DNA of 64,000 nucleotides, taken from assembly GCA_019058315.1 (NCBI GenBank), contig JAHPZH010000009.1:136307-200306 (forward strand), in the 5' to 3' direction. The notes below the pieces were generated by a model that was not told the DNA's origin, ran no database searches, and worked only from the letters and a program-made list of their open reading frames with translations. Shown piece after piece: positions 1 through 64,000 of this stretch. How positions within the stretch are numbered: position 1 is the stretch's first letter; every line of letters starts with the position of its first letter. This stretch comes from Candidatus Helarchaeota archaeon (GTDB lineage Archaea; Asgardarchaeota; Lokiarchaeia; Helarchaeales; RDOG01). The position numbers were made by a program, and so were the translations under genes.

Positions 1-49
1 TTATTATTTCTTCTTCATTTAAATTGGAAATACCAATTTCATTAATCAT
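1..49 (-). CDS. 5' end of a gene running off the window (MINEIGISNLNEEEII...), possibly DUF3194-like
   Basis: Manual translation from ATG at 49. It lies directly downstream of pfdB, where DUF3194 genes often sit in archaea. Only 16 codons are visible. Confidence 0.35.
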   Translation of the reverse strand, partial: MINEIGISNLNEEEII

Positions 50-96
50 TTGACATCTAATGTATTGGACTTTAAGAAAAAATAGTATATATTCAA

Positions 97-492
97 CTAC
101 ATTGGACCAAGATTTCCAAGATCTGATGTAGTTCCTGGTCTTTGTAAAGCACTTTGAATTTTAGTCCTAGCTTCTTCGAATTGTTTCCTTGTACGCTCTT
201 CTTGTCTTTGTATTGTCTTAAGTCTCATCTCTAACGTATCTTTTTTATCAATTAGTTCTTCTTTCACTTTATCTTTTTGGGATTTTACTAAAATTGAACC
301 AACGTTTTTATATACAACTGAATCTTCATCTAATTTTTCTAATTCTGATAAGGCTTTTTCCGCCTCTTTCATTCTAATTTCCATTTGACTTTTCTGAGCA
401 ACCAGCATTTCTAATCGTTGTTGGAGTTGCTGAAGTTGCATAATTTGATGTTGTAATTGTGGTGGTATTTCTTGCATCTCTATTTTCTCCAT
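97..492 (-). CDS. pfdB: Prefoldin beta subunit
   Basis: Coiled coils flanking VYKNVGSILVK hairpin; last gene of exosome superoperon. Confidence 0.93.
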   Translation of the reverse strand: MEKIEMQEIPPQLQHQIMQLQQLQQRLEMLVAQKSQMEIRMKEAEKALSELEKLDEDSVVYKNVGSILVKSQKDKVKEELIDKKDTLEMRLKTIQRQEERTRKQFEEARTKIQSALQRPGTTSDLGNLGPM

Positions 493-713
493 TTGGTATT
501 TATTTTTATTTCCTCATTTCTTTTATCATTCAAGAGGAATTTTGTAAAAATATAGACTTAATAATAAGATAATATTTTTCTTTATTAAATTTATTTTAAA
601 TTAGATTATTACTTTTTAAATTAAAGAGAATATCTTGACGCAATATTCACCATTTAAGAGAAATTTTTCCTATTTTATCAGAATATATAATTTTTTAAAA
701 TTTAAAAAAGGAG

Positions 714-965
714 TTATTTTGTTATTTCGACAATACCTTCAATAATTTTAATCCAATTAATGTATGAATTTAGGGTTGCACGAAACGCTGTTGTATCTTT
801 TGCATCAATTGAAATTTTTAATTTATTACCCATTAACATTAATTTTGTACTAGATCTATAACTAAACGACTCATCACTTTCAGGATTAAGGGAGTTAAAG
901 TATATTTGGGCAATTTTTTCATTAAAAAAATCGAAAATAATTTCACTACAAATTTTTTTTACCAA
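714..965 (-). CDS. pcc1: KEOPS complex subunit Pcc1
   Basis: SLNPE...RS...I.AKDTTAFRATLNSYINWI motif; conserved position between rpl37ae and pfdB. Confidence 0.88.
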   Translation of the reverse strand: MVKKICSEIIFDFFNEKIAQIYFNSLNPESDESFSYRSSTKLMLMGNKLKISIDAKDTTAFRATLNSYINWIKIIEGIVEITK

Positions 966-985
966 CTTTTCACCGTAGAGTCTTA

Positions 986-1264
986 TTAAACTTGAGATCT
1001 AACACGTTTAATTGTTCTAAAAGCCTTTTTTCCTTCATCAGTCATAGGTATCCAAGCTCCACCAGAAAAAACTATTTTACATTTTTTACAACGCCAGATT
1101 CCTATTGATATCCGCTTCACGGATTTTGTTCTACATTGAGGACATTTATGAGGTGCTTTCATCCTTTCTTCGACTTTTTTTACTCTTTTCCGAACAATAG
1201 CACCATATCTTGGACCAAATCTTCCTGTAATTCCGACTTTTTTCGTTCTTCCCAATTTTATCAC
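986..1264 (-). CDS. rpl37ae: 50S ribosomal protein L37Ae (eL43)
   Basis: RTKKVGITGRFGPRYG, CPQC...GIWRCKKC...GGAW. Confidence 0.96.
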   Translation of the reverse strand: MIKLGRTKKVGITGRFGPRYGAIVRKRVKKVEERMKAPHKCPQCRTKSVKRISIGIWRCKKCKIVFSGGAWIPMTDEGKKAFRTIKRVRSQV

Positions 1265-1300
1265 TTATTGAATTTGAAGGAAATTTTCACTTAATTAATT

Positions 1301-2113
1301 TTAGGGTAGGTATTGAAATAATTCTTTCGATTTTTCTAATGTAATCTCAACACATTTTATAATTTCGTCTTTAGTAAAAATACCTTCTCTACCTTTTTGT
1401 ATGCTACAAATATTTCCAGATTCATCTACTGTAATTGTAATGCGTGCATCCATTATGCGATCCTCTTGTTCATTTGGATCAACCAGCAATTTATCTCCTA
1501 TCTTTGCTATTGTAACTGAAACTGCTTTATTGGAAAATGGGAGGGATAACCAATCTGCTTTTTTGTATTGTTCACCTAAAACTTCCACTTTATTATCAAC
1601 AATCTCAGTCCTTGGCATTTTTGCAGAAAGTAAAGCTGCCACTCCTGCTAATGTTCCCGCATCAAACATATTTCCATCATAAGATAAAACATATAAATCA
1701 ATAAAAATGATAAAAACTTGTTCGCCAGGAATTAAGCATAATTTAGAATAATCTACTATTTCTGAATGACGAATTCCTCTGTCAACTACACGTGCAACCT
1801 CAACAGAATCTTCATTTGGTGGTCCTGGTTCGAATATAGGGGATGCAAGAGCTGTAAGCTCGGCATTAACAGTGATTACTCCCCTATCAGGAGTATCTGG
1901 AAATGGAGGTCCAAGTGAAATCTTTACACCTGCAATAATATCTGTATTTCCAATTTTAACACGTGCTGACCCCTCAGCTTTTAGTATTACATCTGTCTCT
2001 ACAGATATTTTTCGATAATCTAAAAAATTCCTTCCGTCTATTCTCTGATCCTTTTTTACTAGAGAATTTATATGAGATTTTTCAATTTCAGAAATAATTT
2101 TAAAAGATTCCAT
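1301..2113 (-). CDS. rrp42: Exosome complex component Rrp42
   Basis: RIDGR, AEGSARVKIGNT, PFPDTP, FEPGPP, ARVVDRGIR, DGNMFDA motifs. Confidence 0.96.
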   Translation of the reverse strand: MESFKIISEIEKSHINSLVKKDQRIDGRNFLDYRKISVETDVILKAEGSARVKIGNTDIIAGVKISLGPPFPDTPDRGVITVNAELTALASPIFEPGPPNEDSVEVARVVDRGIRHSEIVDYSKLCLIPGEQVFIIFIDLYVLSYDGNMFDAGTLAGVAALLSAKMPRTEIVDNKVEVLGEQYKKADWLSLPFSNKAVSVTIAKIGDKLLVDPNEQEDRIMDARITITVDESGNICSIQKGREGIFTKDEIIKCVEITLEKSKELFQYLP

Positions 2114-2927
2114 TATATATCCTCCTCCTTTGATATTTCAGTTTCAATTTCTTTATCAAGTTGACTATATTTTCCCTTTATCGTCTGAATTTGAATTTCA
2201 TTTAATTTTTCAATTCCTTTTTCAGCAATATCCAAGGCTTTACGCATTTCATCAAATGTTATTTGACCATCAAATTGCAAAAGTGTATATGATTTAGATC
2301 GTGGCATCATTGCAATTGGTAAATCTCCCAAACCTTCTTTATCTTCAACATCCGATAAATCTAGAACTAATGTGGGTGGATCAGGATTTGCAATTTTACC
2401 TACTGCTACACCACAAACAAGGTCGCGTAATGATATTCCAGCATCCGCTAGAGCTAAAGAAGCCGCAGTAACCGCAGCACAACGTGTACCACCATCTGCA
2501 CAAAGGACTTGGATAAAAACATCTATTATAGTTTTTGGATAATATTCAAGAAATATTGATGATTCCAAAGCTTGTCGTAAAATTAGCGAAAGTTCGACTT
2601 CCCTTCTAGATGGGGCAGGAGATTTTCTCTCATCTACTTTATTCCAAATTATTCACTCGGTATAATTTAAGCGAACGTAGCCATGCGATAAAGTACTCGC
2701 AAAACTGCCGCATCTTGACGGGCTAAATGACGAGGGTGAACTTCACGTGGTCCATAAACTGCGACCAAAATTTTATTCTTTCCCATATTTATTAAAGCAG
2801 AACCATCTGCTTTTGTTAATAATCCCATCTCCATTGAGACTGGTCTTAATTCATCATATTTCCTATTATCTGTTCTTATTCCATCCCTAATTAACCAATC
2901 AGCTGGGACTTGTTTAAAAAGTGCCAT
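2113..2927 (-). CDS. rrp41: Exosome catalytic subunit Rrp41, intron-containing: join(2927..2671, 2638..2113), about 260 aa after splicing
   Basis: The ORF-track pieces 2667..2936 and 2113..2568 are the two halves of an RNase PH fold (VYGPREVHPRH; DGGTRCA; GDLPIA). Removing 2639..2670 gives YRMATFA-VDERKSPAPSRREVELS in frame. GGTGA SD lies 6 nt before ATG 2927. Confidence 0.93.
2639..2670 (-). other. 32-nt bulge-helix-bulge intron in rrp41 mRNA
   Basis: Minus strand reads CUAC-GUUC-GC^U-UAAAUUAU-(9 nt)-AUAAUUUG-GAAU-AA^A-GUAG: outer helix, 4-bp central helix, two 3-nt bulges and an 8-bp intron stem. Confidence 0.9.
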
Positions 2928-2982
2928 AATTATCACCTTTTTATATATTTTTTTAATTCATATCTAAATTTCGATTTTCAAT

Positions 2983-3687
2983 TTACTTCTTCTTTTTTTC
3001 ATTCTCTATCAAAATTTTTACTCTATCTGTGAGGCCAGAAGTATGTGCCTCTCGTTCAATTTTCTTAATAATTTTAATCAATAATTGTTCATCTTCTAAG
3101 TTTTTTGTAGATATCCAAACCAAACCATTTTGTCCAACTACGATTTGGCTTTTTGTTGCTTCTTTAATTAAATTTATCATAGAACCCTTTCTTCCTATCA
3201 ATCTAGGTATTTTCGCAGAAGCAATTTTTATTACTTTTCCTCCGCGCAATTTACCATATCCTTTACCTCTTATTGATAGAACAGGATCTCTTGTTCTGTT
3301 AAATGCTATTATCTCCCCCACAATAATTTGTCCGATATCAAAATAATTTTTGATATTATCTTTTAAAGGATTAAATGCTCGGTCTATTACATTTGTAACA
3401 TGTAAGGAAGCTGTATATGGAGAATCAATATCAACTTTCCAGCTAACGATGGATGTATTTATAATTTTTCCTATAACAACATCACCGACCTTAGGTACAT
3501 AAGGTCCACTGAAGGGAACTACATATACATTATTATTTCCTCTAATCTCTGAAAACCCAATAATAGATGCATAAAGTTTATCCTCTTCCTTGTATGTTCC
3601 AAATCCTGCTCTATACTTAGAACCTTCTACAATTAATTCGCCTGGCACTACAATACGATGCCGTTCAAAACTATCTCCATTTGACAA
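2983..3687 (-). CDS. rrp4: Exosome RNA-binding cap protein Rrp4
   Basis: IVVPGE, YVPKVGDVVIGKI (S1), KIPRLIGRKGSMI (KH), REAHTSGLTDRV. Confidence 0.96.
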   Translation of the reverse strand: MSNGDSFERHRIVVPGELIVEGSKYRAGFGTYKEEDKLYASIIGFSEIRGNNNVYVVPFSGPYVPKVGDVVIGKIINTSIVSWKVDIDSPYTASLHVTNVIDRAFNPLKDNIKNYFDIGQIIVGEIIAFNRTRDPVLSIRGKGYGKLRGGKVIKIASAKIPRLIGRKGSMINLIKEATKSQIVVGQNGLVWISTKNLEDEQLLIKIIKKIEREAHTSGLTDRVKILIENEKKKK

Positions 3688-3715
3688 AAAAAGTCCTCCT
3701 TTATTTTTAAAACTG

Positions 3716-4450
3716 TTAAAAGAGTGTTTCCTTTAATTTCTTAATATCATGTTTACCTTTTGTTAAATTTTTAAGTTGGTCATTTAATTCAGCATGGACA
3801 CCAACAGGAAGGTCAATTAATGCTATCCATGATCCATCAGATTGCCATTCATCTTTAGAAATTGTACCATACTTTGAAACAATGCCATAAGCTTTTCCTG
3901 TATATTGAGCTGGAATTTTTACAGCAAGAGTAATTCGTTCCATTTTAATAGGGATAATTTCTGCTAATTTCTTCACAATTTTCTTTGCTTGCTCAACAAT
4001 TTCCTCATTGGAATCTATAGATATTTTTGCATCTTCCATTGCACGTTCAATGCGAGCTGGTGGATGTGGAAGCCCAGTTTTGGGATTTACACAATTACGA
4101 TTGATAAAATAAATAATTTTTTTTCTAATTTTCTCCGTAAATTCTTTTCTCATTTCAGCTGTAATGTGCAGTTCTCCATTTTTTAAAATCTCTTCTGAAA
4201 TTTCAAAAATGTCATCAGTTTCAAATATTTTCTGAAATAACTCCGAATCTGTCAATTTTTCACCGCGTAAAGCGTCTGAAAAAATGTAATATCCAATTAA
4301 AATATCACGTATTTCAATATCCTTTCCTTCTTTGAATTGCCAAGCTAGCTTCGGATCTACTAAGATCTCAAAATGATGTCCCATACTATCATAACGAACT
4401 ATGGTTGCTTTTCCAAGATCTAGTCTTTTCTGTCCCCTTATAGAAACCAT
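3716..4450 (-). CDS. sdo1: Ribosome maturation protein SBDS/Sdo1
   Basis: HFEILVDP, NPKTGLPHPPARIERAM, EWQSDGSW. Confidence 0.95.
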   Translation of the reverse strand: MVSIRGQKRLDLGKATIVRYDSMGHHFEILVDPKLAWQFKEGKDIEIRDILIGYYIFSDALRGEKLTDSELFQKIFETDDIFEISEEILKNGELHITAEMRKEFTEKIRKKIIYFINRNCVNPKTGLPHPPARIERAMEDAKISIDSNEEIVEQAKKIVKKLAEIIPIKMERITLAVKIPAQYTGKAYGIVSKYGTISKDEWQSDGSWIALIDLPVGVHAELNDQLKNLTKGKHDIKKLKETLF

Positions 4451-4467
4451 ATTTATCTGATCTACTT

Positions 4468-5181
4468 CTAAATCCTTTGTATATATTTATCCAATTCCTC
4501 GGTAGCTAATCTTTCGAATTCCTTAGTTTCAGTACGTGCTATTGCCACTTCTACCTTAGTTGAATCAAGTTCAGTTTCGATTACTTGTTTTAATGCTTTA
4601 AGAGCTAACTCAATTGCTTGATCTAATGTCATTTCAGGCTTATATTCTTTTTCGAGTTCTTCTTGTACTGTCTGAGCACCAGAGCCAATAGCATTGGCAC
4701 GATAGCCCCAAAATGCCCCTGATGGATCAGTTAAAAATAATTGAGGCCCTTTTTCATCAATTCCAGCAATTAATAGACTTACACCGAAAGGGCGAACTCC
4801 TGCATGTTGCGTATATAATTGTTTTAGATCACATATCTTTTTTGTTAGCATTTGAATATCAATTGACTCATCATAAGTGAGTTTATTTATTTGACATTGA
4901 ATTCTAGCATGATCTACTAGAACTCTTGCATCAGCTGTCAAACCAGCTATAGCACAGCCAACATGATTATCAATTTTAAAAATCTTTTCTACACTTTCAG
5001 GTTCCTGAAGTGCAAGAATTCTTTTTTCTACTGTACAAACAACACCTTCAGAACATAAAATGCCAATTGCAGTAGTACCCTTTCTAACTGCTTCCATGGC
5101 ATATTCTACTTGAAAGAGTCTTCCATCTGGACTAAAGATCGTGATTGCACGGTCATAGCCCATACCTGGTGGCGCGAACAT
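4468..5181 (-). CDS. psmA: Proteasome alpha subunit (probable start MFAPPGMGYDR)
   Basis: YDRAITIFSPDGRLFQVEYA, GLTADAR, RPFGVSLL; GTAGGTG SD-like sequence before the internal ATG. Confidence 0.97.
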   Translation of the reverse strand: MFAPPGMGYDRAITIFSPDGRLFQVEYAMEAVRKGTTAIGILCSEGVVCTVEKRILALQEPESVEKIFKIDNHVGCAIAGLTADARVLVDHARIQCQINKLTYDESIDIQMLTKKICDLKQLYTQHAGVRPFGVSLLIAGIDEKGPQLFLTDPSGAFWGYRANAIGSGAQTVQEELEKEYKPEMTLDQAIELALKALKQVIETELDSTKVEVAIARTETKEFERLATEELDKYIQRI

Positions 5182-5546
5182 AATGCATAAACACCTACCT
5201 TTTCTTAAATTAACCAATTCTTTATTTCAAAGTTAAATATATTTTCATAAGAAATTATAGTTTATTTTTTTTACTCTTTTGTATAAATTTATTTCTTTTA
5301 TTTACACAAGATTTTCTTATACAAAAATGTTTTTTTCCTTTATTTATATTCATAATTGTTATTTTAAAAAAAAATAAATTTTTTTTCCTTAAATTTTTTG
5401 GTGAATTTATTAAAAAAGAATTAAAATTTCTTTAATTAAATATAACCGAACTAAATTTCAACATAGAACCGTTTAAAAAACACATATACTTAAAATTCTA
5501 ACGATTTTTTAAATAAATTTTGATTTAAAACCTTCTATCATAGATT

Positions 5547-6056
5547 TTAACTTTGTACAGCGTATAAATATAGAATAGTTATTATACAACCCAAAATTGT
5601 AAAAACACTCATAACAGCAGAACCTGAAGCAAATGCATAAATCAAGGTTAATAAACCAGTTCCAATAATAAAGATAATCATTGATAATAAACCAGCTGTA
5701 TGCCTTCTGTATTCTAACAAATTAGCAAATCCTATGAATATGAATGCGAAAAATAGTGATAACAGAAAAGCAGTAAAAATATCAGCTAATGTAATAATTC
5801 CCAATTTCACTGACCATAAACTTCTGATAAAAATAAGAATACCGTCACTACCAAAAAAATACTCACCAAAGGGATTTTTAAACGGATTCTGAAATTCCAA
5901 AGTCATTGGGATATAAATAATGAAATAAATAAGAAGAATAACTAAGGATATAAAAAGACATAGATAAAACGAAAAAAGCATTTTTTGTCGGATTTCGGCT
6001 CTTCTTAATCTTTCTTTTTTAGTTATAACTCTTTTTGACATTAAAAAAAAATCCAA
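5547..6056 (-). CDS. Hypothetical membrane protein (about 4 TM)
   Basis: Basic N-terminus followed by hydrophobic segments. Confidence 0.6.
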   Translation of the reverse strand: MDFFLMSKRVITKKERLRRAEIRQKMLFSFYLCLFISLVILLIYFIIYIPMTLEFQNPFKNPFGEYFFGSDGILIFIRSLWSVKLGIITLADIFTAFLLSLFFAFIFIGFANLLEYRRHTAGLLSMIIFIIGTGLLTLIYAFASGSAVMSVFTILGCIITILYLYAVQS

Positions 6057-6124
6057 TAATACTTTTTTTTAAATAGGAAGTAAATAAATAATAAAAATTT
6101 GGTAAAGATATTTATTTTTAATCG

Positions 6125-6571
6125 GTGAAAATGTCTTCTGAAATCCACGTAATTACAATTAGAGATTCTGATTTAGACAAATTAGTAGAATTTACAAAAA
6201 AAACTTACCCATACGAGTCATGTGCATTATTTATAGGGAATATAAATGGTCATAAAGCAACAGTAGACGAAATTTTATTTGCTGAAAATATTGATTACTC
6301 TCATGTTAGCTTTTCAATTAACCCTGAATTTCTATATCAAGTTTATATGAAAGCAGAAAAAGAAAATAAGGTGATTACAGGTATATTTCATTCCCATCCG
6401 ACTGTCTCTGCTCCTTCGTCAGTTGATTTGAAATATATGGAATATAATCCAGTAGCATGGATTATTTTAGGTGTTTTGGATGAAACTAATATAAAAAAGG
6501 AAGATATGCGAGCTTATCAATACTGGGAAAATTCAATAAAAGAAGTAAAAATAGAAATTATGAACATTTGA
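6125..6571 (+). CDS. JAMM/MPN+ (Mov34) metalloprotease
   Basis: PYESCALFIG...IFHSHP....PSSVD JAMM motif. Confidence 0.88.
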   Translation: MKMSSEIHVITIRDSDLDKLVEFTKKTYPYESCALFIGNINGHKATVDEILFAENIDYSHVSFSINPEFLYQVYMKAEKENKVITGIFHSHPTVSAPSSVDLKYMEYNPVAWIILGVLDETNIKKEDMRAYQYWENSIKEVKIEIMNI

Positions 6572-6696
6572 ATTAGGTATATAATTTATTGAAATATTAG
6601 TGCTTAATTTACATTTTTGCTTTAAAACAAAAATATATTAACAATAAATCAACATTAAAGAATAGTATTTTAAAAAGTATAAGAAAGTGAAATTGA

Positions 6697-7404
6697 ATGG
6701 GTAACACTGAACTCTTAGTAGTATTATATATGTTATTGACTCGACCAAGGGGTTTTCCATTATTCGATTACTTTGCTGATAATGCAGCTGGGATGTTAGC
6801 ATTAGGAGGTCTCTTTGCTGGATTTTGGTTTATTGATTGGATAATTAGGCACCCCGAAGCTGAGGAAGAAAGACCTGCATATTTAGTAGCTATTGATATC
6901 ATCGGGTTTTTTATTGGAATCATCTGTTTAGGCAGTGGGATCACTTTATTGTTGAATGGACAAGATCCAATAACTGAAGCTATCGGTGGATTTATAGGGG
7001 GTAAACATGATATTTTTACGAAGGGTCTGATTATAGCAGTCGGTTTATGTTTATTCTTAAAACCAATTAAAGATATTCCTTGGGCAAGTTTGATTGCAAT
7101 GATCGCTGGCGCTGTAGTTGTTTTTCTTGCAATAACTTATCTTGAAACTACCTTTACACAGCTTGCTGGACTTTTAGGTATTGATGTAAAACTTCTTTAT
7201 GGTATCATTTTCGTATTAGTATATGGTATTATATTCAGTATGTTCGGTTTAGCTCAATATATTCTACGTATAGTAGCTACAATATTAAGTTCAAGACCAG
7301 GTTCATTTGTTTTATTTGTATTATGCATGATTCAAGCATTATTGATTATCTTGCCACCCCATCCAGACGCTTATAGTCTTGCTCCACTCTTTGGATTAAC
7401 CTAA
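6697..7404 (+). CDS. Hypothetical multi-pass membrane protein
   Basis: About 6-7 hydrophobic helices. Confidence 0.7.
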   Translation: MGNTELLVVLYMLLTRPRGFPLFDYFADNAAGMLALGGLFAGFWFIDWIIRHPEAEEERPAYLVAIDIIGFFIGIICLGSGITLLLNGQDPITEAIGGFIGGKHDIFTKGLIIAVGLCLFLKPIKDIPWASLIAMIAGAVVVFLAITYLETTFTQLAGLLGIDVKLLYGIIFVLVYGIIFSMFGLAQYILRIVATILSSRPGSFVLFVLCMIQALLIILPPHPDAYSLAPLFGLT

Positions 7405-8046
7405 TCTACCTTTTAATTTTATTTTTGTTAAATACTGATAAGTCAGTGTTTGGCTAGGTGATTTTAAAAAAAGAAAAAGATCTTTAGGTAAATCAATATC
7501 TAATCCAAAATTTTTAGAATTATGTATTATTAAATTGTGATTTTTTACATTACGAGCTTTCTCAATATGTTTTTGAAAACTATTTTCACCATATTCAATT
7601 TTAATTATGTCAGAAGGCATTAGAAATAAAAGATTAGTACCATTCTTTCTTAAAGATGGAGATATTATAATTGTAGGTGGGTTGATTTCATAATTAAATA
7701 TCTCATCAATATCGTTTGAGGTTATAAGTGGAATATCTCCAGGAATTATTAAAACTGAATTTGCATTTTTTTTGATTGCAAATTCTATAGCAGAATTTAT
7801 TGATTCATTTATATTTGTTTCCATTTGCTCGCTTATTATATCTCCAAATTGAGAACCAATATCTAATATCATTGGATCAGAAGAGATTGTAACAATTTTA
7901 TTGGTTTTTTGAGTTGCACTTGCTGCCTGTATTACATCTTTAAACATATTGATACATAGTTTTTTTCTCTGTTCAGAGTTTAAAATGGAATTTAGTCTTA
8001 ACTTTGCGAATTCTAGAGATTTAACCGGGATAATTATAAAATTCAT
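7396..8046 (-). CDS. cofC: 2-phospho-L-lactate/PEP guanylyltransferase CofC
   Basis: IIPVKSLEFAKLRL, IPGDIPL, NGTN, LDIDLPKDL. Confidence 0.92.
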   Translation of the reverse strand: MNFIIIPVKSLEFAKLRLNSILNSEQRKKLCINMFKDVIQAASATQKTNKIVTISSDPMILDIGSQFGDIISEQMETNINESINSAIEFAIKKNANSVLIIPGDIPLITSNDIDEIFNYEINPPTIIISPSLRKNGTNLLFLMPSDIIKIEYGENSFQKHIEKARNVKNHNLIIHNSKNFGLDIDLPKDLFLFLKSPSQTLTYQYLTKIKLKGRLG

Positions 8047-8997
8047 TCATCCCACATTTAATTTCATCGCATCTAATGTAATTTGTGCTAAGTTTTTCTT
8101 AATTTCTAAATTCTTCATTAAAGTATTAGTAATTATTACTTTAATTCCTAATTTTTCAATTTCACTTTTTCTATCTTTATCAATTTCATCAATAACAAAT
8201 GTCTTAATCAAGTTTTTATAGAATTTTGCTACGCCAAAACAAGAAACTTCCATTCCTAAACCCTTCATGAGCCTATCAAGAGGTCCTTTTACTGGTTTAT
8301 TTCCTATTATTGGACTTATTCCAATAATTGGTTTATCAATTTGTTCTAAAGCCAATTTAATTTCCTTAATGGATAAAATAGTATTTATACTCACAAGTGG
8401 ATTACTAGGACCTATTAATATCCCTTCAGCATTCTTAATTATATCCAATATCCCATTTGTAGGTTTAGCATCTTCAGCTCCCTCATAAATAATTTCTAAA
8501 ACTTTATCTTGTGCTTTTCTCTCAATCATATATTCTTCAAAATGAATAATACCATCTGGAGTTCTAATTTTGGTCATGACCTTTTGATTAGTCATTGGAA
8601 TTAAATTTACTTCAACTCCAAGATGTTGACATAATTTTTTAGTAATTTCAGAAAGTTTTAACCCCGATTTTAATAAATTAGTTCTATAAATATGCGTTGC
8701 TAAATCTTTATCTCCCAGTTTAAACCATGTATCTTGTTTATACCTACTTAGCATTTCTAGGCAATTTGTAGTATCATTATCTATTCCCCAACCTTGCATT
8801 TTATCTACAATTCCAGAAAGAGTATACATAATTATATCTAAATCTGGTGAGATTGAAAGACCATATAGCTCAAAGTCATCAGCTGTATTTACTATAACGT
8901 ATAAATCTTTTGGGTTCACTATTTGAACCAATCCTTGGAGAAATCTTGCCGCACCTACTCCACCGGCTAAAACTACAATCAAACAGATTGCCCCCAT
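8047..8997 (-). CDS. cofD: 2-phospho-L-lactate transferase CofD
   Basis: LAGGVGAARF, VNTADD, ISPDLD, LGDKDLATH, GPSNP..SI. Confidence 0.95.
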   Translation of the reverse strand: MGAICLIVVLAGGVGAARFLQGLVQIVNPKDLYVIVNTADDFELYGLSISPDLDIIMYTLSGIVDKMQGWGIDNDTTNCLEMLSRYKQDTWFKLGDKDLATHIYRTNLLKSGLKLSEITKKLCQHLGVEVNLIPMTNQKVMTKIRTPDGIIHFEEYMIERKAQDKVLEIIYEGAEDAKPTNGILDIIKNAEGILIGPSNPLVSINTILSIKEIKLALEQIDKPIIGISPIIGNKPVKGPLDRLMKGLGMEVSCFGVAKFYKNLIKTFVIDEIDKDRKSEIEKLGIKVIITNTLMKNLEIKKNLAQITLDAMKLNVG

Positions 8998-9668
8998 TTA
9001 TTTTTAAAAGTAATTTTTTTAATTTCTATCCTTGAAGGCGGTGAAGGGGTTTCATCTGGATAACCAACTGTTATAAAAGCTTGAGGATCATGGTCTTTAG
9101 GTATACCCAATACTTTACGAACTATATCCTGACAAAATAATGGAGCACAATACCAACAGCACCCAAAACCATTTGTATAACTGACTAAGAGAAAATTTTG
9201 TATTGCTGCACTTACACTTTGGATTGCCATAATATATTCTGCATTTTGTCTTTTTTTATCAGGATATTTATGCATTCTTTCCATTGATAGACATGGGATT
9301 AAGATAATTGGTGCTGCTGTAAATTTTCTGATTGATTCTTCAATAATATCTTTTCTAGATGGCTCTGCAATTTGATCTTTTTCTAGATCGTTCTCATATT
9401 CTTCTGCCATTTTTTTAACTAATTCAGATTTTACTTGAGGATCTTCGATAATTAAAAAATAATATGGCATTGCATTATGTGCTGAAGGTGCCCAAATAGA
9501 AAATTCTAGAATTTCTACTATTTTAGAAATATCAATTGGGTTTTTTTTATATTTTCTAATACTTCTTCTTAATTTTATTACATCTTTTATATCCAATATT
9601 AAAAACCCCAATAGTAAAAGGTCATTAAACTTGAATAAAAAAAAATTTTTAAAAATATTTAACGTCAA
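8979..9668 (-). CDS. FMN nitroreductase-family protein resembling the FbiB C-terminal domain (true start probably a little downstream)
   Basis: RRSIRKY, WAPSAHN, AAIQNFLL, CWYCAPLFC; overlaps the cofD start. Confidence 0.8.
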   Translation of the reverse strand: MTLNIFKNFFLFKFNDLLLLGFLILDIKDVIKLRRSIRKYKKNPIDISKIVEILEFSIWAPSAHNAMPYYFLIIEDPQVKSELVKKMAEEYENDLEKDQIAEPSRKDIIEESIRKFTAAPIILIPCLSMERMHKYPDKKRQNAEYIMAIQSVSAAIQNFLLVSYTNGFGCCWYCAPLFCQDIVRKVLGIPKDHDPQAFITVGYPDETPSPPSRIEIKKITFKNKWGQSV

Positions 9669-9773
9669 AAATCCAAATTTTCAATAATCTGATTTAAAAA
9701 ATGAGTAAAAAAGCATATTTTATTATTTAATTCCCCTATTTTATTAAATTTAAATCAATTTAGATCAAAATTA

Positions 9774-9843
9774 GGGATCAAATCGTCGCAGAGCTCATCA
9801 TCAGTGTTGGATTTTTTCAGCTTGGGGCGACGATATCATTTCC
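9774..9843 (-). ncRNA. Candidate C/D-box-like (double K-turn) sRNA
   Basis: GGA-AAUGAUA...CUGA...UGAUGA...UUGA-UCC; GC-richer island in AT-rich spacer; TTTAAA about 20-25 nt upstream. Confidence 0.55.
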
Positions 9844-10000
9844 GAGTTATATTTTATTATCTTTAAATTTAAAAATTACGTAATTACGCGCTATAAATAA
9901 AAAAACTCTGAAATGCAAAAAAAGAATTTTGCAAAAAACATTTAAAATCATATTAATTGGGAAATATAAATTAAAAATGAAAAGTCCAGAGGTAAGTTTT

Positions 10001-11094
10001 ATGGTAAAGACTGGAATAATATATCATGAAGATTATTTAAAACATGATACTGGAGATCATGTTGAAAATAAAAAAAGATTGATTGCCACTTTGGATTTAT
10101 TTAATGAATACAAAATTTTTGAGCATCCTAATATCATTAAGATTTCCCCAAATCCAGCATCTATTAAGGAAATTCAAAGAGTTCATAAAGCATTTTATAT
10201 AGAAAAAGTCCGGGAAAAATGTTTAAGTGGTGGGGGCTGGCTTGATGCTGATACAATTGTCTCTCCAGATAGCTACAATGTTGCATTATTAGCTGCTGGA
10301 GGAGCAATACAAGCAGGTGAGATGGCTGTAAAAGGTAAAATTGACAATGCTTTTTGTTTAATACGTCCTCCAGGACATCATGCCGGACCAGGGGTTGCTA
10401 GAGGATTTTGTGTATTTAATAATATTGCCATTGTTGCAAAATCTTTAATTGCGAGGTTTGAAGAGGTCAATAAAGTCTTAATATTTGACCACGATGCACA
10501 TTAAAAAAGAAATTTTCTTTTTTAAGCATATACGCAGGTAATGGAACCTCGCAAATTCTATATAACGATCCAAATGTGCTATTATTTGATTTTCACCAAC
10601 ATCCGCGAACACTCTATCCTGGAACAGGTTATATAGATGAAATAGGTGAGGAAGAAGGAAAGGGATATAATATAAATTTACCTATGGTTCCCCGTGCTGG
10701 TGATGCTCAATATCTAGAAGTTATTGATGAATTATTCATTCCAATTATTAATCAATTTAAACCTGATATTGTTCTAGTTTCAGCAGGATTTGATACTCAT
10801 TTTTCTGATCCCATTACACAACTCAATATAACAATTCAAGGATATGGAGAAATCGTTAAAAAAATAAAAAAAGAGGCAAAAAAAGTCTGTGCTGGGAAAA
10901 TTATAATTATGCTTGAGGGTGGATATGATTTAAAAGCACTATCTCAGGGAATTCTAACTGAAATATCTGTACTTGGAGATTTAGGTATTGAATTTATAGA
11001 AAATCCTCCTAAAATTGAAGAAGCTATAGTAGATTACAATAGAAAAATGATAGATAAATTAAAAGAAGTTTTAGGTGCTTATTGGAAATTTTAA
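10001..11094 (+). CDS. Histone deacetylase-family (class II-like/AcuC) Zn-dependent deacetylase, intron-containing: join(10001..10499, 10532..11094), about 353 aa
   Basis: HVEN..RL, RPPGHHA, GFCVFNN, DHDAH|AGNGT, HQHPRTLYPGTG, SAGFDTH, LEGGY. ORF-track pieces 9929..10504 and 10576..11094 join in frame when 10500..10531 is removed. Confidence 0.92.
10500..10531 (+). other. 32-nt bulge-helix-bulge intron in deacetylase mRNA
   Basis: CG-AUGC-AC^A-UUAAAAAAGAA-auu-UUCUUUUUUAA-GCAU-AU^A-CG: perfect 4-bp central helix, two 3-nt bulges, 10-11-bp intron stem, short outer helix. Confidence 0.9.
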
Positions 11095-11132
11095 ATAATT
11101 GAGAAATATAGACTTTGGAGAATTTTAAATAA

Positions 11133-12761
11133 ATGTTTGAAATTATTGGGAGAGATGGTGCGGGGAGGTTAGGAAAATTAAAAACTGCTCATGGGACTAT
11201 TTATACACCTGAATTTATGCCAGTATACAATCATAATCATCCGACAGTTCCAATTGATGATTTTGAAAAAATGAATGTTAATATTTTAATTACAAATGCC
11301 TATATAATAAACCGAACTCCCGAATTAAAAGAGATTGCTGAGAAAGGAATTCATAAATTAATAGATTTCAATAAAATAATTATGACAGATTCTGGAGCTT
11401 ATCAAGCATGGATGTATCAAAAAGAGCTTGAAATTACAAATAAAGAAATTATCAATTTTCAAGATAAACTTCAACCAGACATTGCAACAATTTTAGATTT
11501 TTTTACAGAAACCAATTCATATTCTATTGCGAAAGAAGGTGTAGAAAAAACTATTAAAAATGCAAAAGAATGTATAAAAATTAGAAAAAAGGATTCAAAG
11601 ATTCTTTGGGCTGCACCAATTCAAGGAGGTCAGTTTCTAGATTTATTGGGGTATTGTGCAGAAGAATTATCTAAACTTGATTTTGATTTTCACCCCTTAG
11701 GAACACTCGCACCCGCACTACTTAATTATAATTTTAAAAAAGTAGCTGAAACAATTGCAGTAACAAAAAAGTATTTAATTCCATCAAGACCATTACATGC
11801 ATTTTCAATTGGACATCCGATCTTTTTTTCATTAGCAGTAGCTCTAGGAGCTGATTTATTTGATTCTTCTTCCTATGCTTTATTCGCAAAAGAAAATAGA
11901 TACTTAACAGTAAATGGTACTTTAAGACTCGAAAATATAATATCAGAATTTCCTTGTTCTTGTCCAATTTGTTTAAAATTTACTCCGGAAGAGTTAAAAA
12001 GTAAAGAAAAATTAGAAAAGGAAAAATTGTTAGCTAAACATAATTTATATGTGTGTTTAGAGGAGATGAAACGAATCAGATTTGCTATTAGGGAAGGTAA
12101 GTTATGGGACTTAATTCAAATAAGAATTCAGTCCCATCCTAGATTAGCAGAAGCTTATTATCATGTAATTAACAAATATAAAGAGCTCCTAGAACGCTTC
12201 GAGCCATTAACCAAACATTCTGCGATTTTCATTACAGATTCAAGTTCTTTAAACCGTCCAGAAGTATTTCGCTACCAAGAAAACTTAAAAAAATATTATC
12301 AAGTCCCAAAAAGTGTAAAATATTTAATTCTATTGCCAGATTTAAGGAATATTTTATTCTATAATAAGAAATTTCAGAATATTCAAAATACAATCAACGA
12401 AATTACTGAAAAAAATAGACCATATTTTCAAATATGTCTAATATCACCCGTATTTGGAATTATTCCAGAAGAATTAAAAGAAATATATCCCCTATCGCAA
12501 TTTGTTTATTCTCAAATAATCAATATGGATTTCATTATCCATAATCAACAAATTATTGAACAATTTATTACTCGTCATAAGAAAAATTATGAAGAAATAG
12601 TATTATACAGACCAAAAGAATTATTCATGGAAGATATAAATAAATCTTTACTGAGTAACCTTACAATAAATAAAATATCTACCGAAATTAAGGTAGCTAT
12701 TGTAAATGATGAAGTTCAACTATATGAAAAAATTAAAAAATTAAATCAAAATAAATTTTAG
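11133..12761 (+). CDS. tgtA: Archaeosine tRNA-guanine(15) transglycosylase
   Basis: DGAGRLG, TP.FMPV, MTDSGAYQ, GADLFDSSSY, CSCPIC...HNL zinc site. Confidence 0.93.
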   Translation: MFEIIGRDGAGRLGKLKTAHGTIYTPEFMPVYNHNHPTVPIDDFEKMNVNILITNAYIINRTPELKEIAEKGIHKLIDFNKIIMTDSGAYQAWMYQKELEITNKEIINFQDKLQPDIATILDFFTETNSYSIAKEGVEKTIKNAKECIKIRKKDSKILWAAPIQGGQFLDLLGYCAEELSKLDFDFHPLGTLAPALLNYNFKKVAETIAVTKKYLIPSRPLHAFSIGHPIFFSLAVALGADLFDSSSYALFAKENRYLTVNGTLRLENIISEFPCSCPICLKFTPEELKSKEKLEKEKLLAKHNLYVCLEEMKRIRFAIREGKLWDLIQIRIQSHPRLAEAYYHVINKYKELLERFEPLTKHSAIFITDSSSLNRPEVFRYQENLKKYYQVPKSVKYLILLPDLRNILFYNKKFQNIQNTINEITEKNRPYFQICLISPVFGIIPEELKEIYPLSQFVYSQIINMDFIIHNQQIIEQFITRHKKNYEEIVLYRPKELFMEDINKSLLSNLTINKISTEIKVAIVNDEVQLYEKIKKLNQNKF

Positions 12762-12785
12762 AAAATAGAAAATGGAGTAATTGAA

Positions 12786-13232
12786 ATGAGTCAGACGGCT
12801 GAAAGCCGATTTTTTAAAGAAATGGCAGGTTTATTAAACGCTAAAGTAAAAGTTATTACTTCAGATAAAATCTATGAAGGTACGTTATTAGGATGGGATC
12901 GGAAAAGTATGAGTGTCTGTTTAGGTTCTGCCGAAGATGATGAAGGGCGTGAATATCCTAAAATAATTATATATGGCAATACGATTTTGGAACTAATCGA
13001 GACAGGTAGGGCTTTTGACTTAAAAGCACTATCAGAAGATCTGGCAAAATTGTTTCCAAAAGGTGAAGTTCAATATAGCCCTGAAGCTCGTGTAATAATG
13101 GTTCTTAATAAAATCAAAGTAACCGAATTTGGTGTAGAAGGATCCGGTCCTTTAGCTGAAAGAATACGTAATGTTTATGAGAGATTTCTTGAAGAACACG
13201 AAAGTGAAGTTGAAATAGAAGAAGAAGTATGA
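12786..13232 (+). CDS. Sm-like (Lsm) protein with C-terminal extension (SmAP3 type)
   Basis: Sm1/Sm2-like N-terminus (YEGTLLGWD...SVCL, IIIYGN) plus Lsm_C-like tail ([17 protein letters not shown]); adjacent to tgtA. Confidence 0.85.
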
Positions 13233-13248
13233 AATCATAAAGGAATTT

Positions 13249-14931
13249 ATGATGTCTAGACTAACCGGTAAACCTGTCCTCATCTTAAAAGAAGGAAGCA
13301 AGAGAATTTCAGAACAGGATGCACTTAGGGTAAATATTTCTGCTGCCAGAACACTGGCTAATGCAGTTAAAAGTACTTTGGGGCCTAAAGGAATGGATAA
13401 AATGTTAGTTGATAGACTTGGTGGAATTATTATTACAAATGACGGAGCTACGATATTAGAAGAAATGGATGTTCAACATCCTGCAGCAAAAATGATGGTA
13501 GAAATAGCAAGAGCTCAAGATGACGAGGTAGGGGATGGGACAACAACAGCTGTAATTATTGCCGGAGAACTTCTTCGACGTGCTGAATTCTTATTAGATT
13601 TAAAATTACATCCTACAACAATAATTAGAGGATTTAAAAAAGGGCTGGAAAAAGTAAAAGAAATTCTTGAATCTCTCTCAATTAATGTCGATATTGATAA
13701 AGATACACAAATTTTAAAACAAGCTGCCATGACATCCTTAAATAGCAAATCTATCTCTGGAGTTAAAGAATTATTTGCTGATATTTGTTTCAATGCGGCA
13801 AATCAAGTAAAAGAATTACGATCTAATAAGAATTTTGTAGATATAGAAAGAATTCAAATCATAAAAAGACAAGGAAAAAGCTTATCGGATTCAAAATTAA
13901 TAGATGGAATTATTATTGAGGATCAAATTGTCCATCCTTTAATGCCTAAAAAGATTGAAGACGCTAGAATATGTATACTAGACTTACCTCTTGAACTTGA
14001 AAAAACAAAATTTGACGCCGAATTAAGATTCACTGACCCATTAGAAATGAAAAAATATCATATCGAAGAAGAAGAGATATTGAAACACTATGTTCAAAAA
14101 ATTAAAGAATCAAATGCAAACGTTGTTTTTTCAAAAAAAGGTATTAATGATATTTCTCAACATTATTTGGTATCAAATAATATAATTGGTATTAGGCGAA
14201 TCAAAAAGAAAGCAATGGAAAAATTAGCGAAGGCAACTGGTGCTAGAATAGTCTCAAATATTGAAGATCTAACTGAAGATGATATTGGACAGGCTAGGAT
14301 AGTTGAAGAGCAATTAATCGGAAATAAAAAGATAATCTTTATTAAAGGTTGTAAAAATCCAAAAGCTGTTTCTATCCTCTTAAGAGGGGGTGTCGATAAT
14401 CTTCTAGACGAAGCCGAAAGAGCTCTAAATGATGCTCTTTGTGTTGTTAGGGATATTTTATTTGAAAATAAAATAGTAATTGGTGGAGGAGCAATAGAAG
14501 TAGAGATTGCAAAATTGCTTAGAGAATTTGCTTCTTCAATAGGAGATAAAGAACAATTGACTATAGAAATTCTAGCTGACAGTATAGAAATGATTCCAAA
14601 AATATTAGCACAAAATGCCGGTTTTGATCCTATTGATAAAATTTTACAACTTAGGTCAATCCATAGCCAAGAAAATAATAAATATTATGGAATTAATGTT
14701 TTTAATGGTAAAATTGAAGATATGAAAGAAAATGGAGTTATTGAACCATATTCTGTTAAAATGCAAGAAATAAAATCTGCCGTTGAAGCAGCTTCAATGA
14801 TTCTAAGAATTGATGATGTAGTGGCTGCTAAATTAATTTCCCCAGAAGCTAAGGCAGGAATGCCAACGGGACCATTATCTGGAATGGGTGGAATGCCACC
14901 TGGAATGGGCGGAATGCCGCCAGGTATTTAA
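13249..14931 (+). CDS. ths: Thermosome (group II chaperonin) subunit
   Basis: [36 protein letters not shown]-rich tail. Confidence 0.96.
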
Positions 14932-14967
14932 AAAAATTCTTTATATAGAATAGCTCCGGTAGTGTAG

Positions 14968-14997
14968 ACGCAAATTAACGAAAATCTTGCGACAAAA
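14968..14997 (+). other. tRNA intron 1 (30 nt, position 15/16)
   Basis: GUGU-AG^A-CGCAA...UUGCG-ACAA-AA^U relaxed BHB (one mismatch in central helix). Confidence 0.82.
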
Positions 14998-15022
14998 TCC
15001 GGTCAAGCATAAAGGGCTCTCG

Positions 15023-15050
15023 TTTATACGTAATTTTACTATAAAAAGAA
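15023..15050 (+). other. tRNA intron 2 (28 nt, canonical position 37/38)
   Basis: AAGGG-CUCU-CG^U-UUAUA...UAUAA-AAAG-AA^A-CCCUU relaxed BHB. Confidence 0.86.
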
Positions 15051-15058
15051 ACCCTTCG

Positions 15059-15083
15059 GCTGCTAATTTATTAGCAGGAGGAA
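15059..15083 (+). other. tRNA intron 3 (25 nt, variable loop, position 45/46)
   Basis: CCUU-CG^G-CUGCUAA-uuua-UUAGCAG-GAGG-AA^A. Confidence 0.85.
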
Positions 15084-15484
15084 ACCCGGGTCCGAATCCC
15101 GGCCGGAGCACCAATTTTTAATTTCTAATGATTTTATTTCTTGATTTATGATCAAATCTAATTTGGTATTATTGAAAAACTATATTTAGTTAAGGCGCGT
15201 ATTGGAAAATAGAGTTAAAAAATTTTATGATTATACTAAAATGAAATTTAGCTTTAATTTGATAATATTTATAAATTATTTTTAGTTCTACTACAAAAGA
15301 AAAATAGAAAATGTTATTAGAGGAAATACGATTTTTAATGAATATTATTTCTAATAATTCAATTTACTCAAATATAAAGAGATGATGCTCAAATTAAATT
15401 AATTTGTGCTAATATTTTTTGATAATGTCTTATCTGAATTATTGAGAGTTAAAAATTTTTTCCCATATAAGAGGATATGCTAAA

Positions 15485-18304
15485 ATGTCCCAACATAATT
15501 TGAAACAAATTGATAAGATTGTTTTTGGAATTTTAGTTCCCGATAATATTCGAAAGATGAGTGTAACCAGAATTATGACTGCTGACACTTATGATGAAGA
15601 CGGGTTACCAATAGATTCTGGTCTAATGGACGGAAGGCTTGGAACGGTCGAGCCTGGACAAAGATGTAAGACTTGTGGCAATAGAGTTGGAGAATGCCCT
15701 GGCCATTTCGGGCATATTGAATTATCGCGTCCTATAATCCATGTAGGATTTGCTCCTTATATACAAAAAATTTTAAGAGCAATTTGTAGAAAATGTAGCC
15801 GAATCGTCCTAACAGAAGAAGAACTGATAGAAATTAGAACTGATGAAGAAGGAGAATATGACGAAGATATAGATTTTCAAGATAGACTGGCTTTTACTGA
15901 CACAATTTTAAAAAGAGCATACAAAGTTACCACCTGTCCTTATTGTGGAGATAAGGAACTAAAAATCGTTTTAGAAAAACCAACAACTTTTTATGAAAAA
16001 ACTGAGGCAGGTTTTTCTAGATTAAATCCCAGTGATATTAGAGATAGATTCGAACGCATTTCGGATGAAGATTGTATGCGTCTAGGTCTAAATCCAGAGT
16101 ATGCAAGACCAGAATGGATGATTTTAACCGTTTTACCAGTTCCTCCTGTATGTGTTAGACCTTCAATTACTCTAGAATCGGGTGTCCGATCAGAAGATGA
16201 TATGACTCATAAATTGGTGGATATTATTCGAATTAATCAACGGCTTAAAGAAAATATTGAAGCTGGTGCACCACAATTAATTGTTGAAGATCTTTGGGAA
16301 CTTTTACAATACCATGTAACTACTTATTTTAATAATGAAGTGTCAGGTATACCTCCTGCACGTCATCGTTCTGGAAGAGCTTTACGTACTTTATCTCAGA
16401 GATTAAAAGGAAAAGAAGGACGGTTTAGGAGTAATTTATCAGGAAAGAGAGTGGATTTTTCTGCAAGAACTGTGATAAGTCCAGATCCTAATTTAAGTAT
16501 TAATGAAGTTGGTGTTCCAAGGGAAGGAGTGGCTGAAATTCTTACAATTCCGGAACGTGTAACAGAATGGAATATAGATGAAATGAAAAATTTAGTAATT
16601 AGAGGGCCAGAAAAACATCCTGGGGCAAATTATGTAATTCGAGGTGATGGTAGAAGAATAGATTTACGTTTTGTAAAAAATAAAGAAGCTGTTGCAGATA
16701 CACTCGAACCCGGATTTATTATCGAACGCCACTTAAGGGATGGTGATGTCGTATTATTTAATCGGCAACCCTCTTTGCATAGATTATCTATAATGGCACA
16801 TGAAGTTATTGTGATGCCATATAAAACTTTCAGATTAAGTTTATGTGTATGTCCTCCTTATAATGCAGATTTCGATGGGGATGAAATGAATCTGCATGTT
16901 CCTAGAAATGAAGAAGCCCGTGCTGAAGCAAGAAATCTGATGTTAGTTCAAGAACAAATTTTATCTCCAAGATATGGGGGGCCTATTATTGGTGGAATTC
17001 AAGATTATATTTCTGCTGCATTCTTATTAACTAGAAAAAATGTATTTTTAGATAAGAAACAAGCTTGTCAATTACTAATGGCTGCGGGATACCAAGAGAG
17101 GGAAGGTAAAAAAATTAGATATGAATTACCTGATCCAGTAATTATTAAACCAGTTCCAAGATGGACTGGAAAGCAAATATTTAGTGTAATTATGCCAGAT
17201 GGTTTAAACTTATCATTAAAATCTAAAATATGTCGTAAATGTGGAAATTGTGAAAAAGGAGAATGCCCTAACGATGCGTATGTATTAGTTAGAAATGGAC
17301 AACTTTTAACTGGCGTTATAGATAAAAAAGCGTTTGGAGCAGGTCAACCTGACAGTTTACTTCATAGAATTGTAAAAGATTATAATAATAAAAGAGCTAG
17401 AATATTTTTAGACTCAGAAGCTTCCATGTTAATTGAATTAATAACTAATAGAGGTTTCTCTGTAGGAATTGATGATATAGATATTCAAGAAGAGGCACGT
17501 AATAGAATAACTGAAATATTATCTAAAGCGAATAAAGATGTTAACAATTTTGTTGAAATTTATAGAAATGGTGAATTACAAAGATTACCAGGAAGATCAT
17601 TAAAAGAAACACTCGAAATGCGAATAATGAGTGTTTTATCGGAAGCAAGAGATAAAGCAGGGGAAATTGCAGGTCAATATCTTGGAATTAATAAACCAGC
17701 TGTAATTATGACAAAAACAGGAGCTAGAGGAAATCCTTTAAATCTAGCTCAAATGGCAGCTTGTGTAGGTCAACAATCCGTTAGAGGTGAACGTATAGTT
17801 CGAGGTTACCGTAAAAGGACTTTGCCTCATTTTAATAAAAATGATCTAGGGGCGAAATCAAGAGGTTTTGTCAGTTCATCTTATCGTAGAGGTCTTAATC
17901 CAATAGAATTTTTCTTTCATGCAATGGGAGGGAGAGAAGGACTAGTAGATACAGCTGTTAGAACAAGTACAAGTGGATATATGCAAAGGAGATTAATAAA
18001 TGCACTACAAGATATAAAAGTTGAATATGATGGTACTGTTCGAAATGCAGTGGGAGAATTAATTCAATTCCGCTATGGGGATGACGATATAGACCCTGCT
18101 AAAAGTGACCATGGAAAGGCTGTTAATATTAATGCCATTGTTGAAAAAATACTAAGTCAACTTGATGAATATGAAATACCATCTGAAGAGGTTATCAAAT
18201 TCAAATTACATAAGGCCTATGATCAAGGGCTAATTTCTAAGTCGATTTTAAAAGAATTAGAAGCAAAATTATTGAAATTAAAAGCTAAAGAAACTCAAAA
18301 TTAA
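15485..18304 (+). CDS. rpoA1: RNA polymerase subunit A' (Rpo1N)
   Basis: CPGHFGHIEL, GKRVDFSARTVI, NRQPSLH, catalytic YNADFDGDEMN, DTAVRTSTSGY. Confidence 0.98.
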   Translation: MSQHNLKQIDKIVFGILVPDNIRKMSVTRIMTADTYDEDGLPIDSGLMDGRLGTVEPGQRCKTCGNRVGECPGHFGHIELSRPIIHVGFAPYIQKILRAICRKCSRIVLTEEELIEIRTDEEGEYDEDIDFQDRLAFTDTILKRAYKVTTCPYCGDKELKIVLEKPTTFYEKTEAGFSRLNPSDIRDRFERISDEDCMRLGLNPEYARPEWMILTVLPVPPVCVRPSITLESGVRSEDDMTHKLVDIIRINQRLKENIEAGAPQLIVEDLWELLQYHVTTYFNNEVSGIPPARHRSGRALRTLSQRLKGKEGRFRSNLSGKRVDFSARTVISPDPNLSINEVGVPREGVAEILTIPERVTEWNIDEMKNLVIRGPEKHPGANYVIRGDGRRIDLRFVKNKEAVADTLEPGFIIERHLRDGDVVLFNRQPSLHRLSIMAHEVIVMPYKTFRLSLCVCPPYNADFDGDEMNLHVPRNEEARAEARNLMLVQEQILSPRYGGPIIGGIQDYISAAFLLTRKNVFLDKKQACQLLMAAGYQEREGKKIRYELPDPVIIKPVPRWTGKQIFSVIMPDGLNLSLKSKICRKCGNCEKGECPNDAYVLVRNGQLLTGVIDKKAFGAGQPDSLLHRIVKDYNNKRARIFLDSEASMLIELITNRGFSVGIDDIDIQEEARNRITEILSKANKDVNNFVEIYRNGELQRLPGRSLKETLEMRIMSVLSEARDKAGEIAGQYLGINKPAVIMTKTGARGNPLNLAQMAACVGQQSVRGERIVRGYRKRTLPHFNKNDLGAKSRGFVSSSYRRGLNPIEFFFHAMGGREGLVDTAVRTSTSGYMQRRLINALQDIKVEYDGTVRNAVGELIQFRYGDDDIDPAKSDHGKAVNINAIVEKILSQLDEYEIPSEEVIKFKLHKAYDQGLISKSILKELEAKLLKLKAKETQN

Positions 18305-18313
18305 TTTTTGTGA

Positions 18314-19675
<1,362 letters not shown>

Positions 19676-19737
19676 AATGAAAATTAATCATAATGTTTAA
19701 AACCCTTTCTTGATAAATTTGAATTGGAAGTAGAAAA

Positions 19738-20034
19738 TTGATCGATGAAGATACAGCGATTAAAATTGCAATAAAAACTGGAAAAGTTATGATAGGATCA
19801 AAAAGGTCTAAGACTTCAATAATTACAAATAAAGCCCAATTGGTAATAAAGGCTGCAAATTGTCCCAAAAAAATTTCGGAAGACTTAAAATATTATACAA
19901 AATTAACAAATATCCCACTCCATACATATAAAGGTTCAAGTATAGACCTAGGATTTATTTGTGGTAAACCATTTATGATCTCAACTATTGCAATAGAAGA
20001 TGCTGGAGATTCTGAAATTTTAAAGCTTTCATAA
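19738..20034 (+). CDS. rpl30e: 50S ribosomal protein L30e
   Basis: KTGKVMIGSK, AANCP, GSSIDLGFICGKPF, DAGDS. Confidence 0.95.
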   Translation: MIDEDTAIKIAIKTGKVMIGSKRSKTSIITNKAQLVIKAANCPKKISEDLKYYTKLTNIPLHTYKGSSIDLGFICGKPFMISTIAIEDAGDSEILKLS

Positions 20035-20101
20035 TTCAAATTTAGCTTATTAAAACAATTAAAAAGAAAAATAAACTGATAATACGGAACGAGGAAATTT
20101 A

Positions 20102-20542
20102 ATGTCACCAGGAATTAAACTAGGAGATACAGAAATTCGATTTATCTCATTATTTGAGAGTATAACTGGCGCAGTTGCAAGGGATTGTATATTGGATGAT
20201 ACTGAAGAAAGAATAATTTTTGTAGTGAAACCTGGTAATATTGGACTTGCTATAGGAAAGAGTGGGATTAATATTCGAAGGGTTCGGGAATTTTTAAATA
20301 AGAAAGCTATAGATGTAGTTGAATATGCCGAAAAGCCAGAAGCTTTTATTACTAATACCCTTAGTCCAGCAAAAATAAAGACAATTACCATAACTGAAAG
20401 AAGAGATGGACGAAAAATTGCTTTAGTTACTGTTGATACCAAAGATAGAGGGATTGCAATAGGAAAAAATGGAAGGAATGTGGCTAGAGCAAAATTATTA
20501 GCTAAACGCCACTTTGATATTGATGATGTAATAATCAGTTAA
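20102..20542 (+). CDS. nusA: Archaeal NusA (KH domains)
   Basis: GLAIGKSG and GIAIGKNGRN KH motifs; follows rpl30e. Confidence 0.94.
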   Translation: MSPGIKLGDTEIRFISLFESITGAVARDCILDDTEERIIFVVKPGNIGLAIGKSGINIRRVREFLNKKAIDVVEYAEKPEAFITNTLSPAKIKTITITERRDGRKIALVTVDTKDRGIAIGKNGRNVARAKLLAKRHFDIDDVIIS

Positions 20543-20843
20543 TCTTATTTGGTCGAAATTTAATAAAAAAAACGAAATTCTGTTTCTAAAATTAAAATAT
20601 TTTTTTAAATCTCACCATTATCAACTTTAATTATGACAAAAAACCTCATTTTAAAATTAAACACATAAAGGATTTATATTGGTATTTCGCAATAACTTAT
20701 TAGATTTGTTGGTTAAATTTCAAGAATTAAATTTAATAATTATGATCTAGAAATTGAATCATAACAGTCTAAAAAAAGTTTATAATCACTTATGTAAAAT
20801 AATATATTCTTGTGGTCATCAATTAATTTGGATATGATTTATA

Positions 20844-21521
20844 TTGGAAGATAAAGAACAGATTTTGAGTCGAGTCGTAGGATTTCTCTATGACGCATTG
20901 GACAATTTTAAATCGACTATGGATGATGTAAGTGGTTCTTTAAATACTCTAATGAGTTCATTAACAAAAGTTGAGAAGGATTTACAAGTTTTGGGTGTTC
21001 AACCTAAACATACTACTCCTATGTCTTCAAGTCAAATAGCTGAACGTATCAAAGCTGGCAGTACTACGTCATCGAGAGAGAGATTGATAGGACTATTAAC
21101 AGGAAGACCATTAAGTACTGCTGCTGCAAGTGCTGGAACTCCTTTAACGCCGACAAAGACTCCTACTAGACCGGCACCTGCCGTTTCTGTTTCAAAACCA
21201 ATTTCTACTGCTGGACCCCCAAAACAGATGGTAGGCCCTCCTAGAAAAATGGCAAGTCCTCCCAAACCAATGCAACTACCTCCCAAACCAATGGCTCCAA
21301 TTAAAACCGCAGCTCCTCCCGTGATGAGACCTCCAACTGTAGCAAAACCTCCAACAACTGTAGCAACACCACCAATTATGAAACCCCCCACTCCTCCTAT
21401 GGCAACAGCAAGTCCAACTCCAACAAATGCCTCTGCTAAACCGGGAGGATCAATAATTGGTCTACGGGATGAAATGCTTAAAGAATTAAAAAGATTGAAG
21501 AGTATAATGAAGGGCGGTTAA
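20844..21521 (+). CDS. Hypothetical protein: N-terminal coiled coil, long Pro-rich linker, short amphipathic C-terminal helix
   Basis: Repeated PPK/PP segments; C-terminal LRDEMLKELKRLKSIMKGG. Confidence 0.75.
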   Translation: MEDKEQILSRVVGFLYDALDNFKSTMDDVSGSLNTLMSSLTKVEKDLQVLGVQPKHTTPMSSSQIAERIKAGSTTSSRERLIGLLTGRPLSTAAASAGTPLTPTKTPTRPAPAVSVSKPISTAGPPKQMVGPPRKMASPPKPMQLPPKPMAPIKTAAPPVMRPPTVAKPPTTVATPPIMKPPTPPMATASPTPTNASAKPGGSIIGLRDEMLKELKRLKSIMKGG

Positions 21522-21731
21522 TCCCGAGATTTTTATATAATTTTTTTATTCTTTTAGAAGCAATATAAACTTAAACTTATTCTATTTTTCCTTATTAAAA
21601 TAAACAGTTACTTAATAATTTTGAGTTTAATCACTCAAACAAATCTATTTTATATTGATTTGTAAAATAAAGAGAGAATATTTGAAATGAATATTGTTTT
21701 TACTAAAATTCAATAAAGTAAAAAAAATTTG

Positions 21732-22001
21732 TTAGCATTGAAGGTCGAAAGTAATATTTGAAATCGGAATGACGAATATGTACCCTTTTCTGATGACAAC
21801 TGTGTGATAATATTCTGCTAGACCTAAAAACCCCTTTATAACACTCTCATCGCCTTCATATTTAAATACTACACTCACAGATCCCTTTTTAATCTCTGCT
21901 TTTTCATAGACTCTCTCGTCAATTAGCGGAATTTTCATCTCATTTACTATTTCATACACTTTTTTTACAAAATCTTCTTTGTCAATTTTCTCTTTTGGCA
22001 T
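21732..22001 (-). CDS. Hypothetical protein
   Basis: GAGG SD and ATG; protein-like composition. Confidence 0.65.
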   Translation of the reverse strand: MPKEKIDKEDFVKKVYEIVNEMKIPLIDERVYEKAEIKKGSVSVVFKYEGDESVIKGFLGLAEYYHTVVIRKGYIFVIPISNITFDLQC

Positions 22002-22307
22002 TTTCGTATCCTCAAGAATTGTATTATTATTAATTTACAATAGATGTATTTTAATTAAACGAGTTAATATTAAGGTTTTACTTAACAATTTGAAATTCTT
22101 ATTTTTTAAGATTATTTCAAAAAAATAAATTTATTTTAATTAAACATTATTTTTCTGAAATTGAGAGTTGAATGACAGTTTTTAATATTTTGAAATTTTA
22201 ATTAAGCCGTTCTATTATGCTTTATTTGATAAATAGTGTATTAGGACAAAAGTGCTTATGAATTGAACAAATAATAAGTAAAAATTACATTTAAACATAC
22301 AACGAAA

Positions 22308-23459
22308 TTACTGAATTAATTCATATACCGTAGATCTTTGGACGGGAACTCTACCGATATCTAAAATTATTTTTTTAATTCTATCAGGACTTATATATTC
22401 CCCATATGTTGCACCTGCACTTTTTGAGATATTTTCTTCCATTAATGTTCCCCCAAAGTCGTTTGCACCTATAATCAAGGCATATTGGGCAAACTTCTCC
22501 CCCAATTTTACCCAAGAGACTTGGATATTATCAAAATTATGTAAAAATAAACGACTCACTGCATACATTCTCACATCTTCTATTCCAGTAGCTTCACTAA
22601 AATTAATATTATTTAATGCCATTATGTTTTGAAAAAGCGTTGTATTCCAGGGAATAAACGTAAGGGGAACAAATTCTGTAAATCCAGATGTTTCATTTTG
22701 AATTTGCCTAAGTATTTCTAAATGTTTTACTCGTTGCTCTAGAGTTTCTATATGACCATATAAAATAGTACATGTTGTTGGGATTTTCAATTGATGTGCA
22801 GTTTTTATAATTTCAATCCAAGTATTAACATCAACTTTATTGGGACAAATTATCTTTCTAATTTCATTATCAAGAATTTCGCTCGCTGTTCCTGGGATGC
22901 TATCCAATCCAGCATCTCTTAAGAGACATAAGGTATCTTTTATAGATAAGCCGATTTTCGTGCCGCCATCGTAAATCTCTTGCGGTGAAAATCCATGAAT
23001 ATGAATCTCTGGAAGTTCTTTTTTAATACTTTTAATTATTTTTTCATAATAGTATGCATCCACAGACGGATTAATACCCCCTTGAATACAAAGTTCTGTC
23101 GCTCCCATTTTCCAAGCTTCTTTGGCCCTCTTTAAAATTTCGTTTATAGTCAAATTATAAGCTTCTGGATCCTCCTTATTCTTAGAAAAAGCACAAAATT
23201 TACATTTCTTAATACATATATTCGTAAAATTAATGTTCCTATTTATTACATATGTAACAATATCGCCTACTTTAGTCTTTCTAATATAATCTGCTGTTAA
23301 AGTTAAAGCACTCAATTCTAAATTTCTAACATTCATTAATTGTATGGCATCTTCCCGCGAAAGTTCTTTGTTTGATAGACTCTTCTCTAGAATTTCTGCT
23401 ATCCGGGGGTCTAAGCCTGATAGCAATTGTTCAATTTTTTTTAATTGAATCTGTGTCAA
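22308..23459 (-). CDS. cofH: FO synthase subunit 2 (radical SAM)
   Basis: NRNINFTNICIKKCKFCAF, PGTASEIL, NIQVSWVKLG, ANDFGGTLMEENIS. Confidence 0.93.
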   Translation of the reverse strand: MTQIQLKKIEQLLSGLDPRIAEILEKSLSNKELSREDAIQLMNVRNLELSALTLTADYIRKTKVGDIVTYVINRNINFTNICIKKCKFCAFSKNKEDPEAYNLTINEILKRAKEAWKMGATELCIQGGINPSVDAYYYEKIIKSIKKELPEIHIHGFSPQEIYDGGTKIGLSIKDTLCLLRDAGLDSIPGTASEILDNEIRKIICPNKVDVNTWIEIIKTAHQLKIPTTCTILYGHIETLEQRVKHLEILRQIQNETSGFTEFVPLTFIPWNTTLFQNIMALNNINFSEATGIEDVRMYAVSRLFLHNFDNIQVSWVKLGEKFAQYALIIGANDFGGTLMEENISKSAGATYGEYISPDRIKKIILDIGRVPVQRSTVYELIQ

Positions 23460-23472
23460 AGTGAATCATTTT

Positions 23473-24636
23473 TTATTCTTTTAAGTAACCTTCTTCATCA
23501 ACAACAGATAAAATCTTTTCTTTAAGAAATTTTGGCAGAAATTTATCATTTATAAAAGATGGATAAATTGGTAATCTTTCTTTTAATTTAAAATAAAAAT
23601 TTTCTGTAATCCGACTGAGTTCGGATATTTTTGGCCAACTCATCTCAGGATTAATAAAATCGTGAGTAACTGGAGAAATTCCACCCCAATCATTAATCCC
23701 TGATAGAAGTAAATCGGATAAATTTTTCAGATTTAAATTGGGTGGAGCTTGAAGATTTATATTTTCTCTAAAAATCAATCTAGCTATAACAATTGTTTTT
23801 AAAACTGTTAAAAAATCTGGTGCGGGATGAGATCCCATGGGAGTATTTTCTTGAGGAACGAAATTTTGAATTATTATTTCTTGAATATGACCATACTTTT
23901 CATGTAACTTCTTTATAATTAATAGCGAATCGATTCGTTCTTCAACAGTTTCTCCAATTCCTACTAAAATACCAGTTGTAAAAGGAATTTTTAATTTCCC
24001 CGCAAGCTCCATAGTGTTTATTCTCAACTTTGGAACCTTCCCAGGACTAAATTCATGAGGACCTCCCTTATCACAAAGTCTATGACTGATATTTTCTAAC
24101 ATTAGGCCAATACTCGCGTTTACATCTTTTAAAAGTTCTAATTCTTCTTTTTCTAAAATTCCTGGATTACTATGAGGAAATAGACCGATTTTTCCAACTT
24201 CTTCGCATAAGTCTCGAAGATATTCAATTATACTAGAATATCCCCATTTTTTTAATAATTTTCTAATTTTATCGTATTTGGTTTCTGGTTTCTCTCCAAA
24301 TGTAAAAAGAACTTCTTTACAATTATATTTTAGCCCTTTCTTTACAATTTCTATAACTTTGTCCTTCTCTAAAATATAAGATGAATTATCATTAGGAGAT
24401 CTCCGAAATCCACAATAAAGACAATTATTTCTACATAGATTTGTAAGTGGGATGAAAATATTTTTTGAGAAACTTATAATACCTTCTAACTGATTAAATA
24501 CTATATTTGTAGATAAATACATGAAATATAATAAACTTGATTTATCAAGAGAATATATAGTGAGAGCATCCTCTTTATTTATAGCTTCTCCTTTTATTAT
24601 TTTAAATAAAAGTTCCATATTTTCTGTATTTAACAT
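23473..24636 (-). CDS. cofG: FO synthase subunit 1 (radical SAM)
   Basis: FIPLTNLCRNNCLYCGF, PHSNPG, PFTTGILVGIGE, QAPPNL, DWGGISP. Confidence 0.93.
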   Translation of the reverse strand: MLNTENMELLFKIIKGEAINKEDALTIYSLDKSSLLYFMYLSTNIVFNQLEGIISFSKNIFIPLTNLCRNNCLYCGFRRSPNDNSSYILEKDKVIEIVKKGLKYNCKEVLFTFGEKPETKYDKIRKLLKKWGYSSIIEYLRDLCEEVGKIGLFPHSNPGILEKEELELLKDVNASIGLMLENISHRLCDKGGPHEFSPGKVPKLRINTMELAGKLKIPFTTGILVGIGETVEERIDSLLIIKKLHEKYGHIQEIIIQNFVPQENTPMGSHPAPDFLTVLKTIVIARLIFRENINLQAPPNLNLKNLSDLLLSGINDWGGISPVTHDFINPEMSWPKISELSRITENFYFKLKERLPIYPSFINDKFLPKFLKEKILSVVDEEGYLKE

Positions 24637-24760
24637 TTTAAACTCTTGATTTTGTCTTATTTATATTTAAATTTTTATATCAATTTTAATTGATTTTTAA
24701 GTCATATAAGTTAGAATTAAATAATAGCTACAAATAAATTAAGGGTAATAATTTCTAGGG

Positions 24761-24952
24761 TTGATTCAATTTAAAAAATCAAACAAAATCTTATTAATAA
24801 CTCTAATTATTTATTCTGGATTCATGATTACCGTAATAATCTTAAATATAAATGAAATAACTCCAGAAATTATTGCATTGATTATTTTAGGTGCTTTTGT
24901 TTTAATTATTTTAATAAAAAGTATTGAGAGTTTCTTTAAATTAATGGAATGA
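24761..24952 (+). CDS. Small 2-TM hypothetical protein
   Basis: Two hydrophobic helices. Confidence 0.4.
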   Translation: MIQFKKSNKILLITLIIYSGFMITVIILNINEITPEIIALIILGAFVLIILIKSIESFFKLME

Positions 24953-24973
24953 ATTAATTCGAGTATTCGTTAA

Positions 24974-25801
24974 TCAATATCCTGGCGGATACCATCCGAT
25001 TCTTAAGTTTTGATTAAGTGCATCAAGAGTTTTCATATCTTCAGGAGAAATTGAAAAATCAAATATATTTGCATTTTGTTTTATTCGTTCAGGATTTGAA
25101 GATTTAGGAATAGGCACTACTTGGTGTTGAATACACCATCTTATAAGTATTTGAGCAACAGATTTTGAGTATTTATTTGCAATCTTTATTAAATTTTTAT
25201 CGTTTAATTTCTTAGCTTGTGTTAAAGGACTATATGCTTCTAATTGTATGCCGTTTTGACGACAAAAGTCTAATAAATTTTCTTGATAGAGAAAAGGATG
25301 AAATTCAACTTGATTAAGAGTTGGGGGTATTGAGGATTTTTCTAGAAATTCCTTTAAATGGTTAATCTTAAAATTACTCACTCCAATTGCTCTACATTTC
25401 CCTTCTATATATAATTTTTCAAATGCTTTCCAAGTTTCTAATAATTGACTCCCAACAGGCCAGTGTATTAATAATAAATCTACATATTCCATATCTAAAT
25501 CTTTTAGACTCTTTTTAAAAGATTTAATAGCTGCATCATACCCAAAATCAGAGAACCATACTTTTGTAGTTATGAATATTTCTTCACGTGAGATTCCACT
25601 CTTTTTTACTGCTCTTCCTACTTCAGCCTCATTTCCATACATTCTAGCTGTATCAATGAGTCTATAACCTACATCTAAAGCACGAAGAACGGCATCTTCT
25701 ATCATATTGATTTTGATAGCTTGATATGTTCCAAGTCCTATAATAGGAATTTTTACTCCATTGCTGAGGGTGTAGGTGTTTTTAATTGTGATATCTGGCA
25801 T
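24974..25801 (-). CDS. Aldo/keto reductase (AKR5/DkgA-like)
   Basis: GLGT, IDTARMYGNE, LLLIHWP, IGVSNF, IPKS. Confidence 0.92.
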   Translation of the reverse strand: MPDITIKNTYTLSNGVKIPIIGLGTYQAIKINMIEDAVLRALDVGYRLIDTARMYGNEAEVGRAVKKSGISREEIFITTKVWFSDFGYDAAIKSFKKSLKDLDMEYVDLLLIHWPVGSQLLETWKAFEKLYIEGKCRAIGVSNFKINHLKEFLEKSSIPPTLNQVEFHPFLYQENLLDFCRQNGIQLEAYSPLTQAKKLNDKNLIKIANKYSKSVAQILIRWCIQHQVVPIPKSSNPERIKQNANIFDFSISPEDMKTLDALNQNLRIGWYPPGY

Positions 25802-25875
25802 TAGATCACCTATCGATATTTTATATATGGATGATCTTTTCTAATATTTAATCGATATGGTTTATGGGTGTATAA

Positions 25876-26808
25876 ATGGACTATACTATACTTGGACGCA
25901 CAGGATTGAAAGTAAGCGTTATGGGTTTGGGATGCGGTGGCCCAAGTCGTATAGGAAAAGGAACTGGAAGGAGCAAGGAAGAATCTATTGCATTAATTCG
26001 ACAAGCTATAGACTATGGCATCAATTTCATAGATACATCGGAAATTTACGGGACCGAAAAAATCATAGGTATTGCTATAGAAGGTATGGACCGTGAGTCT
26101 TTGATCATATCAACTAAAAAACAGACTATGGATAGAATCACTCCAGAAAAAGTTCAAAAAAGTCTTGAAAAAAGTTTGAAGAAGCTTGGTACTGATTACA
26201 TTGATATTTATCATCTTCATGCAGTGAGACTGAAAGATTATGATTATCTTGCTACAAAAATTGTTCCCACTCTTCAGGAACTCCAAAAAGAAGGTAAAAT
26301 ACGTTATATTGGAATAACTGAACAATTTATTTCGGATACAGGGCATAAAATGCTACAAAGGGCATTAAAAGATGATTTCTGGGATGTGATGATGGTCGGT
26401 TTTAACATGCTCAATCAATCTGCACGTGATCGGGTCTTTCCAAAAACAATAGAGAAAAATATTGGTGTATTGATCATGTTCGCTGTGCGTCTCGCACTTA
26501 GTAGACCTAATTATCTTAAGCAAGTTATTGGACAATTAATAGAAAAAAAGCTAGTAAATGTGTCCAATATTAATGAAAAAAACTTATTAGATTTTCTTAT
26601 TCATAAGGATGGAGCGGAGAATATAATAGACGCTGCATATCGATTTTGCCGCTATGAACCGGGAACTCATGTTATTCTTTCAGGAACTGGGAACGCAGAA
26701 CATTTAAAATCAAATATTAAATCTTTTTCTAGACCACCACTTCCACAAGAGGATTTAATAAGACTTAAAAATATATTTAAAAATGTTGATTCGATTTCAG
26801 GGCATTAA
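25876..26808 (+). CDS. Aldo/keto reductase
   Basis: LGRTGLKVS.MGLG, FIDTSEIYG, DYIDIYHLH, GKIRYIG. Confidence 0.9.
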   Translation: MDYTILGRTGLKVSVMGLGCGGPSRIGKGTGRSKEESIALIRQAIDYGINFIDTSEIYGTEKIIGIAIEGMDRESLIISTKKQTMDRITPEKVQKSLEKSLKKLGTDYIDIYHLHAVRLKDYDYLATKIVPTLQELQKEGKIRYIGITEQFISDTGHKMLQRALKDDFWDVMMVGFNMLNQSARDRVFPKTIEKNIGVLIMFAVRLALSRPNYLKQVIGQLIEKKLVNVSNINEKNLLDFLIHKDGAENIIDAAYRFCRYEPGTHVILSGTGNAEHLKSNIKSFSRPPLPQEDLIRLKNIFKNVDSISGH

Positions 26809-26844
26809 TTTTTTACAGAATTTAATAATTAGGAGGTATTTAAA

Positions 26845-27000
26845 ATAGATGATGAAGTTATTGGGCTATGCCCATCATGCGATGCTGTATTAATTGCTGA
26901 AGATATTAAGGATATTACTTTTAGAGGAATTTCCCGTAGACATTCTGCCTATATCTGTCTAAAATGCAATCATATCATAGGATTTTCGAGTAGAGCATAA
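26845..27000 (+). CDS. 51-aa zinc-ribbon microprotein with probable AUA start (not in ORF track)
   Basis: (I)DDEVIGLCPSCDAVLIAEDIKDITFRGISRRHSAYICLKCNHIIGFSSRA; AGGAGGT SD; paralog at 51736. Confidence 0.72.
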   Translation: MDDEVIGLCPSCDAVLIAEDIKDITFRGISRRHSAYICLKCNHIIGFSSRA

Positions 27001-27024
27001 TAACATAAATATGATTTCAGATTA

Positions 27025-27234
27025 TTATTTATAACCTGCAAAATGTTCAAAATTTTCCAACCGTACTAATATTATATCATCTTCTATATGAAAGATGCAA
27101 CGATTATCACTTCTTTCACAACCAAAGATATTTTCAAGGAGCTGTCCAAATCTTAGATCTGGATATTTCTTCCATATTCTACTTATCTCTTTTAATATTT
27201 TGTCAATTCTTTCTGGATCTCTCATTTTTAACAC
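27025..27234 (-). CDS. Small hypothetical protein (MRDPERID...WKKYPDLRFGQL family, common in phage/mobile DNA)
   Basis: Recognisable RDP.RI..IL..I..IW...PDLRFGQL pattern. Confidence 0.65.
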   Translation of the reverse strand: MLKMRDPERIDKILKEISRIWKKYPDLRFGQLLENIFGCERSDNRCIFHIEDDIILVRLENFEHFAGYK

Positions 27235-27299
27235 TAAAGTTGTTATTAAGCATATCTGTTTGTTAATTTCATATAAAAAAGAAAATTGAATTTTTATGT

Positions 27300-28460
27300 T
27301 TATCCTCCAGCTATGATAGCTTGAAAAAGTTCTGCGAATGATATTTCTCCTTTCTCTTGTTGAATTGATTCAAGTGCCCTCGTAGGAACATCACGAACTT
27401 TAACCATCGAGATTGCGTTTTCCGGGCAGTTTGCTGCACAAACACCACATCCAATGCACAAATTGAGGTTATAAATTAGTTCATCTTCCCCAGATGGATG
27501 CGAAATTGCTTCCATAGGGCACATATCTACGCATTTCTCACATAAAATACATAACTCTGCATCACGCTTGGGTGCAAAATTACTCTGGCTAATGAATTTA
27601 AGTTCAAATTTAGTTTTGCTAGTTGGGAGAAGAGCACCACAATGACACTTACAACAGTTACAAATCGAAAAAACTTGATCTTTCGAAGCACCCATAATGG
27701 TATGAACAAGCCCTGCCTCCTCAGTTTTTTTAATATAATCAATTGCTTCTTCTTTTGTTAATGGTCTTGCAAAACCTGCTTGGACCGCCATTTGGGCAAC
27801 TATCCCAACAACAAAACACCCCATTTCAGCTGGAGCTACTTCACAAGGTTCGCCGCTCATTTCTCCTATCAATCGGCATGGACAAGTTAGTACACCAAAC
27901 ATTTCATTCTTATCTATCATATCTTTAACTAACTCTTTAGAAATCACTTTTTGTTCAATGTCCATTGTTTCGTCAATCTTTATTAATCGCTCTTGTGCTT
28001 CATATGGAAGAAGTGGTGAGGTAAATCCAGATCTTTCTAGTATGCTTCTGGCTTCCTCTGTTTGTTGTGTCAATGACGATAAATTCTTAATTAAAAATCG
28101 GTAAAGAACTGCTGCTTTTTCCAGATTCTCTTTGGTATCAGTTTTTGCAATAAAATATCCTTCAAATACTCCTGGTAAGAGGGGAACCAATCCATATTTA
28201 GTTCCAATTTTAGCAATAGTATGCCGTTTTACTAGGTTTTTTAAAATTGGTTTTATTTCTGTTTTCGGAATACCCGTTTTCTCAACTAATTCTTTTATAG
28301 AAATAACTTTTCCAGATTTTGGAAAATGAGAAAGAATCTTAATAGCTTCATCATTCCAAAAAACTTTCATTAAGTCAATGATTTTTTCGTGTTTTGGGGT
28401 ACTAAATGCCCCTATTGACAGTTTTTGCCTTACATTTTCATATAAATCTGCTTCGGTCAT
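27300..28460 (-). CDS. 4Fe-4S dicluster protein with N-terminal winged-helix-like region
   Basis: CPCR, CNCCKCHC, CILCEKCVDMCP, CIGCGVCAANCP; paralog at 56529. Confidence 0.88.
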   Translation of the reverse strand: MTEADLYENVRQKLSIGAFSTPKHEKIIDLMKVFWNDEAIKILSHFPKSGKVISIKELVEKTGIPKTEIKPILKNLVKRHTIAKIGTKYGLVPLLPGVFEGYFIAKTDTKENLEKAAVLYRFLIKNLSSLTQQTEEARSILERSGFTSPLLPYEAQERLIKIDETMDIEQKVISKELVKDMIDKNEMFGVLTCPCRLIGEMSGEPCEVAPAEMGCFVVGIVAQMAVQAGFARPLTKEEAIDYIKKTEEAGLVHTIMGASKDQVFSICNCCKCHCGALLPTSKTKFELKFISQSNFAPKRDAELCILCEKCVDMCPMEAISHPSGEDELIYNLNLCIGCGVCAANCPENAISMVKVRDVPTRALESIQQEKGEISFAELFQAIIAGG

Positions 28461-28611
28461 TTTTAATAACTTCCCAATTAATCAAATAGTCAATTTAGAA
28501 ATAATTAATTATTATTAGATTAATTGGTGTTATAAAATAATCTTACTAAAAAAAAAATGATAATTGAAGATTATTGGAAAATAGAAACTAAAATAAAGGG
28601 CGAAAGTTCTG

Positions 28612-29796
28612 ATGTTTTTCAATTCAAAATATGAAGATTTAAAAGAAATCGTTAAAAATAAAAAATTTCCACTAGTAATTTGTGATTTAAATGCATTTAA
28701 GCAAAATTTGGAAAAAGTTGGAAATTATTTAAGAATAATGAATAAAAAGATGAGGGTTTGTACCAAATCATTAAGAGTTCCAGAATTAATTAAGTACGTG
28801 GAAGAGCAAAATTTTGTAAATGGAATTTTTGCTTATAATTCAGCAGAAGTCTTATTTTATGCTGAAAATTTTGAGATTAAGGATATTTTATTGGGTTATC
28901 CAACATATTCTAATGTTGATGTCGAAGAATTATGTAAAGCAGCTTCAATTCCTGGAAAAAATATTACCGTTATGGTGGATGATGTAATACACATTAATTT
29001 ACTAAATAAACTAGCAGAAAAAAACGAAGTTAAGTTCAAAATTTTAATTGAAGTTGATGTTTCAGATAATTTTTTAGGTAGGACCGTAGGTGTTTTAAGA
29101 AGTCCGTTAAGAAATGCAGATGAAGTTATTAAAGTTGCAAAAAAGGTTGAAGAGGCTAAAAATCTAGAATTTAGAGGTATAATGGGATATGAAGCACAAA
29201 ACGCAAGTTTAGGTGATGATAAGATACTAATAAGGTGGGTTAAAAAAAGATCCAGAAAAAATGTAAATATTTGGCGACAAAATATCGTAGATGCTTTAAA
29301 AAACGCAGGTTTTCAATTAGAAGTTGTTGATGGTGGAGGTTCGGGTTGTTTCCAAGAGACAGCTGCAGAAGAAACTGTTACCGAAATTGGAATTGGATCA
29401 TTACTATTCAAACCACATATTTTTGATTCCATTAGATCTTTAAATGAATTCATACCTTCCCTATTTTTCGCAATTCAAATTGTAAGAAAACCAAGAAAAA
29501 ATGTAGCTACAGCATTTTCAGGAGGATATGTCAGTTCTGGAAGTGTTAGGGCTCTACCAAAACCAGTTATACCTAAAAATTTAACCACATCAAAAGATGA
29601 AGAATTTGGAGAGGTTCAAACACCTTTGATTTTTAACTCAAAAAAAATAAGTATAAATCTGGGAGATCCGATCTTTTGTAGATTCGGTAAAGCTGGAGAA
29701 CCCCTAGAACATTTTAACGAAGTTCATATTTATAGTAATGGCGAAATAATTGATAAATATAAAACATATAGGGGTTTTGGTAAAAAATTTTATTAG
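28612..29796 (+). CDS. PLP-dependent fold-III enzyme (alanine racemase/D-serine dehydratase-like)
   Basis: RVCTKSLR (PLP Lys), GIMGYEA, GGGSG, GEVQTP. Confidence 0.85.
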   Translation: MFFNSKYEDLKEIVKNKKFPLVICDLNAFKQNLEKVGNYLRIMNKKMRVCTKSLRVPELIKYVEEQNFVNGIFAYNSAEVLFYAENFEIKDILLGYPTYSNVDVEELCKAASIPGKNITVMVDDVIHINLLNKLAEKNEVKFKILIEVDVSDNFLGRTVGVLRSPLRNADEVIKVAKKVEEAKNLEFRGIMGYEAQNASLGDDKILIRWVKKRSRKNVNIWRQNIVDALKNAGFQLEVVDGGGSGCFQETAAEETVTEIGIGSLLFKPHIFDSIRSLNEFIPSLFFAIQIVRKPRKNVATAFSGGYVSSGSVRALPKPVIPKNLTTSKDEEFGEVQTPLIFNSKKISINLGDPIFCRFGKAGEPLEHFNEVHIYSNGEIIDKYKTYRGFGKKFY

Positions 29797-30527
29797 AAAA
29801 GAGGGGCAGGTCTTAATAATAGTGGGAGAATTACTACAAGCATCATAGGAAAAATACTTAGAAAATTAGCACATGAATGATAGAAGCTTTGTGGAATTAA
29901 TCTCCCAGAGCGATGCAGAACCCACATCCAAATAAAACCACTACTCCATGTCATTAACAATATACCACTCCATGCAAAAAACCAAAATTCATTCCATGGA
30001 AATAAATGAATTACAAATGCTGTATGCCAAAATGCGAATGAAATGGGTGCAAAGGCGAGACGTCCTTTTTGTGATACACCAGCATTAATTCCAACATCTT
30101 CCATGCAAGCTCTCCAATAAATTTCTTCTGAAGGTCCATTGATTACTGATGCGATTATAATAAGTATATACATCCCAAATGAGAGGTGACCTGCATAGTT
30201 TATGATAAATAATGGTATAGAATAGATTAAAGGTCCATAAACTAGTAAATATTGTAACCAAAGATAATCACCTTTTAGTTTTAATGTGAGTTTAAAACGT
30301 TCTTCTTTAAAGACTCCTCCACGTTTAAATCTATAAAAAAGTGTGAAAATCCAAATAGTAACCCAATAAATTAATAAAACTGGAACCCATCTTAAGTCTA
30401 TAGAGACTAAAGGGTAAAATAAGTAAGAACTAAAGGTCACAATAACAGGAATGAGAAACGGTACAAGCCAAAAATATACTTTTGAAAAAGTATCATTACT
30501 TTCAGATTTTTGTTCCATTAAAATCAC
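29793..30527 (-). CDS. CPBP/CAAX (Abi) intramembrane metalloprotease
   Basis: EEIYWR, FAFWH, HSCAN motifs in a TM protein. Confidence 0.8.
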   Translation of the reverse strand: MILMEQKSESNDTFSKVYFWLVPFLIPVIVTFSSYLFYPLVSIDLRWVPVLLIYWVTIWIFTLFYRFKRGGVFKEERFKLTLKLKGDYLWLQYLLVYGPLIYSIPLFIINYAGHLSFGMYILIIIASVINGPSEEIYWRACMEDVGINAGVSQKGRLAFAPISFAFWHTAFVIHLFPWNEFWFFAWSGILLMTWSSGFIWMWVLHRSGRLIPQSFYHSCANFLSIFPMMLVVILPLLLRPAPLF

Positions 30528-30594
30528 TCTTAATTTTATAAAATAATTGTCTCAAAAATGAAAAAAAAGATTTTGTTTTAATTAAAGATAAATT

Positions 30595-31506
30595 TTAATT
30601 TCCTTCAGCTTTTAAATTATCTTTTATTAAATTTAATAATATAAGTGCACTTTTTGCATCTTCATTTTCTGGGTCAATTTCTAGAGATTTTTTTACAAAT
30701 TCAATCCCTTTCACAGGTTCTTCAAGTTTTCCATACATCATCCCTAATGAATACAAAGCAGTGCTATTATTAGGATCTAATTCAACTACTTTTTTAAAAC
30801 TCTTTATTGCTTTTTCATAACGACTTAAATTACTGTAACAAGACCCCAATTCAAACCAAACACTGCTATCATTTGCATCAATTTTTTCAACAACGGTATT
30901 AAAACATTTAATTGCATCCTTATTAAATCCTAATTCAATTTTAGCTTCTCCTAAATTAATCCATGCTTGTTTGTATCGAGGTTCTAATTTAATAGCTTGT
31001 TTAAAACATTCAATAGCTTTTTCATAATTCATTAAATTAAGATAAACAATTCCCATCCCATTCCATGCTTTGTAAAATTTTTTATCAATTTGTAGAGCTC
31101 TATCAAAACAATCAAGAGCTTCTTTATATTTTTCTAGAGAGATGTATGTAAGCCCTAAATCAGTAAAGTGGAGCGGATTTGCCCTATTAATCGCTATTTT
31201 GAAATGTTTTACAGCATTTTTATAATCCTTTAATCCTCTATATGCCCATCCTACACTATGTTGAGCTGCATAATTATTGGGATCTATCTCAATTGCTTTT
31301 TTACAATGCTTAAGTGCGAATTCATAATCTCCGGTTAATTGAGCGGTATACCATCCTAAATTATTTAAAGCCATGCTATAATTAGGGCTGAGTTCAAGAG
31401 CTTTTTTGAAACATTCAATTCCCTTTTCTAGCTCGCCAGATTCGGCTAAGTTATAACCTTCACTCAGCCAATCTGCAGCTGTTTTTTGTTTTTTTTTCTG
31501 TGACAT
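30595..31506 (-). CDS. TPR repeat protein
   Basis: About 8 TPRs (AW..LG...Y..A..C..KA.E.DP). Confidence 0.9.
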   Translation of the reverse strand: MSQKKKQKTAADWLSEGYNLAESGELEKGIECFKKALELSPNYSMALNNLGWYTAQLTGDYEFALKHCKKAIEIDPNNYAAQHSVGWAYRGLKDYKNAVKHFKIAINRANPLHFTDLGLTYISLEKYKEALDCFDRALQIDKKFYKAWNGMGIVYLNLMNYEKAIECFKQAIKLEPRYKQAWINLGEAKIELGFNKDAIKCFNTVVEKIDANDSSVWFELGSCYSNLSRYEKAIKSFKKVVELDPNNSTALYSLGMMYGKLEEPVKGIEFVKKSLEIDPENEDAKSALILLNLIKDNLKAEGN

Positions 31507-31769
31507 TTACCTCATACCAAGTTTTTGGAAAAAATAATTTTCAGACACAAAGTTATAATTGTTAAGATATAATCTTTTATATTTTCTCGGGACTCATCTA
31601 AGTACAATATTGGTCCCAATTCATTTTTCATAAAGTATAATAAGAAAGAAATAATTAAACTCATTAAAAACCAAAAACTTTCAAATATTAAGTTAAGATT
31701 TCTTTAATTATTAGATGAAGAAATAAAAGAATTAATGAAATATTCTTAAAATTTAAATAATAAGATAAG

Positions 31770-32843
31770 TTGCTGGGATGGAAAATGGTAGAATTTTGGA
31801 AGATTATTGGCTTTGGTTTGACTCATGTTTTTTCTACTTGTGCCTTTTTTCTATTTCTATATTTTATTAATAAATCTTTAAAGGTGAGAAAAGTAAAACG
31901 TGAAATTTTACCATTTATTGGATTAGCAATTATCTTTCTATTCATTAGTATCGGTTTTATAATATTTAGTTGGCTCGATTACATTTGGTGGACATCTGGT
32001 CTACTAACTAACCCTTTAACAGATTTAGAAACCTTAACAGGTTTATTTATTATTGGAAGTTTTATAGTTTTAACTTATATTCTCGAATATGTGTTTAAAA
32101 AGACAAAGTATTTTTTTACTTTATATATGATAATTGGTATAATTGTATTATATTTCATTGAAATCTCTGCTCTTTTTTTACTTTTTTATCTAGCTCCATT
32201 TCCTTTTTTTATTCTTTTTGCGTGGTATTACGTTTTTATTCGTCCAACTTCTGGTTTTTTAAGGAAAAGAATGATAATTGCTTCGCTTGGATTTATTTCG
32301 ATCGTTGTTGGATTTTTACTTAGATTTAATTTTATGAGTCAATTTTTAGGAAGTTACATTTATACTGTAGGAACAATGGTTGCGATCATGGGAGTTACAT
32401 TGATTGGCTATGGTTTTAGCGCATTTTCCACATTTAGCGACATCAGATGGAAAGAAAAGTTGCGCGAAATATTAGTAATTACTAAAGGTGGTATTTGTAT
32501 TTATTCATATTCATTTGAACAAAAGAGTCCTTTAGATGATACTGATTTAATTGCAGGAGGTTTCTCTGGTATTCAAGGAATGCTCTCTGAAATAGTTAGG
32601 ACAAGTGAAAGTTTACAACTTATTGATTATAAAAATGTTAAAATAATGCTTGAACAAAGAGAAAATGTTATATTTATTCTTATTCTTAAGGAAGAGAGCA
32701 CCTTCATTCAATATAAGCTAAAACTTTTCTCTGAAGAATTCCAAGATTTATTTAAAGAGGTATTACAAACGTGGTCGGGTGATGTAGTTATCTTTCAGCC
32801 CACTAGAGCTGTAATTGAGCGGATTTTTGAGGTTGATATCTAA
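31770..32843 (+). CDS. 7TM protein with C-terminal longin/roadblock-like domain
   Basis: About 7 TM helices then GGICIYSYSF...DLIAGGFSGIQGML.EI...; paralog at 40963. Confidence 0.75.
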   Translation: MLGWKMVEFWKIIGFGLTHVFSTCAFFLFLYFINKSLKVRKVKREILPFIGLAIIFLFISIGFIIFSWLDYIWWTSGLLTNPLTDLETLTGLFIIGSFIVLTYILEYVFKKTKYFFTLYMIIGIIVLYFIEISALFLLFYLAPFPFFILFAWYYVFIRPTSGFLRKRMIIASLGFISIVVGFLLRFNFMSQFLGSYIYTVGTMVAIMGVTLIGYGFSAFSTFSDIRWKEKLREILVITKGGICIYSYSFEQKSPLDDTDLIAGGFSGIQGMLSEIVRTSESLQLIDYKNVKIMLEQRENVIFILILKEESTFIQYKLKLFSEEFQDLFKEVLQTWSGDVVIFQPTRAVIERIFEVDI

Positions 32844-32999
32844 AATTGGATAAAAAACAGAACTTAGTATTTATTCTAAAAATTTTTGTTAAAAAGAATG
32901 CTATGTTCTCTAAATTAATTCATTTTGAATTTCTATTCCAAGTTCAGTGAAATAAGTGCTGTATCCTCCTACAATGGAGTCTATAGGTATGGGATAAGA

Positions 33000-33488
33000 A
33001 TGATTGAAGTTAAAAAGTTGCATTCACGAAGATGGAAGGAATATAGAGATTTACGATTAGAAGCTTTGAAAAGTGATCCAATTGCTTTTAGTAGTTCATT
33101 TGAAGAAGAAAAAATTTTTTCTGATGAAGAATGGAAGAGAAGAATCAATAATGTATTATTTGCTATCTCAAATGATAAACCTGTTGGAATGATTGGATAT
33201 ATAATTAATAATAAAAATAAAACTAAACATATCGCTAATATTTTTGGAGTATATGTAAAAAAGGAATATCGCCGTCAAGGAATAGGAAAAAAATTATTTG
33301 ATATTGCTTTAAAATTTATTCAAAAAAATGTAAACGTCTTTAAAATTAACTTAGGTGTCAATTCCGAACTAAAAGCTGCTATTGAACTATATAAGAAACA
33401 TGGTTTTAAAATAGTTGGAAGACTTAAAAAAGAGTTACTGGTTGATGGTAAATTCTATGATGAACTTATGATGGAAAGGATTCTCTAA
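33000..33488 (+). CDS. GNAT acetyltransferase
   Basis: YRDLRLEAL, VYVKKEYRRQGIGKKL, AIELYKKHGF; likely start ATG 33000. Confidence 0.88.
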   Translation: MIEVKKLHSRRWKEYRDLRLEALKSDPIAFSSSFEEEKIFSDEEWKRRINNVLFAISNDKPVGMIGYIINNKNKTKHIANIFGVYVKKEYRRQGIGKKLFDIALKFIQKNVNVFKINLGVNSELKAAIELYKKHGFKIVGRLKKELLVDGKFYDELMMERIL

Positions 33489-33535
33489 CTTCTCTTTTCT
33501 GATTACAGTTCAAATGTCTCCAAAAATATATATAT

Positions 33536-34780
33536 TTATTTTAAAACATCTGAAATTTTTTTACCTTCTTTAAAAATGAGATTTGCTTTTTCTATAATAT
33601 CTGGAATATTTATCTGTTGGGGACATTTATCCAAACATTCCCCGCATTGAATGCAAAGAGCTGCTGCTCCTTCAAACTCATCTCCTTCAGCTTTCTTTTT
33701 TTCTAATTCATCAGGTGTTTTTACCAATCTATTATAAAAATACATAATTCTTGGATTTCTACTATCTCCCCAATAGGCAGTTTGATTTAGTAAATTAAAT
33801 ACCATCGGGATAGAAACTCCATTAGGACAGGGCATACAATAACCACAGTTAGTACAAGAAACTACACCGTATTTCTTAAATGCATCTCGTAATTCTGAAA
33901 TTGTTTGTAATTCTTCTTTACTGAGGTTATTTATCCCCGAATTATTAGCAGATTCTACGTTTTCTATAACCTGTTGCATCGTACTCATACCACTTAATAC
34001 AACTGAAACTTCGGGTTGATTCCAAAGGAATTGTAAAGCCCAATCAGCCATACTCCTTTTAACTCTTGACTTTTTTAATACATTCGCAATTTCAGGTCTT
34101 GTATCCAATTTATGCTCTGGAATAGCCAGCATTCCACCCCGAATAGGTTCCATAATTATTACAGGCATTTTTTTACTAGCAGCATATTTTAAACCTTTGG
34201 TACCCGCTTGAAATTCAATATCGAGGTAATTATGCTGGATTTGACAGCAATTCCATGGATAGAAATCAATAATCTCTTTAAATACTTCAAAACTATCATG
34301 AAATGAAAATCCTATATATTTAATAATACCATTTGCTCTCAATGCTTCCATATTTTCAATTAAATTCAACTTTTTTATTTTTTCTAGTCGTTCTTTGCGT
34401 AAACCATGAAAAAAATAGAAATCTGGATTTGTTTGTAATCTTTCAACCTGCTCGTTGAATAAAACGTTAAAATCTTCTTTTTTCTTAACTAACCATAAAG
34501 GTGATTTTGTGGTGAGATATACTTTCTCCCGATATCCATCTTTTAATGCTTTTCCAACTAACACTTCACTTTGACCATTATGATAGGTATATGCAGTGTC
34601 AATGTAATTAACTCCATGGTCAATTGCATAACGAATCATTTTAATTGCCTCTTCTTCATTTATTTTAAATTGTTTATCTAGTGGCAATCGCATAGCCCCA
34701 AAACCTAATGCGGATATTTCCAAACCTGTTGAACCTAATTTTCGATACTTCATAATTTTCACCATAAATAGTCTTTTCAA
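33536..34780 (-). CDS. Aldo/keto reductase with C-terminal Fe-S domain
   Basis: LGFGAMRLP, YIDTAYTYH, CTNCGYCMPCP, CIQCGECLDKCPQ. Confidence 0.9.
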   Translation of the reverse strand: MKRLFMVKIMKYRKLGSTGLEISALGFGAMRLPLDKQFKINEEEAIKMIRYAIDHGVNYIDTAYTYHNGQSEVLVGKALKDGYREKVYLTTKSPLWLVKKKEDFNVLFNEQVERLQTNPDFYFFHGLRKERLEKIKKLNLIENMEALRANGIIKYIGFSFHDSFEVFKEIIDFYPWNCCQIQHNYLDIEFQAGTKGLKYAASKKMPVIIMEPIRGGMLAIPEHKLDTRPEIANVLKKSRVKRSMADWALQFLWNQPEVSVVLSGMSTMQQVIENVESANNSGINNLSKEELQTISELRDAFKKYGVVSCTNCGYCMPCPNGVSIPMVFNLLNQTAYWGDSRNPRIMYFYNRLVKTPDELEKKKAEGDEFEGAAALCIQCGECLDKCPQQINIPDIIEKANLIFKEGKKISDVLK

Positions 34781-34904
34781 TTAGATTTCTTAATAAATAT
34801 TGAAAATTTGTTCATTTTATATTCATATAGATTAAGAAAATGAAAATATTTTTTTAAATTATTATCCCATAGTAAATATTTCTTAACAAAATGATTTAAT
34901 TGAG

Positions 34905-35351
34905 TTGAACATTATTAACGATTTTCATCTTACCATAGATTTAATAAAACATGAGAGAAGTAAGGACTCTCATTCAAATATATATGCGGTTAAGATAACG
35001 AACCGAGATGTAAAGTTCAATTGGAAATGTGCATTTCGTGGACCTAAGGAAACTGATCATTCATATAAACTCAGTGAGGTTGGATTTAAGAGTCTTCTAA
35101 CCTTCATCAATAAAAAGTTATTGAATAGAAATATTAAGGAAATAAGGAAAGCTGATAATATAGGCTTATCAATTAATTTGACAGTGAAAATTGAAATGGA
35201 TAATAATAAAACCGAAGCAAACATAGTCGGAATGTATAATGATTGGACAAAAAGGGGAAAGAAGAAGCAGTGCAATATCAAGAATTTAGATTATTATAAT
35301 GCCATCAGTCATATTATCAGTCATGCTGAGCAAAAGGTGGATCTCTTCTAA
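34905..35351 (+). CDS. Hypothetical protein
   Basis: Open 148-aa frame, no recognised motif. Confidence 0.5.
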   Translation: MNIINDFHLTIDLIKHERSKDSHSNIYAVKITNRDVKFNWKCAFRGPKETDHSYKLSEVGFKSLLTFINKKLLNRNIKEIRKADNIGLSINLTVKIEMDNNKTEANIVGMYNDWTKRGKKKQCNIKNLDYYNAISHIISHAEQKVDLF

Positions 35352-35497
35352 TAACTATACAAAGAAAATATATGATTTGAAACGTAAGTTAAAATTCTTA
35401 AAAGAAATAAGAAGAATTCTTTTTTAATAACATTCAAATATCATCCAAGATTATTCATAGAAAATGGATATTATTTCCAAAAAACGGAGTAATTTTA

Positions 35498-35995
35498 ATG
35501 GATATAAAAGATCTAGAAAAAGACGCAGCAAAGGCTACAGATTCACCTGAAAATGCTGTTAAATACGCATTAGATTGTCTTTATGTGTATCAAAAAGTTG
35601 ATGAAAAAGCATTGGGTTACTTTGGATACGTTCTTTCTAAAAACATGATGCAAGAAGATGCTTCCGCTCCAAGCGGACTTAAACCAGGACTAACTACTTT
35701 AAATCGAATTAAAGGAACAAAAGAGCCTCAAAGAGCTTATGGTGTTCTAGCTCATATGGGAGCCTCATGGGAAAAAGATTATAAAGACATTGATGTAGAT
35801 AATTATAAGCCAAACATACTAAAAGTAGATATAACTGGTGATAAAGCAAAGGTTGTTCTTAAATCCGGAGGTCATGATAATCCAATTTCCATACAACTTG
35901 CTAAAAACAATAAAGGTCAATGGAAAATTACTGGTGGCTTTACCACATTAACCCGGGATAGTAGAAAACCCAAATCTGTCGTTGGCGATTTTTAA
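35498..35995 (+). CDS. Hypothetical protein
   Basis: GGAG SD; KVVLKSGG.DNP.SIQL..N..GQWKI pattern. Confidence 0.7.
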   Translation: MDIKDLEKDAAKATDSPENAVKYALDCLYVYQKVDEKALGYFGYVLSKNMMQEDASAPSGLKPGLTTLNRIKGTKEPQRAYGVLAHMGASWEKDYKDIDVDNYKPNILKVDITGDKAKVVLKSGGHDNPISIQLAKNNKGQWKITGGFTTLTRDSRKPKSVVGDF

Positions 35996-36083
35996 TCTTC
36001 TCTTTTTTTTTCCTTTACCTAATTTACAAACTTTATGATTTATAGAAGTTGCAAATCGTAGGGTTTAAAAAGTGGTTAGATAA

Positions 36084-36962
36084 TTAAATGTTTTTTTTAA
36101 GTTTAAGAAATAATTTTTTAGCATTTTTGTAAAATATATTCTCTAATACTTCTTGTTTATAGTTACCCGATTCCCAATCCTTAAAAAGTTGTTCAAATCC
36201 CAAAATAGGCCAATCAGAACCAAAAAGGATTTTATTTTTGCATCTACCATTTATTTCTCTCTTAAAATCTTCGGGGAAATAAATTGGTCTCCAACCATGA
36301 ACTTCGTTATACACATTTCCTTTATGGATGAGAACTGATGCCATTTCTGCATGAAAAGGCCACGGCGTATGGGCACATACAATTATTAATTCAGGATTTT
36401 CTGCAGCCACGTTATCAATATATGGAATGGGTCTTTCATATTCTAACTTAAAACCTCCACCACCAGGAAGTCCTGCTCCTACAGCTGTAGCTCCAACTGA
36501 AATCTTTATTGGGACTTTATTTTCAATACAAAGATCATAAAATGGTTTTAATATTGGTGAAGTAGCAGGAATATTGGTCAGAGCACCATAATGCCAGGGA
36601 CCAAAAAAATTTAGGTCAACTATACACCTTCTTGCCTCTTTAAGCCATTCCTCGGGATGGAAACTTAGGTCTGTCATTACCCATGCACCAAGGATTGTAT
36701 CGGGATATTCAGAAATAAGTTTTCCAACATAATCGTTAATTTCTCTAATTTTTTCAAACTTATATCTACCACCAGTTGGTGGCATTAAAATTGCTTTAAT
36801 ATTAGCTTGATTAAAAACTTCAATCATTTCTTCTTCAGTTTGATAATAAGGTAATTCGTGTTTGAACTGTTTTTCGATATATTTCTTTGCAGCTTTCGGA
36901 AATGAGGCTCCTTTTTTAGTAGACATCATAGTTTGAAAATCTATTACTTTAAATTTTTTCAA
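36084..36962 (-). CDS. Amidohydrolase_2 family protein (CouO-like)
   Basis: GAGLPGGGG, CAHTPWP, HKGNVYNEVHGW.P.YF, ILFGSDWP. Confidence 0.82.
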   Translation of the reverse strand: MKKFKVIDFQTMMSTKKGASFPKAAKKYIEKQFKHELPYYQTEEEMIEVFNQANIKAILMPPTGGRYKFEKIREINDYVGKLISEYPDTILGAWVMTDLSFHPEEWLKEARRCIVDLNFFGPWHYGALTNIPATSPILKPFYDLCIENKVPIKISVGATAVGAGLPGGGGFKLEYERPIPYIDNVAAENPELIIVCAHTPWPFHAEMASVLIHKGNVYNEVHGWRPIYFPEDFKREINGRCKNKILFGSDWPILGFEQLFKDWESGNYKQEVLENIFYKNAKKLFLKLKKNI

Positions 36963-37161
36963 ATTTAACTCAATTCTTCCTATAATTTTTAAACTATATT
37001 CTGGATAATTTGTAATAAAACCTTTCTTAGCTAATTTGTGATATTAATTCACATAATGCTAATATTGACTTTCAAATTGAGAAATGGTTATCTTTTATAT
37101 ATTTAATTAAAAATGATCAGATAAGCTATGATCGTACGTTTTTATGATAATTAGATGATTA

Positions 37162-37569
37162 TTGATTAAAAGTGAATTGTTGAAAATGCCATTAATTCCT
37201 TTAGAACCGAAGAAGGTCCCTTGTCCCCATTGTGGTTTTGAAAATTATGAAACTGTCCATAAGAATTTATTCTTATGGAAGAATGATTTAGAACGTTTAT
37301 TAAAAGGAACACTCAATACTTTTGAATGTAAAAATTGCCATAAACTAAGTTGGGCAAAACAACTAATAACAATCAATTTAATTAACAGAGAAAAGGTTTA
37401 TTTTATGCCAATATTTCCAAATGAGACTTCTGAAAAAAAGTATGAAATGGGAGGTTATTGCTTTTATGAACCTTTGGGTCAACCTTTAACTTTATTAAAA
37501 GAATTTATTGATTCTTATAAAGAGAAATATAAGAATCACCCTCAAAGATTTCTTGCATTATTAGATTAA
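37162..37569 (+). CDS. CpXC-domain (Zn ribbon) protein
   Basis: CPHCG...LL.GTLN.FECKNC. Confidence 0.7.
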   Translation: MIKSELLKMPLIPLEPKKVPCPHCGFENYETVHKNLFLWKNDLERLLKGTLNTFECKNCHKLSWAKQLITINLINREKVYFMPIFPNETSEKKYEMGGYCFYEPLGQPLTLLKEFIDSYKEKYKNHPQRFLALLD

Positions 37570-37725
37570 TCAGTCTTAGCTTGATTTTCTGATTTATTAT
37601 CAAAAAGTGAATTATAATAAATAATTTTACCTCATGAAATCCTCCATAGTGCCATAAAATTAAATAATGCCTATCATTAATTATTACTAACCCAAATAAA
37701 AAAAATCATTTTTGGGAGATATTAT

Positions 37726-37932
37726 ATGGTTGAAATTCCAAAAACGTTAATTATTACCTTTGTGTGGATATCAGCAGGACTTTGTGCCTTTAATTTCATC
37801 TTCTCGGCAATTGGAATATTTGTATATATTTATCATTATGCAGAAATTCTAACTATCTTCACGGGGATAAATCTATGTTCAATTTTGGTTACGGGAATAT
37901 TAGTTACAATAGACCAGCTGGATAAAGTCTAA
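37726..37932 (+). CDS. Small 2-TM hypothetical protein
   Basis: GGAG SD; two hydrophobic helices. Confidence 0.55.
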   Translation: MVEIPKTLIITFVWISAGLCAFNFIFSAIGIFVYIYHYAEILTIFTGINLCSILVTGILVTIDQLDKV

Positions 37933-38035
37933 TTAAAATATTTTTTTAATTTGATTTCTTGCAGTTTTAGATTAATTTATTTTAGCTCGATTTTTTGAAT
38001 ATAATATACAACTCTAATACCTATAAACAAAAAAT

Positions 38036-38581
38036 GTGAAACCTATGTCGTTTGATTACAGGTTGAAGATTATAATAATAGGCGAACCATCTGTGGGGAA
38101 AAGCTCCCTAATTGTTAGGTACACAGAAGTATGGGAAAGAGGTGAATCTGCTTTTGGTTTTCAAATCAGTAACAAGAAGTTAGTCTTAAACAGTAAAACC
38201 AGTGAAAATAAAATAAAAATTAAGTTATACATATTCGATATAGCTGACCAATCTAAGTTCCTTAAAAAAGAATTTTTGTTTAAAGAGGCGCATGGATTTA
38301 TTCTGGTCTATGACATCACAAACGAAGAGTCTTTTGAAAAAACCGCAAAATGGTTTAACCTTTTAAAAGAGTCTGAACCCTTTGAGAAAGATTTTACTGG
38401 GATTTTAATCGGAAATAAAATAGATTTACAAGATCAAAGAAAAATCCCTAGAAAAATTGGAGAAAAGCTTGCAAAGGAAATGAATGTTGATTTTGAAGAA
38501 ACTTCAGCTAAAACTAGAGAAAATGTCAATGATGTTTTTGAAAGAATTACGCACATGATTTTAAATAAAGTGATAGTTTAA
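38036..38581 (+). CDS. Rab-like small GTPase with degenerate G2/G3
   Basis: GEPSVGKS, FDIADQ, LVYDIT, GNKID, ETSAK. Confidence 0.85.
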   Translation: MKPMSFDYRLKIIIIGEPSVGKSSLIVRYTEVWERGESAFGFQISNKKLVLNSKTSENKIKIKLYIFDIADQSKFLKKEFLFKEAHGFILVYDITNEESFEKTAKWFNLLKESEPFEKDFTGILIGNKIDLQDQRKIPRKIGEKLAKEMNVDFEETSAKTRENVNDVFERITHMILNKVIV

Positions 38582-38701
38582 TATAAAAAAGGTCTTGGAT
38601 GGGCTCTAATTTGAATTTGATTACCCGTTATATCTAACACGCTAAATTATTATCCTAGTAAAGATAGATAGATAAAATTAATAAAAAATTGTAAATTTAG
38701 G

Positions 38702-39238
38702 ATGTTAATAAATATGCCAAAAGAAATAGAAGGTAAAGATGCTAGCGACTGGTCTAGCGAAGGAATGGCTAATATTAGTTTAAAAAATTATCAGAAAGCG
38801 ATTGAATGTTATCAAAAAGCAGTTAAAATCGATCCAAATAATAAAATGATCTGGTATAATTTGGGATCTGCTTATTTCTCCCTCAAAAATTATCAAAAAG
38901 TCATTGATTGTTACAAAAATGTAGTTAAGATCGACCCAAAATCAAGTCTTGCTTGGTATGGGATGGGACTAGCTTATTATAACCTAACGAATTATCAAGA
39001 AGCAATCAAATGTTACGAAAAAGCATTTAAAATCCAACACCAAAATCATATTCCATTCACTAATTTGTTTAATGCTTGGAATAACTTGGGAGATGCTTAT
39101 AAGGGATTAAAAAAATATCAAAAAGCGATTGAATGTTATGAAAAAGCACTTGAAATTAATCCGGACTATCAAACAGCAAAGGATAATTTAAAACGATTAG
39201 AAACTCAAAGACGAGAACTGGAGAAAAAACATTATTAA
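38702..39238 (+). CDS. TPR repeat protein
   Basis: About 4 TPRs (NYQKAIECY.KA..IDP). Confidence 0.9.
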   Translation: MLINMPKEIEGKDASDWSSEGMANISLKNYQKAIECYQKAVKIDPNNKMIWYNLGSAYFSLKNYQKVIDCYKNVVKIDPKSSLAWYGMGLAYYNLTNYQEAIKCYEKAFKIQHQNHIPFTNLFNAWNNLGDAYKGLKKYQKAIECYEKALEINPDYQTAKDNLKRLETQRRELEKKHY

Positions 39239-39365
39239 TATTATTGATCTCTATTAAAAAATAAGGGAATATATGGAGGAATACTTGATTATTACTTCTT
39301 AATTTATTTTTTAGAAGTCTTTAAAAACTTCAAGATCAAATCAAATTTAAGTGAGGTGAACTTAA

Positions 39366-39911
39366 ATGGAAAAAAAAATAGGTGCAATAGGAGCTATAGC
39401 TTTAATTTCGCTAATTTTAGGAGCTGCTGGATTGGGATTAATTTATATTACCACACAATCCACTGAATTGAGCCCTATTGAAATAATGTATATCTATGAA
39501 AAAATTAATCAATCATCAACCGGAAAAATATGGACAAATGTTGACTATTCAAAAATATATTCAACCCCAACTGTGACTTGGAAGAATCACACAGGTTTGA
39601 TTATTTCTTTTGAAGTACAACAAGGAGAATCCGTTTATTTAAGTTTCAATTGCGAATTCTATTTACAGGGTGATGGAGGCGGTCAAAAATATCTATATAT
39701 TCGTTTTGATATTGATGGAGTAATAACCACTACTCCTGAAGGAACAGTTAGTGATAATCCAGGTTCAGGATATGTCTATGGATCATTTACACTTCAAGAC
39801 TTTCCAGTATTATCTCATGGCTCTCATAATGTGACAATATCAATATACGGTAATTATGCACTGAATTATATTGATGACTGCTCTCTGTTAGTCCAGACAT
39901 TTATTCCTTAA
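39366..39911 (+). CDS. Membrane-anchored/secreted beta-rich protein
   Basis: N-terminal hydrophobic helix followed by beta-sandwich-like sequence; GAGGTGA SD. Confidence 0.7.
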   Translation: MEKKIGAIGAIALISLILGAAGLGLIYITTQSTELSPIEIMYIYEKINQSSTGKIWTNVDYSKIYSTPTVTWKNHTGLIISFEVQQGESVYLSFNCEFYLQGDGGGQKYLYIRFDIDGVITTTPEGTVSDNPGSGYVYGSFTLQDFPVLSHGSHNVTISIYGNYALNYIDDCSLLVQTFIP

Positions 39912-39995
39912 TATAACAATTACTTTTTTTTTATTTTCATAAATATATTCAAAACTAATTTTCGAATACTAATGCTTTATTACATTCTAATTACT

Positions 39996-40871
39996 CTACT
40001 TGCTGCTGATCACAACTAATTCTTTTATAATACGCGGTATTACTTCGGGGGGAAGACTATGTCCCATTCCATCTAAAATCAATAATTTTGCTCCAGGGAT
40101 TGCAGTTGCAATGTCTTTGCCCGCTTCCACATGATTAAATGGATCCTCACTCCCGTGTATAACTAATGTAGGTGCTTTTATTACAGCAATTTCTGGTTTT
40201 ATATTACCAGGAACAGCCATAGCAGCTAATTGACGTGCTACACCTTCGGGATAATAACTGCGATCATACTCTTTTGTTCTATAATCTCTTGCCTTATCCT
40301 TATCAAATGGAAAAGTGCCGTAAATGAGGTGATCACGCTTGACCATTTCTTCAATATATGCTTCGCGTTCGGGGGGAACGGGTGCAAAAAATTGTGCCAT
40401 AATTTCTGGTTTTGCTTGTGGTAGTTTTGGATTTCCAGTTGTGCTCATGATTATCGTGAGAGATAAAACACGAGATGGATTGCTATATGCTATCACTTGA
40501 GCAATCATCCCGCCCATAGAAGCCCCCAAAATGTGTGCTTTGTCTATATTCAAAGCATCTAGGACACCAAGGGCATCACTAGCCATGTCCTCTAAAGTGT
40601 ACGGAACTTTTGGTTTTTCTCCACGAAAATAAGCAGCGTTAATTTCATTAAAGTCTGGCATACCCGCATCTTTAAGTTTTGTTGACAAGCCTACATCTCT
40701 ATTGTCGAATCTTATAACAAAAAAACCATTATTTACTAGACTTTCGCATATTTCATCCGACCAAGCAAGTAATTGACTTCCAAGTCCCGCTATCAACAAC
40801 AATGGTTTTGAATTTGGGTTTCCGATTGTCTCATATTCAATTTCTATATTATTTGCATTAGCTTTTGGCAT
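39996..40871 (-). CDS. Alpha/beta hydrolase
   Basis: RFDNRDVGLS, GASMGG nucleophile elbow, HGSED, GMGH. Confidence 0.92.
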   Translation of the reverse strand: MPKANANNIEIEYETIGNPNSKPLLLIAGLGSQLLAWSDEICESLVNNGFFVIRFDNRDVGLSTKLKDAGMPDFNEINAAYFRGEKPKVPYTLEDMASDALGVLDALNIDKAHILGASMGGMIAQVIAYSNPSRVLSLTIIMSTTGNPKLPQAKPEIMAQFFAPVPPEREAYIEEMVKRDHLIYGTFPFDKDKARDYRTKEYDRSYYPEGVARQLAAMAVPGNIKPEIAVIKAPTLVIHGSEDPFNHVEAGKDIATAIPGAKLLILDGMGHSLPPEVIPRIIKELVVISSK

Positions 40872-40962
40872 TTCAAGTCACAATTCTACTATATGTCGTT
40901 TATATCATAAAATATTTTCAAGAAAGGAACTTGATTCAATATTGATAAAGCCTTGGCTTTTT

Positions 40963-42012
40963 TTAACCTTTCAATTCAAAGATGTGTTGAACTAATCTTT
41001 TGGCAATTTTGAATTCAGTAATATCCCCTACAAAATTTGTTATTTCTTCTCCAAAGAAAATCTCGAACTCTTTCAAAAAAGTAGTCAATTTATACTGTAA
41101 GAATGAACTTTCATCATTCAAAATGAGAATTCCAAAGACTTTTTCTCCCCTTTCCATTAATACTTTTAAATTTTTATAATCTATTAATTGTAATTTTTCC
41201 TTAGTTTTCATCATTTCAGCAAGTAATTTATCTATGCTTGAAAATACACCTCCCATTAAGATATTGTCTTCAAAATAGTCTAAATTAGTGTTTTTCTCAA
41301 AAGAAAATGCATAAAGACATATCCCATTATTGTTAATGAGATATATTTCGCGTAGTTTTTCCTTCCAATTAAGATCTGTAAATGTAGTAAATGCAGAAAA
41401 ACTGTAAACCATTATAGCTGTTCCAATTATTGCCATAAAAGTTCCTATTAGATAAATTATAAGGCCAGAATATCTGGAATAACTAAATACCCTAAATGTT
41501 AGACCAGTAGTTATGATTAATGTTCCAATAATAGAAAAGTACATCCGCCTCCTCAAAAAACTGGAAGTAGGTTTTATAAAAATTTGATGAAACATTGGTA
41601 GGGCAAATATAATAGCAGGGAGTATACCGATAATCCAAATCATATTTAATATCGCAAAATCATTTATAATAAATGAAATGGCGATTAAGAAGATTAAATA
41701 AGCAGTAAGAATAAATTTAGTCTTTTTAAGGGTATATTCCATAAATAGTAACATTGCTGCACCACCAATTAATTCTGTTAATATGAAGATTCTATTCAAT
41801 TCTAGTATAATCCAACCATTATTCCACCAATAATATTGGAACCAACTAATGATATAATGAGCAATTCCTAATGACAGAAAAATGGACGCTCTTGCTAAAA
41901 AAGGAAAGATCTCCTTGGTAATCTTTCTAATATGCATAATTCTGATAAAAAAATAGAACGAAACTATACATGCACATGTAGCAAAAACGTAAGTTGACCC
42001 TAAACAAGCCAT
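40963..42012 (-). CDS. 7TM protein with C-terminal longin/roadblock-like domain
   Basis: Paralog of 31770 (FTDLNWKEKLREI...GICLYAFSFE...LQLIDYKN.K). Confidence 0.75.
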   Translation of the reverse strand: MACLGSTYVFATCACIVSFYFFIRIMHIRKITKEIFPFLARASIFLSLGIAHYIISWFQYYWWNNGWIILELNRIFILTELIGGAAMLLFMEYTLKKTKFILTAYLIFLIAISFIINDFAILNMIWIIGILPAIIFALPMFHQIFIKPTSSFLRRRMYFSIIGTLIITTGLTFRVFSYSRYSGLIIYLIGTFMAIIGTAIMVYSFSAFTTFTDLNWKEKLREIYLINNNGICLYAFSFEKNTNLDYFEDNILMGGVFSSIDKLLAEMMKTKEKLQLIDYKNLKVLMERGEKVFGILILNDESSFLQYKLTTFLKEFEIFFGEEITNFVGDITEFKIAKRLVQHIFELKG

Positions 42013-42284
42013 TTCTAAGGGTCCTATCCCAAATTCAGTAAGAGTAAAAGGTGGAATAATTATTTCCCCGCTTATAAGAAATTAAAATAATATTCATATT
42101 TCGCCCTATTCAGTATTATTTTTTCTGATTTTATGACATTTAAATATTTATAATTGGGTAAACAAACACCCTAATTAAAATTCTATGTTTTATTTCGTTT
42201 GGAATCTGGGGATTTTTTATATATTCTACTAACCAACAAAACGTAAAACACCAAAAACTAATAATAATTAAGTAAATTTTACTA

Positions 42285-43007
42285 TTAAAAAGAAAATAAA
42301 TAAGATTTCCCTTTTTTTCCAACCATTCGAAGTGTTCCCATCTTTCTAAGGCAGTAGGTCATCTTTCTTACTAATTTGATTGGTTTCTTAAGCTTTTTAG
42401 CAAGGTCAAAATTTGTAAATGGAACAGATATATCTCGTGGAATGTATTCAAGAAAATCATAAGGGGTATGATAAATTTGTGTTCCAAGTACATTCACTAG
42501 TCTTTTATCATAGATGTTCCACCCTCGCCGTCTCCAGCTTCCTTTCCCACATTTTCGACGAATTTCTTCAATTTGAATTAGGGTTGTTTCAACGGAGAGA
42601 TTTGGATGTGCTATAAGGTGTGGTATCCTTATCAATTCATCAAATATATTCTCATGTGAACAATGTTTTGGTGATAACCTCCTCCTTAATACTTTGGAAC
42701 CTGCCCTATTTTGGTATACTATCCATTTATCAGAAATTACAGGATATACTAATAAAACTTTATGATTTTCGACTAAATTCTCAAGCTTCTTTTTTATTGC
42801 ATAGAAATTTTGGGTTTGAATTTCTATAAGGAAATTATCATGGACAATGTCAATTATATAACCATCAACACGCTCCTCAACAAGATCTCCTGGTCTTTTA
42901 TAGTATTCCTTTAGAGATGCATGAAGGGAGCTCTCCCTTAGAGTTCCCACACCATTATGGCATGAGGATTGGTAAACTATTTCTATATTATTATCAACTA
43001 AACTCAT
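42285..43007 (-). CDS. Hypothetical protein, probable PD-(D/E)XK nuclease fold
   Basis: ESSLH, YIIDIV...LIEIQT. Confidence 0.65.
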   Translation of the reverse strand: MSLVDNNIEIVYQSSCHNGVGTLRESSLHASLKEYYKRPGDLVEERVDGYIIDIVHDNFLIEIQTQNFYAIKKKLENLVENHKVLLVYPVISDKWIVYQNRAGSKVLRRRLSPKHCSHENIFDELIRIPHLIAHPNLSVETTLIQIEEIRRKCGKGSWRRRGWNIYDKRLVNVLGTQIYHTPYDFLEYIPRDISVPFTNFDLAKKLKKPIKLVRKMTYCLRKMGTLRMVGKKGKSYLFSF

Positions 43008-43198
43008 ATTTCAAATTTAGAACGAAATACATGAAATTTAAAAGGTAGTAATATTCAGATATATACTCAAGAATAAAACAGTTGTTGTTGATTGATAACT
43101 CGACCAGTTACTTTCAATTTTAAGTCTCCAATTATAAGTTTTTAAGCGAAAGGAACTTATTCTTATCTATAAGAGATTTCAAAAAAGATACATTAAGG

Positions 43199-44344
43199 GT
43201 GAAAATTGTGGAAGTTTATCCCGAGGGTGATAAAAAAGGTGTAGAACTATTCGCCGAGGAAGCCAGAGTCTTGAAAGACTTTGAATTGATAAGAAGAGGA
43301 GAGCCAATTCCTTTTCATGGCCATAAGATTGAAAACTTGTTTTGGAGAGAGCAAGAAAAACCACCTTACGGATTTGTAGAAAAGGATGGTCATGTAATAG
43401 CACTAGAATTTCATTCAGAACTGTTAAAATCTCTTCCTGAGTCCCTTGGCAACCTTAAATCACTCATTCACCTTTCTATAAATGGTTGTCAAGTAAAGAA
43501 GCTCCCGGAGTCCATTGGGCAACTCGAATCACTCACAGACCTATATTTAGGTGGTGCTGATTTAACATCTCTTCCCAAATCCTTCAGCAATCTCAAATCA
43601 CTTATAAACCTTCAAATTAATGGTAATCAGTTTACCACTCTTCCAGAGTATTTTGGGCAGTTAAAATCGCTCCAAAGATTATGGTTTGCTCAGAATCGGG
43701 TTACAACCCTCCCTGAGTCTTTTGGGAAGCTAGAATCCCTCATAGAGTTAAATTTAGGTCATAATCAGCTCACAACTCTCCCTGAATCATTTGGGCAACT
43801 GAAGGCTCTCCAAGAGCTTTCATTAACTTTTAACCCAATCAAGTCTCTTCCTGAGTCTTTTGGACAGCTCGAATCGCTCAGGGAACTAAAATTTTATAAA
43901 AATCCGCAGCTCAAAACATTTCCCGAGTCCTTTGGAAACCTTAAATCACTCCAAAAACTCGAAGTAATTAAAAGTGGTTTGACTACCCTCCCAGAGTCCT
44001 TTGGTCAGCTAAAATCTCTAAGAGAGCTAAAATTAAAGGAAAATAAGTTAGAGACTCTCCCAGAATCCTTTGGACAGTTGATATCCCTTCAAATACTCGA
44101 TTTAGATGATAATCTGCTCACGACTCTCCCAGAGTCTTTTGGAAACTTAAAATCGCTAGAAAAGTTAGGGCTGGCTCGCAATGAGATAACAACCATTCCG
44201 GACTCCTTTGATCAGCTGGAATCCCTTCAACTAGTGGATTTATTTGAAAATCAGCTCAAGACTATCCCGGAACCAGTCACCCGATTACAATCACGCCAAA
44301 ATCTAAAAGTTATGTTTTTTTATTGGGGGGGAAAGAGAAAATGA
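43199..44344 (+). CDS. Leucine-rich repeat protein
   Basis: About 13 23-aa repeats LxxLPESFGxLxSLxxLxLxxN, also visible as ~69-nt DNA repeats. Confidence 0.93.
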   Translation: MKIVEVYPEGDKKGVELFAEEARVLKDFELIRRGEPIPFHGHKIENLFWREQEKPPYGFVEKDGHVIALEFHSELLKSLPESLGNLKSLIHLSINGCQVKKLPESIGQLESLTDLYLGGADLTSLPKSFSNLKSLINLQINGNQFTTLPEYFGQLKSLQRLWFAQNRVTTLPESFGKLESLIELNLGHNQLTTLPESFGQLKALQELSLTFNPIKSLPESFGQLESLRELKFYKNPQLKTFPESFGNLKSLQKLEVIKSGLTTLPESFGQLKSLRELKLKENKLETLPESFGQLISLQILDLDDNLLTTLPESFGNLKSLEKLGLARNEITTIPDSFDQLESLQLVDLFENQLKTIPEPVTRLQSRQNLKVMFFYWGGKRK

Positions 44345-45084
44345 TTGAAAAATTCAAAAATGGTATTGATAAGGTAAAATTAGCAATTGAAAATGATATT
44401 AATGGTAATTACGAAAAAGCTATCAAGTATTATAATGAAGCAATCGATATATTGAATCTATATGCTGAAGAGACTATGAATTTCAAATTAAAAAAATTTT
44501 TGGAAAATAGAATATTCCAATACCATATTAGGATAGAAGAAATTGTTCACGGATTGAAAACAACAGAAACGATTGATACAGAAGTTCCACATACTTTTGG
44601 AGAACCTAAGAAAATATTTGACGAAGGAATGAAAAAAGGGCAAGAAGCTGAAAAGTTAGATAAAAAAGGCAAGAAAGAAGAAGCTTATAGATTATATATG
44701 GATGCTGCAGATATTTTAATGAATTTTGCAAAAATATCAAAGGATTCAAAATTGAAACATATATGTATGGATAAAACTGAGCAATATATAGAAAGAGTTA
44801 AAAAAATAAGGAACATTTCTGGCCGCTCTATCCTTCCAAGCATTCTTAGAGAATTGAGAAATCTTACAAGAGAATATTCTCATGAAATTATGGAAAATCC
44901 CCTCGAAATTTTAAAATTAAGATTGGTAAAAGGAGAAATCTCCTTAGAAGAATTTGAAAAAGTTAAAAGTACTCTTGAACAATCTAACCTCAATCAAAAT
45001 GATTATATGTATTGTTCCAATTGCGGAAAAAAGATTCCAAGCAATTCAAAGTTCTGCATAGAATGTGGTCTTAAAATATTATAA
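44341..45084 (+). CDS. Double MIT-domain protein with SHOCT-like segment and C-terminal zinc ribbon
   Basis: AIEND..GNYEKAIKYY.EAI..L and AE.LD..G..EEAY..Y..AA..L (MIT); LKLRLVKGEISLEEFE (SHOCT); CSNCG...FCIECG; ATGA overlap with LRR stop. Confidence 0.75.
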   Translation: MIEKFKNGIDKVKLAIENDINGNYEKAIKYYNEAIDILNLYAEETMNFKLKKFLENRIFQYHIRIEEIVHGLKTTETIDTEVPHTFGEPKKIFDEGMKKGQEAEKLDKKGKKEEAYRLYMDAADILMNFAKISKDSKLKHICMDKTEQYIERVKKIRNISGRSILPSILRELRNLTREYSHEIMENPLEILKLRLVKGEISLEEFEKVKSTLEQSNLNQNDYMYCSNCGKKIPSNSKFCIECGLKIL

Positions 45085-45249
45085 AGCGAGGTTGAGATGG
45101 TGAGGTAAGTAAAGGTTTATAAAGAGCCTAATCCTCGCATATTGCTTTTTAACCTCCTATTCCCTACATTCCCCTTTTTAGTGAGCATGTGAAATAAAGT
45201 TACGTTTTGATGAACTTTTTTATATGATAAATTATTTAATATAGAATCA

Positions 45250-45930
45250 ATGAAAGGCGTATTTCTTTGTAAATTTGATGAAATCCAAGGATATATTCCA
45301 ATTGAACCTTTATTAATTAATAATGACGAAATTTTAAATAATGAAAAATTATTACAAGAGATCGCGAGGAATGCAATAGGTTTCGGATCATTTGTAGAAT
45401 TTTGTTCTTTTTCTTTAAGTGGTATTAATTGTATTTCACGGCGTTTTTCAGTCTCCGTCCAAGCTGCTCGTGGTGGTAGTGCTATTTATTCATTAGTAAT
45501 TATTGCTAATGAAGAAGTTATAAAATTCAAGACTTTGTTATTAGAAACTGTAGAAAAATTATTGGATTGGAAAGATATAGAAGGCTATTTAAAACGTTTG
45601 TACGATGCAATTAGCTATGCAGAAACACCTCTTTATAAAGAAGAAGCTGAAGGATCGGTAAAAGATTCAGTATCGGAGGAAATAAAAGAATTATATATTC
45701 ATTTTATGTCCACAATTGGACCTGGGGAGAAAAAAGAAAAATTACTCATTAATCCCAGAAGTAATGTTAGAACTATAAAAGAATCTGTGGGAAATTTGTT
45801 TGGACTGGGTCCAAATGAATTCTATTTATCTTATGGCGGTGTTACAATGGAAGAAACCAATTTAATAATGGATTATGACATAAAGGATGACGACACCATA
45901 CTTTTACTTCCCACAAGCACAGCAGGTTGA
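45250..45930 (+). CDS. Longin/uDENN-like domain fused to C-terminal ubiquitin-like domain
   Basis: N-terminal VFLCKFDEIQG; C-terminal beta-grasp-like FMSTIGPG...LSYGG..M....IMDYDIKDDDTILLLP ending in TAG(Gly). Confidence 0.65.
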   Translation: MKGVFLCKFDEIQGYIPIEPLLINNDEILNNEKLLQEIARNAIGFGSFVEFCSFSLSGINCISRRFSVSVQAARGGSAIYSLVIIANEEVIKFKTLLLETVEKLLDWKDIEGYLKRLYDAISYAETPLYKEEAEGSVKDSVSEEIKELYIHFMSTIGPGEKKEKLLINPRSNVRTIKESVGNLFGLGPNEFYLSYGGVTMEETNLIMDYDIKDDDTILLLPTSTAG

Positions 45931-46070
45931 ACTCAATGGATAAATTTTACCCTGATTTGGGGATAATATAAAAATAACAGACAATTCTGAGGGCAATTTA
46001 TTTTCGCATTAAATTAAAATTATCTATCCATTTGCTACCAAAATTAAGAATTTTCCCTTTAGGTGATAAA

Positions 46071-47435
46071 ATGAAGTTTGAACCAACTAATGAATCTATA
46101 AAAAAGCATCAAGTTCCAAACTGGTTTCATGAGGCTAAACTTGGAATCTTTATCCATTGGGGACTTTATTCTGTTCCAGCTTTTGCGGTTACTGGCACGG
46201 ATATAATTTCAAATATGTCAAAATATGGTTTGAAGTATCATTTTAAAAATAATCCATATGCGGAATGGTATTTAAATACATTAAAAATTGAAGGAAGTCC
46301 AACTCAAAAATATCATTTTAAGACTTACGGAAAGCATTTTTCCTATGATAATTTCGTTCCAATGTTTAATGAAGCAATAAAAGAATGGAATCCTGAAAAC
46401 ATGGCTGATTTATTTAAAAAAATAGGAGCTAGCTATGTTGTTCTTGTCACTAGACATATTGATGGATTTTTAATGTGGCACAGTAAATATCCAAATCCAA
46501 ATAAAACAAATTATATGGCAAAGAGAGATATTGTAAAGGAACTCACTGAAGCTGTAAAAAAGAGAGGTATGAAAATGGGTTTTTATTATTGTAGCGCTTG
46601 GGATTGGACGTTTAATACTAAAACAATAAAAGATGAGCCCAGCTTTATGAATAAATACATTAATCCTCCTGAATACACCGAATACGTTACAAAACATTGG
46701 TTTGAGTTGATTGATAAATATGAACCAGATATTCTTTGGAGTGATATGGGATATCCTTATGGAACTAATGTGAATGAAATTTTTGCTTATTTTTATAATA
46801 AATTTCCAGATGGTATAGTAAACGATAGATGGAATCAATATAATCCAGCAAATAAAAAATTTAAAATAAACCATAGTGATTATCGAACTCCTGAATATGA
46901 AATATATAGATTTAAAAAAAAGTTTAAATGGGAATGTACCCGAGGAATTGGTAATTCATTCGGATATAATAAATTCGAAACCGAACAAGATTATCTTACT
47001 TCTAAAGAATTGATACTAATTCTAATTGATATTGTAAGTAAAAATGGTAATTTATTATTAAATATTGGTCCTATGGCAGATGGATCTATCCCTGAAGTCC
47101 AAAGACAACGTTTGTTAGATCTAGGTGAATGGATCAATATTAATGGCGAAGCTATTTTTGGAACCCATCCATATAAAAAGACTAGAAGCAAGACTTTGGA
47201 CGGGATAGAAGTGAGATTTACTCAAAGACCGGGTGTTATATATGCAATCTTACTCGATATACCTAAAAATAATGAAATTACTATTAAAAATTTCGAAATT
47301 TCGAAACATTCAATCATAAATCTTATCGGATATGATGGAGATTTATATTGGAAAAAAAATGACGATAACTTAACTATTGTTCTTCCAGAAAATATTAAAG
47401 AAACTATAGCTTTAGCTTTAAAAGTGAAAATATAA
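46071..47435 (+). CDS. GH29 alpha-L-fucosidase family
   Basis: WFHEAKLGIFIHWGLYSVP, YAEWY, ILWSD nucleophile, VNDRW, VSKNGNLLLNIGP. Confidence 0.92.
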   Translation: MKFEPTNESIKKHQVPNWFHEAKLGIFIHWGLYSVPAFAVTGTDIISNMSKYGLKYHFKNNPYAEWYLNTLKIEGSPTQKYHFKTYGKHFSYDNFVPMFNEAIKEWNPENMADLFKKIGASYVVLVTRHIDGFLMWHSKYPNPNKTNYMAKRDIVKELTEAVKKRGMKMGFYYCSAWDWTFNTKTIKDEPSFMNKYINPPEYTEYVTKHWFELIDKYEPDILWSDMGYPYGTNVNEIFAYFYNKFPDGIVNDRWNQYNPANKKFKINHSDYRTPEYEIYRFKKKFKWECTRGIGNSFGYNKFETEQDYLTSKELILILIDIVSKNGNLLLNIGPMADGSIPEVQRQRLLDLGEWININGEAIFGTHPYKKTRSKTLDGIEVRFTQRPGVIYAILLDIPKNNEITIKNFEISKHSIINLIGYDGDLYWKKNDDNLTIVLPENIKETIALALKVKI

Positions 47436-47442
47436 TTAGTTG

Positions 47443-48579
47443 TTAACGCCCTTCGATAAAACCCTTAAACTTATCCCACATAACATCAATTTCTTGAGGA
47501 CTTTTAGGTGGTTTATAGAGAATTTCCCGCATTGCTTTGGCCGAAGATTGTTCTTTTTTCAACCATTTCCCTATTGGGGAATTATTGACTAATTTCTGAG
47601 CTTCTTCAAAATCGGCAGGTTGGAGCTTGCCTTCATCTTGAAGGATTTTTCCCAAAAGTTCGCCAAGATCATAGCCTATCGTCATTGAGGATACGATTCC
47701 AGAGCCCCCAACTGCGCCGACATGCCCCATGGCATCTCCAATTACAAAGAGATTCGGTTTGTAAGTTTTCTTAACAGGACCACCAAAAGCGAGGATCTCA
47801 TCAGCATAATAGATATATTGACCACGGTCTAAGCGCTTTCTGAGAATAGGATGGGTTTTGGCAGCATTATCCAAAATTGATTTTAAGTTATATTGATCTG
47901 AATCTAACCAGACAGTTGCTCCCAATTCAGCACGATTATGCAGTTTGGGAAAGATCCAGATAACAGCAGGGATATCCAGAAGGAAAAATTCCAGTTCATG
48001 GGGATCTGGGATATTTAAATTCTCTGCAACGATTTTGATCGCGGGACAGATATTTTTTGGATTCTTTAAGTCAGCAGGAACGTTCAGTTTTGTATGAAGT
48101 CCGATTGCAGAAATAATAAGCTTTGGAAAAATCTCGCTTTTTTCACTCAGTTCTTGGTATTTCAGTCCTATTATTTTATCATCTCGCTCGATAAGTTCCA
48201 TTACTTCAGCTTTGAGTTTAATTTGAACACCTTCTTTAATGGCGATTGATAATAGTTCATCAATCAATTCCCGATATTCGATTCCTATTTTATCACCACT
48301 TGGAAGTAGGCGATGGGCGAATTTTTTAGTGGAAGGTGTGTAATATTTTGCACTTTTATAAACAATTCGGCTTACTGATTCGGGTAATCCTTTTTGGTTA
48401 AAAACTTTCTCGAAAATTTTGGCGGCATTGTCTATTACCTCCCCTTTAATACGTTTTCCAAACTCATTATCTTGTTCCAGAAGGAGAACACTCAATCCCC
48501 GTCTTTTAAAACTTATAGCTGCTGATAAACCAGCAACACCACCTCCAATCACCACTACATCAATATTGTTCAAGCTCAT
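47443..48579 (-). CDS. FAD-dependent oxidoreductase (geranylgeranyl reductase family)
   Basis: VVVIGGGVAGLSAA, WIFP, IGDAMG. Confidence 0.8.
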   Translation of the reverse strand: MSLNNIDVVVIGGGVAGLSAAISFKRRGLSVLLLEQDNEFGKRIKGEVIDNAAKIFEKVFNQKGLPESVSRIVYKSAKYYTPSTKKFAHRLLPSGDKIGIEYRELIDELLSIAIKEGVQIKLKAEVMELIERDDKIIGLKYQELSEKSEIFPKLIISAIGLHTKLNVPADLKNPKNICPAIKIVAENLNIPDPHELEFFLLDIPAVIWIFPKLHNRAELGATVWLDSDQYNLKSILDNAAKTHPILRKRLDRGQYIYYADEILAFGGPVKKTYKPNLFVIGDAMGHVGAVGGSGIVSSMTIGYDLGELLGKILQDEGKLQPADFEEAQKLVNNSPIGKWLKKEQSSAKAMREILYKPPKSPQEIDVMWDKFKGFIEGR

Positions 48580-48752
48580 TTTTTATCACTTAAATAATTT
48601 TACTATAATATTATATTCTTTAAAGAAAGAGGGCAATAAAATTTTCATTAAGTGGTAATTATTTTTTAAAGGTATGTGAAGAATTTTGGAATGATGATCT
48701 TCTTCCTACTAGAGATAAATTCCTCAAAATAGTCTTTAATGACCAAAAAAAG

Positions 48753-48887
48753 TCAATCAACTTTGTCAGACTCCTTAAAGTAGTGTTCGTAACCACATTT
48801 TGTACAAATTTTAATTTTAAAAATTAAATATTTTCTCTCTATTAACTCATCATTCCCACACATAATACATTTCATGATTTTTCCCAT
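48753..48887 (-). CDS. 44-aa zinc-ribbon microprotein (not in ORF track)
   Basis: MGKIMKCIMCGNDELIERKYLIFKIKICTKCGYEHYFKESDKVD: CxxC-x17-CxxCGY. Confidence 0.55.
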   Translation of the reverse strand: MGKIMKCIMCGNDELIERKYLIFKIKICTKCGYEHYFKESDKVD

Positions 48888-49137
48888 TATTTATTTTATT
48901 CATTAATTCCATTATTACAGTCATAATTATAGCTATAGCTTTTCATTTTATTAAGATAATTCCCAACTTTTGGATCCTTCATTTTTCAATTGAATCTTCA
49001 CCATTTGTGTTTTTTTTATAAACGGTTTAACCATTTAAATGCCACTATTACTCCTTGTTAGTTTATTAATTAAAAATTTTAAATATAAATACTAAATTAC
49101 AAAATTATTTCATTAAGAAATTTGAGTTGAATAATAG

Positions 49138-49428
49138 ATGGCTGATATTATAGAAATAGAGGTGGAAGTTACCGAATTTCTCCAAAATGCTATGCATGAT
49201 GATTTCGAAAATGGTAAATTTGCTTCTTACCATGCCTCCATTCTTAAAATTCTTTCTCCTATTGACTTAAAAAATAAGAAAATTACCATTTATCATGACA
49301 GCGATTTAGATCAAAATAGTCCTTGGCGGAAATTAAATCAAAAACTTAAATTTTCAATTAAAAAGGAATATTTAGATGATTTAAAGCATATTTTTAATGG
49401 TGCTATTCAAAATTTATGTATTCTTTAG
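49138..49428 (+). CDS. Hypothetical protein
   Basis: Open 96-aa frame with ATG. Confidence 0.55.
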   Translation: MADIIEIEVEVTEFLQNAMHDDFENGKFASYHASILKILSPIDLKNKKITIYHDSDLDQNSPWRKLNQKLKFSIKKEYLDDLKHIFNGAIQNLCIL

Positions 49429-49583
49429 GAATATTAACTATCATGAGACCGGTTTATAATCATAACTCCCACAATTCCTCAATATTATATAGCAGTCCTA
49501 AATAGTTCAATACATATTTATAAGCTTCCATTTTATAATGAATCTGACTATTATAAGTTTTGATTTTAATAGAAGGGTTTTAA

Positions 49584-50123
49584 TTGAGAAACAAACATCA
49601 ATACAGAATTGTTTTATTAGGAGAAGGTGCTGTTGGAAAGACAGCGATAAGACAAAGATTTGTTGGAAAGGGATTTGAATCTGAATACATTAAAACTGTA
49701 GGTGCTGATTTCAGTAAAAAAATTATAAATGTAAAAGATACTGAGGTAAATTATCTAATTTGGGATCCAGCAGGTCATCTAGAATTTAAAAGTAGGTCTG
49801 GAATATTCTATTCAGGATGTACCGGTGCTATTTTAGTATTTGATTTAACAAATTTAGACACATTATTTAAACTGGATAACTGGATTAACGAAGCAATAGA
49901 AAAAAGCAAAGGTAGTATAAAAACTTGGTTTTTAGTTGGGAATAAATGCGATTTAGAACGAAAAATTGAATATCAACAAGTATTAAATTTTGCACAAGCA
50001 TCATTGAATAAAATAAGTCCGAATTTATACTACTTAGAGACTTCTGCAAAGACCGGAAAGAATATAGATAAATTGTTTAATGATTTAGGTCAAATCCTTT
50101 TGAGCAAGGTCTTGGATTTATAA
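49584..50123 (+). CDS. Rab-like small GTPase
   Basis: GEGAVGKT, YIKTVGADF, WDPAGH, GNKCD, ETSAK. Confidence 0.9.
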   Translation: MRNKHQYRIVLLGEGAVGKTAIRQRFVGKGFESEYIKTVGADFSKKIINVKDTEVNYLIWDPAGHLEFKSRSGIFYSGCTGAILVFDLTNLDTLFKLDNWINEAIEKSKGSIKTWFLVGNKCDLERKIEYQQVLNFAQASLNKISPNLYYLETSAKTGKNIDKLFNDLGQILLSKVLDL

Positions 50124-50157
50124 TGTATGATTTAATGAATTTAAAAAGTGGGGTTAT

Positions 50158-50742
50158 TTGTATACTAAAATTTTGAAAAAACCAAAAGATATTTGCATTA
50201 ATGCAATATATCCTGCTCTATCCCAAGTTAATGGTACTTATAAGATAAGAAGAGCTGATAATGAAATAAAATTTAGATGGGTAAGACCATTTCGCAAAAC
50301 ATATAATTATAATCATATACATTATGGAAAAATATTATTTGAAGGAGATGAAATAACAAAAGTTACAATAATTATCGATGTTTTAATAATATATCTAGGT
50401 TTATCCCTAATAATAATTTTGGGTATATTTCTTTCAATAATGTTTCTTACTTCGCCGAGTGATGTACCAACATATATGAGAATAAGAATTTTGATAATGG
50501 CTCTTTTAACACCTATTTTAATAGGAATCCCATTCGCACTTGGTATGAAAGCGTATTATCACAGATCAGAAAGAGATCTTTGGTTTAGAATTGCTTCGAA
50601 AATTGACAAAAACGTAATTAGTGAAACAATACTTTACATAAAGTTATTCTTATGCTATAAAACTTGTCCAAAATGTAAGAATAGCAATAAAATAAATTCA
50701 AAATTTTGTGTTTATTGTGGGGAGCAAATTGGTGATAGTTAA
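50158..50742 (+). CDS. 2-TM protein with C-terminal zinc ribbon
   Basis: Two TM helices; CPKC...SKFCVYCG. Confidence 0.7.
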   Translation: MYTKILKKPKDICINAIYPALSQVNGTYKIRRADNEIKFRWVRPFRKTYNYNHIHYGKILFEGDEITKVTIIIDVLIIYLGLSLIIILGIFLSIMFLTSPSDVPTYMRIRILIMALLTPILIGIPFALGMKAYYHRSERDLWFRIASKIDKNVISETILYIKLFLCYKTCPKCKNSNKINSKFCVYCGEQIGDS

Positions 50743-50805
50743 AGAATTTTATACTGCATCCACATATTAAAATTAAGCATCTTAAAAATCATTCAAGGGT
50801 CTAAT

Positions 50806-51660
50806 ATGAGGATTAATATAAGTGAAGAAATATCAATTATTTCTGTAATTGGAGCAGGATATATGGGTCGACAGATTATTGAGAAATCTGCTTTATACGG
50901 ATATAATATAAATGTTTTTGATGAAAATCTTGAAGGGTTAAAAGAATTTTTAGGAGACCTGAAAAAGAAAACCGAAGAGAAAAATATTAAAGTTGATATA
51001 AATCTTTTTACAAATATTTCTGAGGCAGTAAAAAATTCAGATTTAATCATAGAAGCAATTCCAGAGAAATTAGAATTAAAAAAAGTAATTTTTTCGCAGA
51101 TTGATAAATTAGCTCCACCCAATGCAATAATAGCAACTAATAGTTCTTCTATCCCGATTTCAAAATTGGAAGACGCTGTTGAGCGGAAAGATAAAGTATT
51201 AAACATCCACTTCTACAATCTTTTTACTATGCCAATGGCAGATATCATGCGGGGAACTCAAACTAGCAATGAAACCTTTCAGAAAGGGAAAAATTGGTTA
51301 GAAAGTATTGAAATCGTTCCACTTGAAGTTAAAAAAGAGTGTTATGGTTTTGTTTTTAATAGAATATGGAGAGCAATTAAAAAAGAATGTCTAAAGATAT
51401 GGGCTGGAGGTCATGCGGATGTTGAGACTGTGGATAAAGCTTGGCAAATTTTCTGCCAATATTTCCTCAAAAATAAATATGGTCCATTTCAATTTATGGA
51501 TAGAATAGGATTAGATGTGGTTTATGATATCGAAATGTCGTATTTCAAAAATACTGGACTTCCAGATGATAAACCTCCTGATTTACTTAAGGATGCGGTT
51601 GAGAGAGGTGAATTAGGAGTAAAAACTGGAAAAGGTTTTTACAATTATGATACCCGATAA
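50806..51660 (+). CDS. 3-hydroxyacyl-CoA dehydrogenase
   Basis: VIGAGYMG, IIEAIPE, IIATNSSS, HFYN, GFVFNR, LGVKTGKGFY. Confidence 0.92.
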   Translation: MRINISEEISIISVIGAGYMGRQIIEKSALYGYNINVFDENLEGLKEFLGDLKKKTEEKNIKVDINLFTNISEAVKNSDLIIEAIPEKLELKKVIFSQIDKLAPPNAIIATNSSSIPISKLEDAVERKDKVLNIHFYNLFTMPMADIMRGTQTSNETFQKGKNWLESIEIVPLEVKKECYGFVFNRIWRAIKKECLKIWAGGHADVETVDKAWQIFCQYFLKNKYGPFQFMDRIGLDVVYDIEMSYFKNTGLPDDKPPDLLKDAVERGELGVKTGKGFYNYDTR

Positions 51661-51735
51661 ATTTTTTTTATTTTTGATGATATATAGAACAATAATATTA
51701 AATAAAAGAAATATAGGAAAAAGGAGGTATTCAAA

Positions 51736-51882
51736 ATAAGTAGGATTATTGGGAAATGTCCATCTTGCGATGCTGGTCTAACGAAAAAAGATATTAAAAG
51801 AGACCGTTTTAAAGGAATTATGGCTGGTCATTATGCTTATATCTGTTTAAAGTGTGATCATATAATTGGATTTAGTAGGTAG
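51736..51882 (+). CDS. 48-aa zinc-ribbon microprotein with probable AUA start (paralog of 26845)
   Basis: (I)SRIIGKCPSCDAGLTKKDIKRDRFKGIMAGHYAYICLKCDHIIGFSR; AGGAGGT SD. Confidence 0.72.
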   Translation: MSRIIGKCPSCDAGLTKKDIKRDRFKGIMAGHYAYICLKCDHIIGFSR

Positions 51883-51910
51883 GAAATTGCAAAGTTATTA
51901 TGGAATGGTT

Positions 51911-52060
51911 ATGATTTTTCATATTATAGGTCTCCGTTATGCTGGAAAATCTACATTCATCAAAGAAAAATTTCCAGGTGCAGTAGTTTTGGACATGAAA
52001 AAATTCTATAAAACCCACGATTTCCTACCTGCAACCTCCTATCATGGGACGAAACTATAG
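51911..52060 (+). pseudogene. Truncated P-loop kinase (AAA_33-like) fragment
   Basis: IIGLRYAGKSTFIK Walker A, then a stop after about 49 aa. Confidence 0.45.
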
Positions 52061-52108
52061 GTTTTTGGAATGTTTAAAATGTTATATATCCAAATGGGTG
52101 AATAATTA

Positions 52109-52843
52109 TTGTCAGGTCTGAAGGTGGCAAGTTGGATATTTTCAATTCTTGGTCTGCTTACTCTCCTTGGTCCAAGCATGTTTTCGTATACATCGGCAAT
52201 TAGTCCATATATATTTTATACCATCTCTCTCATATTTATACTGTTAGGAGTGTGTTTTGCCAATGCAGCTAAGAAGGACGAGGAAATAGTAGAAATTGTT
52301 AGCACGAAAATGCCTGAATGGTGGTTAAGAGAATTAGTTCGCAAGGAGATGAATGTATTTCTCAGGGATCTCAACAATCCAGATGGAAGAACCCAGACTA
52401 ATGCAATAATTAGATTAGGTAATATGGGGGATGAAAGTGCCATTCCACATTTGGAAAAACTATTAAGAAAAAAGTCCAAGTCAATCAGGGAATTGGTTGA
52501 AATTGCAATAACTAAGATTAAAGGTAGAACTTCAATAATTAACGTCTGTGCTTACCTACAGATAGAATCACAAATTAGAGATAGGACTATTTTTTTCTAT
52601 CATAAAATAATGAAGGATAAAAAAAGTGCGACTATAATTTCGAACAATATTATATTAGCTGCTTTCTGTCTGATAATGGCAGTTCGAGAATATAAAGATC
52701 TCACTCATATATCCGATCAAGATGTTATAAAGGGCTTTAATCATTTAACATATGAAATAACTATTGGAGAAGTATTTGAATTAGCCTTGAACTTATTACC
52801 AAAGTATGATAAAATGTTTAATCGAAAAACACTTTTAATTTGA
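52109..52843 (+). CDS. 2-TM plus HEAT-repeat protein with possible cyclin/TFB-like C-terminal helices
   Basis: AIIRLGNMGDESAIPHLEKLL (PBS-HEAT); INVCAYLQI...LAAFCLIMAVR. Confidence 0.55.
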   Translation: MSGLKVASWIFSILGLLTLLGPSMFSYTSAISPYIFYTISLIFILLGVCFANAAKKDEEIVEIVSTKMPEWWLRELVRKEMNVFLRDLNNPDGRTQTNAIIRLGNMGDESAIPHLEKLLRKKSKSIRELVEIAITKIKGRTSIINVCAYLQIESQIRDRTIFFYHKIMKDKKSATIISNNIILAAFCLIMAVREYKDLTHISDQDVIKGFNHLTYEITIGEVFELALNLLPKYDKMFNRKTLLI

Positions 52844-52859
52844 TTTACCCCAATTTATT

Positions 52860-54389
52860 TTATTTATTGTGGAATTTTGTATAATCCAGAATTTTCCGTA
52901 GAGTATTTGCTGCGTTTTTAACCCCTGAGAAGCATAAAACATTTGTTTCGTTCAGAGCCTCCCTAAATTTTGTTGAAATCCGTGCAACTCCCTCATCTAC
53001 TACTAAAATAGGGTTAATAATCACGAATAACGATGACATCTTCCTGAATATCCTTCCAAAAGACCGTCCAAGAGAAGCAATAAATGTTTCCCCTAACGCT
53101 CCTGCATACATGTTAAGCCAATGGGCGGCCATGTATAAAAATACTATATCAATATTCTCATCTTGATCCAATATTTTTGCCGTTTTTATTAAAACATTCG
53201 GATCTGCTGCAGCTATTCCAGTATCTATTGGATTTCTTACGCTGGTATTGACATCCGGATATAATAGTCTGAGTTTTTGTTGAGTTGCATCCGTTAATTC
53301 ATTTAATTGTAAGCCTTCTTTAGTCATGATGTCCGTAATTTCTACAGAACTTCCTCCCCCAGGGACTATAACGGCAGCACTATCTCCTCTAGGGTATTTT
53401 GTATTAACCATTTTTGAGAAAGCATAAAGTACATCCCAAAATTGCCCACTTTCTTCCACAAAAACTCCCCCTGCTTGCTTTATTGCATTTTTCCAAACTG
53501 ATAATGGAGATGCAATGGCACCTGTATGGCTTGCGGCAGCCCTTTCCCCCGCTTTGGATTGACCACCCTTCCAAATTATTACAGGTTTATTAGGCGTGAC
53601 CTCTCTCATTTTCTGGAAAAACTCATTTCCATTTGCACTACCCGTGCTTTCTAAATACATCCCAATAACTTCTGTATCAGGATCTTTTGAGTAATAATCG
53701 AGTATTTCCAAACAATTAACATCGATTTGATTGCCAAATGATAAACCCTTACTGAAGTAGAGAAATTTATGCTCTTGAACCTCTGCTAATATCATTGCAT
53801 GTCCTCCCGATTGCGAACCAAATGCAATATTGCCGCTCTTCATTGAAGCTAGAGCATTATAAGTTACCCTACTTTTAGGACAAAGAGGACCTATACAATT
53901 TGGACCAATTAGCCTAGTATCTGTACCTTTTACAATTTCTAAGACTGTATCTGTTAAATTTAAACCCTCTTGGGTCAGGAGTTCATTAAAACCAGATGTA
54001 AATATTAATACAAATTTGACATTCCTTTCTACAGCTTCTCTTACTAAATCTGGTACCAGTTCTGCTTTAATACAAGAAATTACTAAATCCAATTCTTCTG
54101 CAATCGCTTTCAAAGAAGGATAAAAAGTAAATCCGTTAATTTCTTGTCCAACATATTTGGGATTAACTAAAAACATTTTTTCTTTCGGATACCCACTTTT
54201 AGAAAGAGGTCCAACAAAAAAATCTCCCATTTTTGGTTTACCACTTGCCCCTACGATAGTAATATTCTTTGGAAAAAATAAAGGATCAAAATCTGTATTT
54301 TTAGATGGTTTCTGATTATTCATTAGAATTATAGTTGATGATTTCGTTATTAAAAATATCTGGATTTTAAGTAGAATAACGAATAACAA
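52860..54389 (-). CDS. ADP-forming acyl-CoA synthetase alpha subunit (CoA-binding)
   Basis: IVGAS, LIGPNCIG, SQSGG, SFGNQID, AAASHTGAIA, NPID. Confidence 0.9.
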   Translation of the reverse strand: MLFVILLKIQIFLITKSSTIILMNNQKPSKNTDFDPLFFPKNITIVGASGKPKMGDFFVGPLSKSGYPKEKMFLVNPKYVGQEINGFTFYPSLKAIAEELDLVISCIKAELVPDLVREAVERNVKFVLIFTSGFNELLTQEGLNLTDTVLEIVKGTDTRLIGPNCIGPLCPKSRVTYNALASMKSGNIAFGSQSGGHAMILAEVQEHKFLYFSKGLSFGNQIDVNCLEILDYYSKDPDTEVIGMYLESTGSANGNEFFQKMREVTPNKPVIIWKGGQSKAGERAAASHTGAIASPLSVWKNAIKQAGGVFVEESGQFWDVLYAFSKMVNTKYPRGDSAAVIVPGGGSSVEITDIMTKEGLQLNELTDATQQKLRLLYPDVNTSVRNPIDTGIAAADPNVLIKTAKILDQDENIDIVFLYMAAHWLNMYAGALGETFIASLGRSFGRIFRKMSSLFVIINPILVVDEGVARISTKFREALNETNVLCFSGVKNAANTLRKILDYTKFHNK

Positions 54390-54482
54390 AGTAATACCGA
54401 AAGTGGTTAAGATTAAATAGTTGAAATTATTTATTATTACTACTATAAATTAAATATCATATTAGGAAGAGGTTAGAAGAAT

Positions 54483-55223
54483 TTGAGAAAAAATACAACC
54501 ACAGAAAAGATTGATCCTCTTTTAATTATTGCGGGATTTGGTTTTTTAGCAATTTTTAGTTCTATATTATTTTATTCAATATCATTATTCGTAGGTGCCT
54601 CCTCTACTTATTTTCTAAAATGTGGAGCAAATGTCATTCCTATTGTTTTTGTAGGTGGCATTATAATGAGTGCAGGAATAATATTAAGTGGAATAAAATT
54701 TGTTGATTTCTTTAAAAAAGATAAGAGACCGCTATCATTAATAATATTCATTGGTTCATTAGTGGCAGGTGTATTTAATACATTAATGTACTCCTTGTTC
54801 TGGTTCATACTTCGTAATACACTTTTTTATATTATGTTTGGAGTTTCTTTTTATTGTTTGGCTACCTATTTGAATTTATACGGTATTTACTTTAATTCTG
54901 TAAGCAATTCAACTAAAAGGCCAAAATTCACTTTAATTTTGAGTGATATACTCATAGTTGCATCTGGAGTTTTTTTAGTGTTTATCACTATATTTGTGGG
55001 GACAGCTATAATGTGGTATGAAGAAACCATAGCTCTAAGAATAATTTCCATCTACTCTATAATTTTGGAACCACCATTAAGGGATGTTCAAAGATTATTT
55101 TCCATCTTCTTCTTAATTTGTGGTGGTCCGCTTTTTATTTTTGCAAGTATACTATTTTCAGAAGGTGGATGGAAAGAGGCTACTGGTAGAACATACTTTC
55201 AAAGGACATGGATGGAGGGGTAG
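54483..55223 (+). CDS. Hypothetical multi-pass membrane protein
   Basis: About 6 TM helices. Confidence 0.65.
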   Translation: MRKNTTTEKIDPLLIIAGFGFLAIFSSILFYSISLFVGASSTYFLKCGANVIPIVFVGGIIMSAGIILSGIKFVDFFKKDKRPLSLIIFIGSLVAGVFNTLMYSLFWFILRNTLFYIMFGVSFYCLATYLNLYGIYFNSVSNSTKRPKFTLILSDILIVASGVFLVFITIFVGTAIMWYEETIALRIISIYSIILEPPLRDVQRLFSIFFLICGGPLFIFASILFSEGGWKEATGRTYFQRTWMEG

Positions 55224-55334
55224 TATAGAATGGAGTTTGACGCGGAAACGCTGAATAATGTAGTAATAATTTTAGAAGTGGACGCTTTTTAAAATTTACC
55301 ACCTATTTTTTTCCTAATTTCTAAATACTTGCCA

Positions 55335-55676
55335 TTAAAGATAAGGTATCACGCAAATAAAAGCTAATGGCTCATTTCCAACGTTTTTATATCCATGCAT
55401 CTCATTTGGAGGGACATAAATTACATCTCCAGGATTTATTTCCACGATACTGCCCTTGTTATCAAAAATTTCTCCTGATCCCTGAAGTATGTATATTTCA
55501 TGTTCTTCGGGATGGTTGTGTAGTCCAATTTCCCCACCTGGTTGTATTTCAAAACGGCGCATCGTGAAGTTTTTCGCCCCATCTTTGTTTGTAATGAGCC
55601 ATTGAATCGTGGTTTTCTTTGAATTCGCTTTCGTAACATTTTCCAATTCAATATCTTTAACATGTTTTTTTATCAT
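55335..55676 (-). CDS. Cupin domain protein
   Basis: HNHPEEHEIYILQG...PGDVIYVPPNEMH. Confidence 0.9.
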   Translation of the reverse strand: MIKKHVKDIELENVTKANSKKTTIQWLITNKDGAKNFTMRRFEIQPGGEIGLHNHPEEHEIYILQGSGEIFDNKGSIVEINPGDVIYVPPNEMHGYKNVGNEPLAFICVIPYL

Positions 55677-55753
55677 GTTGAATAATTATAAACTAGATTT
55701 TTATTATTTTTTTATTATTTACAAAATACGGCATTTGTATTACTTGAAATTGA

Positions 55754-56269
55754 TTAATTTTTTCGTTTTGCATATCCTTCTGGAAGTTCACTAGGCGGAC
55801 AATTTATAATATCATTACGATCAGGTCCACAATCTTCTATGAAAGTGATTTGAGCAAACTCATCTAGAATAAACTTTGGATAAGTTGGACCTGCATCTCT
55901 ATATTTCCTCATTTTTTCAAGGTTTTGATTCTGATAGCAGACTGTTTTTTGAGGATCATCCTCAATCCATTTTGGGAAGACAGCTGTACCATGTAATTTT
56001 CGTCTTTGGAAGTTAATCGCTAAACTGACATTTGTTCCAGTGGGTTCATCCCAAGAGATTTTATAGACATTCTCAGCTAACTCCACTATTTTAGCATCTT
56101 GATCGGTTACCCATCGCCCACCGACAATACCACTATGAATTCGGTAATCCAAAGTATGGTCATTTTTCACATATATTTCATATTGCCAGCCATTATCATA
56201 AGTATAGATGAGATGTTTCCCTACAAGTCCTTTTAAGCTATTTAATTTATTTGAGTCTTTTATGGACAT
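55754..56269 (-). CDS. padC: Phenolic acid decarboxylase (cofactor-free PAD)
   Basis: HLIYTYDNGWQYEIYVKN, YRIHSGIVGGRWV, SWDEPTGT, RDAGPTYPK, I.CPPSELP. Confidence 0.92.
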   Translation of the reverse strand: MSIKDSNKLNSLKGLVGKHLIYTYDNGWQYEIYVKNDHTLDYRIHSGIVGGRWVTDQDAKIVELAENVYKISWDEPTGTNVSLAINFQRRKLHGTAVFPKWIEDDPQKTVCYQNQNLEKMRKYRDAGPTYPKFILDEFAQITFIEDCGPDRNDIINCPPSELPEGYAKRKN

Positions 56270-56528
56270 ATTATCAAGGTTCTTTTTATTTAATCAAATT
56301 ATATTTTTGGTTATTTTTTATTCATCATATTGCTTTTTAAAATTTTAAAGAAAAGATGAAAAACTATGAAAAAAAAGTTAGTTGGCAAAATAAATATCAA
56401 TTTTTATCCATTTTTCATTTTGGTCTTATAATAGATAATTAGAGAAAGATAAAAGTTGTAATTTTCCACAATTTCAATAAAAAAATCATTTTATAAATTA
56501 TTTGAGAAATTATATTGGGTGAAAATTA

Positions 56529-57656
56529 GTGAGTGATGAAGTTTATGAAAAAATAAGACAAGCTATGAACAATGGTTGGCCTTTAAAACTTCCTAAAGAA
56601 AAAAGCGTAATGGAAATGTTAAAAATAATCTATCCTACAGAAGAAGAAGCGAAAATCGTAGCTTGTTTTGAACAACCAATGTTTGATTTAAAATCTATTA
56701 AAAAAATTTCAAAAATCACCGGTTATTCTATTGAAAAAACTAAAGAAGTTTGCGAAAAAATGTCTGAGAGAGGAGTAATTCTTCGAATGGGGAAAGTTTA
56801 TGGCATTTTCCCAGCGATGCCAGGATTGATTGAATTTTATTTTGTTACCGGAAAAGATGAAAATATGGAATTAGGGGCAAGATTACTCCATGAAAACATG
56901 GCAAAAATAGCACCGGAATGGTTTGCTAGTGGTTATCCATTTTTTAGAAATTTACCTTCCTCTTCTTTAAAAGAAAAATTAATTAAAATTGATGAAACAA
57001 TCGAAGACGTGGGTCAAAAAATCTTAGTTTATGAGGATATTGAAGCGTATATCAATAGATGTACTAGTATAACGGTTGTTAATTGTATGTGTCGAACCGT
57101 TGGAGAACTTTTGGGAAATAAATGCGAAAAAATTGAAGAAAATGTTTGTATGGCCCTCAACATGGCAGGCGACGCGTTAACACCATATGGTTTAGGTAGG
57201 CAAGTTTCAAAAAAAGAAGCTTTAGAATTAGTAAAAAAAGCAGAAGATTGTGGGCTTATACATACAATAAATAACGCAGCAGGACCAGATGCACCAATGA
57301 TGATTTGCAATTGCTGTCCATGTCATTGTGAAGTTATTAGATGTTTAAGGGATTTTAAAAATCCTTCAGCTTTGGCTCGAAGTAATTTTAAACCAAAATT
57401 CAATAAGGAATTATGCATTTTGTGTGATAAATGCGTTAATATTTGTCCAATGGAAGCGCTCTGGCACCACTACTCGCATTCTGGGAAGGATTCGGATGAA
57501 CGTATAATGTATAAAGAACAATATTGTATTGGTTGTGGATTATGCGCACATCACTGTCCAAAAGACGCTATATCCATGGAAAAAGTGTATAATGACGTCC
57601 CCGAACAGACGCTTTTAGGTATGTTCAAAAAAATTGAAGAAACAAGAGGACATTAA
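56529..57656 (+). CDS. 4Fe-4S dicluster protein (paralog of 27300)
   Basis: CMCR, CNCCPCHC, CILCDKCVNICP, CIGCGLCAHHCP. Confidence 0.88.
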   Translation: MSDEVYEKIRQAMNNGWPLKLPKEKSVMEMLKIIYPTEEEAKIVACFEQPMFDLKSIKKISKITGYSIEKTKEVCEKMSERGVILRMGKVYGIFPAMPGLIEFYFVTGKDENMELGARLLHENMAKIAPEWFASGYPFFRNLPSSSLKEKLIKIDETIEDVGQKILVYEDIEAYINRCTSITVVNCMCRTVGELLGNKCEKIEENVCMALNMAGDALTPYGLGRQVSKKEALELVKKAEDCGLIHTINNAAGPDAPMMICNCCPCHCEVIRCLRDFKNPSALARSNFKPKFNKELCILCDKCVNICPMEALWHHYSHSGKDSDERIMYKEQYCIGCGLCAHHCPKDAISMEKVYNDVPEQTLLGMFKKIEETRGH

Positions 57657-57693
57657 TCATGACTTTTCCCTTTTAATTTTTAGTTAAAAACGA

Positions 57694-57825
57694 TTATATT
57701 TTTGATTTCAATTCATCAATATTCTTCAAAATCTCTTCATTAGTTGGTTCAAATTCAATAATTTTTTTATAACACTCAATTGCTTTAAGATAAAAATCTC
57801 CAAATGTGGAAAATGTTCCCACCAA
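57694..57825 (-). pseudogene. Single-TPR remnant
   Basis: ...GDFYLKAIECYKKIIEFEPTNEEILKNIDELKSKI*, with an in-frame stop immediately upstream. Confidence 0.4.
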
Positions 57826-57918
57826 TTAATTCAAATGTCCGTACGGGTCAACATACAAAGTGTTGCTAAAAGTGGAAACTCAACCTTTCACTTAAAAATA
57901 TCAGTCACAGAAGACGGT

Positions 57919-58425
57919 TTAATTAGAAGACGGACTACCTCCTACTGGAGAGCCACAATATACACAAAAATTATCGGTCGTTTCATACCTAAGACCACAT
58001 TTTGGACAAAAACCACTGATTTTTTCTGATTCTAAAGAAGATATATTGGAAGGAGTTCCTAATGGTGTCGTTGGATGTATTGATTCCGCTGATTTTATTT
58101 CTTGTAATGGCTTATTATTAGAAATGATAACAGTAATTCCAATAAAAATTGGTATCCCTGATAAGTAACCAAGTTGAGGTCCTTCGAATAAACCTACCGA
58201 TGCTCCCCAAATATAAAAAAATAGCACAAATTGTCCAATAATGAGCCAGATTATTCCACCTATTATACCTCTCTTTAACCCCCGTTTGAATATTTCTAAT
58301 AGATTATGTTCTTTTAGTGATTTTATATGTTCTGTATCAAAAAAATCACAAAATCGATATTTTGTATGAGAAATAGTGACTTTGTACTTTGGTTTACAAT
58401 TACAGATGAAACAAGTCTTTCCCAA
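57919..58425 (-). CDS. 2-TM protein with C-terminal zinc ribbon
   Basis: GGAGG SD; FCPKCG...NFCVYCG. Confidence 0.7.
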   Translation of the reverse strand: MGKTCFICNCKPKYKVTISHTKYRFCDFFDTEHIKSLKEHNLLEIFKRGLKRGIIGGIIWLIIGQFVLFFYIWGASVGLFEGPQLGYLSGIPIFIGITVIISNNKPLQEIKSAESIHPTTPLGTPSNISSLESEKISGFCPKCGLRYETTDNFCVYCGSPVGGSPSSN

Positions 58426-58593
58426 AGTAAATTCTTCCTCCTAATTTTTATGTAATATTCTATTAAATAATATTTAAATTTATAGCCGTTATTGCACCGT
58501 GTAATATTTAATTAACTTGAAAATAGGATTTGTTAGAAAAATAATGAGTGAGTAAACTCCAAATTACTTTATTATATTGGGACTCTTCTTTCT

Positions 58594-58647
58594 TATGTCT
58601 TTTATTATGCTCTAAGTTGTATTAATAACTTCACTTTTTTTTCATAG
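58594..58647. repeat. Intergenic repeat, copy 1
   Basis: tatgtcttttattatgctctaagttgtattaataacttcacttttttttcatag, similar to 61501-61553 and partly to 60848-60876. Confidence 0.65.
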
Positions 58648-58754
58648 TGGAATGGAAATTCTTCATAATCAATTACTTTATCCCCTCTTTTTTTCCTAAG
58701 AATTTTTCAGACGAAACCTATATTAGAGACCATATTGCTAGTATATAACCAGTT

Positions 58755-58788
58755 GTAGAGTGAGGTCTCAATTAGTAGAGTGAGGTCT
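58755..58788 (+). repeat. 14-nt direct repeat (gtagagtgaggtct x2) containing the SD of the M6 protease gene
   Basis: Exact copies at 58755-58768 and 58775-58788. Confidence 0.7.
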
Positions 58789-58792
58789 AAAT

Positions 58793-60844
58793 TTGAAGGT
58801 TAAAAAAAGTCTGATATTTATTGCCATTGCATTATTATTATTAATTCCAATTATTGATTTTGATAATTCAATCCATGAAGAAAATGGACTATATTTAATG
58901 GAAAACAATGAAAAAATGAATAACATTCCTAATATTCCTCCAAATTTACCATTAGATTTAATTACAGATTATACACCTCCAAACGAGCCAGTTTTAGGTG
59001 AAGAGGAAGCTGTCGTAATTATGATCGATTTTTCTGATCAACCAGGAGTCAAATCAAAGGCTTATTTTGAAAATATGTTATTTGGTGGAAATGATGGAGC
59101 TATGGATAATTATTATGAAGAAGTGTCATATAATCAATTCACAGTTAGTGGTACTATAGTAGGAACAGGTTGGTATAGATCTTCTCATCTAATGATATGG
59201 TATGGAGCTGATGATGTTGACCATGACGACTTATTCGGGGATATATATGATCTTACCGTAGAAGCAGCAATCTTAGCTTGGCTAGCTGGCGATATTGACT
59301 TTTCTCAGTATGATAAAGATCATGATGGGGATGTTGATCATTTAATAATTATTCATTCTGGGGATGACCAAGCAGCAAGCGGAGTTTCGACCGATATTTG
59401 GTCTCACAGAGCTTCAGTCTCACCCCCCCAATGTTTTATTACTTTGGATGGGGTATGTATTAATAGCTACACAATGGTATCTGAGACTTCTGGTATGGGG
59501 ACTTTTGCACATGAGTTTGGACATGATATAGGATTACCTGATCTCTATGATGGTGACTATCTTGAATATTATGCTCAAAATTGGTCACTAATGGCTAGCG
59601 GCTCTTATAATGATGGGCAAGCACATCCAAGTCACATGATGGCTTGGTCTAAAATGCAGTTAGGGTGGATTGAGACAGCAAAAGTCGAGACAGTGGTGGA
59701 TGGGCGTTGGAGGTCAATAATATTGGATCCTCTTGAGTCTAACACGGATGGAACTCAAGTTATAAAACTCCCAATAACATCAAATACATATTTTTTGATT
59801 GAAAATCGCCAAAAAATTGGTTATGATACCTATATACCCGATGAAGGGATAATAATTACTTTTGTTAATGATAGTTTAGATACATATGAGGGAATTGTTA
59901 GGATTCAAGATTCACGAATTGTTACCCCAACAGTAAATGATGGGGAATACTCAGTTGGATCTGGCGAAGTAGTTATATATCGAAATTTAACGGAGGGTTT
60001 AGATATATCAATTTGTAAAAAAATTGGGAATTCTTATGAAATATTTATAGATAGGTTTAGTGGATCATACACCAATCTAGTAATTGCACCCAATACCATA
60101 TGGACTGGAACTTTTGATAATGTTCAGCCAGGACGGATAATTGTATGGGACTTTTATGAAACGAATTCTAGGGTTGTTGATTTTTGGATTGAGAAAGAGG
60201 GATCTCCTACTAAATATATGGATAAATATGGTATAACCTCTGATGCTGGAACTTTTAGAGTTCCTGAGTACGGTAATTGGTCAATTGTCATAACAAATAA
60301 TGACCTCGGAACTGGGAGAGATATCGAATATGATTTTTTCGTATTCAGTCTACCAAACATTCAAATCGTTTCTTTCTTTGAATTACCAAGTTTAATCTAT
60401 GAGGGTGAGTATTTTGATCTATTACTCTTTGTTGGAAATACAGGAGGATCTTATGAGGATACTGCTAATGCGACAATAATATTACCAGATGGATTGTCTG
60501 CTGTCAATCTAACTCAAGATATAGGTATTATAGACTACTGGGATATTCCTATGGTATCTTGGAGAATTTATGCGGAAAAAACTGGAAATTATGAAATCCA
60601 AGTCAATGTTACATCAACTTGGGGTGGCAGTGTTATTGAAAATGAAACCATTGTAGTAGAAGAAGATCCTTTAAAGACCTTATTGCCCTTGTTGTTAATC
60701 TCTGTAAGTATGGCTGCATCTACCAGATCTGATTTCATCATGCCTACAATATTGATTGGTGCAGCAGCAAGTGGGGTTATAATAATTTCAATCATTATGA
60801 TTAAAATTAAAAAGGGAAAAGACCCCATCTATTATCCAGATTAA
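58793..60844 (+). CDS. M6 (immune inhibitor A-like) metalloprotease, signal peptide and C-terminal TM anchor
   Basis: YYEEVSY, IIHSG, FAHEFGHDIGLPDLYD, WSLMASGSY, YFLIENRQ. Confidence 0.88.
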   Translation: MKVKKSLIFIAIALLLLIPIIDFDNSIHEENGLYLMENNEKMNNIPNIPPNLPLDLITDYTPPNEPVLGEEEAVVIMIDFSDQPGVKSKAYFENMLFGGNDGAMDNYYEEVSYNQFTVSGTIVGTGWYRSSHLMIWYGADDVDHDDLFGDIYDLTVEAAILAWLAGDIDFSQYDKDHDGDVDHLIIIHSGDDQAASGVSTDIWSHRASVSPPQCFITLDGVCINSYTMVSETSGMGTFAHEFGHDIGLPDLYDGDYLEYYAQNWSLMASGSYNDGQAHPSHMMAWSKMQLGWIETAKVETVVDGRWRSIILDPLESNTDGTQVIKLPITSNTYFLIENRQKIGYDTYIPDEGIIITFVNDSLDTYEGIVRIQDSRIVTPTVNDGEYSVGSGEVVIYRNLTEGLDISICKKIGNSYEIFIDRFSGSYTNLVIAPNTIWTGTFDNVQPGRIIVWDFYETNSRVVDFWIEKEGSPTKYMDKYGITSDAGTFRVPEYGNWSIVITNNDLGTGRDIEYDFFVFSLPNIQIVSFFELPSLIYEGEYFDLLLFVGNTGGSYEDTANATIILPDGLSAVNLTQDIGIIDYWDIPMVSWRIYAEKTGNYEIQVNVTSTWGGSVIENETIVVEEDPLKTLLPLLLISVSMAASTRSDFIMPTILIGAAASGVIIISIIMIKIKKGKDPIYYPD

Positions 60845-60847
60845 CAA

Positions 60848-60876
60848 TATTAATAATTTCTCTTTTTTTCATAGTG
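60848..60876. repeat. Intergenic repeat, partial copy 2
   Basis: tattaataatttctctttttttcatagtg. Confidence 0.5.
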
Positions 60877-60918
60877 AAAGTCACTTGAAAATAAAAGAGA
60901 TAACGTCTTTCAACACAC

Positions 60919-61428
60919 TTATATTTTACTGCCACATTTCATACAAAATTTTGAATTAGAAGGGATTTTTTCTCCACATTGAGGGCAGAAAATACCGTCT
61001 ATGGAAGTTGCCGAAATTTTTGAATTTAAGAAATCATAGATATCTTCTAATAAATTTATGTCAAAATTAGTCCACTTACTAAATACCGTTATAAAATGTT
61101 CAGTATCGTCTGTTTCTATAATTTTAATCCAAAATGCTCCATCCCACCAAGCTTTAGTTCCCCTAGCAAGACTTTTTGCTATTTTGGAACCAGTTCCTTC
61201 TCTCCATCTTATCTTTTTTAACTCTTTAATTTGTTTAATCGGTATTATTATATCATCATATTTTTTTTTCTTCGGTAAAATTGAAAGAAGATCATCTGTA
61301 ATAGTTATTACTGAATCGAGTGCTCCTGATCCACAAAAAGTAAATGAACTTTTCCTTATTTTGCCTTCTTCATTTCTATACTTTCCATGTTTTTTTATAT
61401 TAAATTCTTCCGTTTTTATCCACCTCAT
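60919..61428 (-). CDS. PH-like domain protein with C-terminal zinc ribbon
   Basis: ITITDD.L....IIIPIKQIKE.K pattern; FCPQCG..IPSNSKFCMKCG. Confidence 0.65.
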   Translation of the reverse strand: MRWIKTEEFNIKKHGKYRNEEGKIRKSSFTFCGSGALDSVITITDDLLSILPKKKKYDDIIIPIKQIKELKKIRWREGTGSKIAKSLARGTKAWWDGAFWIKIIETDDTEHFITVFSKWTNFDINLLEDIYDFLNSKISATSIDGIFCPQCGEKIPSNSKFCMKCGSKI

Positions 61429-61500
61429 TTAAAAGTTTAAAGTAGAAAAAAAATAGCGATTAATTATTTACTCCTCTTACTCGCCATTCTTTTTTGAAAA

Positions 61501-61553
61501 TATGTTTTTTATTATGTTTTAAGTGATATTAATAACTTTACTTTTTTTCATAG
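61501..61553. repeat. Intergenic repeat, copy 3
   Basis: tatgttttttattatgttttaagtgatattaataactttactttttttcatag. Confidence 0.65.
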
Positions 61554-61804
61554 GAGAGTCATCAATATTTTAATATCTTCACGGAGAACCTCGGAAAAGG
61601 GTATGCTACTGATAAAGACCTGAAAGATTTAATAGATCATTGGAAAGTGCCGTACCGGAATTCCTCATAATAAATTTCTCTATCTATTTTTTTTGTTAAA
61701 AAAAAGATTGAAATATACTTAATTAAATCATTAATTATTCATATTAGGAATTAAGCTGGAAATTGGATATTAAACCTTAAAATAGATTTTTGAGAGAGGT
61801 ATAA

Positions 61805-64000
61805 ATGGAAAAACAGACTATTGGAACGATTTTAGGATTATGTCTTTCAATTTTTCTACTAATGTCGGGATATTTCATAAATCTACTTTCGGATTTAAAT
61901 GATCCTAATTTACATTGGATTTTTGGTATTATTGGTGGAATATCCTTTTTTGTTATAATTATTCTCTATTGTTTCAATGTGAAATTAGAAAGTACAACAT
62001 TGGAAGTCTCACCATTTATACCCTTAGGTGAATTCAGAAAGCGACAGCAAATCAGAATTTTAGAGAACTACAAATTTGTAGGGAGGAAAGAAGAACTTGA
62101 AAGGTTATATAGTGAATTTTTGAATGATCCAGACGAAAAAATAATCCTTATAAGTGGGGAAGGAGGGCTCGGGAAAACCAGATTGGCTATAGAATTTGGT
62201 AAAAAAGTCGACAATCTAAAAAATTGGGATGTTTACTTCGTGTCCCATGATGTACCGTTTAGCGGGGAGGGATTCGTAAAAAATACGCTATTTATTTTAG
62301 ATGAAATATCAAGATATGAGGATAGATTCGAGTTAATTCAATTGATACGTAATTATCCGACCAAAAAAACGAAATTAAAACTGCTATGTATTTCTCGTAA
62401 CCTATTTAAAAATTCTGTACTGAAGGATTTAACTGAACGGGGTATTCATGTTGATTCAATTGAGATTGAAAGACCCGATATCATATATTTTTTACAGAAA
62501 AATTATACAGATATAAATAAAGAAGACTTAGTTAAGATAGCTGAATTATCTAAAAATAATTTTGTATATGCCATTTTTTATGTGGAGTATTTCTATGAAA
62601 CGCGAACGTTTAAGGAATTAGAAGAGATCCTGGCTGAAAGGATTGAAAAATACATCAAAGACCTCGCAAGGATTTATGCGTTAAACCTACAGATAGCAAG
62701 AAGGATGATCGATGTCATTTCACTCGTTACACCCTTGGATTGGGATAGGGATAAAGAATTTCTTGGACGTAACTTGTCTGGGGAGGAATTTAACGTGTTA
62801 GAAAGTATTTTAAGCGCAATTCGCTCTGATCCATCTGACATCTTAATATTTTCTAACAATCAATATCTCTTTACATACGATCCAATAGCTGATTACTTAA
62901 GATCCCATGTGATATCTAGAAAACAATTCCTCGAGAATTGGATGGGACTCTTACTCCCTCAAATGCCATATAGAATTGTCTATAACATATATTCAACCCC
63001 CAGAATTCAATCAGATGATCAAAAAAATATATTGGACTTGTTAATTAAAGCAGAAGAATTATTGAAACACATCCAAAATAAAACTCCAGAATATTTCGAG
63101 GCTTTTATTTTTTTATGTGAAACTTGGAATGACGAAGGAGTTTATTTGGCAGAATTAGGAAACTTCGAGAATGCTATATCTTGCTATGATAAAGCACTGG
63201 AACTCGACCCCAAATTTGCCATGGCTTGGAATAACAAAGGAACTACATTAAGTAACTTGGGAAAATTCGAGGAAGCCATAGTTTGTTATGATAAAGCACT
63301 GGAGCTCGACCCCAAATATGCCATGATTTGGTATAACAAAGGAACTATATTATATAACTCGGGAAAATACGAGGACGCCATAGCCTGCTATGATAAAGCA
63401 CTGGAACTCGAATCCCAAGATAAAAGAGTTTGGAGTAACAAAGGAACTGCATTAAGTAACTTAGAAAAATACGAGGATGCCATAACTTGCTTCGATAAAG
63501 CGCTGGAACTCGACCCCAAATTTGCCAGGGCTTGGAATAACAAAGGAAATGCATTAAAAAACTTGGGAAAATACGAGGACGCCATAGCTTGCTATGATAA
63601 AGCACTGGAACTCGACCCCAAATTTGCCATGACTTGGAATAACAAAGGAAGTACATTAAAAAACTTAGAAAAATACGAGGATGCCATAGCGTGCCTCGAT
63701 AAAGCGCTGGAGCTCGACCCCAAATTTGCCATGGCTTGGAATAACAAAGGAAATGCATTAAGTAACTTGGGAAAATACAAGGGTGCCATAGCTTGCTATG
63801 ATAAAGCGCTGGAGCTCGACCCCAAATATGCCATGGCTTGGAGTAACAAAGGAAATACATTAAATAACTTGGGAAAATACAAGGGTGCCATAGCTTGCTT
63901 CGATAAAGCGCTGGAGCTCGACCCCAAATTTGCCATGGCTTGGAATAACAAAGGAAATGCATTAAGTAACTTGGGAAAATACAAGGGTGCCATAGCTTGC
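61805..64000 (+). CDS. 2-TM + STAND-class P-loop NTPase + TPR array, runs off the window (absent from ORF track)
   Basis: Manual translation: MEKQTIGTILGLCLSIFLL..., FVGRKEELERL, IILISGEGGLGKTRLAIEF (Walker A), LFILDE (Walker B), LLCISR, then TPRs; GAGAGGT SD. Confidence 0.85.
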   Translation, partial: MEKQTIGTILGLCLSIFLLMSGYFINLLSDLNDPNLHWIFGIIGGISFFVIIILYCFNVKLESTTLEVSPFIPLGEFRKRQQIRILENYKFVGRKEELERLYSEFLNDPDEKIILISGEGGLGKTRLAIEFGKKVDNLKNWDVYFVSHDVPFSGEGFVKNTLFILDEISRYEDRFELIQLIRNYPTKKTKLKLLCISRNLFKNSVLKDLTERGIHVDSIEIERPDIIYFLQKNYTDINKEDLVKIAELSKNNFVYAIFYVEYFYETRTFKELEEILAERIEKYIKDLARIYALNLQIARRMIDVISLVTPLDWDRDKEFLGRNLSGEEFNVLESILSAIRSDPSDILIFSNNQYLFTYDPIADYLRSHVISRKQFLENWMGLLLPQMPYRIVYNIYSTPRIQSDDQKNILDLLIKAEELLKHIQNKTPEYFEAFIFLCETWNDEGVYLAELGNFENAISCYDKALELDPKFAMAWNNKGTTLSNLGKFEEAIVCYDKALELDPKYAMIWYNKGTILYNSGKYEDAIACYDKALELESQDKRVWSNKGTALSNLEKYEDAITCFDKALELDPKFARAWNNKGNALKNLGKYEDAIACYDKALELDPKFAMTWNNKGSTLKNLEKYEDAIACLDKALELDPKFAMAWNNKGNALSNLGKYKGAIACYDKALELDPKYAMAWSNKGNTLNNLGKYKGAIACFDKALELDPKFAMAWNNKGNALSNLGKYKGAIAC
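63125..64000 (+). repeat. Tandem 102-nt coding repeat (TPR units), at least 8 copies
   Basis: Near-identical gataaagc(a/g)ctgga(a/g)ctcgaccccaaat(t/a)tgccatggcttggaataacaaagg units every 102 nt. Confidence 0.92.

Follow-up and report, generated by a model that had tools for sequence, protein, structure and literature searches.

Genes and inserts in the window

The window, the whole stretch of 64,000 nucleotides that was analysed, contains two protein genes, rrp41 and a gene of the HDAC-family deacetylases, and a gene for tRNA-Glu(CUC), all of which are interrupted by short inserts (Table 1). The five inserts were located where the original prediction had placed them, two in the protein genes and three in the tRNA gene. 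Both protein-gene inserts are indeed 32 nt long and unrelated in sequence, and no further copy of either was found in the genome.

Table 1. Features of the interrupted genes, of the predicted splicing enzymes and of further split genes (^, predicted cut; /, split within a motif or the two strands of a helix; a C prefix marks positions elsewhere in the genome).
Feature	Position	Strand	Basis or remark
rrp41 exon 1	2671..2936	-	Pfam RNase_PH profile 1-60; gap-free orthologue alignment, upstream half
rrp41 predicted intron, 32 nt, phase 2	2639..2670	-	motif geometry and orthologue alignment
rrp41 complete hBHBh' motif	2634..2680	-	h 4 bp, H 4 bp, two 3-nt bulges
rrp41 exon 2, stop codon included	2113..2638	-	Pfam RNase_PH 86-129 and RNase_PH_C; alignment
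HDAC-family deacetylase exon 1	9929..10499	+	Pfam Hist_deacetyl 1-152; alignment
HDAC predicted intron, 32 nt, phase 1	10500..10531	+	motif geometry and orthologue alignment
HDAC BHB motif	10492..10534	+	H AUGC/GCAU, bulges AC^A and AU^A, h' 11 bp, 3-nt loop
HDAC exon 2	10532..11094	+	Pfam Hist_deacetyl 168-295; alignment
tRNA-Glu(CUC) gene, encoded CCA	14953..15113	+	161 nt genomic, 78 nt mature; ARAGORN after insert removal
tRNA intron 1, D-loop, 30 nt	14968..14997	+	BHB poor: H 3/4, outer helix absent; hand-read geometry
tRNA intron 2, canonical 37/38, 28 nt	15023..15050	+	h = anticodon stem, 5 bp; hand-read geometry
tRNA intron 3, variable region, 25 nt	15059..15083	+	HBh' type, outer helix absent; hand-read geometry
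EndA alpha	C12:5149-5703		both EndA domains
Second EndA paralogue, His-less	C1:331411-332016		
RtcB	C5:272272-273576		
EF-2 paralogue			GTP_EFTU 2-79 and 82-160 split across insert
RNase Z			motif split FDCGE/GTQ
HAD			motif split DLDGT/I
HTH_3-CBS			BHB-split gene
PAC2			BHB-split gene
Remaining split sites	C11:748086, C1:310420, C5:487069		candidates only
Remaining 16-nt Cys/His insert	C6:38360		candidate only

In rrp41, the RNase_PH profile was divided between two minus-strand ORFs (Pfam), with positions 1-60 in ORF 2667-2936 and 86-129 in ORF 2113-2568. The open frame of exon 1 offers GTG at 2936 and ATG at 2927 and ends with the second base of an Ala codon, and the stop codon of exon 2 overlaps the start of rrp42. 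Stop codons are present in the insert in both frames (UAA one base in, exon-1 frame; UGA, exon-2 frame). In its bulge-helix-bulge (BHB) motif the exons pair with each other in h (CUAC/GUAG, 4 bp), and the central helix H (GUUC/GAAU, 4 bp) lies between the bulges GC^U and AA^A; inside the intron, h' has 8 bp and is closed by a 9-nt loop.

The Hist_deacetyl profile was likewise divided between two plus-strand ORFs (Pfam; 1-152 in ORF 9929-10504, 168-295 in ORF 10576-11094). Exon 1 of this gene, which probably starts at ATG 9977 or 10001, ends with the first base of the codon for a Zn-ligand His, and an in-frame UAA follows at 10502-10504. The outer helix h is weak and relaxed: CG/CG (2 bp), two mismatches, then ACC/GGU. 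A UAA one base into each intron had been predicted; this was found in rrp41, whereas in HDAC it stands two bases in with the BHB-defined cut, the one-base version being an equivalent slide with identical product.

Cutting after the second base of each bulge restored frame and conserved motif in both genes, as had been claimed, and the joined proteins aligned without gaps to intact orthologues (YRMATFAVDERKSPAPSRREVELS in rrp41, DHDAHAGNGTS in HDAC). The restored motif at the rrp41 joint is YRMATFAVDERK and its HDAC counterpart is DHDAHAGNGT, by alignment to intact orthologues; across the predicted exon joints the sequences read …MATFAVDER… and …DHDAHAGNGTSQ….

The tRNA gene was recovered only by hand: ARAGORN and Rfam gave no tRNA in the window unless the three inserts had been removed, and none of the three was detected by the strict BHB scan. 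Intron 2 has an H with three of four positions paired (one C.A mismatch) and an h' of 5 bp; in intron 3, H is CCUU/GAGG and h' has 7-8 bp. In each of these two introns both of the bulges measure 3 nt. All three tRNA introns are of relaxed geometry, judged by hand from sequence. The BHB geometry claimed for all five introns was thus exact in rrp41 and HDAC, whereas in the tRNA it was only relaxed, and poor in the D-loop.

Independent DNA, chance and reading frames

As a draft assembled from metagenome data (12 contigs, 94 % complete, 6.6 % estimated contamination, 30 % GC), the genome might contain inserts that arose as assembly or sequencing artefacts. Against this, the source run yielded a single 52.8-kb contig of even depth that covers the entire stretch, and contigs ~96-97 % identical from independent sediment metagenomes (other samples, another study) span both inserts at the same places. 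The rrp41 insert was present without any indel in two independent contigs (X2 record 9, X3 record 17). The HDAC insert was without indel in X3 record 21 and shorter by 2 nt in X2 record 15, at ~10516 in the hairpin tip. No frame-breaking indel was found in the exons of these metagenome contigs. A search for RNA runs that contain this DNA returned none. The assembly artefact that the original prediction had considered did not hold, and we give artefacts of any kind next to no probability.

BHB motifs of this quality are rare by chance: among 3,000,000 random genome positions (L=32), rrp41-grade motifs were obtained four times and HDAC-grade motifs once, which amounts to a chance of ~1e-6 per position at a fixed 32-nt register. 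By nearest-neighbour folding at 37 °C, the free energy of the exact BHB is 2.3-2.5 kcal/mol higher than the minimum, and within a 152-nt context its ensemble probability is ~1e-3 to 1e-2. The minimum-energy fold of rrp41 is not the BHB; that of HDAC contains H, bulge and h' (z = -3.3).

These figures bear on the possibility that both genes are pseudogenes, made by unrelated 32-bp insertions whose BHB shape is coincidental. Such an origin would agree with the stop codon that terminates both genes if unspliced, and with the lack of the rrp41 insert in 40 related species and at 146 further homologous loci. It would, however, have to explain why a motif with a chance frequency of one in about a million positions is present not only at the two inserts but also at the five further split genes. 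It also conflicts with the state of the exons, which are all open over 95-205 codons at 30 % GC and conserved in orthologue alignments, catalytic residues included, and with the diverged strain, in which exon frames are preserved and only the hairpin tip is altered. Moreover, rrp41 is single-copy and its adjoining operon partners rrp4 and rrp42 are intact (Pfam). No second intact rrp41 was found in the genome, the next match reaching only E 1e-5; as the genome is 94 % complete, one might lie in what is missing from it. The sole HDAC paralogue shares 40 % identity and is a member of another subfamily, which relatives carry alongside the orthologue. Intact paralogues of both genes, the other objection foreseen, were not encountered, and decay of both genes is considered very unlikely.

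A third explanation leaves the RNA uncut and invokes ribosomal bypass or frameshifting over the insert, or halves that act as separate polypeptides. The stop directly after the last exon-1 codon is followed by a hairpin, as in T4 gene 60, and the HDAC exon-2 frame is open back to ~10487, where a single shift is formally possible. Bypass of the T4 gene 60 type was nevertheless rejected, since at neither site is the take-off codon matched by a landing codon in the correct frame. No single shift can join the rrp41 halves, because the exon-1-frame UAA precedes the exon-2-frame UGA, and in HDAC a shift would abolish the DHDAH motif and insert 11 extra residues. As a separate polypeptide, the downstream rrp41 half would begin no earlier than 23 codons beyond the joint, where its ORF has the first start codon, and would lack the conserved VDERKSPAPSRREVELS segment. 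We regard this explanation in all its forms as extremely unlikely.

Predicted splicing enzymes, further split genes and distribution

EndA alpha was matched to the catalytic subunit of the A. pernix enzyme with E 4e-45 and no gap over the specificity loop. Asgard EndA is known to be of (alpha-beta)2 type, with an L1 loop that confers broad specificity (PMC5829648). By its sequence, the present genome is predicted to encode such a broad-specificity (alpha-beta)2-type EndA together with RtcB, which is what the suggested check of EndA architecture and rtcB had asked for. Bulges, H, cut site and the encoded EndA and RtcB all agree with membership of the BHB class, with a relaxed h in HDAC.

The inserts of rrp41 and HDAC are shaped like tRNA introns, so that cleavage and ligation of the mRNAs very probably fall to the tRNA-splicing enzymes. 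Every test that was run agrees with the predicted BHB-type introns in mRNAs, and we hold it to be highly probable that both 32-nt inserts are true BHB introns of the archaeal kind, lying in protein-coding sequence and removed by EndA and RtcB. From sequence we infer splicing, ligation and intron circles for both mRNAs, as follows. The pre-mRNA would fold locally into hBHBh', each 3-nt bulge would be cleaved by the (alpha-beta)2 EndA between its second and third base, and RtcB would ligate the exons and probably circularise the intron. Full-length Rrp41 and deacetylase would be translated from the joined mRNAs, and on unspliced RNA translation would end at the UAA near the intron start. The three introns of tRNA-Glu(CUC) would be removed by the same machinery.

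At least five further genes are split likewise (EF-2 paralogue, RNase Z, HAD, HTH_3-CBS and PAC2; Table 1), and all mRNA introns of the genome are tiny, with lengths of 26-33 nt. Conspicuous features among them are positions at catalytic codons, an immediate in-frame stop and physical clustering. A genome scan that started from BHB motifs and kept only inserts whose removal fuses two ORFs suffered, at 30 % GC, from a very high background of chance hits; it cannot support a claim of many introns, because the counts for 3/3 bulges were nearly equal to those of decoy geometries. McrG/Fer4, DsrH/GcvH and M50/TtuA were rejected as split genes because they are gene boundaries; COesterase, Fer4, an ABC protein and several P-loop candidates proved to be ordinary genes in which an off-frame is open. 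The original suggestion that the lineage splices many mRNAs is upheld as far as several genes are concerned, whereas the count predicted for the genome, at least seven mRNA introns, is of the order of ten and not of hundreds.

None of the three introns checked for distribution (rrp41, HDAC and RNase Z) is present in the 40 related species. RNase Z was found at threshold in 20 of the 40 species representatives, the match lying within a full-length open frame, and nine inspected relative loci read straight through the insert site. Flags of one TAA inside rrp41 of three relatives were discarded, this being the natural stop codon. No relatives at intermediate distance were found to carry the introns, and a scan of metagenome contigs for close relatives gave none (best identity 64 %). 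The introns would be recent gains of this genus-level lineage.

A wider reading is that tRNA-type micro-introns are actively spreading from tRNA to protein genes, with a preference for catalytic-motif codons and local clusters, and that exosome, RNase Z, EF-2 paralogue and deacetylase have become dependent on EndA and RtcB and are possibly gated by them. We consider this rather unlikely; if true, it would be a natural example of introns invading mRNAs, and this among the archaea that stand closest to eukaryotes. As recent gains, the introns would offer a tractable case for the study of how introns are acquired, in the prokaryotes nearest to eukaryotes, and for Asgard EndA and RtcB the range of substrates to be expected would widen from tRNA to mRNA. 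For gene calling, such Asgard genes are at present annotated as split or as pseudogenes, essential RNA-processing enzymes among them.

Comparison with known splicing systems

A literature search returned BHB splicing of archaeal mRNA only for cbf5 and for one 5'-UTR case in Haloferax, and a study from 2020 names cbf5 as the sole example besides its own 5'-UTR case (PMC7714728). With at least seven protein genes of one genome that would need the tRNA-splicing machinery, cbf5 is the only prior documented coding case in the searchable literature.

The crenarchaeal cbf5 intron (Watanabe 2002, Yoshinari 2006, Yokobori 2009; PMC2738675) is likewise a BHB intron within coding sequence. It is cut between the second and third bulge residues by a hetero-oligomeric EndA, it interrupts the codon of the catalytic Asp, split after the first base as in HDAC, and its host was also misannotated as a split or frameshifted gene. 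The cbf5 intron is ancestral to two orders and was documented by cDNA; in contrast, the introns described here are lineage-specific, predicted from genomic DNA, and occur several per genome in rrp41, HDAC and at least five other genes of an Asgard host. Membership of the cbf5-type intron lineage (catalytic Asp of cbf5 in Desulfurococcales and Sulfolobales) was rejected, the hosts being an Asgard rrp41 and an HDAC-family gene.

Asgard tRNA introns (PMC11291895; bioRxiv 10.64898/2026.10.13.758758) are short AT-rich hairpins with BHB or relaxed BHB geometry, of which one tRNA gene can contain several, just as tRNA-Glu(CUC) does here, on the same background of a permissive (alpha-beta)2 EndA. Those studies dealt with tRNA genes of Atabeyarchaeia and Freyarchaeia and describe no protein-gene introns, whereas the present genome is Helarchaeales-like. 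In Haloferax volcanii, the HVO_1309 mRNA is also a substrate of the splicing endonuclease, in vivo and in vitro (PMC7714728), but its intron lies in the 5' UTR and, unlike those of rrp41 and HDAC, leaves the reading frame uninterrupted.

XBP1 and HAC1 (IRE1 with RtcB or Trl1) likewise have a short frame-changing mRNA intron that is removed by an endonuclease and a tRNA ligase, RtcB being the ligase in metazoans, and production of the protein requires splicing; stress regulation is a trait of that system. IRE1 cuts in the 7-nt loops of twin stem-loops, whereas the sites found here lie in 3-nt bulges around a 4-bp helix within one helix stack, and splicing of the IRE1 type was rejected on this ground.

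Inserts in rrp41 and an HDAC-family gene

On the minus strand, rrp41 is split between Pfam RNase_PH 1-60 in one ORF and 86-129 with the C-terminal domain in the next; on the plus strand, Pfam Hist_deacetyl 1-152 and 168-295 of an HDAC-family gene occupy separate ORFs. The sites read CUAC GUUC GC^U, 8-bp hairpin, GAAU AA^A GUAG (rrp41, minus strand) and CG AUGC AC^A, 11-bp hairpin, GCAU AU^A CG (HDAC; ^, predicted cut), each with a 4-bp helix (H) flanked by two 3-nt bulges on opposite strands, a bulge-helix-bulge (BHB). Cutting between the second and third bulge bases, the position known from cbf5 (PMC2738675), takes out exactly 32 nt at either site, and the joined frames align without gaps to intact orthologues in related genomes. 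The original observation that this cut restores frame and motif is borne out, as is its description of two 32-nt introns unrelated in sequence; no further copy of either was found in the whole genome. The Rrp41 junction region is YRMATFAVDERKSPAPSRREVELS and that of the closest relative YRMSTFAVDERKSPAPSRREVELS, with no difference across the joint. The deacetylase joint falls after the first base of the His codon in the D-x-H metal-binding motif, and the region (DHDAHAGNGTS) is the same in the three closest orthologues. From the BHB geometry and the restored frames we infer that both mRNAs would be spliced. A limit is that, when naked RNA is folded at 37 °C, the exact BHB is 2.3-2.5 kcal/mol less stable than the minimum-energy structure.

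When 3,000,000 random genome positions were examined with the spacing fixed at 32 nt, a BHB equalling the rrp41 grade occurred four times and one equalling the HDAC grade once. Coincidence at both inserts is not credible, because protein alignments independently fix the insert boundaries. Assembly artefact was assessed with Logan contigs (metagenome assemblies) from two sediment metagenomes of a different study, representing a strain ~96-97 % identical. Contigs of both span and carry both inserts, with no frame-breaking exon indels, zero indels at the rrp41 site in both runs and zero at the HDAC site in one; the other has a 2-nt deletion at ~10516, in a T-run at the hairpin tip; on sequence reading, H and the two bulges are intact, as are 9 bp of the intron hairpin helix. 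In that metagenome the related strain's HDAC intron, short of 2 nt within window 10513-10517, is consequently 30 nt, a multiple of three, with the in-frame UAA still present.

Decay of redundant copies finds no support either: the host genome has no second rrp41 (next-best match E 1e-5), and the sole HDAC paralogue (40 % identical) belongs to a subfamily that occurs in relatives alongside the orthologue. Rrp4 and rrp42, which depend on Rrp41, are intact. A single ribosomal frameshift was ruled out for rrp41, since the exon-1-frame UAA precedes the exon-2-frame UGA; for HDAC it is formally possible, yet at the cost of the catalytic motif. Nor does either site offer a matched pair of take-off and landing codons for ribosomal bypass.

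Positions and lengths of introns, genes and gene groups (plain coordinates count from the window start; /, joint)
Feature	Position	Length	Details
exosome/proteasome superoperon (archaeal)	1301-5217		rrp42, rrp41, rrp4, SBDS, proteasome alpha
genes after superoperon			F420 biosynthesis genes, HDAC-family gene, archaeosine TGT, Lsm protein, thermosome subunit, rpoA1
rrp41 intron	2639-2670 (-)	32 nt	
HDAC intron	10500-10531 (+)	32 nt	
tRNA-Glu(CUC) gene	14953-15113	78 nt once three inserts removed	encoded CCA
tRNA-Glu intron, D-loop	14968-14997	30 nt	BHB poor (by hand)
tRNA-Glu intron, position 37/38	15023-15050	28 nt	anticodon stem is outer helix (h); H pairs 3/4 (by hand)
tRNA-Glu intron, variable region	15059-15083	25 nt	HBh' type (by hand)
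EF-2 paralogue intron		31 nt	DTPGH/VD; GTP_EFTU 2-79 / 82-160
RNase Z intron		29 nt	FDCGE/GTQ
HAD hydrolase intron		29 nt	DLDGT/I
HTH_3-CBS protein intron		33 nt	
PAC2 protein intron		26 nt	found by BHB genome scan

Further probable mRNA introns and the predicted splicing machinery

The suggestion that this lineage may splice many mRNAs holds in part. Five additional split genes of the same architecture, two of them originating from the present scan, were confirmed by Pfam analysis of each half; in a BHB-first whole-genome scan chance hits dominated and decoy bulge geometries yielded similar counts, so there is no evidence for hundreds of introns. All seven mRNA introns have an in-frame stop within their first three codons, and their 3' bulge follows the pattern A[A/U]^N. 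Interruptions of rrp41, HDAC and RNase Z were absent from 40 related species, and the rrp41 site was intact in all of 146 further loci from other archaea; judged from these three checked cases, the mRNA introns are thus of recent, lineage-specific origin. A search for relatives at intermediate distance, needed for a covariation test, returned none.

The six introns of the uniform scan are clustered beyond chance (two gaps <=17 kb, P ~0.003, to which verification via conserved families may contribute). Two verified introns lie within 8 kb on the contig carrying the window, and a 49-kb span of host contig C6 contains four candidates. Most clustered introns are positioned at catalytic-motif codons.

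The machinery invoked, the endonuclease EndA and the ligase RtcB, is encoded in the host genome. One EndA, which has the two EndA domains, resembles the catalytic subunit of the heterotetrameric Aeropyrum pernix enzyme (E 4e-45) and aligns to it without gap in the specificity-loop region; on sequence reading, its catalytic Tyr, His and Lys are all present. The catalytic His is missing from a second paralogue, and one RtcB is present. The two EndA proteins correspond to the (alpha-beta)2 architecture, which has been described in Asgard archaea and associated with a wide range of substrates (PMC5829648).

tRNA loci and genomic setting

Neither ARAGORN nor Rfam detected a tRNA in the unedited window; ARAGORN accepts tRNA-Glu(CUC) after removal of three inserts. 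The claim of three introns in one tRNA stands to that extent, with a BHB geometry that is relaxed. Among the host tRNA loci found by a crude acceptor/T-arm search (~24), the lengths suggest that more than half exceed 90 nt. Logan contigs of several runs stop or diverge right at the tRNA-Glu 3' end; the summed depth of this short stretch (15084-15118) is very high, and the related strain has a different sequence downstream. The segment may be an integration hot spot, or else a repeat that also occurs in other tRNA genes. A dense one-strand array of ~20 tRNA genes, several with introns, lies outside the window (contig C3, 627504-631783); it comprises most ARAGORN-detectable tRNAs in the genome and may be mobile-element or virus-derived.

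The host genome comprises 5.79 Mb in 12 contigs (30 % GC), the window being G000:C10:136307-200306. The label "Asgard-like" proved right, because the closest public-genome rrp41 locus (66 % amino-acid identity) is from a Candidatus Helarchaeota MAG. Between the archaeosine TGT and thermosome subunit genes, Pfam detects only an Lsm_C domain in an Sm-like protein (12786-13232). Outside the window, contig C5 carries a complete gene for the gamma subunit of methyl-coenzyme M reductase (381959-382680; Pfam MCR_gamma 23-246), in keeping with the metabolism based on alkyl-CoM reductase that is known from Helarchaeota, and, at ~1,000,000-1,033,300 (-), open frames of ~9,700-11,100 codons that indicate a giant gene of >30 kb.

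Comparison with known systems

In the literature searched, cbf5 is the sole case of a BHB intron in coding sequence, and Haloferax adds a single one in a 5' UTR (PMC7714728, PMC2738675); papers on tRNA introns of Asgard archaea leave protein genes unmentioned. The mechanism proposed here is that of the cbf5 intron. What sets the present introns apart is their recent origin, the genes and phylum in which they occur, and how many genes per genome carry them.

What the first reader, a model, noticed from the sequence alone, without database searches (positions are those of the whole stretch)
2634..2680. 32-nt BHB intron interrupts the exosome catalytic subunit gene rrp41
The minus strand folds as outer helix CUAC/GUAG, central helix GUUC/GAAU, bulges GCU and AAA, and intron stem UAAAUUAU/AUAAUUUG. 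Splicing GC|A gives ...YRMATFA-VDERKSPAPSRRE..., the conserved RNase PH segment with no residue gained or lost. Unspliced mRNA stops after about 86 aa, before the RNA-binding arginines and the DGGTR phosphate site. rrp41 sits in an otherwise intact superoperon, so a real knockout is unlikely. Inference: RNA-decay capacity may be tied to splicing activity. Cleavage without ligation would also cut the polycistronic mRNA upstream of rrp42.
Basis: partly seen in the sequence, partly recalled or inferred. Interest (0 to 1): 0.92.

Follow-up and report, generated by a model that had tools for sequence, protein, structure and literature searches.

The report
tRNA-type intron splits exosome gene rrp41
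A 32-base intron of the kind normally cut out of archaeal tRNAs interrupts the gene for the catalytic exosome subunit Rrp41 in an Asgard-like archaeon and its near relatives. Its folded shape has been kept through evolution, so this housekeeping mRNA most likely has to be spliced before it can be translated.

Summary
On the minus strand rrp41 is split into exon 1 (2927-2671) and exon 2 (2638-2113) by a 32-nt insert (2670-2639). The insert lies in a canonical hBHBh' motif (2680-2634). Cutting after the second base of each 3-nt bulge joins GC|A and restores an uninterrupted 260-aa RNase PH protein.

This is not chance, a pseudogene or an assembly error:
- Seven further metagenome loci carry an insert at the same codon. 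Lengths are 28-32 nt, never a multiple of 3, and the sequences have diverged.
- The fold is kept: 96% of pair cells are paired, and 7 of 8 inner-stem pairs show compensatory changes.
- Both exons are under strong purifying selection (dN/dS 0.02-0.28, dS near saturation).
- All 29 relatives' rrp41 loci examined are uninterrupted, so the intron belongs to one clade.
- The genome encodes two EndA paralogues and RtcB.
- At least three other genes (EF-2, an HDAC-family deacetylase, an HTH-CBS regulator) and probably an RNase Z-like gene carry the same kind of insert.

No RNA data exist, so splicing itself is inferred. Confirmed mRNA introns of this type are known only for crenarchaeal cbf5. Other first-stage readers of this scan flagged this stretch and similar inserts elsewhere in this genome.

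The parts
2671..2927 (-). rrp41 exon 1 (ATG at 2927-2925; ends with GC, the first two bases of the Ala86 codon)
   Evidence: Pfam RNase_PH profile positions 1-59.
2639..2670 (-). 32-nt BHB intron. An in-frame UAA starts one base into it.
   Evidence: An insert at the same codon occurs in 7 related loci with lengths 28-32 nt.
2634..2680 (-). hBHBh' motif: outer helix CUAC/GUAG, central helix GUUC/GAAU, bulges GC|U and AA|A, inner stem UAAAUUAU/AUAAUUUG, loop ACCGAGUGA
   Evidence: Covariation.
2113..2638 (-). rrp41 exon 2 (begins with A, the third base of the Ala86 codon; stop TAA at 2115-2113 overlaps the rrp42 ATG)
   Evidence: Pfam RNase_PH positions 64-129 plus RNase_PH_C.
2983..3687 (-). 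rrp4, the upstream neighbour in the exosome superoperon
   Evidence: Pfam ECR1_N_2, RRP4_S1, KH_6.
1301..2113 (-). rrp42, the downstream neighbour; its start overlaps the rrp41 stop
   Evidence: Pfam RNase_PH plus RNase_PH_C.

Best explanation
The 32 nt at 2670-2639 (minus strand) are a bulge-helix-bulge (tRNA-type) intron in the rrp41 pre-mRNA.

Proposed mechanism, all steps inferred:
1. In the transcript of the exosome superoperon, exon bases CUAC GUUC GC and A GUAG pair with each other and with the intron's GAAU.
2. This forms an outer helix, a 4-bp central helix and two 3-nt bulges on opposite strands, closed by an 8-bp intron hairpin.
3. The archaeal splicing endonuclease EndA cuts after the second base of each bulge. 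Here EndA has a catalytic alpha subunit plus a second paralogue, which suggests the heterotetrameric, broad-specificity type.
4. RtcB joins the exons, and probably circularises the intron.
5. The spliced mRNA encodes a normal 260-aa Rrp41. Unspliced mRNA gives only an 86-aa fragment without the phosphate and RNA-binding sites.

Shown here: the sequence anatomy, exact frame restoration, conservation and covariation of the structure in a clade, selection on both exons, and presence of the enzymes. Inferred: cleavage, ligation and translation of the spliced product. The intron arose, or was fixed, in the ancestor of one genus- or family-level Asgard (Lokiarchaeia-like) clade. It has been kept through near-saturating synonymous divergence.
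For: 1. Exact anatomy and frame restoration.
2. Seven other loci from at least five independent metagenome samples carry an insert at the same codon, in the same superoperon. Lengths are 28, 28, 29, 29, 31, 32 and 32 nt, and the spliced ORFs are intact.
3. Structure counts on alignment A1: 96.4% of pair cells paired against 31-43% when partners are slid. 7 of 8 inner-stem pairs show changes on both sides. The central helix varies only by compatible changes (G-U, A-U, G-C; C-G, U-G). 0 of 500 shuffles reach the covariation score. RNAalifold finds the outer and inner helices on its own.
4. dN/dS is 0.02-0.28 in both exons with dS 0.4 to above 2.
5. The exon bases in the helices (GCU, GUA) are invariant in all carriers. 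The same synonymous sites vary freely in 29 intron-less relatives.
6. In this genome the exon-2 frame has no ATG, GTG or TTG between the in-frame TGA inside the intron and a TTG 23 codons past the junction. The conserved VDERKSPAPSRRE segment therefore cannot be translated on its own.
7. Independent assemblies span the insert without a gap, including a contig about 85% identical, and no DNA contig lacks it.
8. The genome encodes an EndA alpha-like protein (best solved match A. pernix 3p1z_B, E 4e-45), a second EndA paralogue and RtcB.
9. The same architecture interrupts EF-2 at DTPGH|VD (GTP_EFTU 2-79 | 82-160), an HDAC-family gene (Hist_deacetyl 1-151 | 154-295) and an HTH-CBS gene.
10. Cleavage between the second and third bulge residues is the rule described for cbf5 pre-mRNA introns (PMC2738675).
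Against: There is no RNA-level evidence: no spliced junction, circular intron or peptide has been seen.

In this genome the BHB is 3.7 kcal/mol above the minimum-free-energy fold of the isolated 55-61-nt RNA. In the relatives it lies 1.3-3.8 kcal/mol above.

The alpha/beta assignment of the two EndA paralogues rests on sequence only. The alpha-like gene lies on a small 31-kb contig of a genome bin with 6.6% estimated contamination.

Only 7 distinct sequences support the covariation, and they are related to one another.
Confidence: 0.88

Rival explanations
1. Split gene: the two ORFs are translated separately, and an 86-aa N-terminal piece and a C-terminal piece assemble non-covalently into a working Rrp41.
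For: Gene callers annotate two ORFs in every carrier. In some relatives a TTG inside the insert is in frame with exon 2 (L031). Both pieces are under purifying selection.
Against: In this genome no start codon precedes the conserved VDERKSPAPSRRE segment. Start codons in the insert are not conserved among carriers. A split gene does not explain why the insert keeps a BHB fold by compensatory changes, or why exon synonymous sites in the helices are frozen. The cut falls inside the RNase PH domain core. EF-2 is cut in the same way inside its G3 motif.
Confidence: 0.05
2. Translational recoding: ribosomes bypass or hop over the 32 nt, so the insert is never removed from the mRNA.
For: The insert is short, forms a hairpin, and has a stop codon right after the take-off site. 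This superficially resembles T4 gene 60 bypassing (from general knowledge).
Against: No matched take-off and landing codons flank the insert (GCU...AAA/GUA). The conserved features are those of the EndA substrate: a 4-bp helix between two 3-nt bulges. The frame is restored exactly at the canonical cleavage positions in carriers of five different insert lengths.
Confidence: 0.02
3. Inactivated gene or artefact: rrp41 is a pseudogene, or the 32 nt are an assembly or sequencing error.
For: The ORF is broken as annotated. The genome is a metagenome-type assembly (12 contigs, 6.6% contamination).
Against: Contigs from an independent study and seven other loci carry the insert. dN/dS is 0.02-0.28 in both exons across near-saturated dS. 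All spliced ORFs are intact. No second rrp41 exists in the genome; besides rrp41 itself the search found one weak RNase PH match on another contig (C3, E 1e-5), not a second rrp41.
Confidence: 0.01
4. Regulated splicing: the intron is spliced, and it also serves as a switch that ties exosome output, or the rrp41/rrp42 ratio, to EndA/RtcB activity.
For: The intron has been kept over long divergence. It lies in a polycistronic context with an overlapping stop and start. Unconventional splicing of XBP1/HAC1 mRNA, ligated by RtcB in animals, is a regulatory precedent (general knowledge; PMC8718801 mentions RtcB and XBP-1).
Against: No data bear on regulation. Similar introns sit in functionally unrelated genes. 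Persistence can be explained simply: a precise loss is rare, and an imprecise one is lethal.
Confidence: 0.1

Closest known systems
cbf5 pre-mRNA BHB introns of Crenarchaeota (Watanabe 2002; Yoshinari 2006; Yokobori 2009, PMC2738675)
   Same: A short intron (from 16 nt in cbf5) in a protein-coding gene, flanked by a BHB motif. Cleavage falls between the second and third bulge residues. The host has a hetero-oligomeric splicing endonuclease. Distribution is clade-limited, implying gain or loss.
   Different: The gene is different (rrp41, not cbf5; cbf5 is uninterrupted here). The phylum is different (Asgard/Lokiarchaeia-like, not Crenarchaeota). The motif here is the strict canonical hBHBh', whereas most cbf5 introns have relaxed motifs (PMC2738675). 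Several other genes of the same genome are interrupted as well. Splicing of cbf5 was confirmed by cDNA; here it has not been.
Archaeal tRNA BHB introns, including the intron-rich tRNA genes of Asgard archaea (bioRxiv 10.64898/2026.10.13.758758; PMC5829648)
   Same: Same motif, same size class and same predicted enzymes (EndA, with two paralogues in most Asgard genomes, and RtcB).
   Different: The substrate is an mRNA inside a coding domain, so the exon halves of the motif must also encode protein. That preprint does not mention mRNA at all, and 'protein-coding' appears there only for genes neighbouring tRNA loci.
IRE1/RtcB unconventional splicing of XBP1/HAC1 mRNA in eukaryotes
   Same: Spliceosome-independent removal of a short, frame-changing mRNA intron by a protein endonuclease, followed by ligation. 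RtcB does the ligation in animals.
   Different: The endonuclease (IRE1) and its recognition motif (twin stem-loops) are different, and that system is a proven regulatory switch. This is an analogy only.

Membership tests
[quoted passage not shown] | [quoted passage not shown] | tested here: met
   CUAC/GUAG, GUUC/GAAU, bulges GCU and AAA, 8-bp inner stem. The same layout occurs in 7 related loci.
[quoted passage not shown] | Cleavage between the second and third bulge residues yields exons that join into the functional sequence | tested here: met
   (792-nt ORF). (RNase_PH 1-59 | 64-129). (all 7 relatives give intact spliced ORFs with the same rule).
[quoted passage not shown] | The structure, rather than the sequence, is conserved among homologues | tested here: met
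   96.4% paired, 7 pairs with compensatory changes, slid controls 31-43%. RNAalifold finds the helices independently.
[quoted passage not shown] | The host encodes a splicing endonuclease (a broad-specificity type for non-tRNA contexts) and an RtcB-type ligase | tested here: met
   PF01974 matches twice (103 and 78 bits). PF01139 (RtcB) scores 582 bits. The alpha-like paralogue best matches the A. pernix heterotetramer chain 3p1z_B. The role of the second paralogue as beta subunit is inferred.
[quoted passage not shown] | A spliced junction, or the excised or circular intron, is present in RNA | not testable with these tools
   No RNA run is listed for this DNA.
[quoted passage not shown] | Cleavage of the motif by the cognate EndA in vitro | not testable with these tools
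   This needs a bench experiment.
Rrp41 (archaeal exosome RNase PH catalytic subunit) | RNase_PH plus RNase_PH_C domains, encoded between rrp4 and rrp42 in the exosome/proteasome superoperon | tested here: met
   for the domains. for the same gene order in relatives: proteasome alpha, SBDS, rrp4, rrp41, rrp42, L37ae, Pcc1, prefoldin. Sources name homologues Rrp41.

The most novel reading that the evidence does not exclude
This Asgard lineage routinely relies on the tRNA-splicing machinery (EndA plus RtcB) to mature several housekeeping mRNAs: rrp41, EF-2, an HDAC-family deacetylase, an HTH-CBS regulator and probably an RNase Z-like gene. That would be a small, protein-only mRNA-splicing system in close prokaryotic relatives of eukaryotes. 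Its introns are gained at sites where the coding sequence can supply half of a BHB, and are then frozen there by selection.
Probability: 0.75. Interest if true: 0.85.

Novelty: new member of a known kind. Interest (0 to 1): 0.78.

Why it matters

Here the same mechanism is predicted, with strong comparative support, for the catalytic exosome subunit of an Asgard-like archaeon. At least three other genes of the same genome are affected, including EF-2.

Three consequences follow:
1. Gene callers systematically mis-annotate these genes as fragments or pseudogenes. All carriers in the databases are called as two ORFs.
2. The substrate range of the archaeal splicing endonuclease in vivo would include essential mRNAs in a mesophilic Asgard lineage.
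3. It offers a tractable case for how introns enter and persist in coding sequence without a spliceosome. That question bears on intron origins near the archaeal-eukaryotic boundary.

Tried and rejected
1. RNA evidence: the look-up of sequencing runs listed no RNA holder, so expression and splicing could not be examined. Only DNA contigs were laid.

2. Motif statistics: a genome-wide scan for loose hBHBh' motifs with ORF restoration has a high background. It gave 941 hits against about 858 in frame-shifted controls. Gene junctions account for much of this, and the shifted controls also pick up real inserts in other registers.

3. Paralogue alignments across the junction did not separate signal from background either: 45 against 28-44.

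4. A stricter scan (inner stem at least 6 bp) gave 88 against 73 for a mirror-topology decoy. Only roughly 5-15 strict cases can be claimed, and I give no firm genome-wide count.

5. Candidates C3:778100-778128 and C11:748086-748117 were not supported by the Pfam halves.

6. The rrp41 homologues of 166-167 aa at 57-59% identity looked like further split genes. The two whose contigs I read (P0036, P0097) are truncations at contig ends with a continuous coding sequence.

7. Rfam: no family matches in the region or in the window.

8. The five mRNA introns are not copies of one another or of a repeat family.

9. Relatives in the species-representative genome set: every one of the 29 rrp41 loci examined is uninterrupted, so covariation had to come from metagenome contigs.

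Full report
**What is there.** The window is G000:C10:136307-200306 of a 5.79-Mb, 31% G+C genome in 12 contigs. Sources name its closest rrp41 homologues as Helarchaeota, Lokiarchaeota or Promethearchaeota, that is, Asgard archaea.

The minus strand of 1-5300 carries the archaeal exosome/proteasome superoperon. I confirmed rrp4 (2983-3687), rrp41 and rrp42 (1301-2113) by Pfam. The remaining genes match the order annotated in related contigs: proteasome alpha, SBDS, L37ae, Pcc1, prefoldin.

rrp41 is broken. An 89-aa ORF ends at GCT TAA (2667-2936). The rest of the protein continues in another frame down to 2113. Between them lie 32 nt (2670-2639).

Joining GC|A gives a 792-nt ORF. RNase_PH profile positions 1-59 lie in exon 1 and 64-129 in exon 2, followed by RNase_PH_C. 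No residue is gained or lost.

There is one correction. The BHB is not the minimum-free-energy fold of the isolated RNA. It scores -5.5 against -9.2 kcal/mol here, and lies 1.3-3.8 kcal/mol above the MFE in relatives. Nearest-neighbour energy rules penalise the two bulges, so a gap of this size is not surprising (my inference).

**Is it more than chance?** A loose BHB is common in this AT-rich genome, about 10 per kb per strand, so the motif alone proves little. A motif of this quality occurs 146 times in 11.6 million strand positions. Here it sits in the single register that restores the frame.

**The decisive evidence is comparative.**
- The closest database homologues of exon 2 (76-89% identity) are all short fragments. 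Homologues at 70% identity or less are full length.
- Fetching their DNA gave seven loci from JGI and ENA metagenomes. In every one, rrp41 is interrupted at the same codon.
- The inserts are 28, 28, 29, 29, 31, 32 and 32 nt, never a multiple of three. They differ widely in sequence.
- All of them fold into the same hBHBh', and all give an intact Rrp41 by the same cleavage rule.
- On the alignment (A1), 96.4% of pair cells are standard pairs, against 31-43% when the 3' partners are slid.
- Seven of the eight inner-stem pairs show changes on both sides. The central helix changes only compatibly (G-U, A-U, G-C at one pair; C-G, U-G at another). No shuffle of 500 reaches the covariation score.
- RNAalifold recovers the outer and inner helices without being told.
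- Both exons evolve under strong purifying selection, with dN/dS 0.02-0.28 at dS 0.4 to above 2.
- The exon bases that build the helices (GCU...GUA) are invariant in all carriers. The same synonymous sites vary freely in 29 intron-less relatives.

**Independent DNA support.** Logan contigs from another study span the insert without a gap, including one about 85% identical. No DNA contig lacks the insert. This excludes an assembly artefact and a pseudogene.

**Rivals.**
- A split gene translated as two polypeptides is unlikely. In this genome no start codon precedes the conserved VDERKSPAPSRRE segment of exon 2. Start codons in the insert are not conserved. Nothing in that model explains selection for a BHB.
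- Ribosomal bypassing lacks matched take-off and landing codons. It also does not predict the EndA substrate geometry.

**Machinery and context.** The genome encodes an EndA catalytic-type protein whose best solved match is the alpha chain of the Aeropyrum pernix heterotetramer. It also encodes a second, more divergent EndA paralogue without the catalytic His context, and RtcB. This fits the (alpha-beta)2, L1-loop EndA reported for Asgard archaea (PMC5829648) and the two paralogues seen in 44 of 60 Asgard genomes (bioRxiv 10.64898/2026.10.13.758758).

Prompted partly by notes of other first-stage readers and partly by my own scan, I checked other genes:
- EF-2 is cut by a 31-nt BHB insert at DTPGH|VD (GTP_EFTU 2-79 | 82-160).
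- An HDAC-family gene in this window is cut by a 32-nt insert at 10500-10531 (Hist_deacetyl 1-151 | 154-295).
- An HTH-CBS gene is cut by a 33-nt insert inside its HTH.
- An RNase Z-like gene is probably cut by a 29-nt insert at LFDCGE|GTQ (only exon 2 matches Pfam).

These introns are unrelated in sequence and each is single-copy. cbf5, the classical case, is uninterrupted here. An organism cannot do without EF-2, so this kind of insert must be removed efficiently.

**Distribution.** All 29 relatives' rrp41 loci examined, from the same family, order and class, are uninterrupted. So are the next-best database hits. Apparent short homologues in other lineages are truncations at contig ends. The simplest history is one gain in the ancestor of a narrow clade, followed by long retention.

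**What is not shown.** No RNA data exist for this organism. Cleavage, ligation and translation of the spliced mRNA are therefore inferred. Similar introns in unrelated genes make it less necessary.

**Comparison with what is known.** In the searchable literature, confirmed pre-mRNA BHB introns concern only crenarchaeal cbf5 (PMC2738675). Putative introns in other genes were predicted but not confirmed. The recent Asgard intron census covers tRNA genes only.

I therefore file this as a new member of a known kind: same mechanism, new gene, new phylum. It has unusually clean covariation support and sister cases in the same genome. I cannot exclude a report in journals outside the library.

Noticed in passing
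window 10500-10531 (+): A second mRNA BHB intron (32 nt) interrupts an HDAC-family deacetylase at DHDAH|AGNG. The central helix is AUGC/GCAU, the inner hairpin has 10 bp and the outer helix only 2 bp. Pfam Hist_deacetyl positions 1-151 and 154-295 abut across it.
   Followed up: yes
G000 C6:81229-81259 (-) = L041: EF-2 is interrupted by a 31-nt strict BHB insert inside the G3 motif (DTPGH|VD). GTP_EFTU positions 2-79 and 82-160 abut.
   Followed up: yes
G000 C5:499169-499201 (+) = L042; C6:64108-64136 (+) = L047: An HTH-CBS regulator is cut by a 33-nt insert inside HTH_3. An RNase Z-like metallo-beta-lactamase gene is cut by a 29-nt insert at LFDCGE|GTQ. Both inserts have strict BHB motifs. 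For the RNase Z-like gene only the downstream half could be matched to Pfam.
   Followed up: partly
window 1-64000: ARAGORN and Rfam (gathering threshold) find no tRNA in the 64-kb window, although other first-stage notes report three multi-intron tRNA genes here. If those genes are real, standard tools miss them.
   Followed up: no
G000 C3:627669-631783: A dense cluster of tRNA genes, most with ARAGORN intron calls of 19-138 nt. Genome-wide, 18 of 42 tRNA calls carry an intron call, some of them doubtful.
   Followed up: no
G000 C3:778100-778128 (+) = L043: A carboxylesterase-family ORF starts at Pfam profile position 114, just downstream of a strong BHB-like motif. The upstream ORF has no esterase match. 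The gene is either truncated or interrupted in some other way.
   Followed up: partly
window 6559-6624 and 10501-10525: Contigs from other sediment runs show joints linking the AT-rich hairpin of the HDAC intron to the region around 6560-6620. These are probably cross-matches between low-complexity hairpins rather than rearrangements.
   Followed up: no
G000 C10:97059-97400 (+) = L048 (outside the window): cbf5 (TruB_N), the classical intron-bearing archaeal gene, lies in a 364-aa open frame here with no interruption.
   Followed up: yes

What the first reader, a model, noticed from the sequence alone, without database searches (positions are those of the whole stretch)
10488..10539. 32-nt BHB intron splits the Zn-ligand His codon of an HDAC-family deacetylase
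The region folds as central helix AUGC/GCAU, bulges ACA and AUA, and a perfect intron hairpin UUAAAAAAGA(A)/(U)UCUUUUUUAA. The outer helix is weak (CG/CG, then ACC/GGU). Splicing C|AC regenerates GAT GCA CAC GCA GGT AAT GGA ACC = DAHAGNGT, the metal-binding D-x-H motif, and joins in frame to the 10576 ORF. Unspliced RNA terminates directly after the His. Inference: protein deacetylation could be splicing-gated. The gene leads a same-strand run (tgtA, lsm, thermosome, tRNA-Glu) rich in RNA-processing functions.
Basis: partly seen in the sequence, partly recalled or inferred. Interest (0 to 1): 0.9.

Follow-up and report, generated by a model that had tools for sequence, protein, structure and literature searches.

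The report
tRNA-type intron inside deacetylase gene
A 32-base insert shaped like the introns that archaea cut out of tRNAs interrupts a zinc-dependent deacetylase gene of an Asgard (Helarchaeota-like) archaeon; comparison with relatives indicates that it must be spliced out of the messenger RNA, which has been published for only one other archaeal protein-coding gene (cbf5).

Summary
Window 10500-10531 is a 32-nt insert in an otherwise intact HDAC-family gene. Cutting after the second base of each bulge joins C|AC and restores DHDAHAGNGTS.

Syntenic relatives without the insert encode a 353-aa protein, the predicted spliced length. One of them carries GATGCACACGCAGG, the 14 bases spanning the predicted junction. 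Two other assemblies carry the insert at the same site. Their changes fall only in the loop, in one bulge base, and in a compensated one-base-pair deletion (30 nt, so the frame relation differs).

Both exons are under purifying selection (dN/dS 0.16 at dS about 1). The genome encodes two EndA paralogues (alpha/beta-like) and RtcB.

I checked three further protein genes with the same kind of insert: rrp41, EF-2 and an HTH-CBS regulator. This scan had already reported such introns elsewhere in this genome.

No RNA data exist, so splicing is inferred. The "splicing-gated deacetylation" idea has no support, and relatives without the insert argue against a required regulatory role.

Verdict: very probably a real pre-mRNA BHB intron, a new member of the kind known from cbf5.

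The parts
10001..10499 (+). Exon 1 of the HDAC-family deacetylase gene (ATG 10001; ends with the first base C of the His codon)
   Evidence: Pfam Hist_deacetyl 1-152/298, E 1.8e-37. Homologues P0001 and P0002 have the same 167-aa truncated reading. dN/dS is 0.11 against L031.
10500..10531 (+). 32-nt BHB intron (A + 11-bp hairpin with loop AUU + GCAU + AU)
   Evidence: Sequence and fold. It is unique in the genome. It is present with structure-preserving changes in L031/L032 (30 nt) and L033 (32 nt). It is absent from the syntenic L198 and L199.
10532..11094 (+). Exon 2 (starts with AC of the His codon; stop codon 11092-11094)
   Evidence: Pfam Hist_deacetyl 154-295/298, E 5.3e-48. dN/dS is 0.21 against L031. 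There is no conserved start codon near the junction: GTG 10576 in the window is GTC in L031.
10494..10497 (+). Central 4-bp helix, 5' strand AUGC (exon 1)
   Evidence: Pairs with GCAU 10526-10529. Invariant in all three intron-bearing variants.
10526..10529 (+). Central 4-bp helix, 3' strand GCAU (intron)
10498..10500 (+). 5' bulge ACA; predicted cut after 10499
   Evidence: The geometry (cut after the 2nd bulge base) was calibrated on this genome's tRNA-Met and tRNA-Ile introns, where it reproduces ARAGORN's intron bounds.
10530..10532 (+). 3' bulge AUA; predicted cut after 10531
   Evidence: The first bulge base is U in L033, while the third base, which is exonic, is conserved.
10501..10525 (+). 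Inner helix h': 11-bp perfect hairpin UUAAAAAAGAA / UUCUUUUUUAA, loop 10512-10514
   Evidence: L031 has 10 bp, with one A and its partner U both deleted. The loop is AUU, AUA or GAA in the three variants.
10488..10493 (+). Outer helix h, 5' strand (ACC, unpaired A, CG) in exon 1
   Evidence: Pairs with 10533-34 and 10537-39. The helix is weak: 2 + 3 bp with a 1x2 internal loop.
10533..10539 (+). Outer helix h, 3' strand (CG, unpaired CA, GGU) in exon 2
   Evidence: Its synonymous sites are unchanged in the intron-bearing alleles but changed in the alleles without the insert, L198 and L199.
10502..10504 (+). In-frame TAA that ends translation of unspliced RNA straight after His
   Evidence: CAT TAA is conserved in L031, L032 and L033.

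Best explanation
Window 10500-10531 is an archaeal bulge-helix-bulge (tRNA-type) intron inside the coding sequence of an active-looking class-II-like HDAC/AcuC-family deacetylase. The pre-mRNA folds locally into h-B-H-B-h'. The splicing endonuclease (an EndA alpha/beta pair encoded on contigs C12 and C1) cuts after the second base of each 3-nt bulge. RtcB then joins the exons, recreating the His codon C|AC and the metal-binding motif DHDAHAGNGT, to give a 353-aa enzyme. Unspliced RNA would yield only a 167-aa fragment ending at His-stop. Shown: the structure, the exact restoration of the motif, and conservation of the insert. Also shown: the allele without the insert in relatives, selection on both exons, and the presence of the enzymes. 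Inferred: that cleavage and ligation actually occur on this mRNA. Splicing is most likely constitutive. The intron is one of several such micro-introns in protein genes of this genome.
For: (2) The Pfam halves abut at profile positions 152 and 154.
(3) Orthologues without the insert in five genomes of the same family or order are single ORFs of 356-400 aa. The three nearest (L002-L004) read DHD[AV]HAGNGTS.
(4) The syntenic close relatives L198 and L199 (74% identity) encode 353 aa, the predicted spliced length. L198 has GATGCACACGCAGG, identical to the ligated junction.
(5) Independent assemblies L031/L032 and L033 carry the insert at the same site. Their differences are confined to the loop, one bulge base and a compensated base-pair deletion. 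The lengths of 32 and 30 nt give different frame relations, so only precise excision works in both.
(6) Window against L031: exon nucleotide identity 77%, dS about 1.0, dN/dS 0.16 (0.11 and 0.21 for the two exons). All 24 aligned stem positions of the intron are identical, although synonymous third positions are only 65% identical.
(7) The genome has two EndA paralogues, one with the catalytic His context and one without it, and one RtcB.
(8) The cut rule reproduces tRNA intron bounds in this genome.
(9) The same architecture interrupts rrp41, EF-2 and an HTH-CBS gene, each with abutting Pfam halves. The EF-2 intron is at the same site in a genome of another genus, with an unrelated hairpin sequence but the same BHB.
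Against: There is no RNA evidence of any kind.
- The outer helix is weak (2 + 3 bp with an internal loop). In a longer context the MFE uses a different outer pairing.
- In the L033 variant the MFE extends the central helix by a G-U pair, so the strict 3' bulge is not the lowest-energy form.
- Only three distinct intron variants exist, and no stem pair covaries by substitution, so the structural support rests on one compensated indel and on conservation.
- The genome is a metagenome-assembled one (94% complete, 6.6% contamination).
Confidence: 0.85

Rival explanations
1. The insert is a DNA-level lesion (a small palindromic insertion or footprint) and the gene is a pseudogene. The BHB-like fold is incidental.
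For: The gene is broken in the raw reading. A perfect AT-rich palindrome could arise by replication slippage. The allele without the insert exists in close relatives.
Against: Both halves are under purifying selection over dS of about 1, with no further lesions in any of three lineages. The insert is far better conserved than synonymous sites, and its only length change is compensated. The BHB register coincides exactly with the boundaries needed to restore the motif, against a chance frequency of about 2e-4.
Confidence: 0.05
2. The intron is real and also acts as a regulatory gate. Deacetylase output would be set by EndA/RtcB activity or by conditions that change folding of the weak outer helix.
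For: The outer helix is weak and has alternatives. An immediate in-frame stop makes unspliced RNA non-productive. A negative-regulator role was proposed for the cbf5 intron (PMC2738675). Removal of the 5'UTR BHB intron seems to matter for expression of HVO_1309 in Haloferax (PMC7714728).
Against: Syntenic relatives at similar divergence lack the intron altogether. Similar introns sit in EF-2, rrp41 and an HTH-CBS gene, so nothing is specific to deacetylation. There are no data on splicing efficiency.
Confidence: 0.08
3. The break is overcome at translation (programmed frameshift or ribosomal bypass), or the enzyme is made as two polypeptides.
For: A stable hairpin follows the stop codon, as in some bypass elements.
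Against: The 32-nt and 30-nt variants give different frame relations (+2 and 0), and both contain the in-frame TAA. Matching take-off and landing codons (GCA or CAT) do not give the conserved motif when read on. Exon 2 has no conserved start codon. The break lies inside the D-x-H metal-binding motif.
Confidence: 0.01
4. The insert is an assembly or sequencing artefact.
For: The source is a metagenome-assembled genome. Laying contigs of the likely source run gave no piece over the insert.
Against: The same insert, with small natural differences, is found in contigs from three other sequencing runs.
Confidence: 0.01

Closest known systems
cbf5 pre-mRNA intron of Crenarchaeota (Watanabe 2002; Yokobori 2009, PMC2738675)
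   Same: It is a short BHB-type intron inside a coding sequence, in organisms with a hetero-oligomeric (alpha/beta) splicing endonuclease. It disrupts the codon of a catalytic residue. It is patchily present among relatives (gain and loss). The motif is often relaxed.
   Different: The gene family differs (HDAC-family deacetylase rather than pseudouridine synthase) and so does the phylum (Asgard rather than Thermoproteota). Here the intron is one of several in the same genome. Splicing of cbf5 was shown experimentally; here it is only inferred.
BHB intron in the 5' UTR of HVO_1309 mRNA, Haloferax volcanii (PMC7714728)
   Same: It is an mRNA substrate of the archaeal splicing endonuclease.
   Different: It lies in an untranslated region and does not interrupt a reading frame. 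Cleavage was shown in vivo and in vitro.
Multiple tRNA introns of Asgard archaea (preprint 10.64898/2026.10.13.758758)
   Same: The same motif, the same size class (tens of nt), the same enzymes and the same lineage. This genome's tRNA genes are also heavily interrupted.
   Different: The host RNA is a tRNA. That study reports no introns in protein-coding genes.
IRE1/RtcB unconventional splicing of HAC1/XBP1 mRNA in eukaryotes
   Same: It works alike in outline: a protein endonuclease recognises stem-loops and removes a short intron that changes the reading frame. In metazoans ligation is by RtcB.
   Different: The endonuclease is unrelated (IRE1) and the RNA motif differs. It is a proven regulatory switch; nothing here shows regulation.

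Membership tests
Archaeal BHB (EndA-type) intron | 4-bp central helix flanked by two 3-nt bulges on opposite strands | tested here: met
   AUGC/GCAU with bulges ACA and AUA is the MFE and centroid of 10488-10539. The same holds in L031. In L033 the strict form is a near-optimal alternative.
Archaeal BHB (EndA-type) intron | Flanking helices h (exon-exon) and h' (within the intron) | tested here: met
   h' is 11 bp and perfect. h is weak, 2 + 3 bp with a 1x2 internal loop, so this is a relaxed rather than a strict hBHBh'.
Archaeal BHB (EndA-type) intron | Cuts in the bulges give exons that join into the functional sequence | tested here: met
   Cutting after the 2nd bulge base gives DHDAHAGNGTS and 353 aa, which equals the relatives without the insert. 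The rule was calibrated on two tRNA introns of this genome.
Archaeal BHB (EndA-type) intron | Splicing endonuclease and RNA ligase encoded by the organism | tested here: met
   Two PF01974 genes (103 and 78 bits) and one RtcB gene (582 bits). The ORFs of 184 and 201 aa look like a catalytic and a non-catalytic subunit.
Archaeal BHB (EndA-type) intron | Structure conserved among homologous introns | tested here: met
   In three variants the changes lie only in the loop, one bulge base and one compensated base-pair deletion. The sample is small and there is no substitutional covariation.
Archaeal BHB (EndA-type) intron | Excision and exon ligation observed in RNA | not testable with these tools
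   No RNA run holds the stretch. The laid contigs do not cover the insert.
Zn-dependent HDAC / AcuC family (Pfam PF00850) | Profile match over the whole domain | tested here: met
   The two halves match positions 1-152 and 154-295 of 298, at 130 and 164 bits.
Zn-dependent HDAC / AcuC family (Pfam PF00850) | Catalytic and metal-binding residues (GHH, D-x-H, second Zn-ligand Asp, catalytic Tyr) | tested here: met
   The spliced product has PPGHHAG, DHDAH, SAGFDTH and EGGY. DHDAH aligns with DWDVH of HDAC6. Assignment of these as ligands rests on published HDAC structures, not on a model made here.

The most novel reading that the evidence does not exclude
This Asgard (Helarchaeota-like) lineage routinely runs messenger RNAs of housekeeping genes through the tRNA-splicing machinery. 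The affected genes include EF-2, exosome rrp41, RNase Z, a deacetylase and regulators. The micro-introns tend to sit in the codons of the most conserved, catalytic motifs, where the exon half of the BHB is held constant by protein constraint. Such introns are gained, and perhaps precisely lost, on short evolutionary timescales. That would be a protein-splicing-enzyme-based 'split gene' regime in the closest prokaryotic relatives of eukaryotes.
Probability: 0.6. Interest if true: 0.85.

Novelty: new member of a known kind. Interest (0 to 1): 0.72.

Why it matters
In the literature I could search, only one archaeal coding sequence (cbf5, in Crenarchaeota) is known to need BHB splicing. An HDAC-family gene that depends on it, in an Asgard archaeon and alongside similar introns in EF-2, rrp41 and other genes, would have two consequences.
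- It would show that enzyme-catalysed mRNA splicing is not a one-gene oddity in Archaea.
- It would make automated annotation of such genomes systematically wrong, because genes are called as two fragments or as pseudogenes.

It also gives a concrete, testable set of substrates for asking how interrupted protein genes are tolerated in the lineage nearest to eukaryotes.

Tried and rejected
**RNA evidence.** No RNA holder was listed for the stretch. Laying contigs of four DNA runs gave no piece across 10436-10587, so presence or absence of the insert in those samples could not be read.

**Genome-wide census.** I scanned for BHB motifs that join two open frames. Specificity was poor: 2260 hits with the true cut rule against 2005-2204 with frame-changing decoy cuts. 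It still recovered HDAC, EF-2, rrp41 and HTH-CBS among its strictest hits, but I give no genome-wide count.

**Search for relatives.** Scans of metagenome contigs and genome contigs with exon 1 returned only distant relatives (52% identity or less). None in the metagenome set was interrupted at this site; I did not check the genome contigs set for interruption. Contig L037 (P0003) is chimeric after residue 115 and says nothing about the intron.

**Copies and tRNAs.** The intron sequence has no other copy in the genome at up to 5 mismatches, so it is not a repeated mobile element. ARAGORN and Rfam find no tRNA in the window. Splicing out combinations of scanned BHB hits did not make ARAGORN call the tRNA-Glu.

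**Gain or loss.** The tree places the pair without the insert inside the intron-bearing group (84/93 support). The AU test does not reject a single intron clade (p 0.17), so gain followed by precise loss is not established.

**Alternative mechanisms.** Bypass and frameshift readings were worked through by hand and rejected.

Full report
**What is in the sequence**

The gene on the + strand from ATG 10001 reads as an HDAC-family protein up to ...LIFDHDAH and then meets TAA at 10502-10504. A second open frame, shifted by +2, carries the rest of the domain. Pfam Hist_deacetyl matches the first piece over profile positions 1-152 and the second over 154-295, so exactly one domain is interrupted and nothing is missing.

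- central helix AUGC 10494-97 / GCAU 10526-29
- bulges ACA 10498-10500 and AUA 10530-32
- an 11-bp perfect hairpin 10501-11 / 10515-25
- a weak outer helix, CG/CG plus ACC/GGU

Folding 10488-10539 alone gives this structure as both MFE and centroid (-10.5 kcal/mol, z -4.0). In 72 nt of context the MFE keeps the central helix, the 5' bulge and the hairpin but picks another weak outer pairing. The strict BHB then lies 1.4 kcal/mol higher.

**Is the cut rule right, and is this more than chance?**

I encoded the geometry as a 4-bp helix followed on each strand by a 3-nt bulge, with the cut after the second bulge base. I scanned the whole genome with it. It reproduces ARAGORN's intron start and length for tRNA-Met (41,19) and tRNA-Ile (38,63) of this genome. 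Applied here it removes 10500-10531 and joins C|AC, giving GAT GCA CAC GCA GGT AAT GGA ACC. A minimal BHB at a given position and length occurs with frequency about 1.8e-4 in this AT-rich genome. Here it coincides with the only register that restores the motif, or the sequence-equivalent register one base along.

**Relatives without the insert**

In 40 related genomes the orthologue is never interrupted. The five nearest are single ORFs of 356-400 aa. Those of the same family and the nearest order-level relatives read DHDAHAGNGTS or DHDVHAGNGTS.

A protein search found two closer full-length homologues (74% identity over exon 1) of 353 aa, which is the length of my spliced product. Their contigs L198 and L199 share the upstream CofC, CofD and nitroreductase genes and the downstream TGT; the longer locus, L198, continues into Lsm and the thermosome. 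L198 reads GATGCACACGCAGG across the site, identical to the predicted ligated exons. Eighty more distant metagenomic relatives are also uninterrupted or end at a contig edge.

**Relatives with the insert**

The same search, restricted to short proteins, found two 167-aa products that end where exon 1 ends. L031, with its duplicate L032 from another run, has the same downstream neighbours and carries a 30-nt insert. Its hairpin has lost one A and the paired U (10 bp) and its loop is AUA. L033 carries a 32-nt insert with loop GAA and UUA as the 3' bulge.

All differences lie in the loop, in the first bulge base or in a compensated base-pair deletion. No stem position differs. Because 32 and 30 nt give different frame relations and both contain the in-frame TAA, neither frameshifting nor read-through can serve both. 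Only precise excision can. L031 folds into the same BHB. In L033 the bulge change allows an extra G-U pair, so the strict form is a near-optimal alternative rather than the MFE.

**Selection**

Between the window and L031 the exons are 77% identical in nucleotides, with dS about 1.0 and dN/dS 0.16 (0.11 for exon 1, 0.21 for exon 2). Third positions of conserved codons are only 65% identical, yet all 24 aligned intron stem positions are identical.

A gene dead since before these lineages split would not look like this. An insert free to drift would not either. The exonic bases of the outer helix are unchanged in the three intron-bearing alleles. They carry synonymous changes in L198 and L199. 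This fits a structural constraint, but the sample is small.

**Machinery and context**

The genome has two PF01974 endonuclease genes and one RtcB. One endonuclease ORF keeps the His-containing catalytic context and the other does not. This looks like the alpha/beta heterotetramer type that accepts relaxed motifs, as in the Crenarchaeota that splice cbf5 (PMC2738675, PMC5829648).

Leads from earlier notes of this scan and my own scan pointed to other interrupted protein genes, and I checked three. rrp41 (window 2639-2670, minus strand, 32 nt), EF-2 (C6:81229-81259, 31 nt, after DTPGH) and an HTH-CBS gene (C5:499169-499201, 33 nt) all show the same architecture. In rrp41 and EF-2 the Pfam matches of the two halves abut; in the HTH-CBS gene the HTH_3 match stops at the break, at profile position 28 of 55. 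The EF-2 intron is present at the same site in a genome of another genus of the family. There its hairpin sequence is unrelated and one central pair changes from G-U to G-C, yet both fold as textbook hBHBh'. So the HDAC intron is one member of a set, not a special device of this gene.

**What the enzyme is**

The spliced product keeps PPGHHAG, DHDAH, SAGFDTH and EGGY. DHDAH aligns with DWDVH of HDAC6, whose Asp and His are Zn ligands by published structures. The intron therefore does split the Zn-ligand His codon. The nearest named homologues are from Candidatus Helarchaeota (about 60% identity).

**History**

The five close sequences form a clade. The tree puts the pair without the insert as sister to window + L033, with L031 outside (84/93 support). 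That would mean one gain and one precise loss. The AU test does not reject a single intron-bearing clade (p 0.17), so I leave this open.

**Interpretation**

The best reading is a genuine BHB intron, removed by EndA and RtcB from the pre-mRNA, most likely constitutively (confidence 0.85). A pseudogene, an artefact, and bypass or frameshift are each contradicted by specific results above.

Relatives without the intron and the presence of similar introns in unrelated genes argue against a role specific to this gene.

In the library searched, the only published BHB intron inside an archaeal coding sequence is cbf5, plus one in the 5' UTR of a Haloferax mRNA. The recent Asgard tRNA-intron preprint reports none in protein genes. 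This scan had already reported such introns on other DNA of this same genome (rrp41, RNase Z). Direct RNA evidence is missing and is the decisive next step.

Noticed in passing
window 2639-2670 (- strand): A 32-nt BHB insert splits rrp41 (...YRMATF|AVDERK...). The halves match RNase_PH profile positions 1-59 and 64-129. This scan had already reported it.
   Followed up: partly
G000:C6:81229-81259 (- strand; L200) and G001 locus L203 about 1466-1498: EF-2 is interrupted straight after DTPGH by a 31-nt BHB intron. A genome of another genus in the same family has a 33-nt intron at the same site, with an unrelated hairpin sequence but the same BHB fold. Other relatives are uninterrupted.
   Followed up: partly
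G000:C5:499169-499201 (+; L201 1170-1202): A 33-nt in-frame BHB insert containing a stop lies inside the helix-turn-helix of an HTH-CBS protein (...GVSQSLIAR|IETG...).
   Followed up: partly
window 14953-15113 (+): By eye this is a tRNA-Glu-like gene (GCTCCGGTAGTGTAG ... CCCGGGTCCGAATCCCGGCCGGAGCACCA) broken by several AT-rich inserts. ARAGORN and Rfam do not call it.
   Followed up: partly
G000:C3:627504-631783 (- strand): A dense cluster of about 19 ARAGORN tRNA calls lies within about 4.3 kb. Many have one or more predicted introns and several anticodons are duplicated. Its origin, cellular or mobile element, was not examined.
   Followed up: no
L199 338-973 (- strand): In the relative without the HDAC insert, the CofC gene is called as two adjacent pieces (123 and 85 aa), whereas L198 and L031 have one gene of about 215 aa. 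This could be a frameshift, an error or another short insert.
   Followed up: no
across the four interrupted genes: The inserts sit at codons of highly conserved motifs: the Zn-ligand His of HDAC, DTPGH of EF-2, and the HTH recognition helix. The cbf5 intron likewise disrupts a catalytic-residue codon (PMC2738675). A possible reason is that constrained exon sequence keeps the exon half of the BHB stable. This is inference only.
   Followed up: no

Follow-up and report, generated by a model that had tools for sequence, protein, structure and literature searches.

Does this stretch of Helarchaeota DNA encode a live tRNA-Glu(CUC) whose gene is interrupted by three introns and, if it does, how could introns that lay claim to the same exon strands be removed from a single precursor? 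Across the window, by which we mean the whole 64-kb stretch of DNA that was analysed, ARAGORN made no tRNA calls and Rfam gave no tRNA matches at the gathering score; the sole Rfam match at a loose E-value was a 13.4-bit partial tRNA at positions 15053–15110. The gene occupies positions 14953–15113 of the plus strand, from G1 of the acceptor stem through an encoded CCA, exactly where the original prediction had placed it. Excision of 30, 28 and 25 nt from the ~161-nt precursor leaves 78 nt (a 75-nt tRNA plus the encoded CCA), and removal of the introns restores a canonical cloverleaf in which pairing is intact in all stems. ARAGORN calls the 78-nt spliced sequence tRNA-Glu(ctc), in agreement with the predicted identity, anticodon and standard cloverleaf. 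We conclude that, as judged from its sequence, the CUC locus is confirmed as a real three-intron tRNA-Glu gene hidden from standard tRNA finders, and that it is not a new kind of thing. In our best explanation, which we consider very probable, the only tRNA-Glu(CUC) gene detected in this genome carries three BHB introns and would be processed by an EndA alpha/beta-like enzyme and RtcB, with refolding and in a non-obligatory order. Transcription, splicing and its order are what we infer here from the sequence anatomy, the motif statistics, the comparative boundaries and the enzyme genes.

A tRNA-Glu(CUC) gene in a housekeeping neighbourhood

The tRNA gene adjoins a thermosome gene (13249–14931, Cpn60_TCP1) and an RNA polymerase A′ gene (15485–18304), in a housekeeping neighbourhood that also contains an Lsm-like gene and a TGT-family tRNA-guanine transglycosylase gene. 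The thermosome protein has ~50–56% matches throughout Archaea. The host genome contains a full-length actin match (448 bits), which was found in none of the four archaeal control genomes, and this match supports the putative assignment of the host to the Asgard archaea. The TGT-family gene (queuine/archaeosine tRNA-ribosyltransferase, PF01702; 11133–12761) lies 2 kb upstream of the tRNA gene. Archaeal enzymes of this family modify G15, and since intron 1 lies directly 3′ of G15, this modification would presumably come after splicing. The nearness of the two genes is probably coincidental.

All four exons are on the plus strand. Exon 1 (14953–14967; tRNA positions 1–15) comprises the acceptor 5′ strand, U8 and A9, the D-stem 5′ strand GUGU, and A14 and G15; all 15 of its bases are identical to those of the compact tRNA-Glu(CUC) gene of a sister genus. 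Exon 2 (14998–15022; positions 16–37) supplies the remainder of the D-loop, the D-stem 3′ strand, A26, the anticodon stem 5′ strand AAGGG and the loop bases CUCUCG, which carry the anticodon CUC. Exon 3 (15051–15058; positions 38–45) consists of A38, the anticodon stem 3′ strand CCCUU, and C44 and G45. Exon 4 (15084–15113; positions 46–76) contains A46 and C48, the T-arm, the acceptor 3′ strand, A73 and the encoded CCA, and is the sole part of the locus matched by BLAST among 60 relatives. CCA is also encoded by most of the 21 dispersed tRNA genes listed in the genome. Two nucleotides past the CCA, a T5 run can be read from the sequence (15115–15119, plus strand) that is likely to be an archaeal oligo-T terminator. 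On the 5′ side, an A/T-rich TATA-like box (TTTAAAAA; 14927–14934, plus strand) lies ~26 nt from the tRNA start and overlaps the thermosome stop codon; its inferred spacing makes it a candidate promoter. The upstream regions of the genome's other tRNA genes showed no conserved, sharply aligned promoter box.

The T-loop of exon 4 reads UCCGAAU (15091–15097), so that position 55, a U (pseudouridine 55) in nearly all tRNAs, is occupied by C. The UUC paralog in the same genome has the normal T-loop UUCGAAU. C55 also occurs in tRNA-Gly(UCC) of the same genome (G000:C7:140908-140980), in tRNA-Glu(UUC) of two same-order genomes (L002, L003) and, within a UCCAAAU T-loop, in tRNA-Ala of another same-order genome (L037).

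A pattern search with the Glu 5′ exon over the 5.8-Mb assembly (94% complete) detected two dispersed Glu genes only, one CUC and one UUC, and the present locus is the only CUC Glu gene detected. The anticodon CUC is the Watson-Crick match for GAG codons, which are used 110 times, versus 530 for GAA, in the window's 19 long ORFs. Given that this is the sole CUC gene detected, that GAG codons are used and that all stems pair, we read tRNA-Glu(CUC) as a putatively live gene. If the locus were a tRNA pseudogene, silent or in decay, in which insertions had built up, this would account for the three interruptions, the central-helix mismatches in two of the splice motifs described below and C55, and a separate tRNA array does exist elsewhere in the genome. 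However, decay would not be expected to set insertions on BHB geometry three times, nor to leave every stem of the spliced product paired, with compensatory changes relative to both the paralog and the orthologue, in the one CUC Glu gene that was detected. The encoded CCA and T5 run are as in the genome's other tRNA genes, and C55 is shared with the Gly, Glu and Ala genes named above. We therefore regard a pseudogene as very improbable and treat the locus as a probable functional gene in what follows.

Three introns and their BHB motifs

Splice motifs were tested with exact boundaries and with flanking helices required. A BHB motif was defined by a 4-bp central helix and two 3-nt bulges in which the splice sites lie, all exactly in register with the boundaries of exon and intron, and by a flanking helix on the outer side, the inner side or both (hBH, HBh′ or hBHBh′). 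In the scoring, the central helix pairs exon bases X−5 to X−2 with intron bases n−5 to n−2, and the bulges are X−1, X / i1 and n−1, n / X+1, a geometry consistent with the eukaryotic anticodon-intron pair rule. Chance expectation was assessed with 20,000 shuffles per intron and with 9,100 same-length placements across the window.

Intron 1 (30 nt; 14968–14997, plus strand) lies at site 15/16 in the D-loop and is of the HBh′ type, without an outer helix. Three of its four central pairs form (UGU/ACA plus a G·A mismatch), the inner helix has 5 bp (CGCAA/UUGCG) and the bulges are AG/A and AA/U; motifs as good or better arose in 7 of 20,000 shuffles and in 22 of 9,100 window placements. Intron 2 (28 nt; 15023–15050, plus strand) is at the canonical site 37/38 and has a complete hBHBh′ arrangement, with three of four central pairs (the exception is one C34·A mismatch), a 5-bp inner helix and a 5-bp outer helix that is the anticodon stem. 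For this intron the corresponding counts were 12 of 20,000 and 15 of 9,100. Intron 3 (25 nt; 15059–15083, plus strand), at site 45/46 in the variable loop, is again HBh′ without an outer helix, and here all four central pairs form, between CCUU at positions 40–43 and GAGG at window positions 15078–15081. Its inner helix has 7 bp and its bulges are CG/G and AA/A; a single shuffle in 20,000, and none of the 9,100 placements, gave a motif as good or better.

For each of the three introns, the proposed boundary pair was the best combination within a ±4 by ±4 nt grid of alternatives. The same three introns were returned as the top solution of a custom resolver that is anchored on the T-arm and acceptor and parses the cloverleaf leftwards, allowing BHB jumps, and the spliced variable loop, CGAC, is like the variable loops of relatives. 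The agreement of grid, shuffles and resolver bears out the prediction of introns of 30, 28 and 25 nt at 15/16, 37/38 and 45/46.

Intron 3 thus has a full central helix (4/4), and introns 1 and 2 belong to a relaxed 3/4 class; each of the three has at least one flanking helix. Central helices of the 3/4 class are common by chance if a flanking helix is not demanded (2026 preprint, 10.64898/2026.10.13.758758), and introns 1 and 2 do have 5-bp flanking helices. In the unconstrained MFE fold, intron 2 adopts a slipped register (UCU/AGA), and its strict 3-nt-bulge form costs +5.9 kcal/mol.

Two alternative boundaries were tried and rejected. Placing intron 2 at 36/37, which would give the loop CUCUCAA, leaves one of four central pairs, and the UUC paralog also has G37 and A38. 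Placing intron 3 at 15060–15082 also gives a 4/4 central helix, but it would leave a 6-nt variable loop, and it was rejected because all relatives and the paralog have a 4-nt NGAC or GAAC variable loop.

We also considered whether one or two of the inserts are retained in the mature tRNA, the 25-nt insert as a long variable arm or the 30-nt insert as an enlarged D-loop. Class II long variable arms measure 13–21 nt, belong to Leu or Ser tRNAs and are conserved among isoacceptors. As an arm of this kind the 25-nt insert was rejected, since it would reach 29 nt with the loop, belongs to a Glu tRNA and has no counterpart in the UUC paralog or in either Glu gene of the sister genus. Retention in some form has precedent in annotation: ARAGORN accepts related variable-region inserts in unspliced 96–101-nt tRNA-Glu of two same-order genomes (L002, L003), and tRNAscan-SE often leaves D-arm insertions in the 'mature' tRNA (2026 preprint, 10.64898/2026.10.13.758758). 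Against this, the 25- and 30-nt inserts lie exactly on BHB geometry with 3-nt bulges, as 1 and 7 of 20,000 shuffles did, and a 29-nt variable region would sit in a class I tRNA. The variable-region insert is moreover missing from a 91%-identical paralog and from the sister genus, and such inserts in relatives mostly have 4/4 central helices at their boundaries. It is hard to credit retention on this evidence, and we take all three inserts to be putative introns.

Splicing machinery, competing helices and splicing order

The genome contains two PF01974 genes, one on G000:C12 (L031:1228-1779) and one on G000:C1 (L032:1477-2079, minus strand). The first encodes an EndA alpha subunit of 184 aa whose best PDB match is the A. 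pernix alpha subunit 3p1z_B (E 3.9e-45); the alignment is gapless through the N-terminal specificity loop and places a Lys opposite Lys44. The second encodes a beta-like EndA paralog of 201 aa that has both EndA domains; aligned with M. kandleri EndA (5x89), it has Pro at the position of the catalytic His. On account of this substitution, the paralog resembles a structural beta subunit; from the alignment, we take the His in question to be the catalytic H303 of Kaneta 2018. RtcB is also encoded (582 bits). Kaneta 2018 (PMC5829648) names the specificity loop and the conserved K44 and, for the Asgard archaea, describes an (alpha-beta)2 EndA that carries the L1 loop; the host's EndA set agrees with that work and with the 2026 preprint (10.64898/2026.10.13.758758). 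The expectation of a broad-specificity endonuclease is borne out by an EndA alpha with loop and Lys44 equivalent, a beta-like paralog and RtcB. A close substrate parallel is the pre-tRNA-Glu(UUC) used as cleavage substrate in Kaneta 2018 (PMC5829648), a tRNA-Glu precursor that likewise combines a canonical with an HBh′ intron; the HBh′ intron is efficiently excised only if EndA alpha has its specificity loop. The context there is M. kandleri, a euryarchaeon with a loopless EndA, whereas the EndA alpha described here has it.

We propose that the locus would be transcribed as a ~161-nt precursor with three BHB introns, that a heterotetramer-type endonuclease, composed of EndA alpha with its crenarchaeal/Asgard loop and the non-catalytic beta-like subunit, would cut both 3-nt bulges of each motif, and that RtcB would rejoin the exons to give a 75-nt tRNA with its encoded CCA. 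Introns 1 and 3 would borrow exon strands for their central helices, from the D-stem (10–13) and the anticodon stem (40–43), respectively. The precursor could then display neither all three complete motifs nor the cloverleaf at one time, and would refold between cuts. Introns 1 and 3 would be easily presented at any stage; intron 2, the hardest to present, would be the canonical intron that is removed last.

The BHB geometry shows both of the strand borrowings that the original prediction had described: the central helix of intron 1 takes positions 10–13 (GUGU), the D-stem 5′ strand, and that of intron 3 takes positions 40–43 (CCUU), which are the anticodon-stem 3′ strand and part of the outer helix of intron 2. 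Any intron at 45/46 must use positions 40–43 by its geometry, so competition of this sort is general to non-canonical BHB introns and is not peculiar to tRNA-Glu(CUC). We estimated its cost by folding the precursor and all partly spliced intermediates under constraint and taking the gap to the MFE; these energies are thermodynamic modelling only. Forcing all three central helices to form together placed the fold 8.7 kcal/mol over the MFE. For single motifs, the gap for intron 1 was +1.2 kcal/mol in the full precursor and +0.2 to +1.2 over the precursor and all intermediates; for intron 2 it was +5.9 kcal/mol in the full precursor and +5.9 to +6.5 overall; and for intron 3 it was +0.3 kcal/mol in the full precursor and 0.0 to +2.1 overall. 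The values for intron 3 were +0.3 and 0.0 before the removal of intron 2, and +2.1 and +1.2 after it.

Introns 2 and 3 cannot display their complete motifs simultaneously, and the precursor must therefore refold at least once. Whether the order of splicing is also fixed is a separate matter. In a strictly ordered cascade, intron 3 would have to leave before intron 2 could be recognised, the anticodon-stem strand being sequestered until then. This idea draws on the inability of positions 40–43 to serve the intron 3 central helix and the intron 2 outer helix together, on the 8.7 kcal/mol needed to force all three central helices and on the somewhat harder formation of the intron 3 motif once intron 2 has gone; ordered removal has, besides, been demonstrated experimentally in Cyanidioschyzon merolae (PMC3728597). 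However, the modelled cost of forming any one motif is modest, in the precursor and in all intermediates alike. Since every BHB is formable in the full precursor, the competition imposes no fixed order and the arrangement is not a nested one: in no case did constrained folding make a BHB available only after another intron had gone. Moreover, intron 2 costs about +6 kcal/mol (5.9–6.5) with or without intron 3, so removal of intron 3 gives intron 2 no help. A strict order thus appears unlikely. Of the two elements of the original prediction, refolding stands, on account of the mutually exclusive helices, and ordered splicing does not, as the modelled energies force none. The same energies suggest a likely, non-obligatory preference in which introns 1 and 3 leave early and intron 2 last.

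This predicted order is the one seen in the tRNA-Ile(UAU) of C. merolae (Soma et al. 2013, PMC3728597), which likewise has three BHB introns, including one at a D-arm site and one at 37/38; in experiments, the non-canonical introns, which have the more stable motifs, leave first and the 37/38 intron last. That gene differs in being eukaryotic and nuclear, in having its third intron in the T-loop rather than the variable loop, and in that its motifs fold independently, with no strand sharing. In the Thermoproteales and other Crenarchaeota (Sugahara 2007, 2008; Marck & Grosjean 2003, as cited in PMC4090602 and PMC3728597), precursors with two or three BHB introns, HBh′ motifs, alternative precursor folds and an (alpha-beta)2 EndA with specificity loop are all described. 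These belong to a different phylum, and, according to the same two papers, some of their introns are nested, with the last motif formed only after the others leave; unlike these, all three motifs of tRNA-Glu(CUC) are formable, as modelled, in the intact precursor.

Intron history and the tRNA set of the genome

The paralog tRNA-Glu(UUC) (G000:C5:198977-199109; L033:178-310) has introns at 15/16 (34 nt) and 37/38 (25 nt). It has no variable-loop intron, and its CGAC variable loop is the one that splicing is predicted to give in the CUC gene; in the alignment of the two genes, intron 3 is a clean 25-nt insertion. After splicing, 71 of 78 positions are identical (91%), with a compensatory acceptor pair (G7-C66 in the CUC gene versus A7-U66 in the paralog). 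The inner helices of the paralog's introns (8 bp at 15/16 and 7 bp at 37/38) are entirely different in sequence from those of the CUC gene, although the BHB register is the same; as read from this alignment, the structure of introns 1 and 2 is kept without sequence conservation. At 37/38 the paralog has a 4/4 central helix (CUUU/AAAG), and the C34·A mismatch in intron 2 of the CUC gene arises because the anticodon differs at position 34 and the difference is uncompensated. The paralog lies 8 nt downstream of an intron-free tRNA-Asn(GUU) gene, and ARAGORN miscalls it as a tRNA-Asn(att) with a 46-nt intron.

In a sister genus of the same family, the CUC and UUC Glu genes are both compact (76 nt) and lack introns. 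Aligned with the compact CUC gene (L034), the spliced sequence is identical in 67 of 78 columns, with a compensatory change at 27-43 (A-U versus U-A), and the unspliced gene differs by three insertions of 30, 28 and 25 nt, where at least two of at least 10 nt had been set as the criterion. Both compact Glu genes (L034 and L038, in genome G001) have a T-stem A·C mismatch (CCGAG/CCCGG).

Elsewhere in the class, Glu tRNA genes have 0–2 introns at other sites: in another order these are mostly at the D-loop end and at the junction of variable loop and T-stem, and two same-order genomes have a Glu intron at 44/45. Among the Glu genes of other genomes that the resolver parsed cleanly, none is interrupted at 15/16 or 45/46; for L020, a lower-scoring parse puts an intron after the second D-loop base. 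Two exact-pattern metagenome scans found no orthologue with the same three introns, and hence no cross-species covariation is available. A BLAST search of the introns and their junction contexts against the genome for donor copies returned only chance matches of 12–18 nt (E > 0.1).

Most simply, these comparisons suggest that introns 1 and 2 either predate the split between the paralogs or came to be shared through conversion, and that intron 3 came later, in the CUC gene only. A more specific scenario, in which just one of the two Glu paralogs (91% identical) has recently acquired intron 3 and the intron also imposes a folding gate that favours its own removal before that of intron 2, is conceivable though rather doubtful; the idea of a gate comes from the capture of the anticodon-stem strand by the intron 3 motif. 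If it were true, the paralog pair with and without the intron would offer a natural before-and-after case of the arrival of a BHB intron and of its cost to precursor folding.

To place the gene among the tRNA genes of its genome, we counted introns only where the T-arm is intact and the acceptor ends pair, so that the census is a lower bound. It gave 17 genes with no intron, 16 with one, 7 with two and 2 with three in well-scoring parses, namely tRNA-Glu(CUC) and a candidate tRNA-Ile(UAU) of 182 nt with introns of 21, 57 and 30 nt (G000:C5:412296-412477, minus strand; resolver score 27). As a genome-wide tally of multi-intron genes this is partial: the seven two-intron and two three-intron genes stand, and four further multi-intron parses are not trusted. 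By this count, tRNA-Glu(CUC) sits at the top of the local intron range and is apparently not unique. ARAGORN and Rfam detect only about 37–42 tRNA genes in the 5.8 Mb, about half of them in one array (contig C3, 627.5–631.8 kb). At least ten expected isoacceptors went undetected, for example Asp, most Leu and Arg, Gln-CUG, Lys-CUU, Gly-CCC, Thr-GGU and initiator Met, presumably hidden by T-arm or multiple introns.

The original prediction regarded triple-intron tRNAs as rare and known mainly from Thermoproteales. That view is outdated, since Asgard genes with two to five introns have been published (PMC11291895; 10.64898/2026.10.13.758758). In three complete Asgard genomes, 92–95% of tRNA genes have introns, and over half have several (PMC11291895), and up to five intervening sequences occur per Asgard tRNA gene, those in the D-arm being most often missed (10.64898/2026.10.13.758758). 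These published multi-intron tRNAs (PMC11291895; Goswami et al. 2026, 10.64898/2026.10.13.758758) are the closest known counterparts of the present gene, sharing with it an Asgard host, several non-canonical insertions of ~20–30 nt per gene, sites in the D-arm and variable region, BHB boundaries, invisibility to standard annotators and an (alpha-beta)2 endonuclease. The present genome seems less loaded, with mostly 0–2 introns per gene among those resolvable in our partial census. The published studies centre on Atabeyarchaeia, Freyarchaeia and Jordiarchaeia and do not discuss competing helices or this Glu gene; the main text of the 2026 preprint (10.64898/2026.10.13.758758) mentions neither Lokiarchaeia nor Helarchaeales.

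Multi-intron Asgard tRNAs being already published, the locus reveals no new mechanism. It illustrates how Asgard tRNAs are under-called, in that the sole detected CUC decoder of a 5.8-Mb assembly is invisible to ARAGORN and Rfam, and it extends the published picture of interrupted Asgard tRNAs to a lineage whose class goes unnamed in the main text of that preprint. Its main value lies in the clean comparison of this gene (three introns) with its paralog (two) and with the sister genus (none), a set that could help to establish in what order an Asgard EndA splices and which substrates it accepts, and when the introns were gained.

One further feature concerns the Glu tRNAs of class-level relatives. 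Many of these relatives (L002, L005, L006, L010, L011, L014 and L020) have a tRNA-Glu with the anticodon loop CCUUCAC, in which C replaces the near-invariant U of position 33. The same genera also have normal genes, with CUUUCAC and CUCUCAC loops, and the CCUUCAC tRNA-Glu may represent a third kind of Glu tRNA or a substrate for editing.
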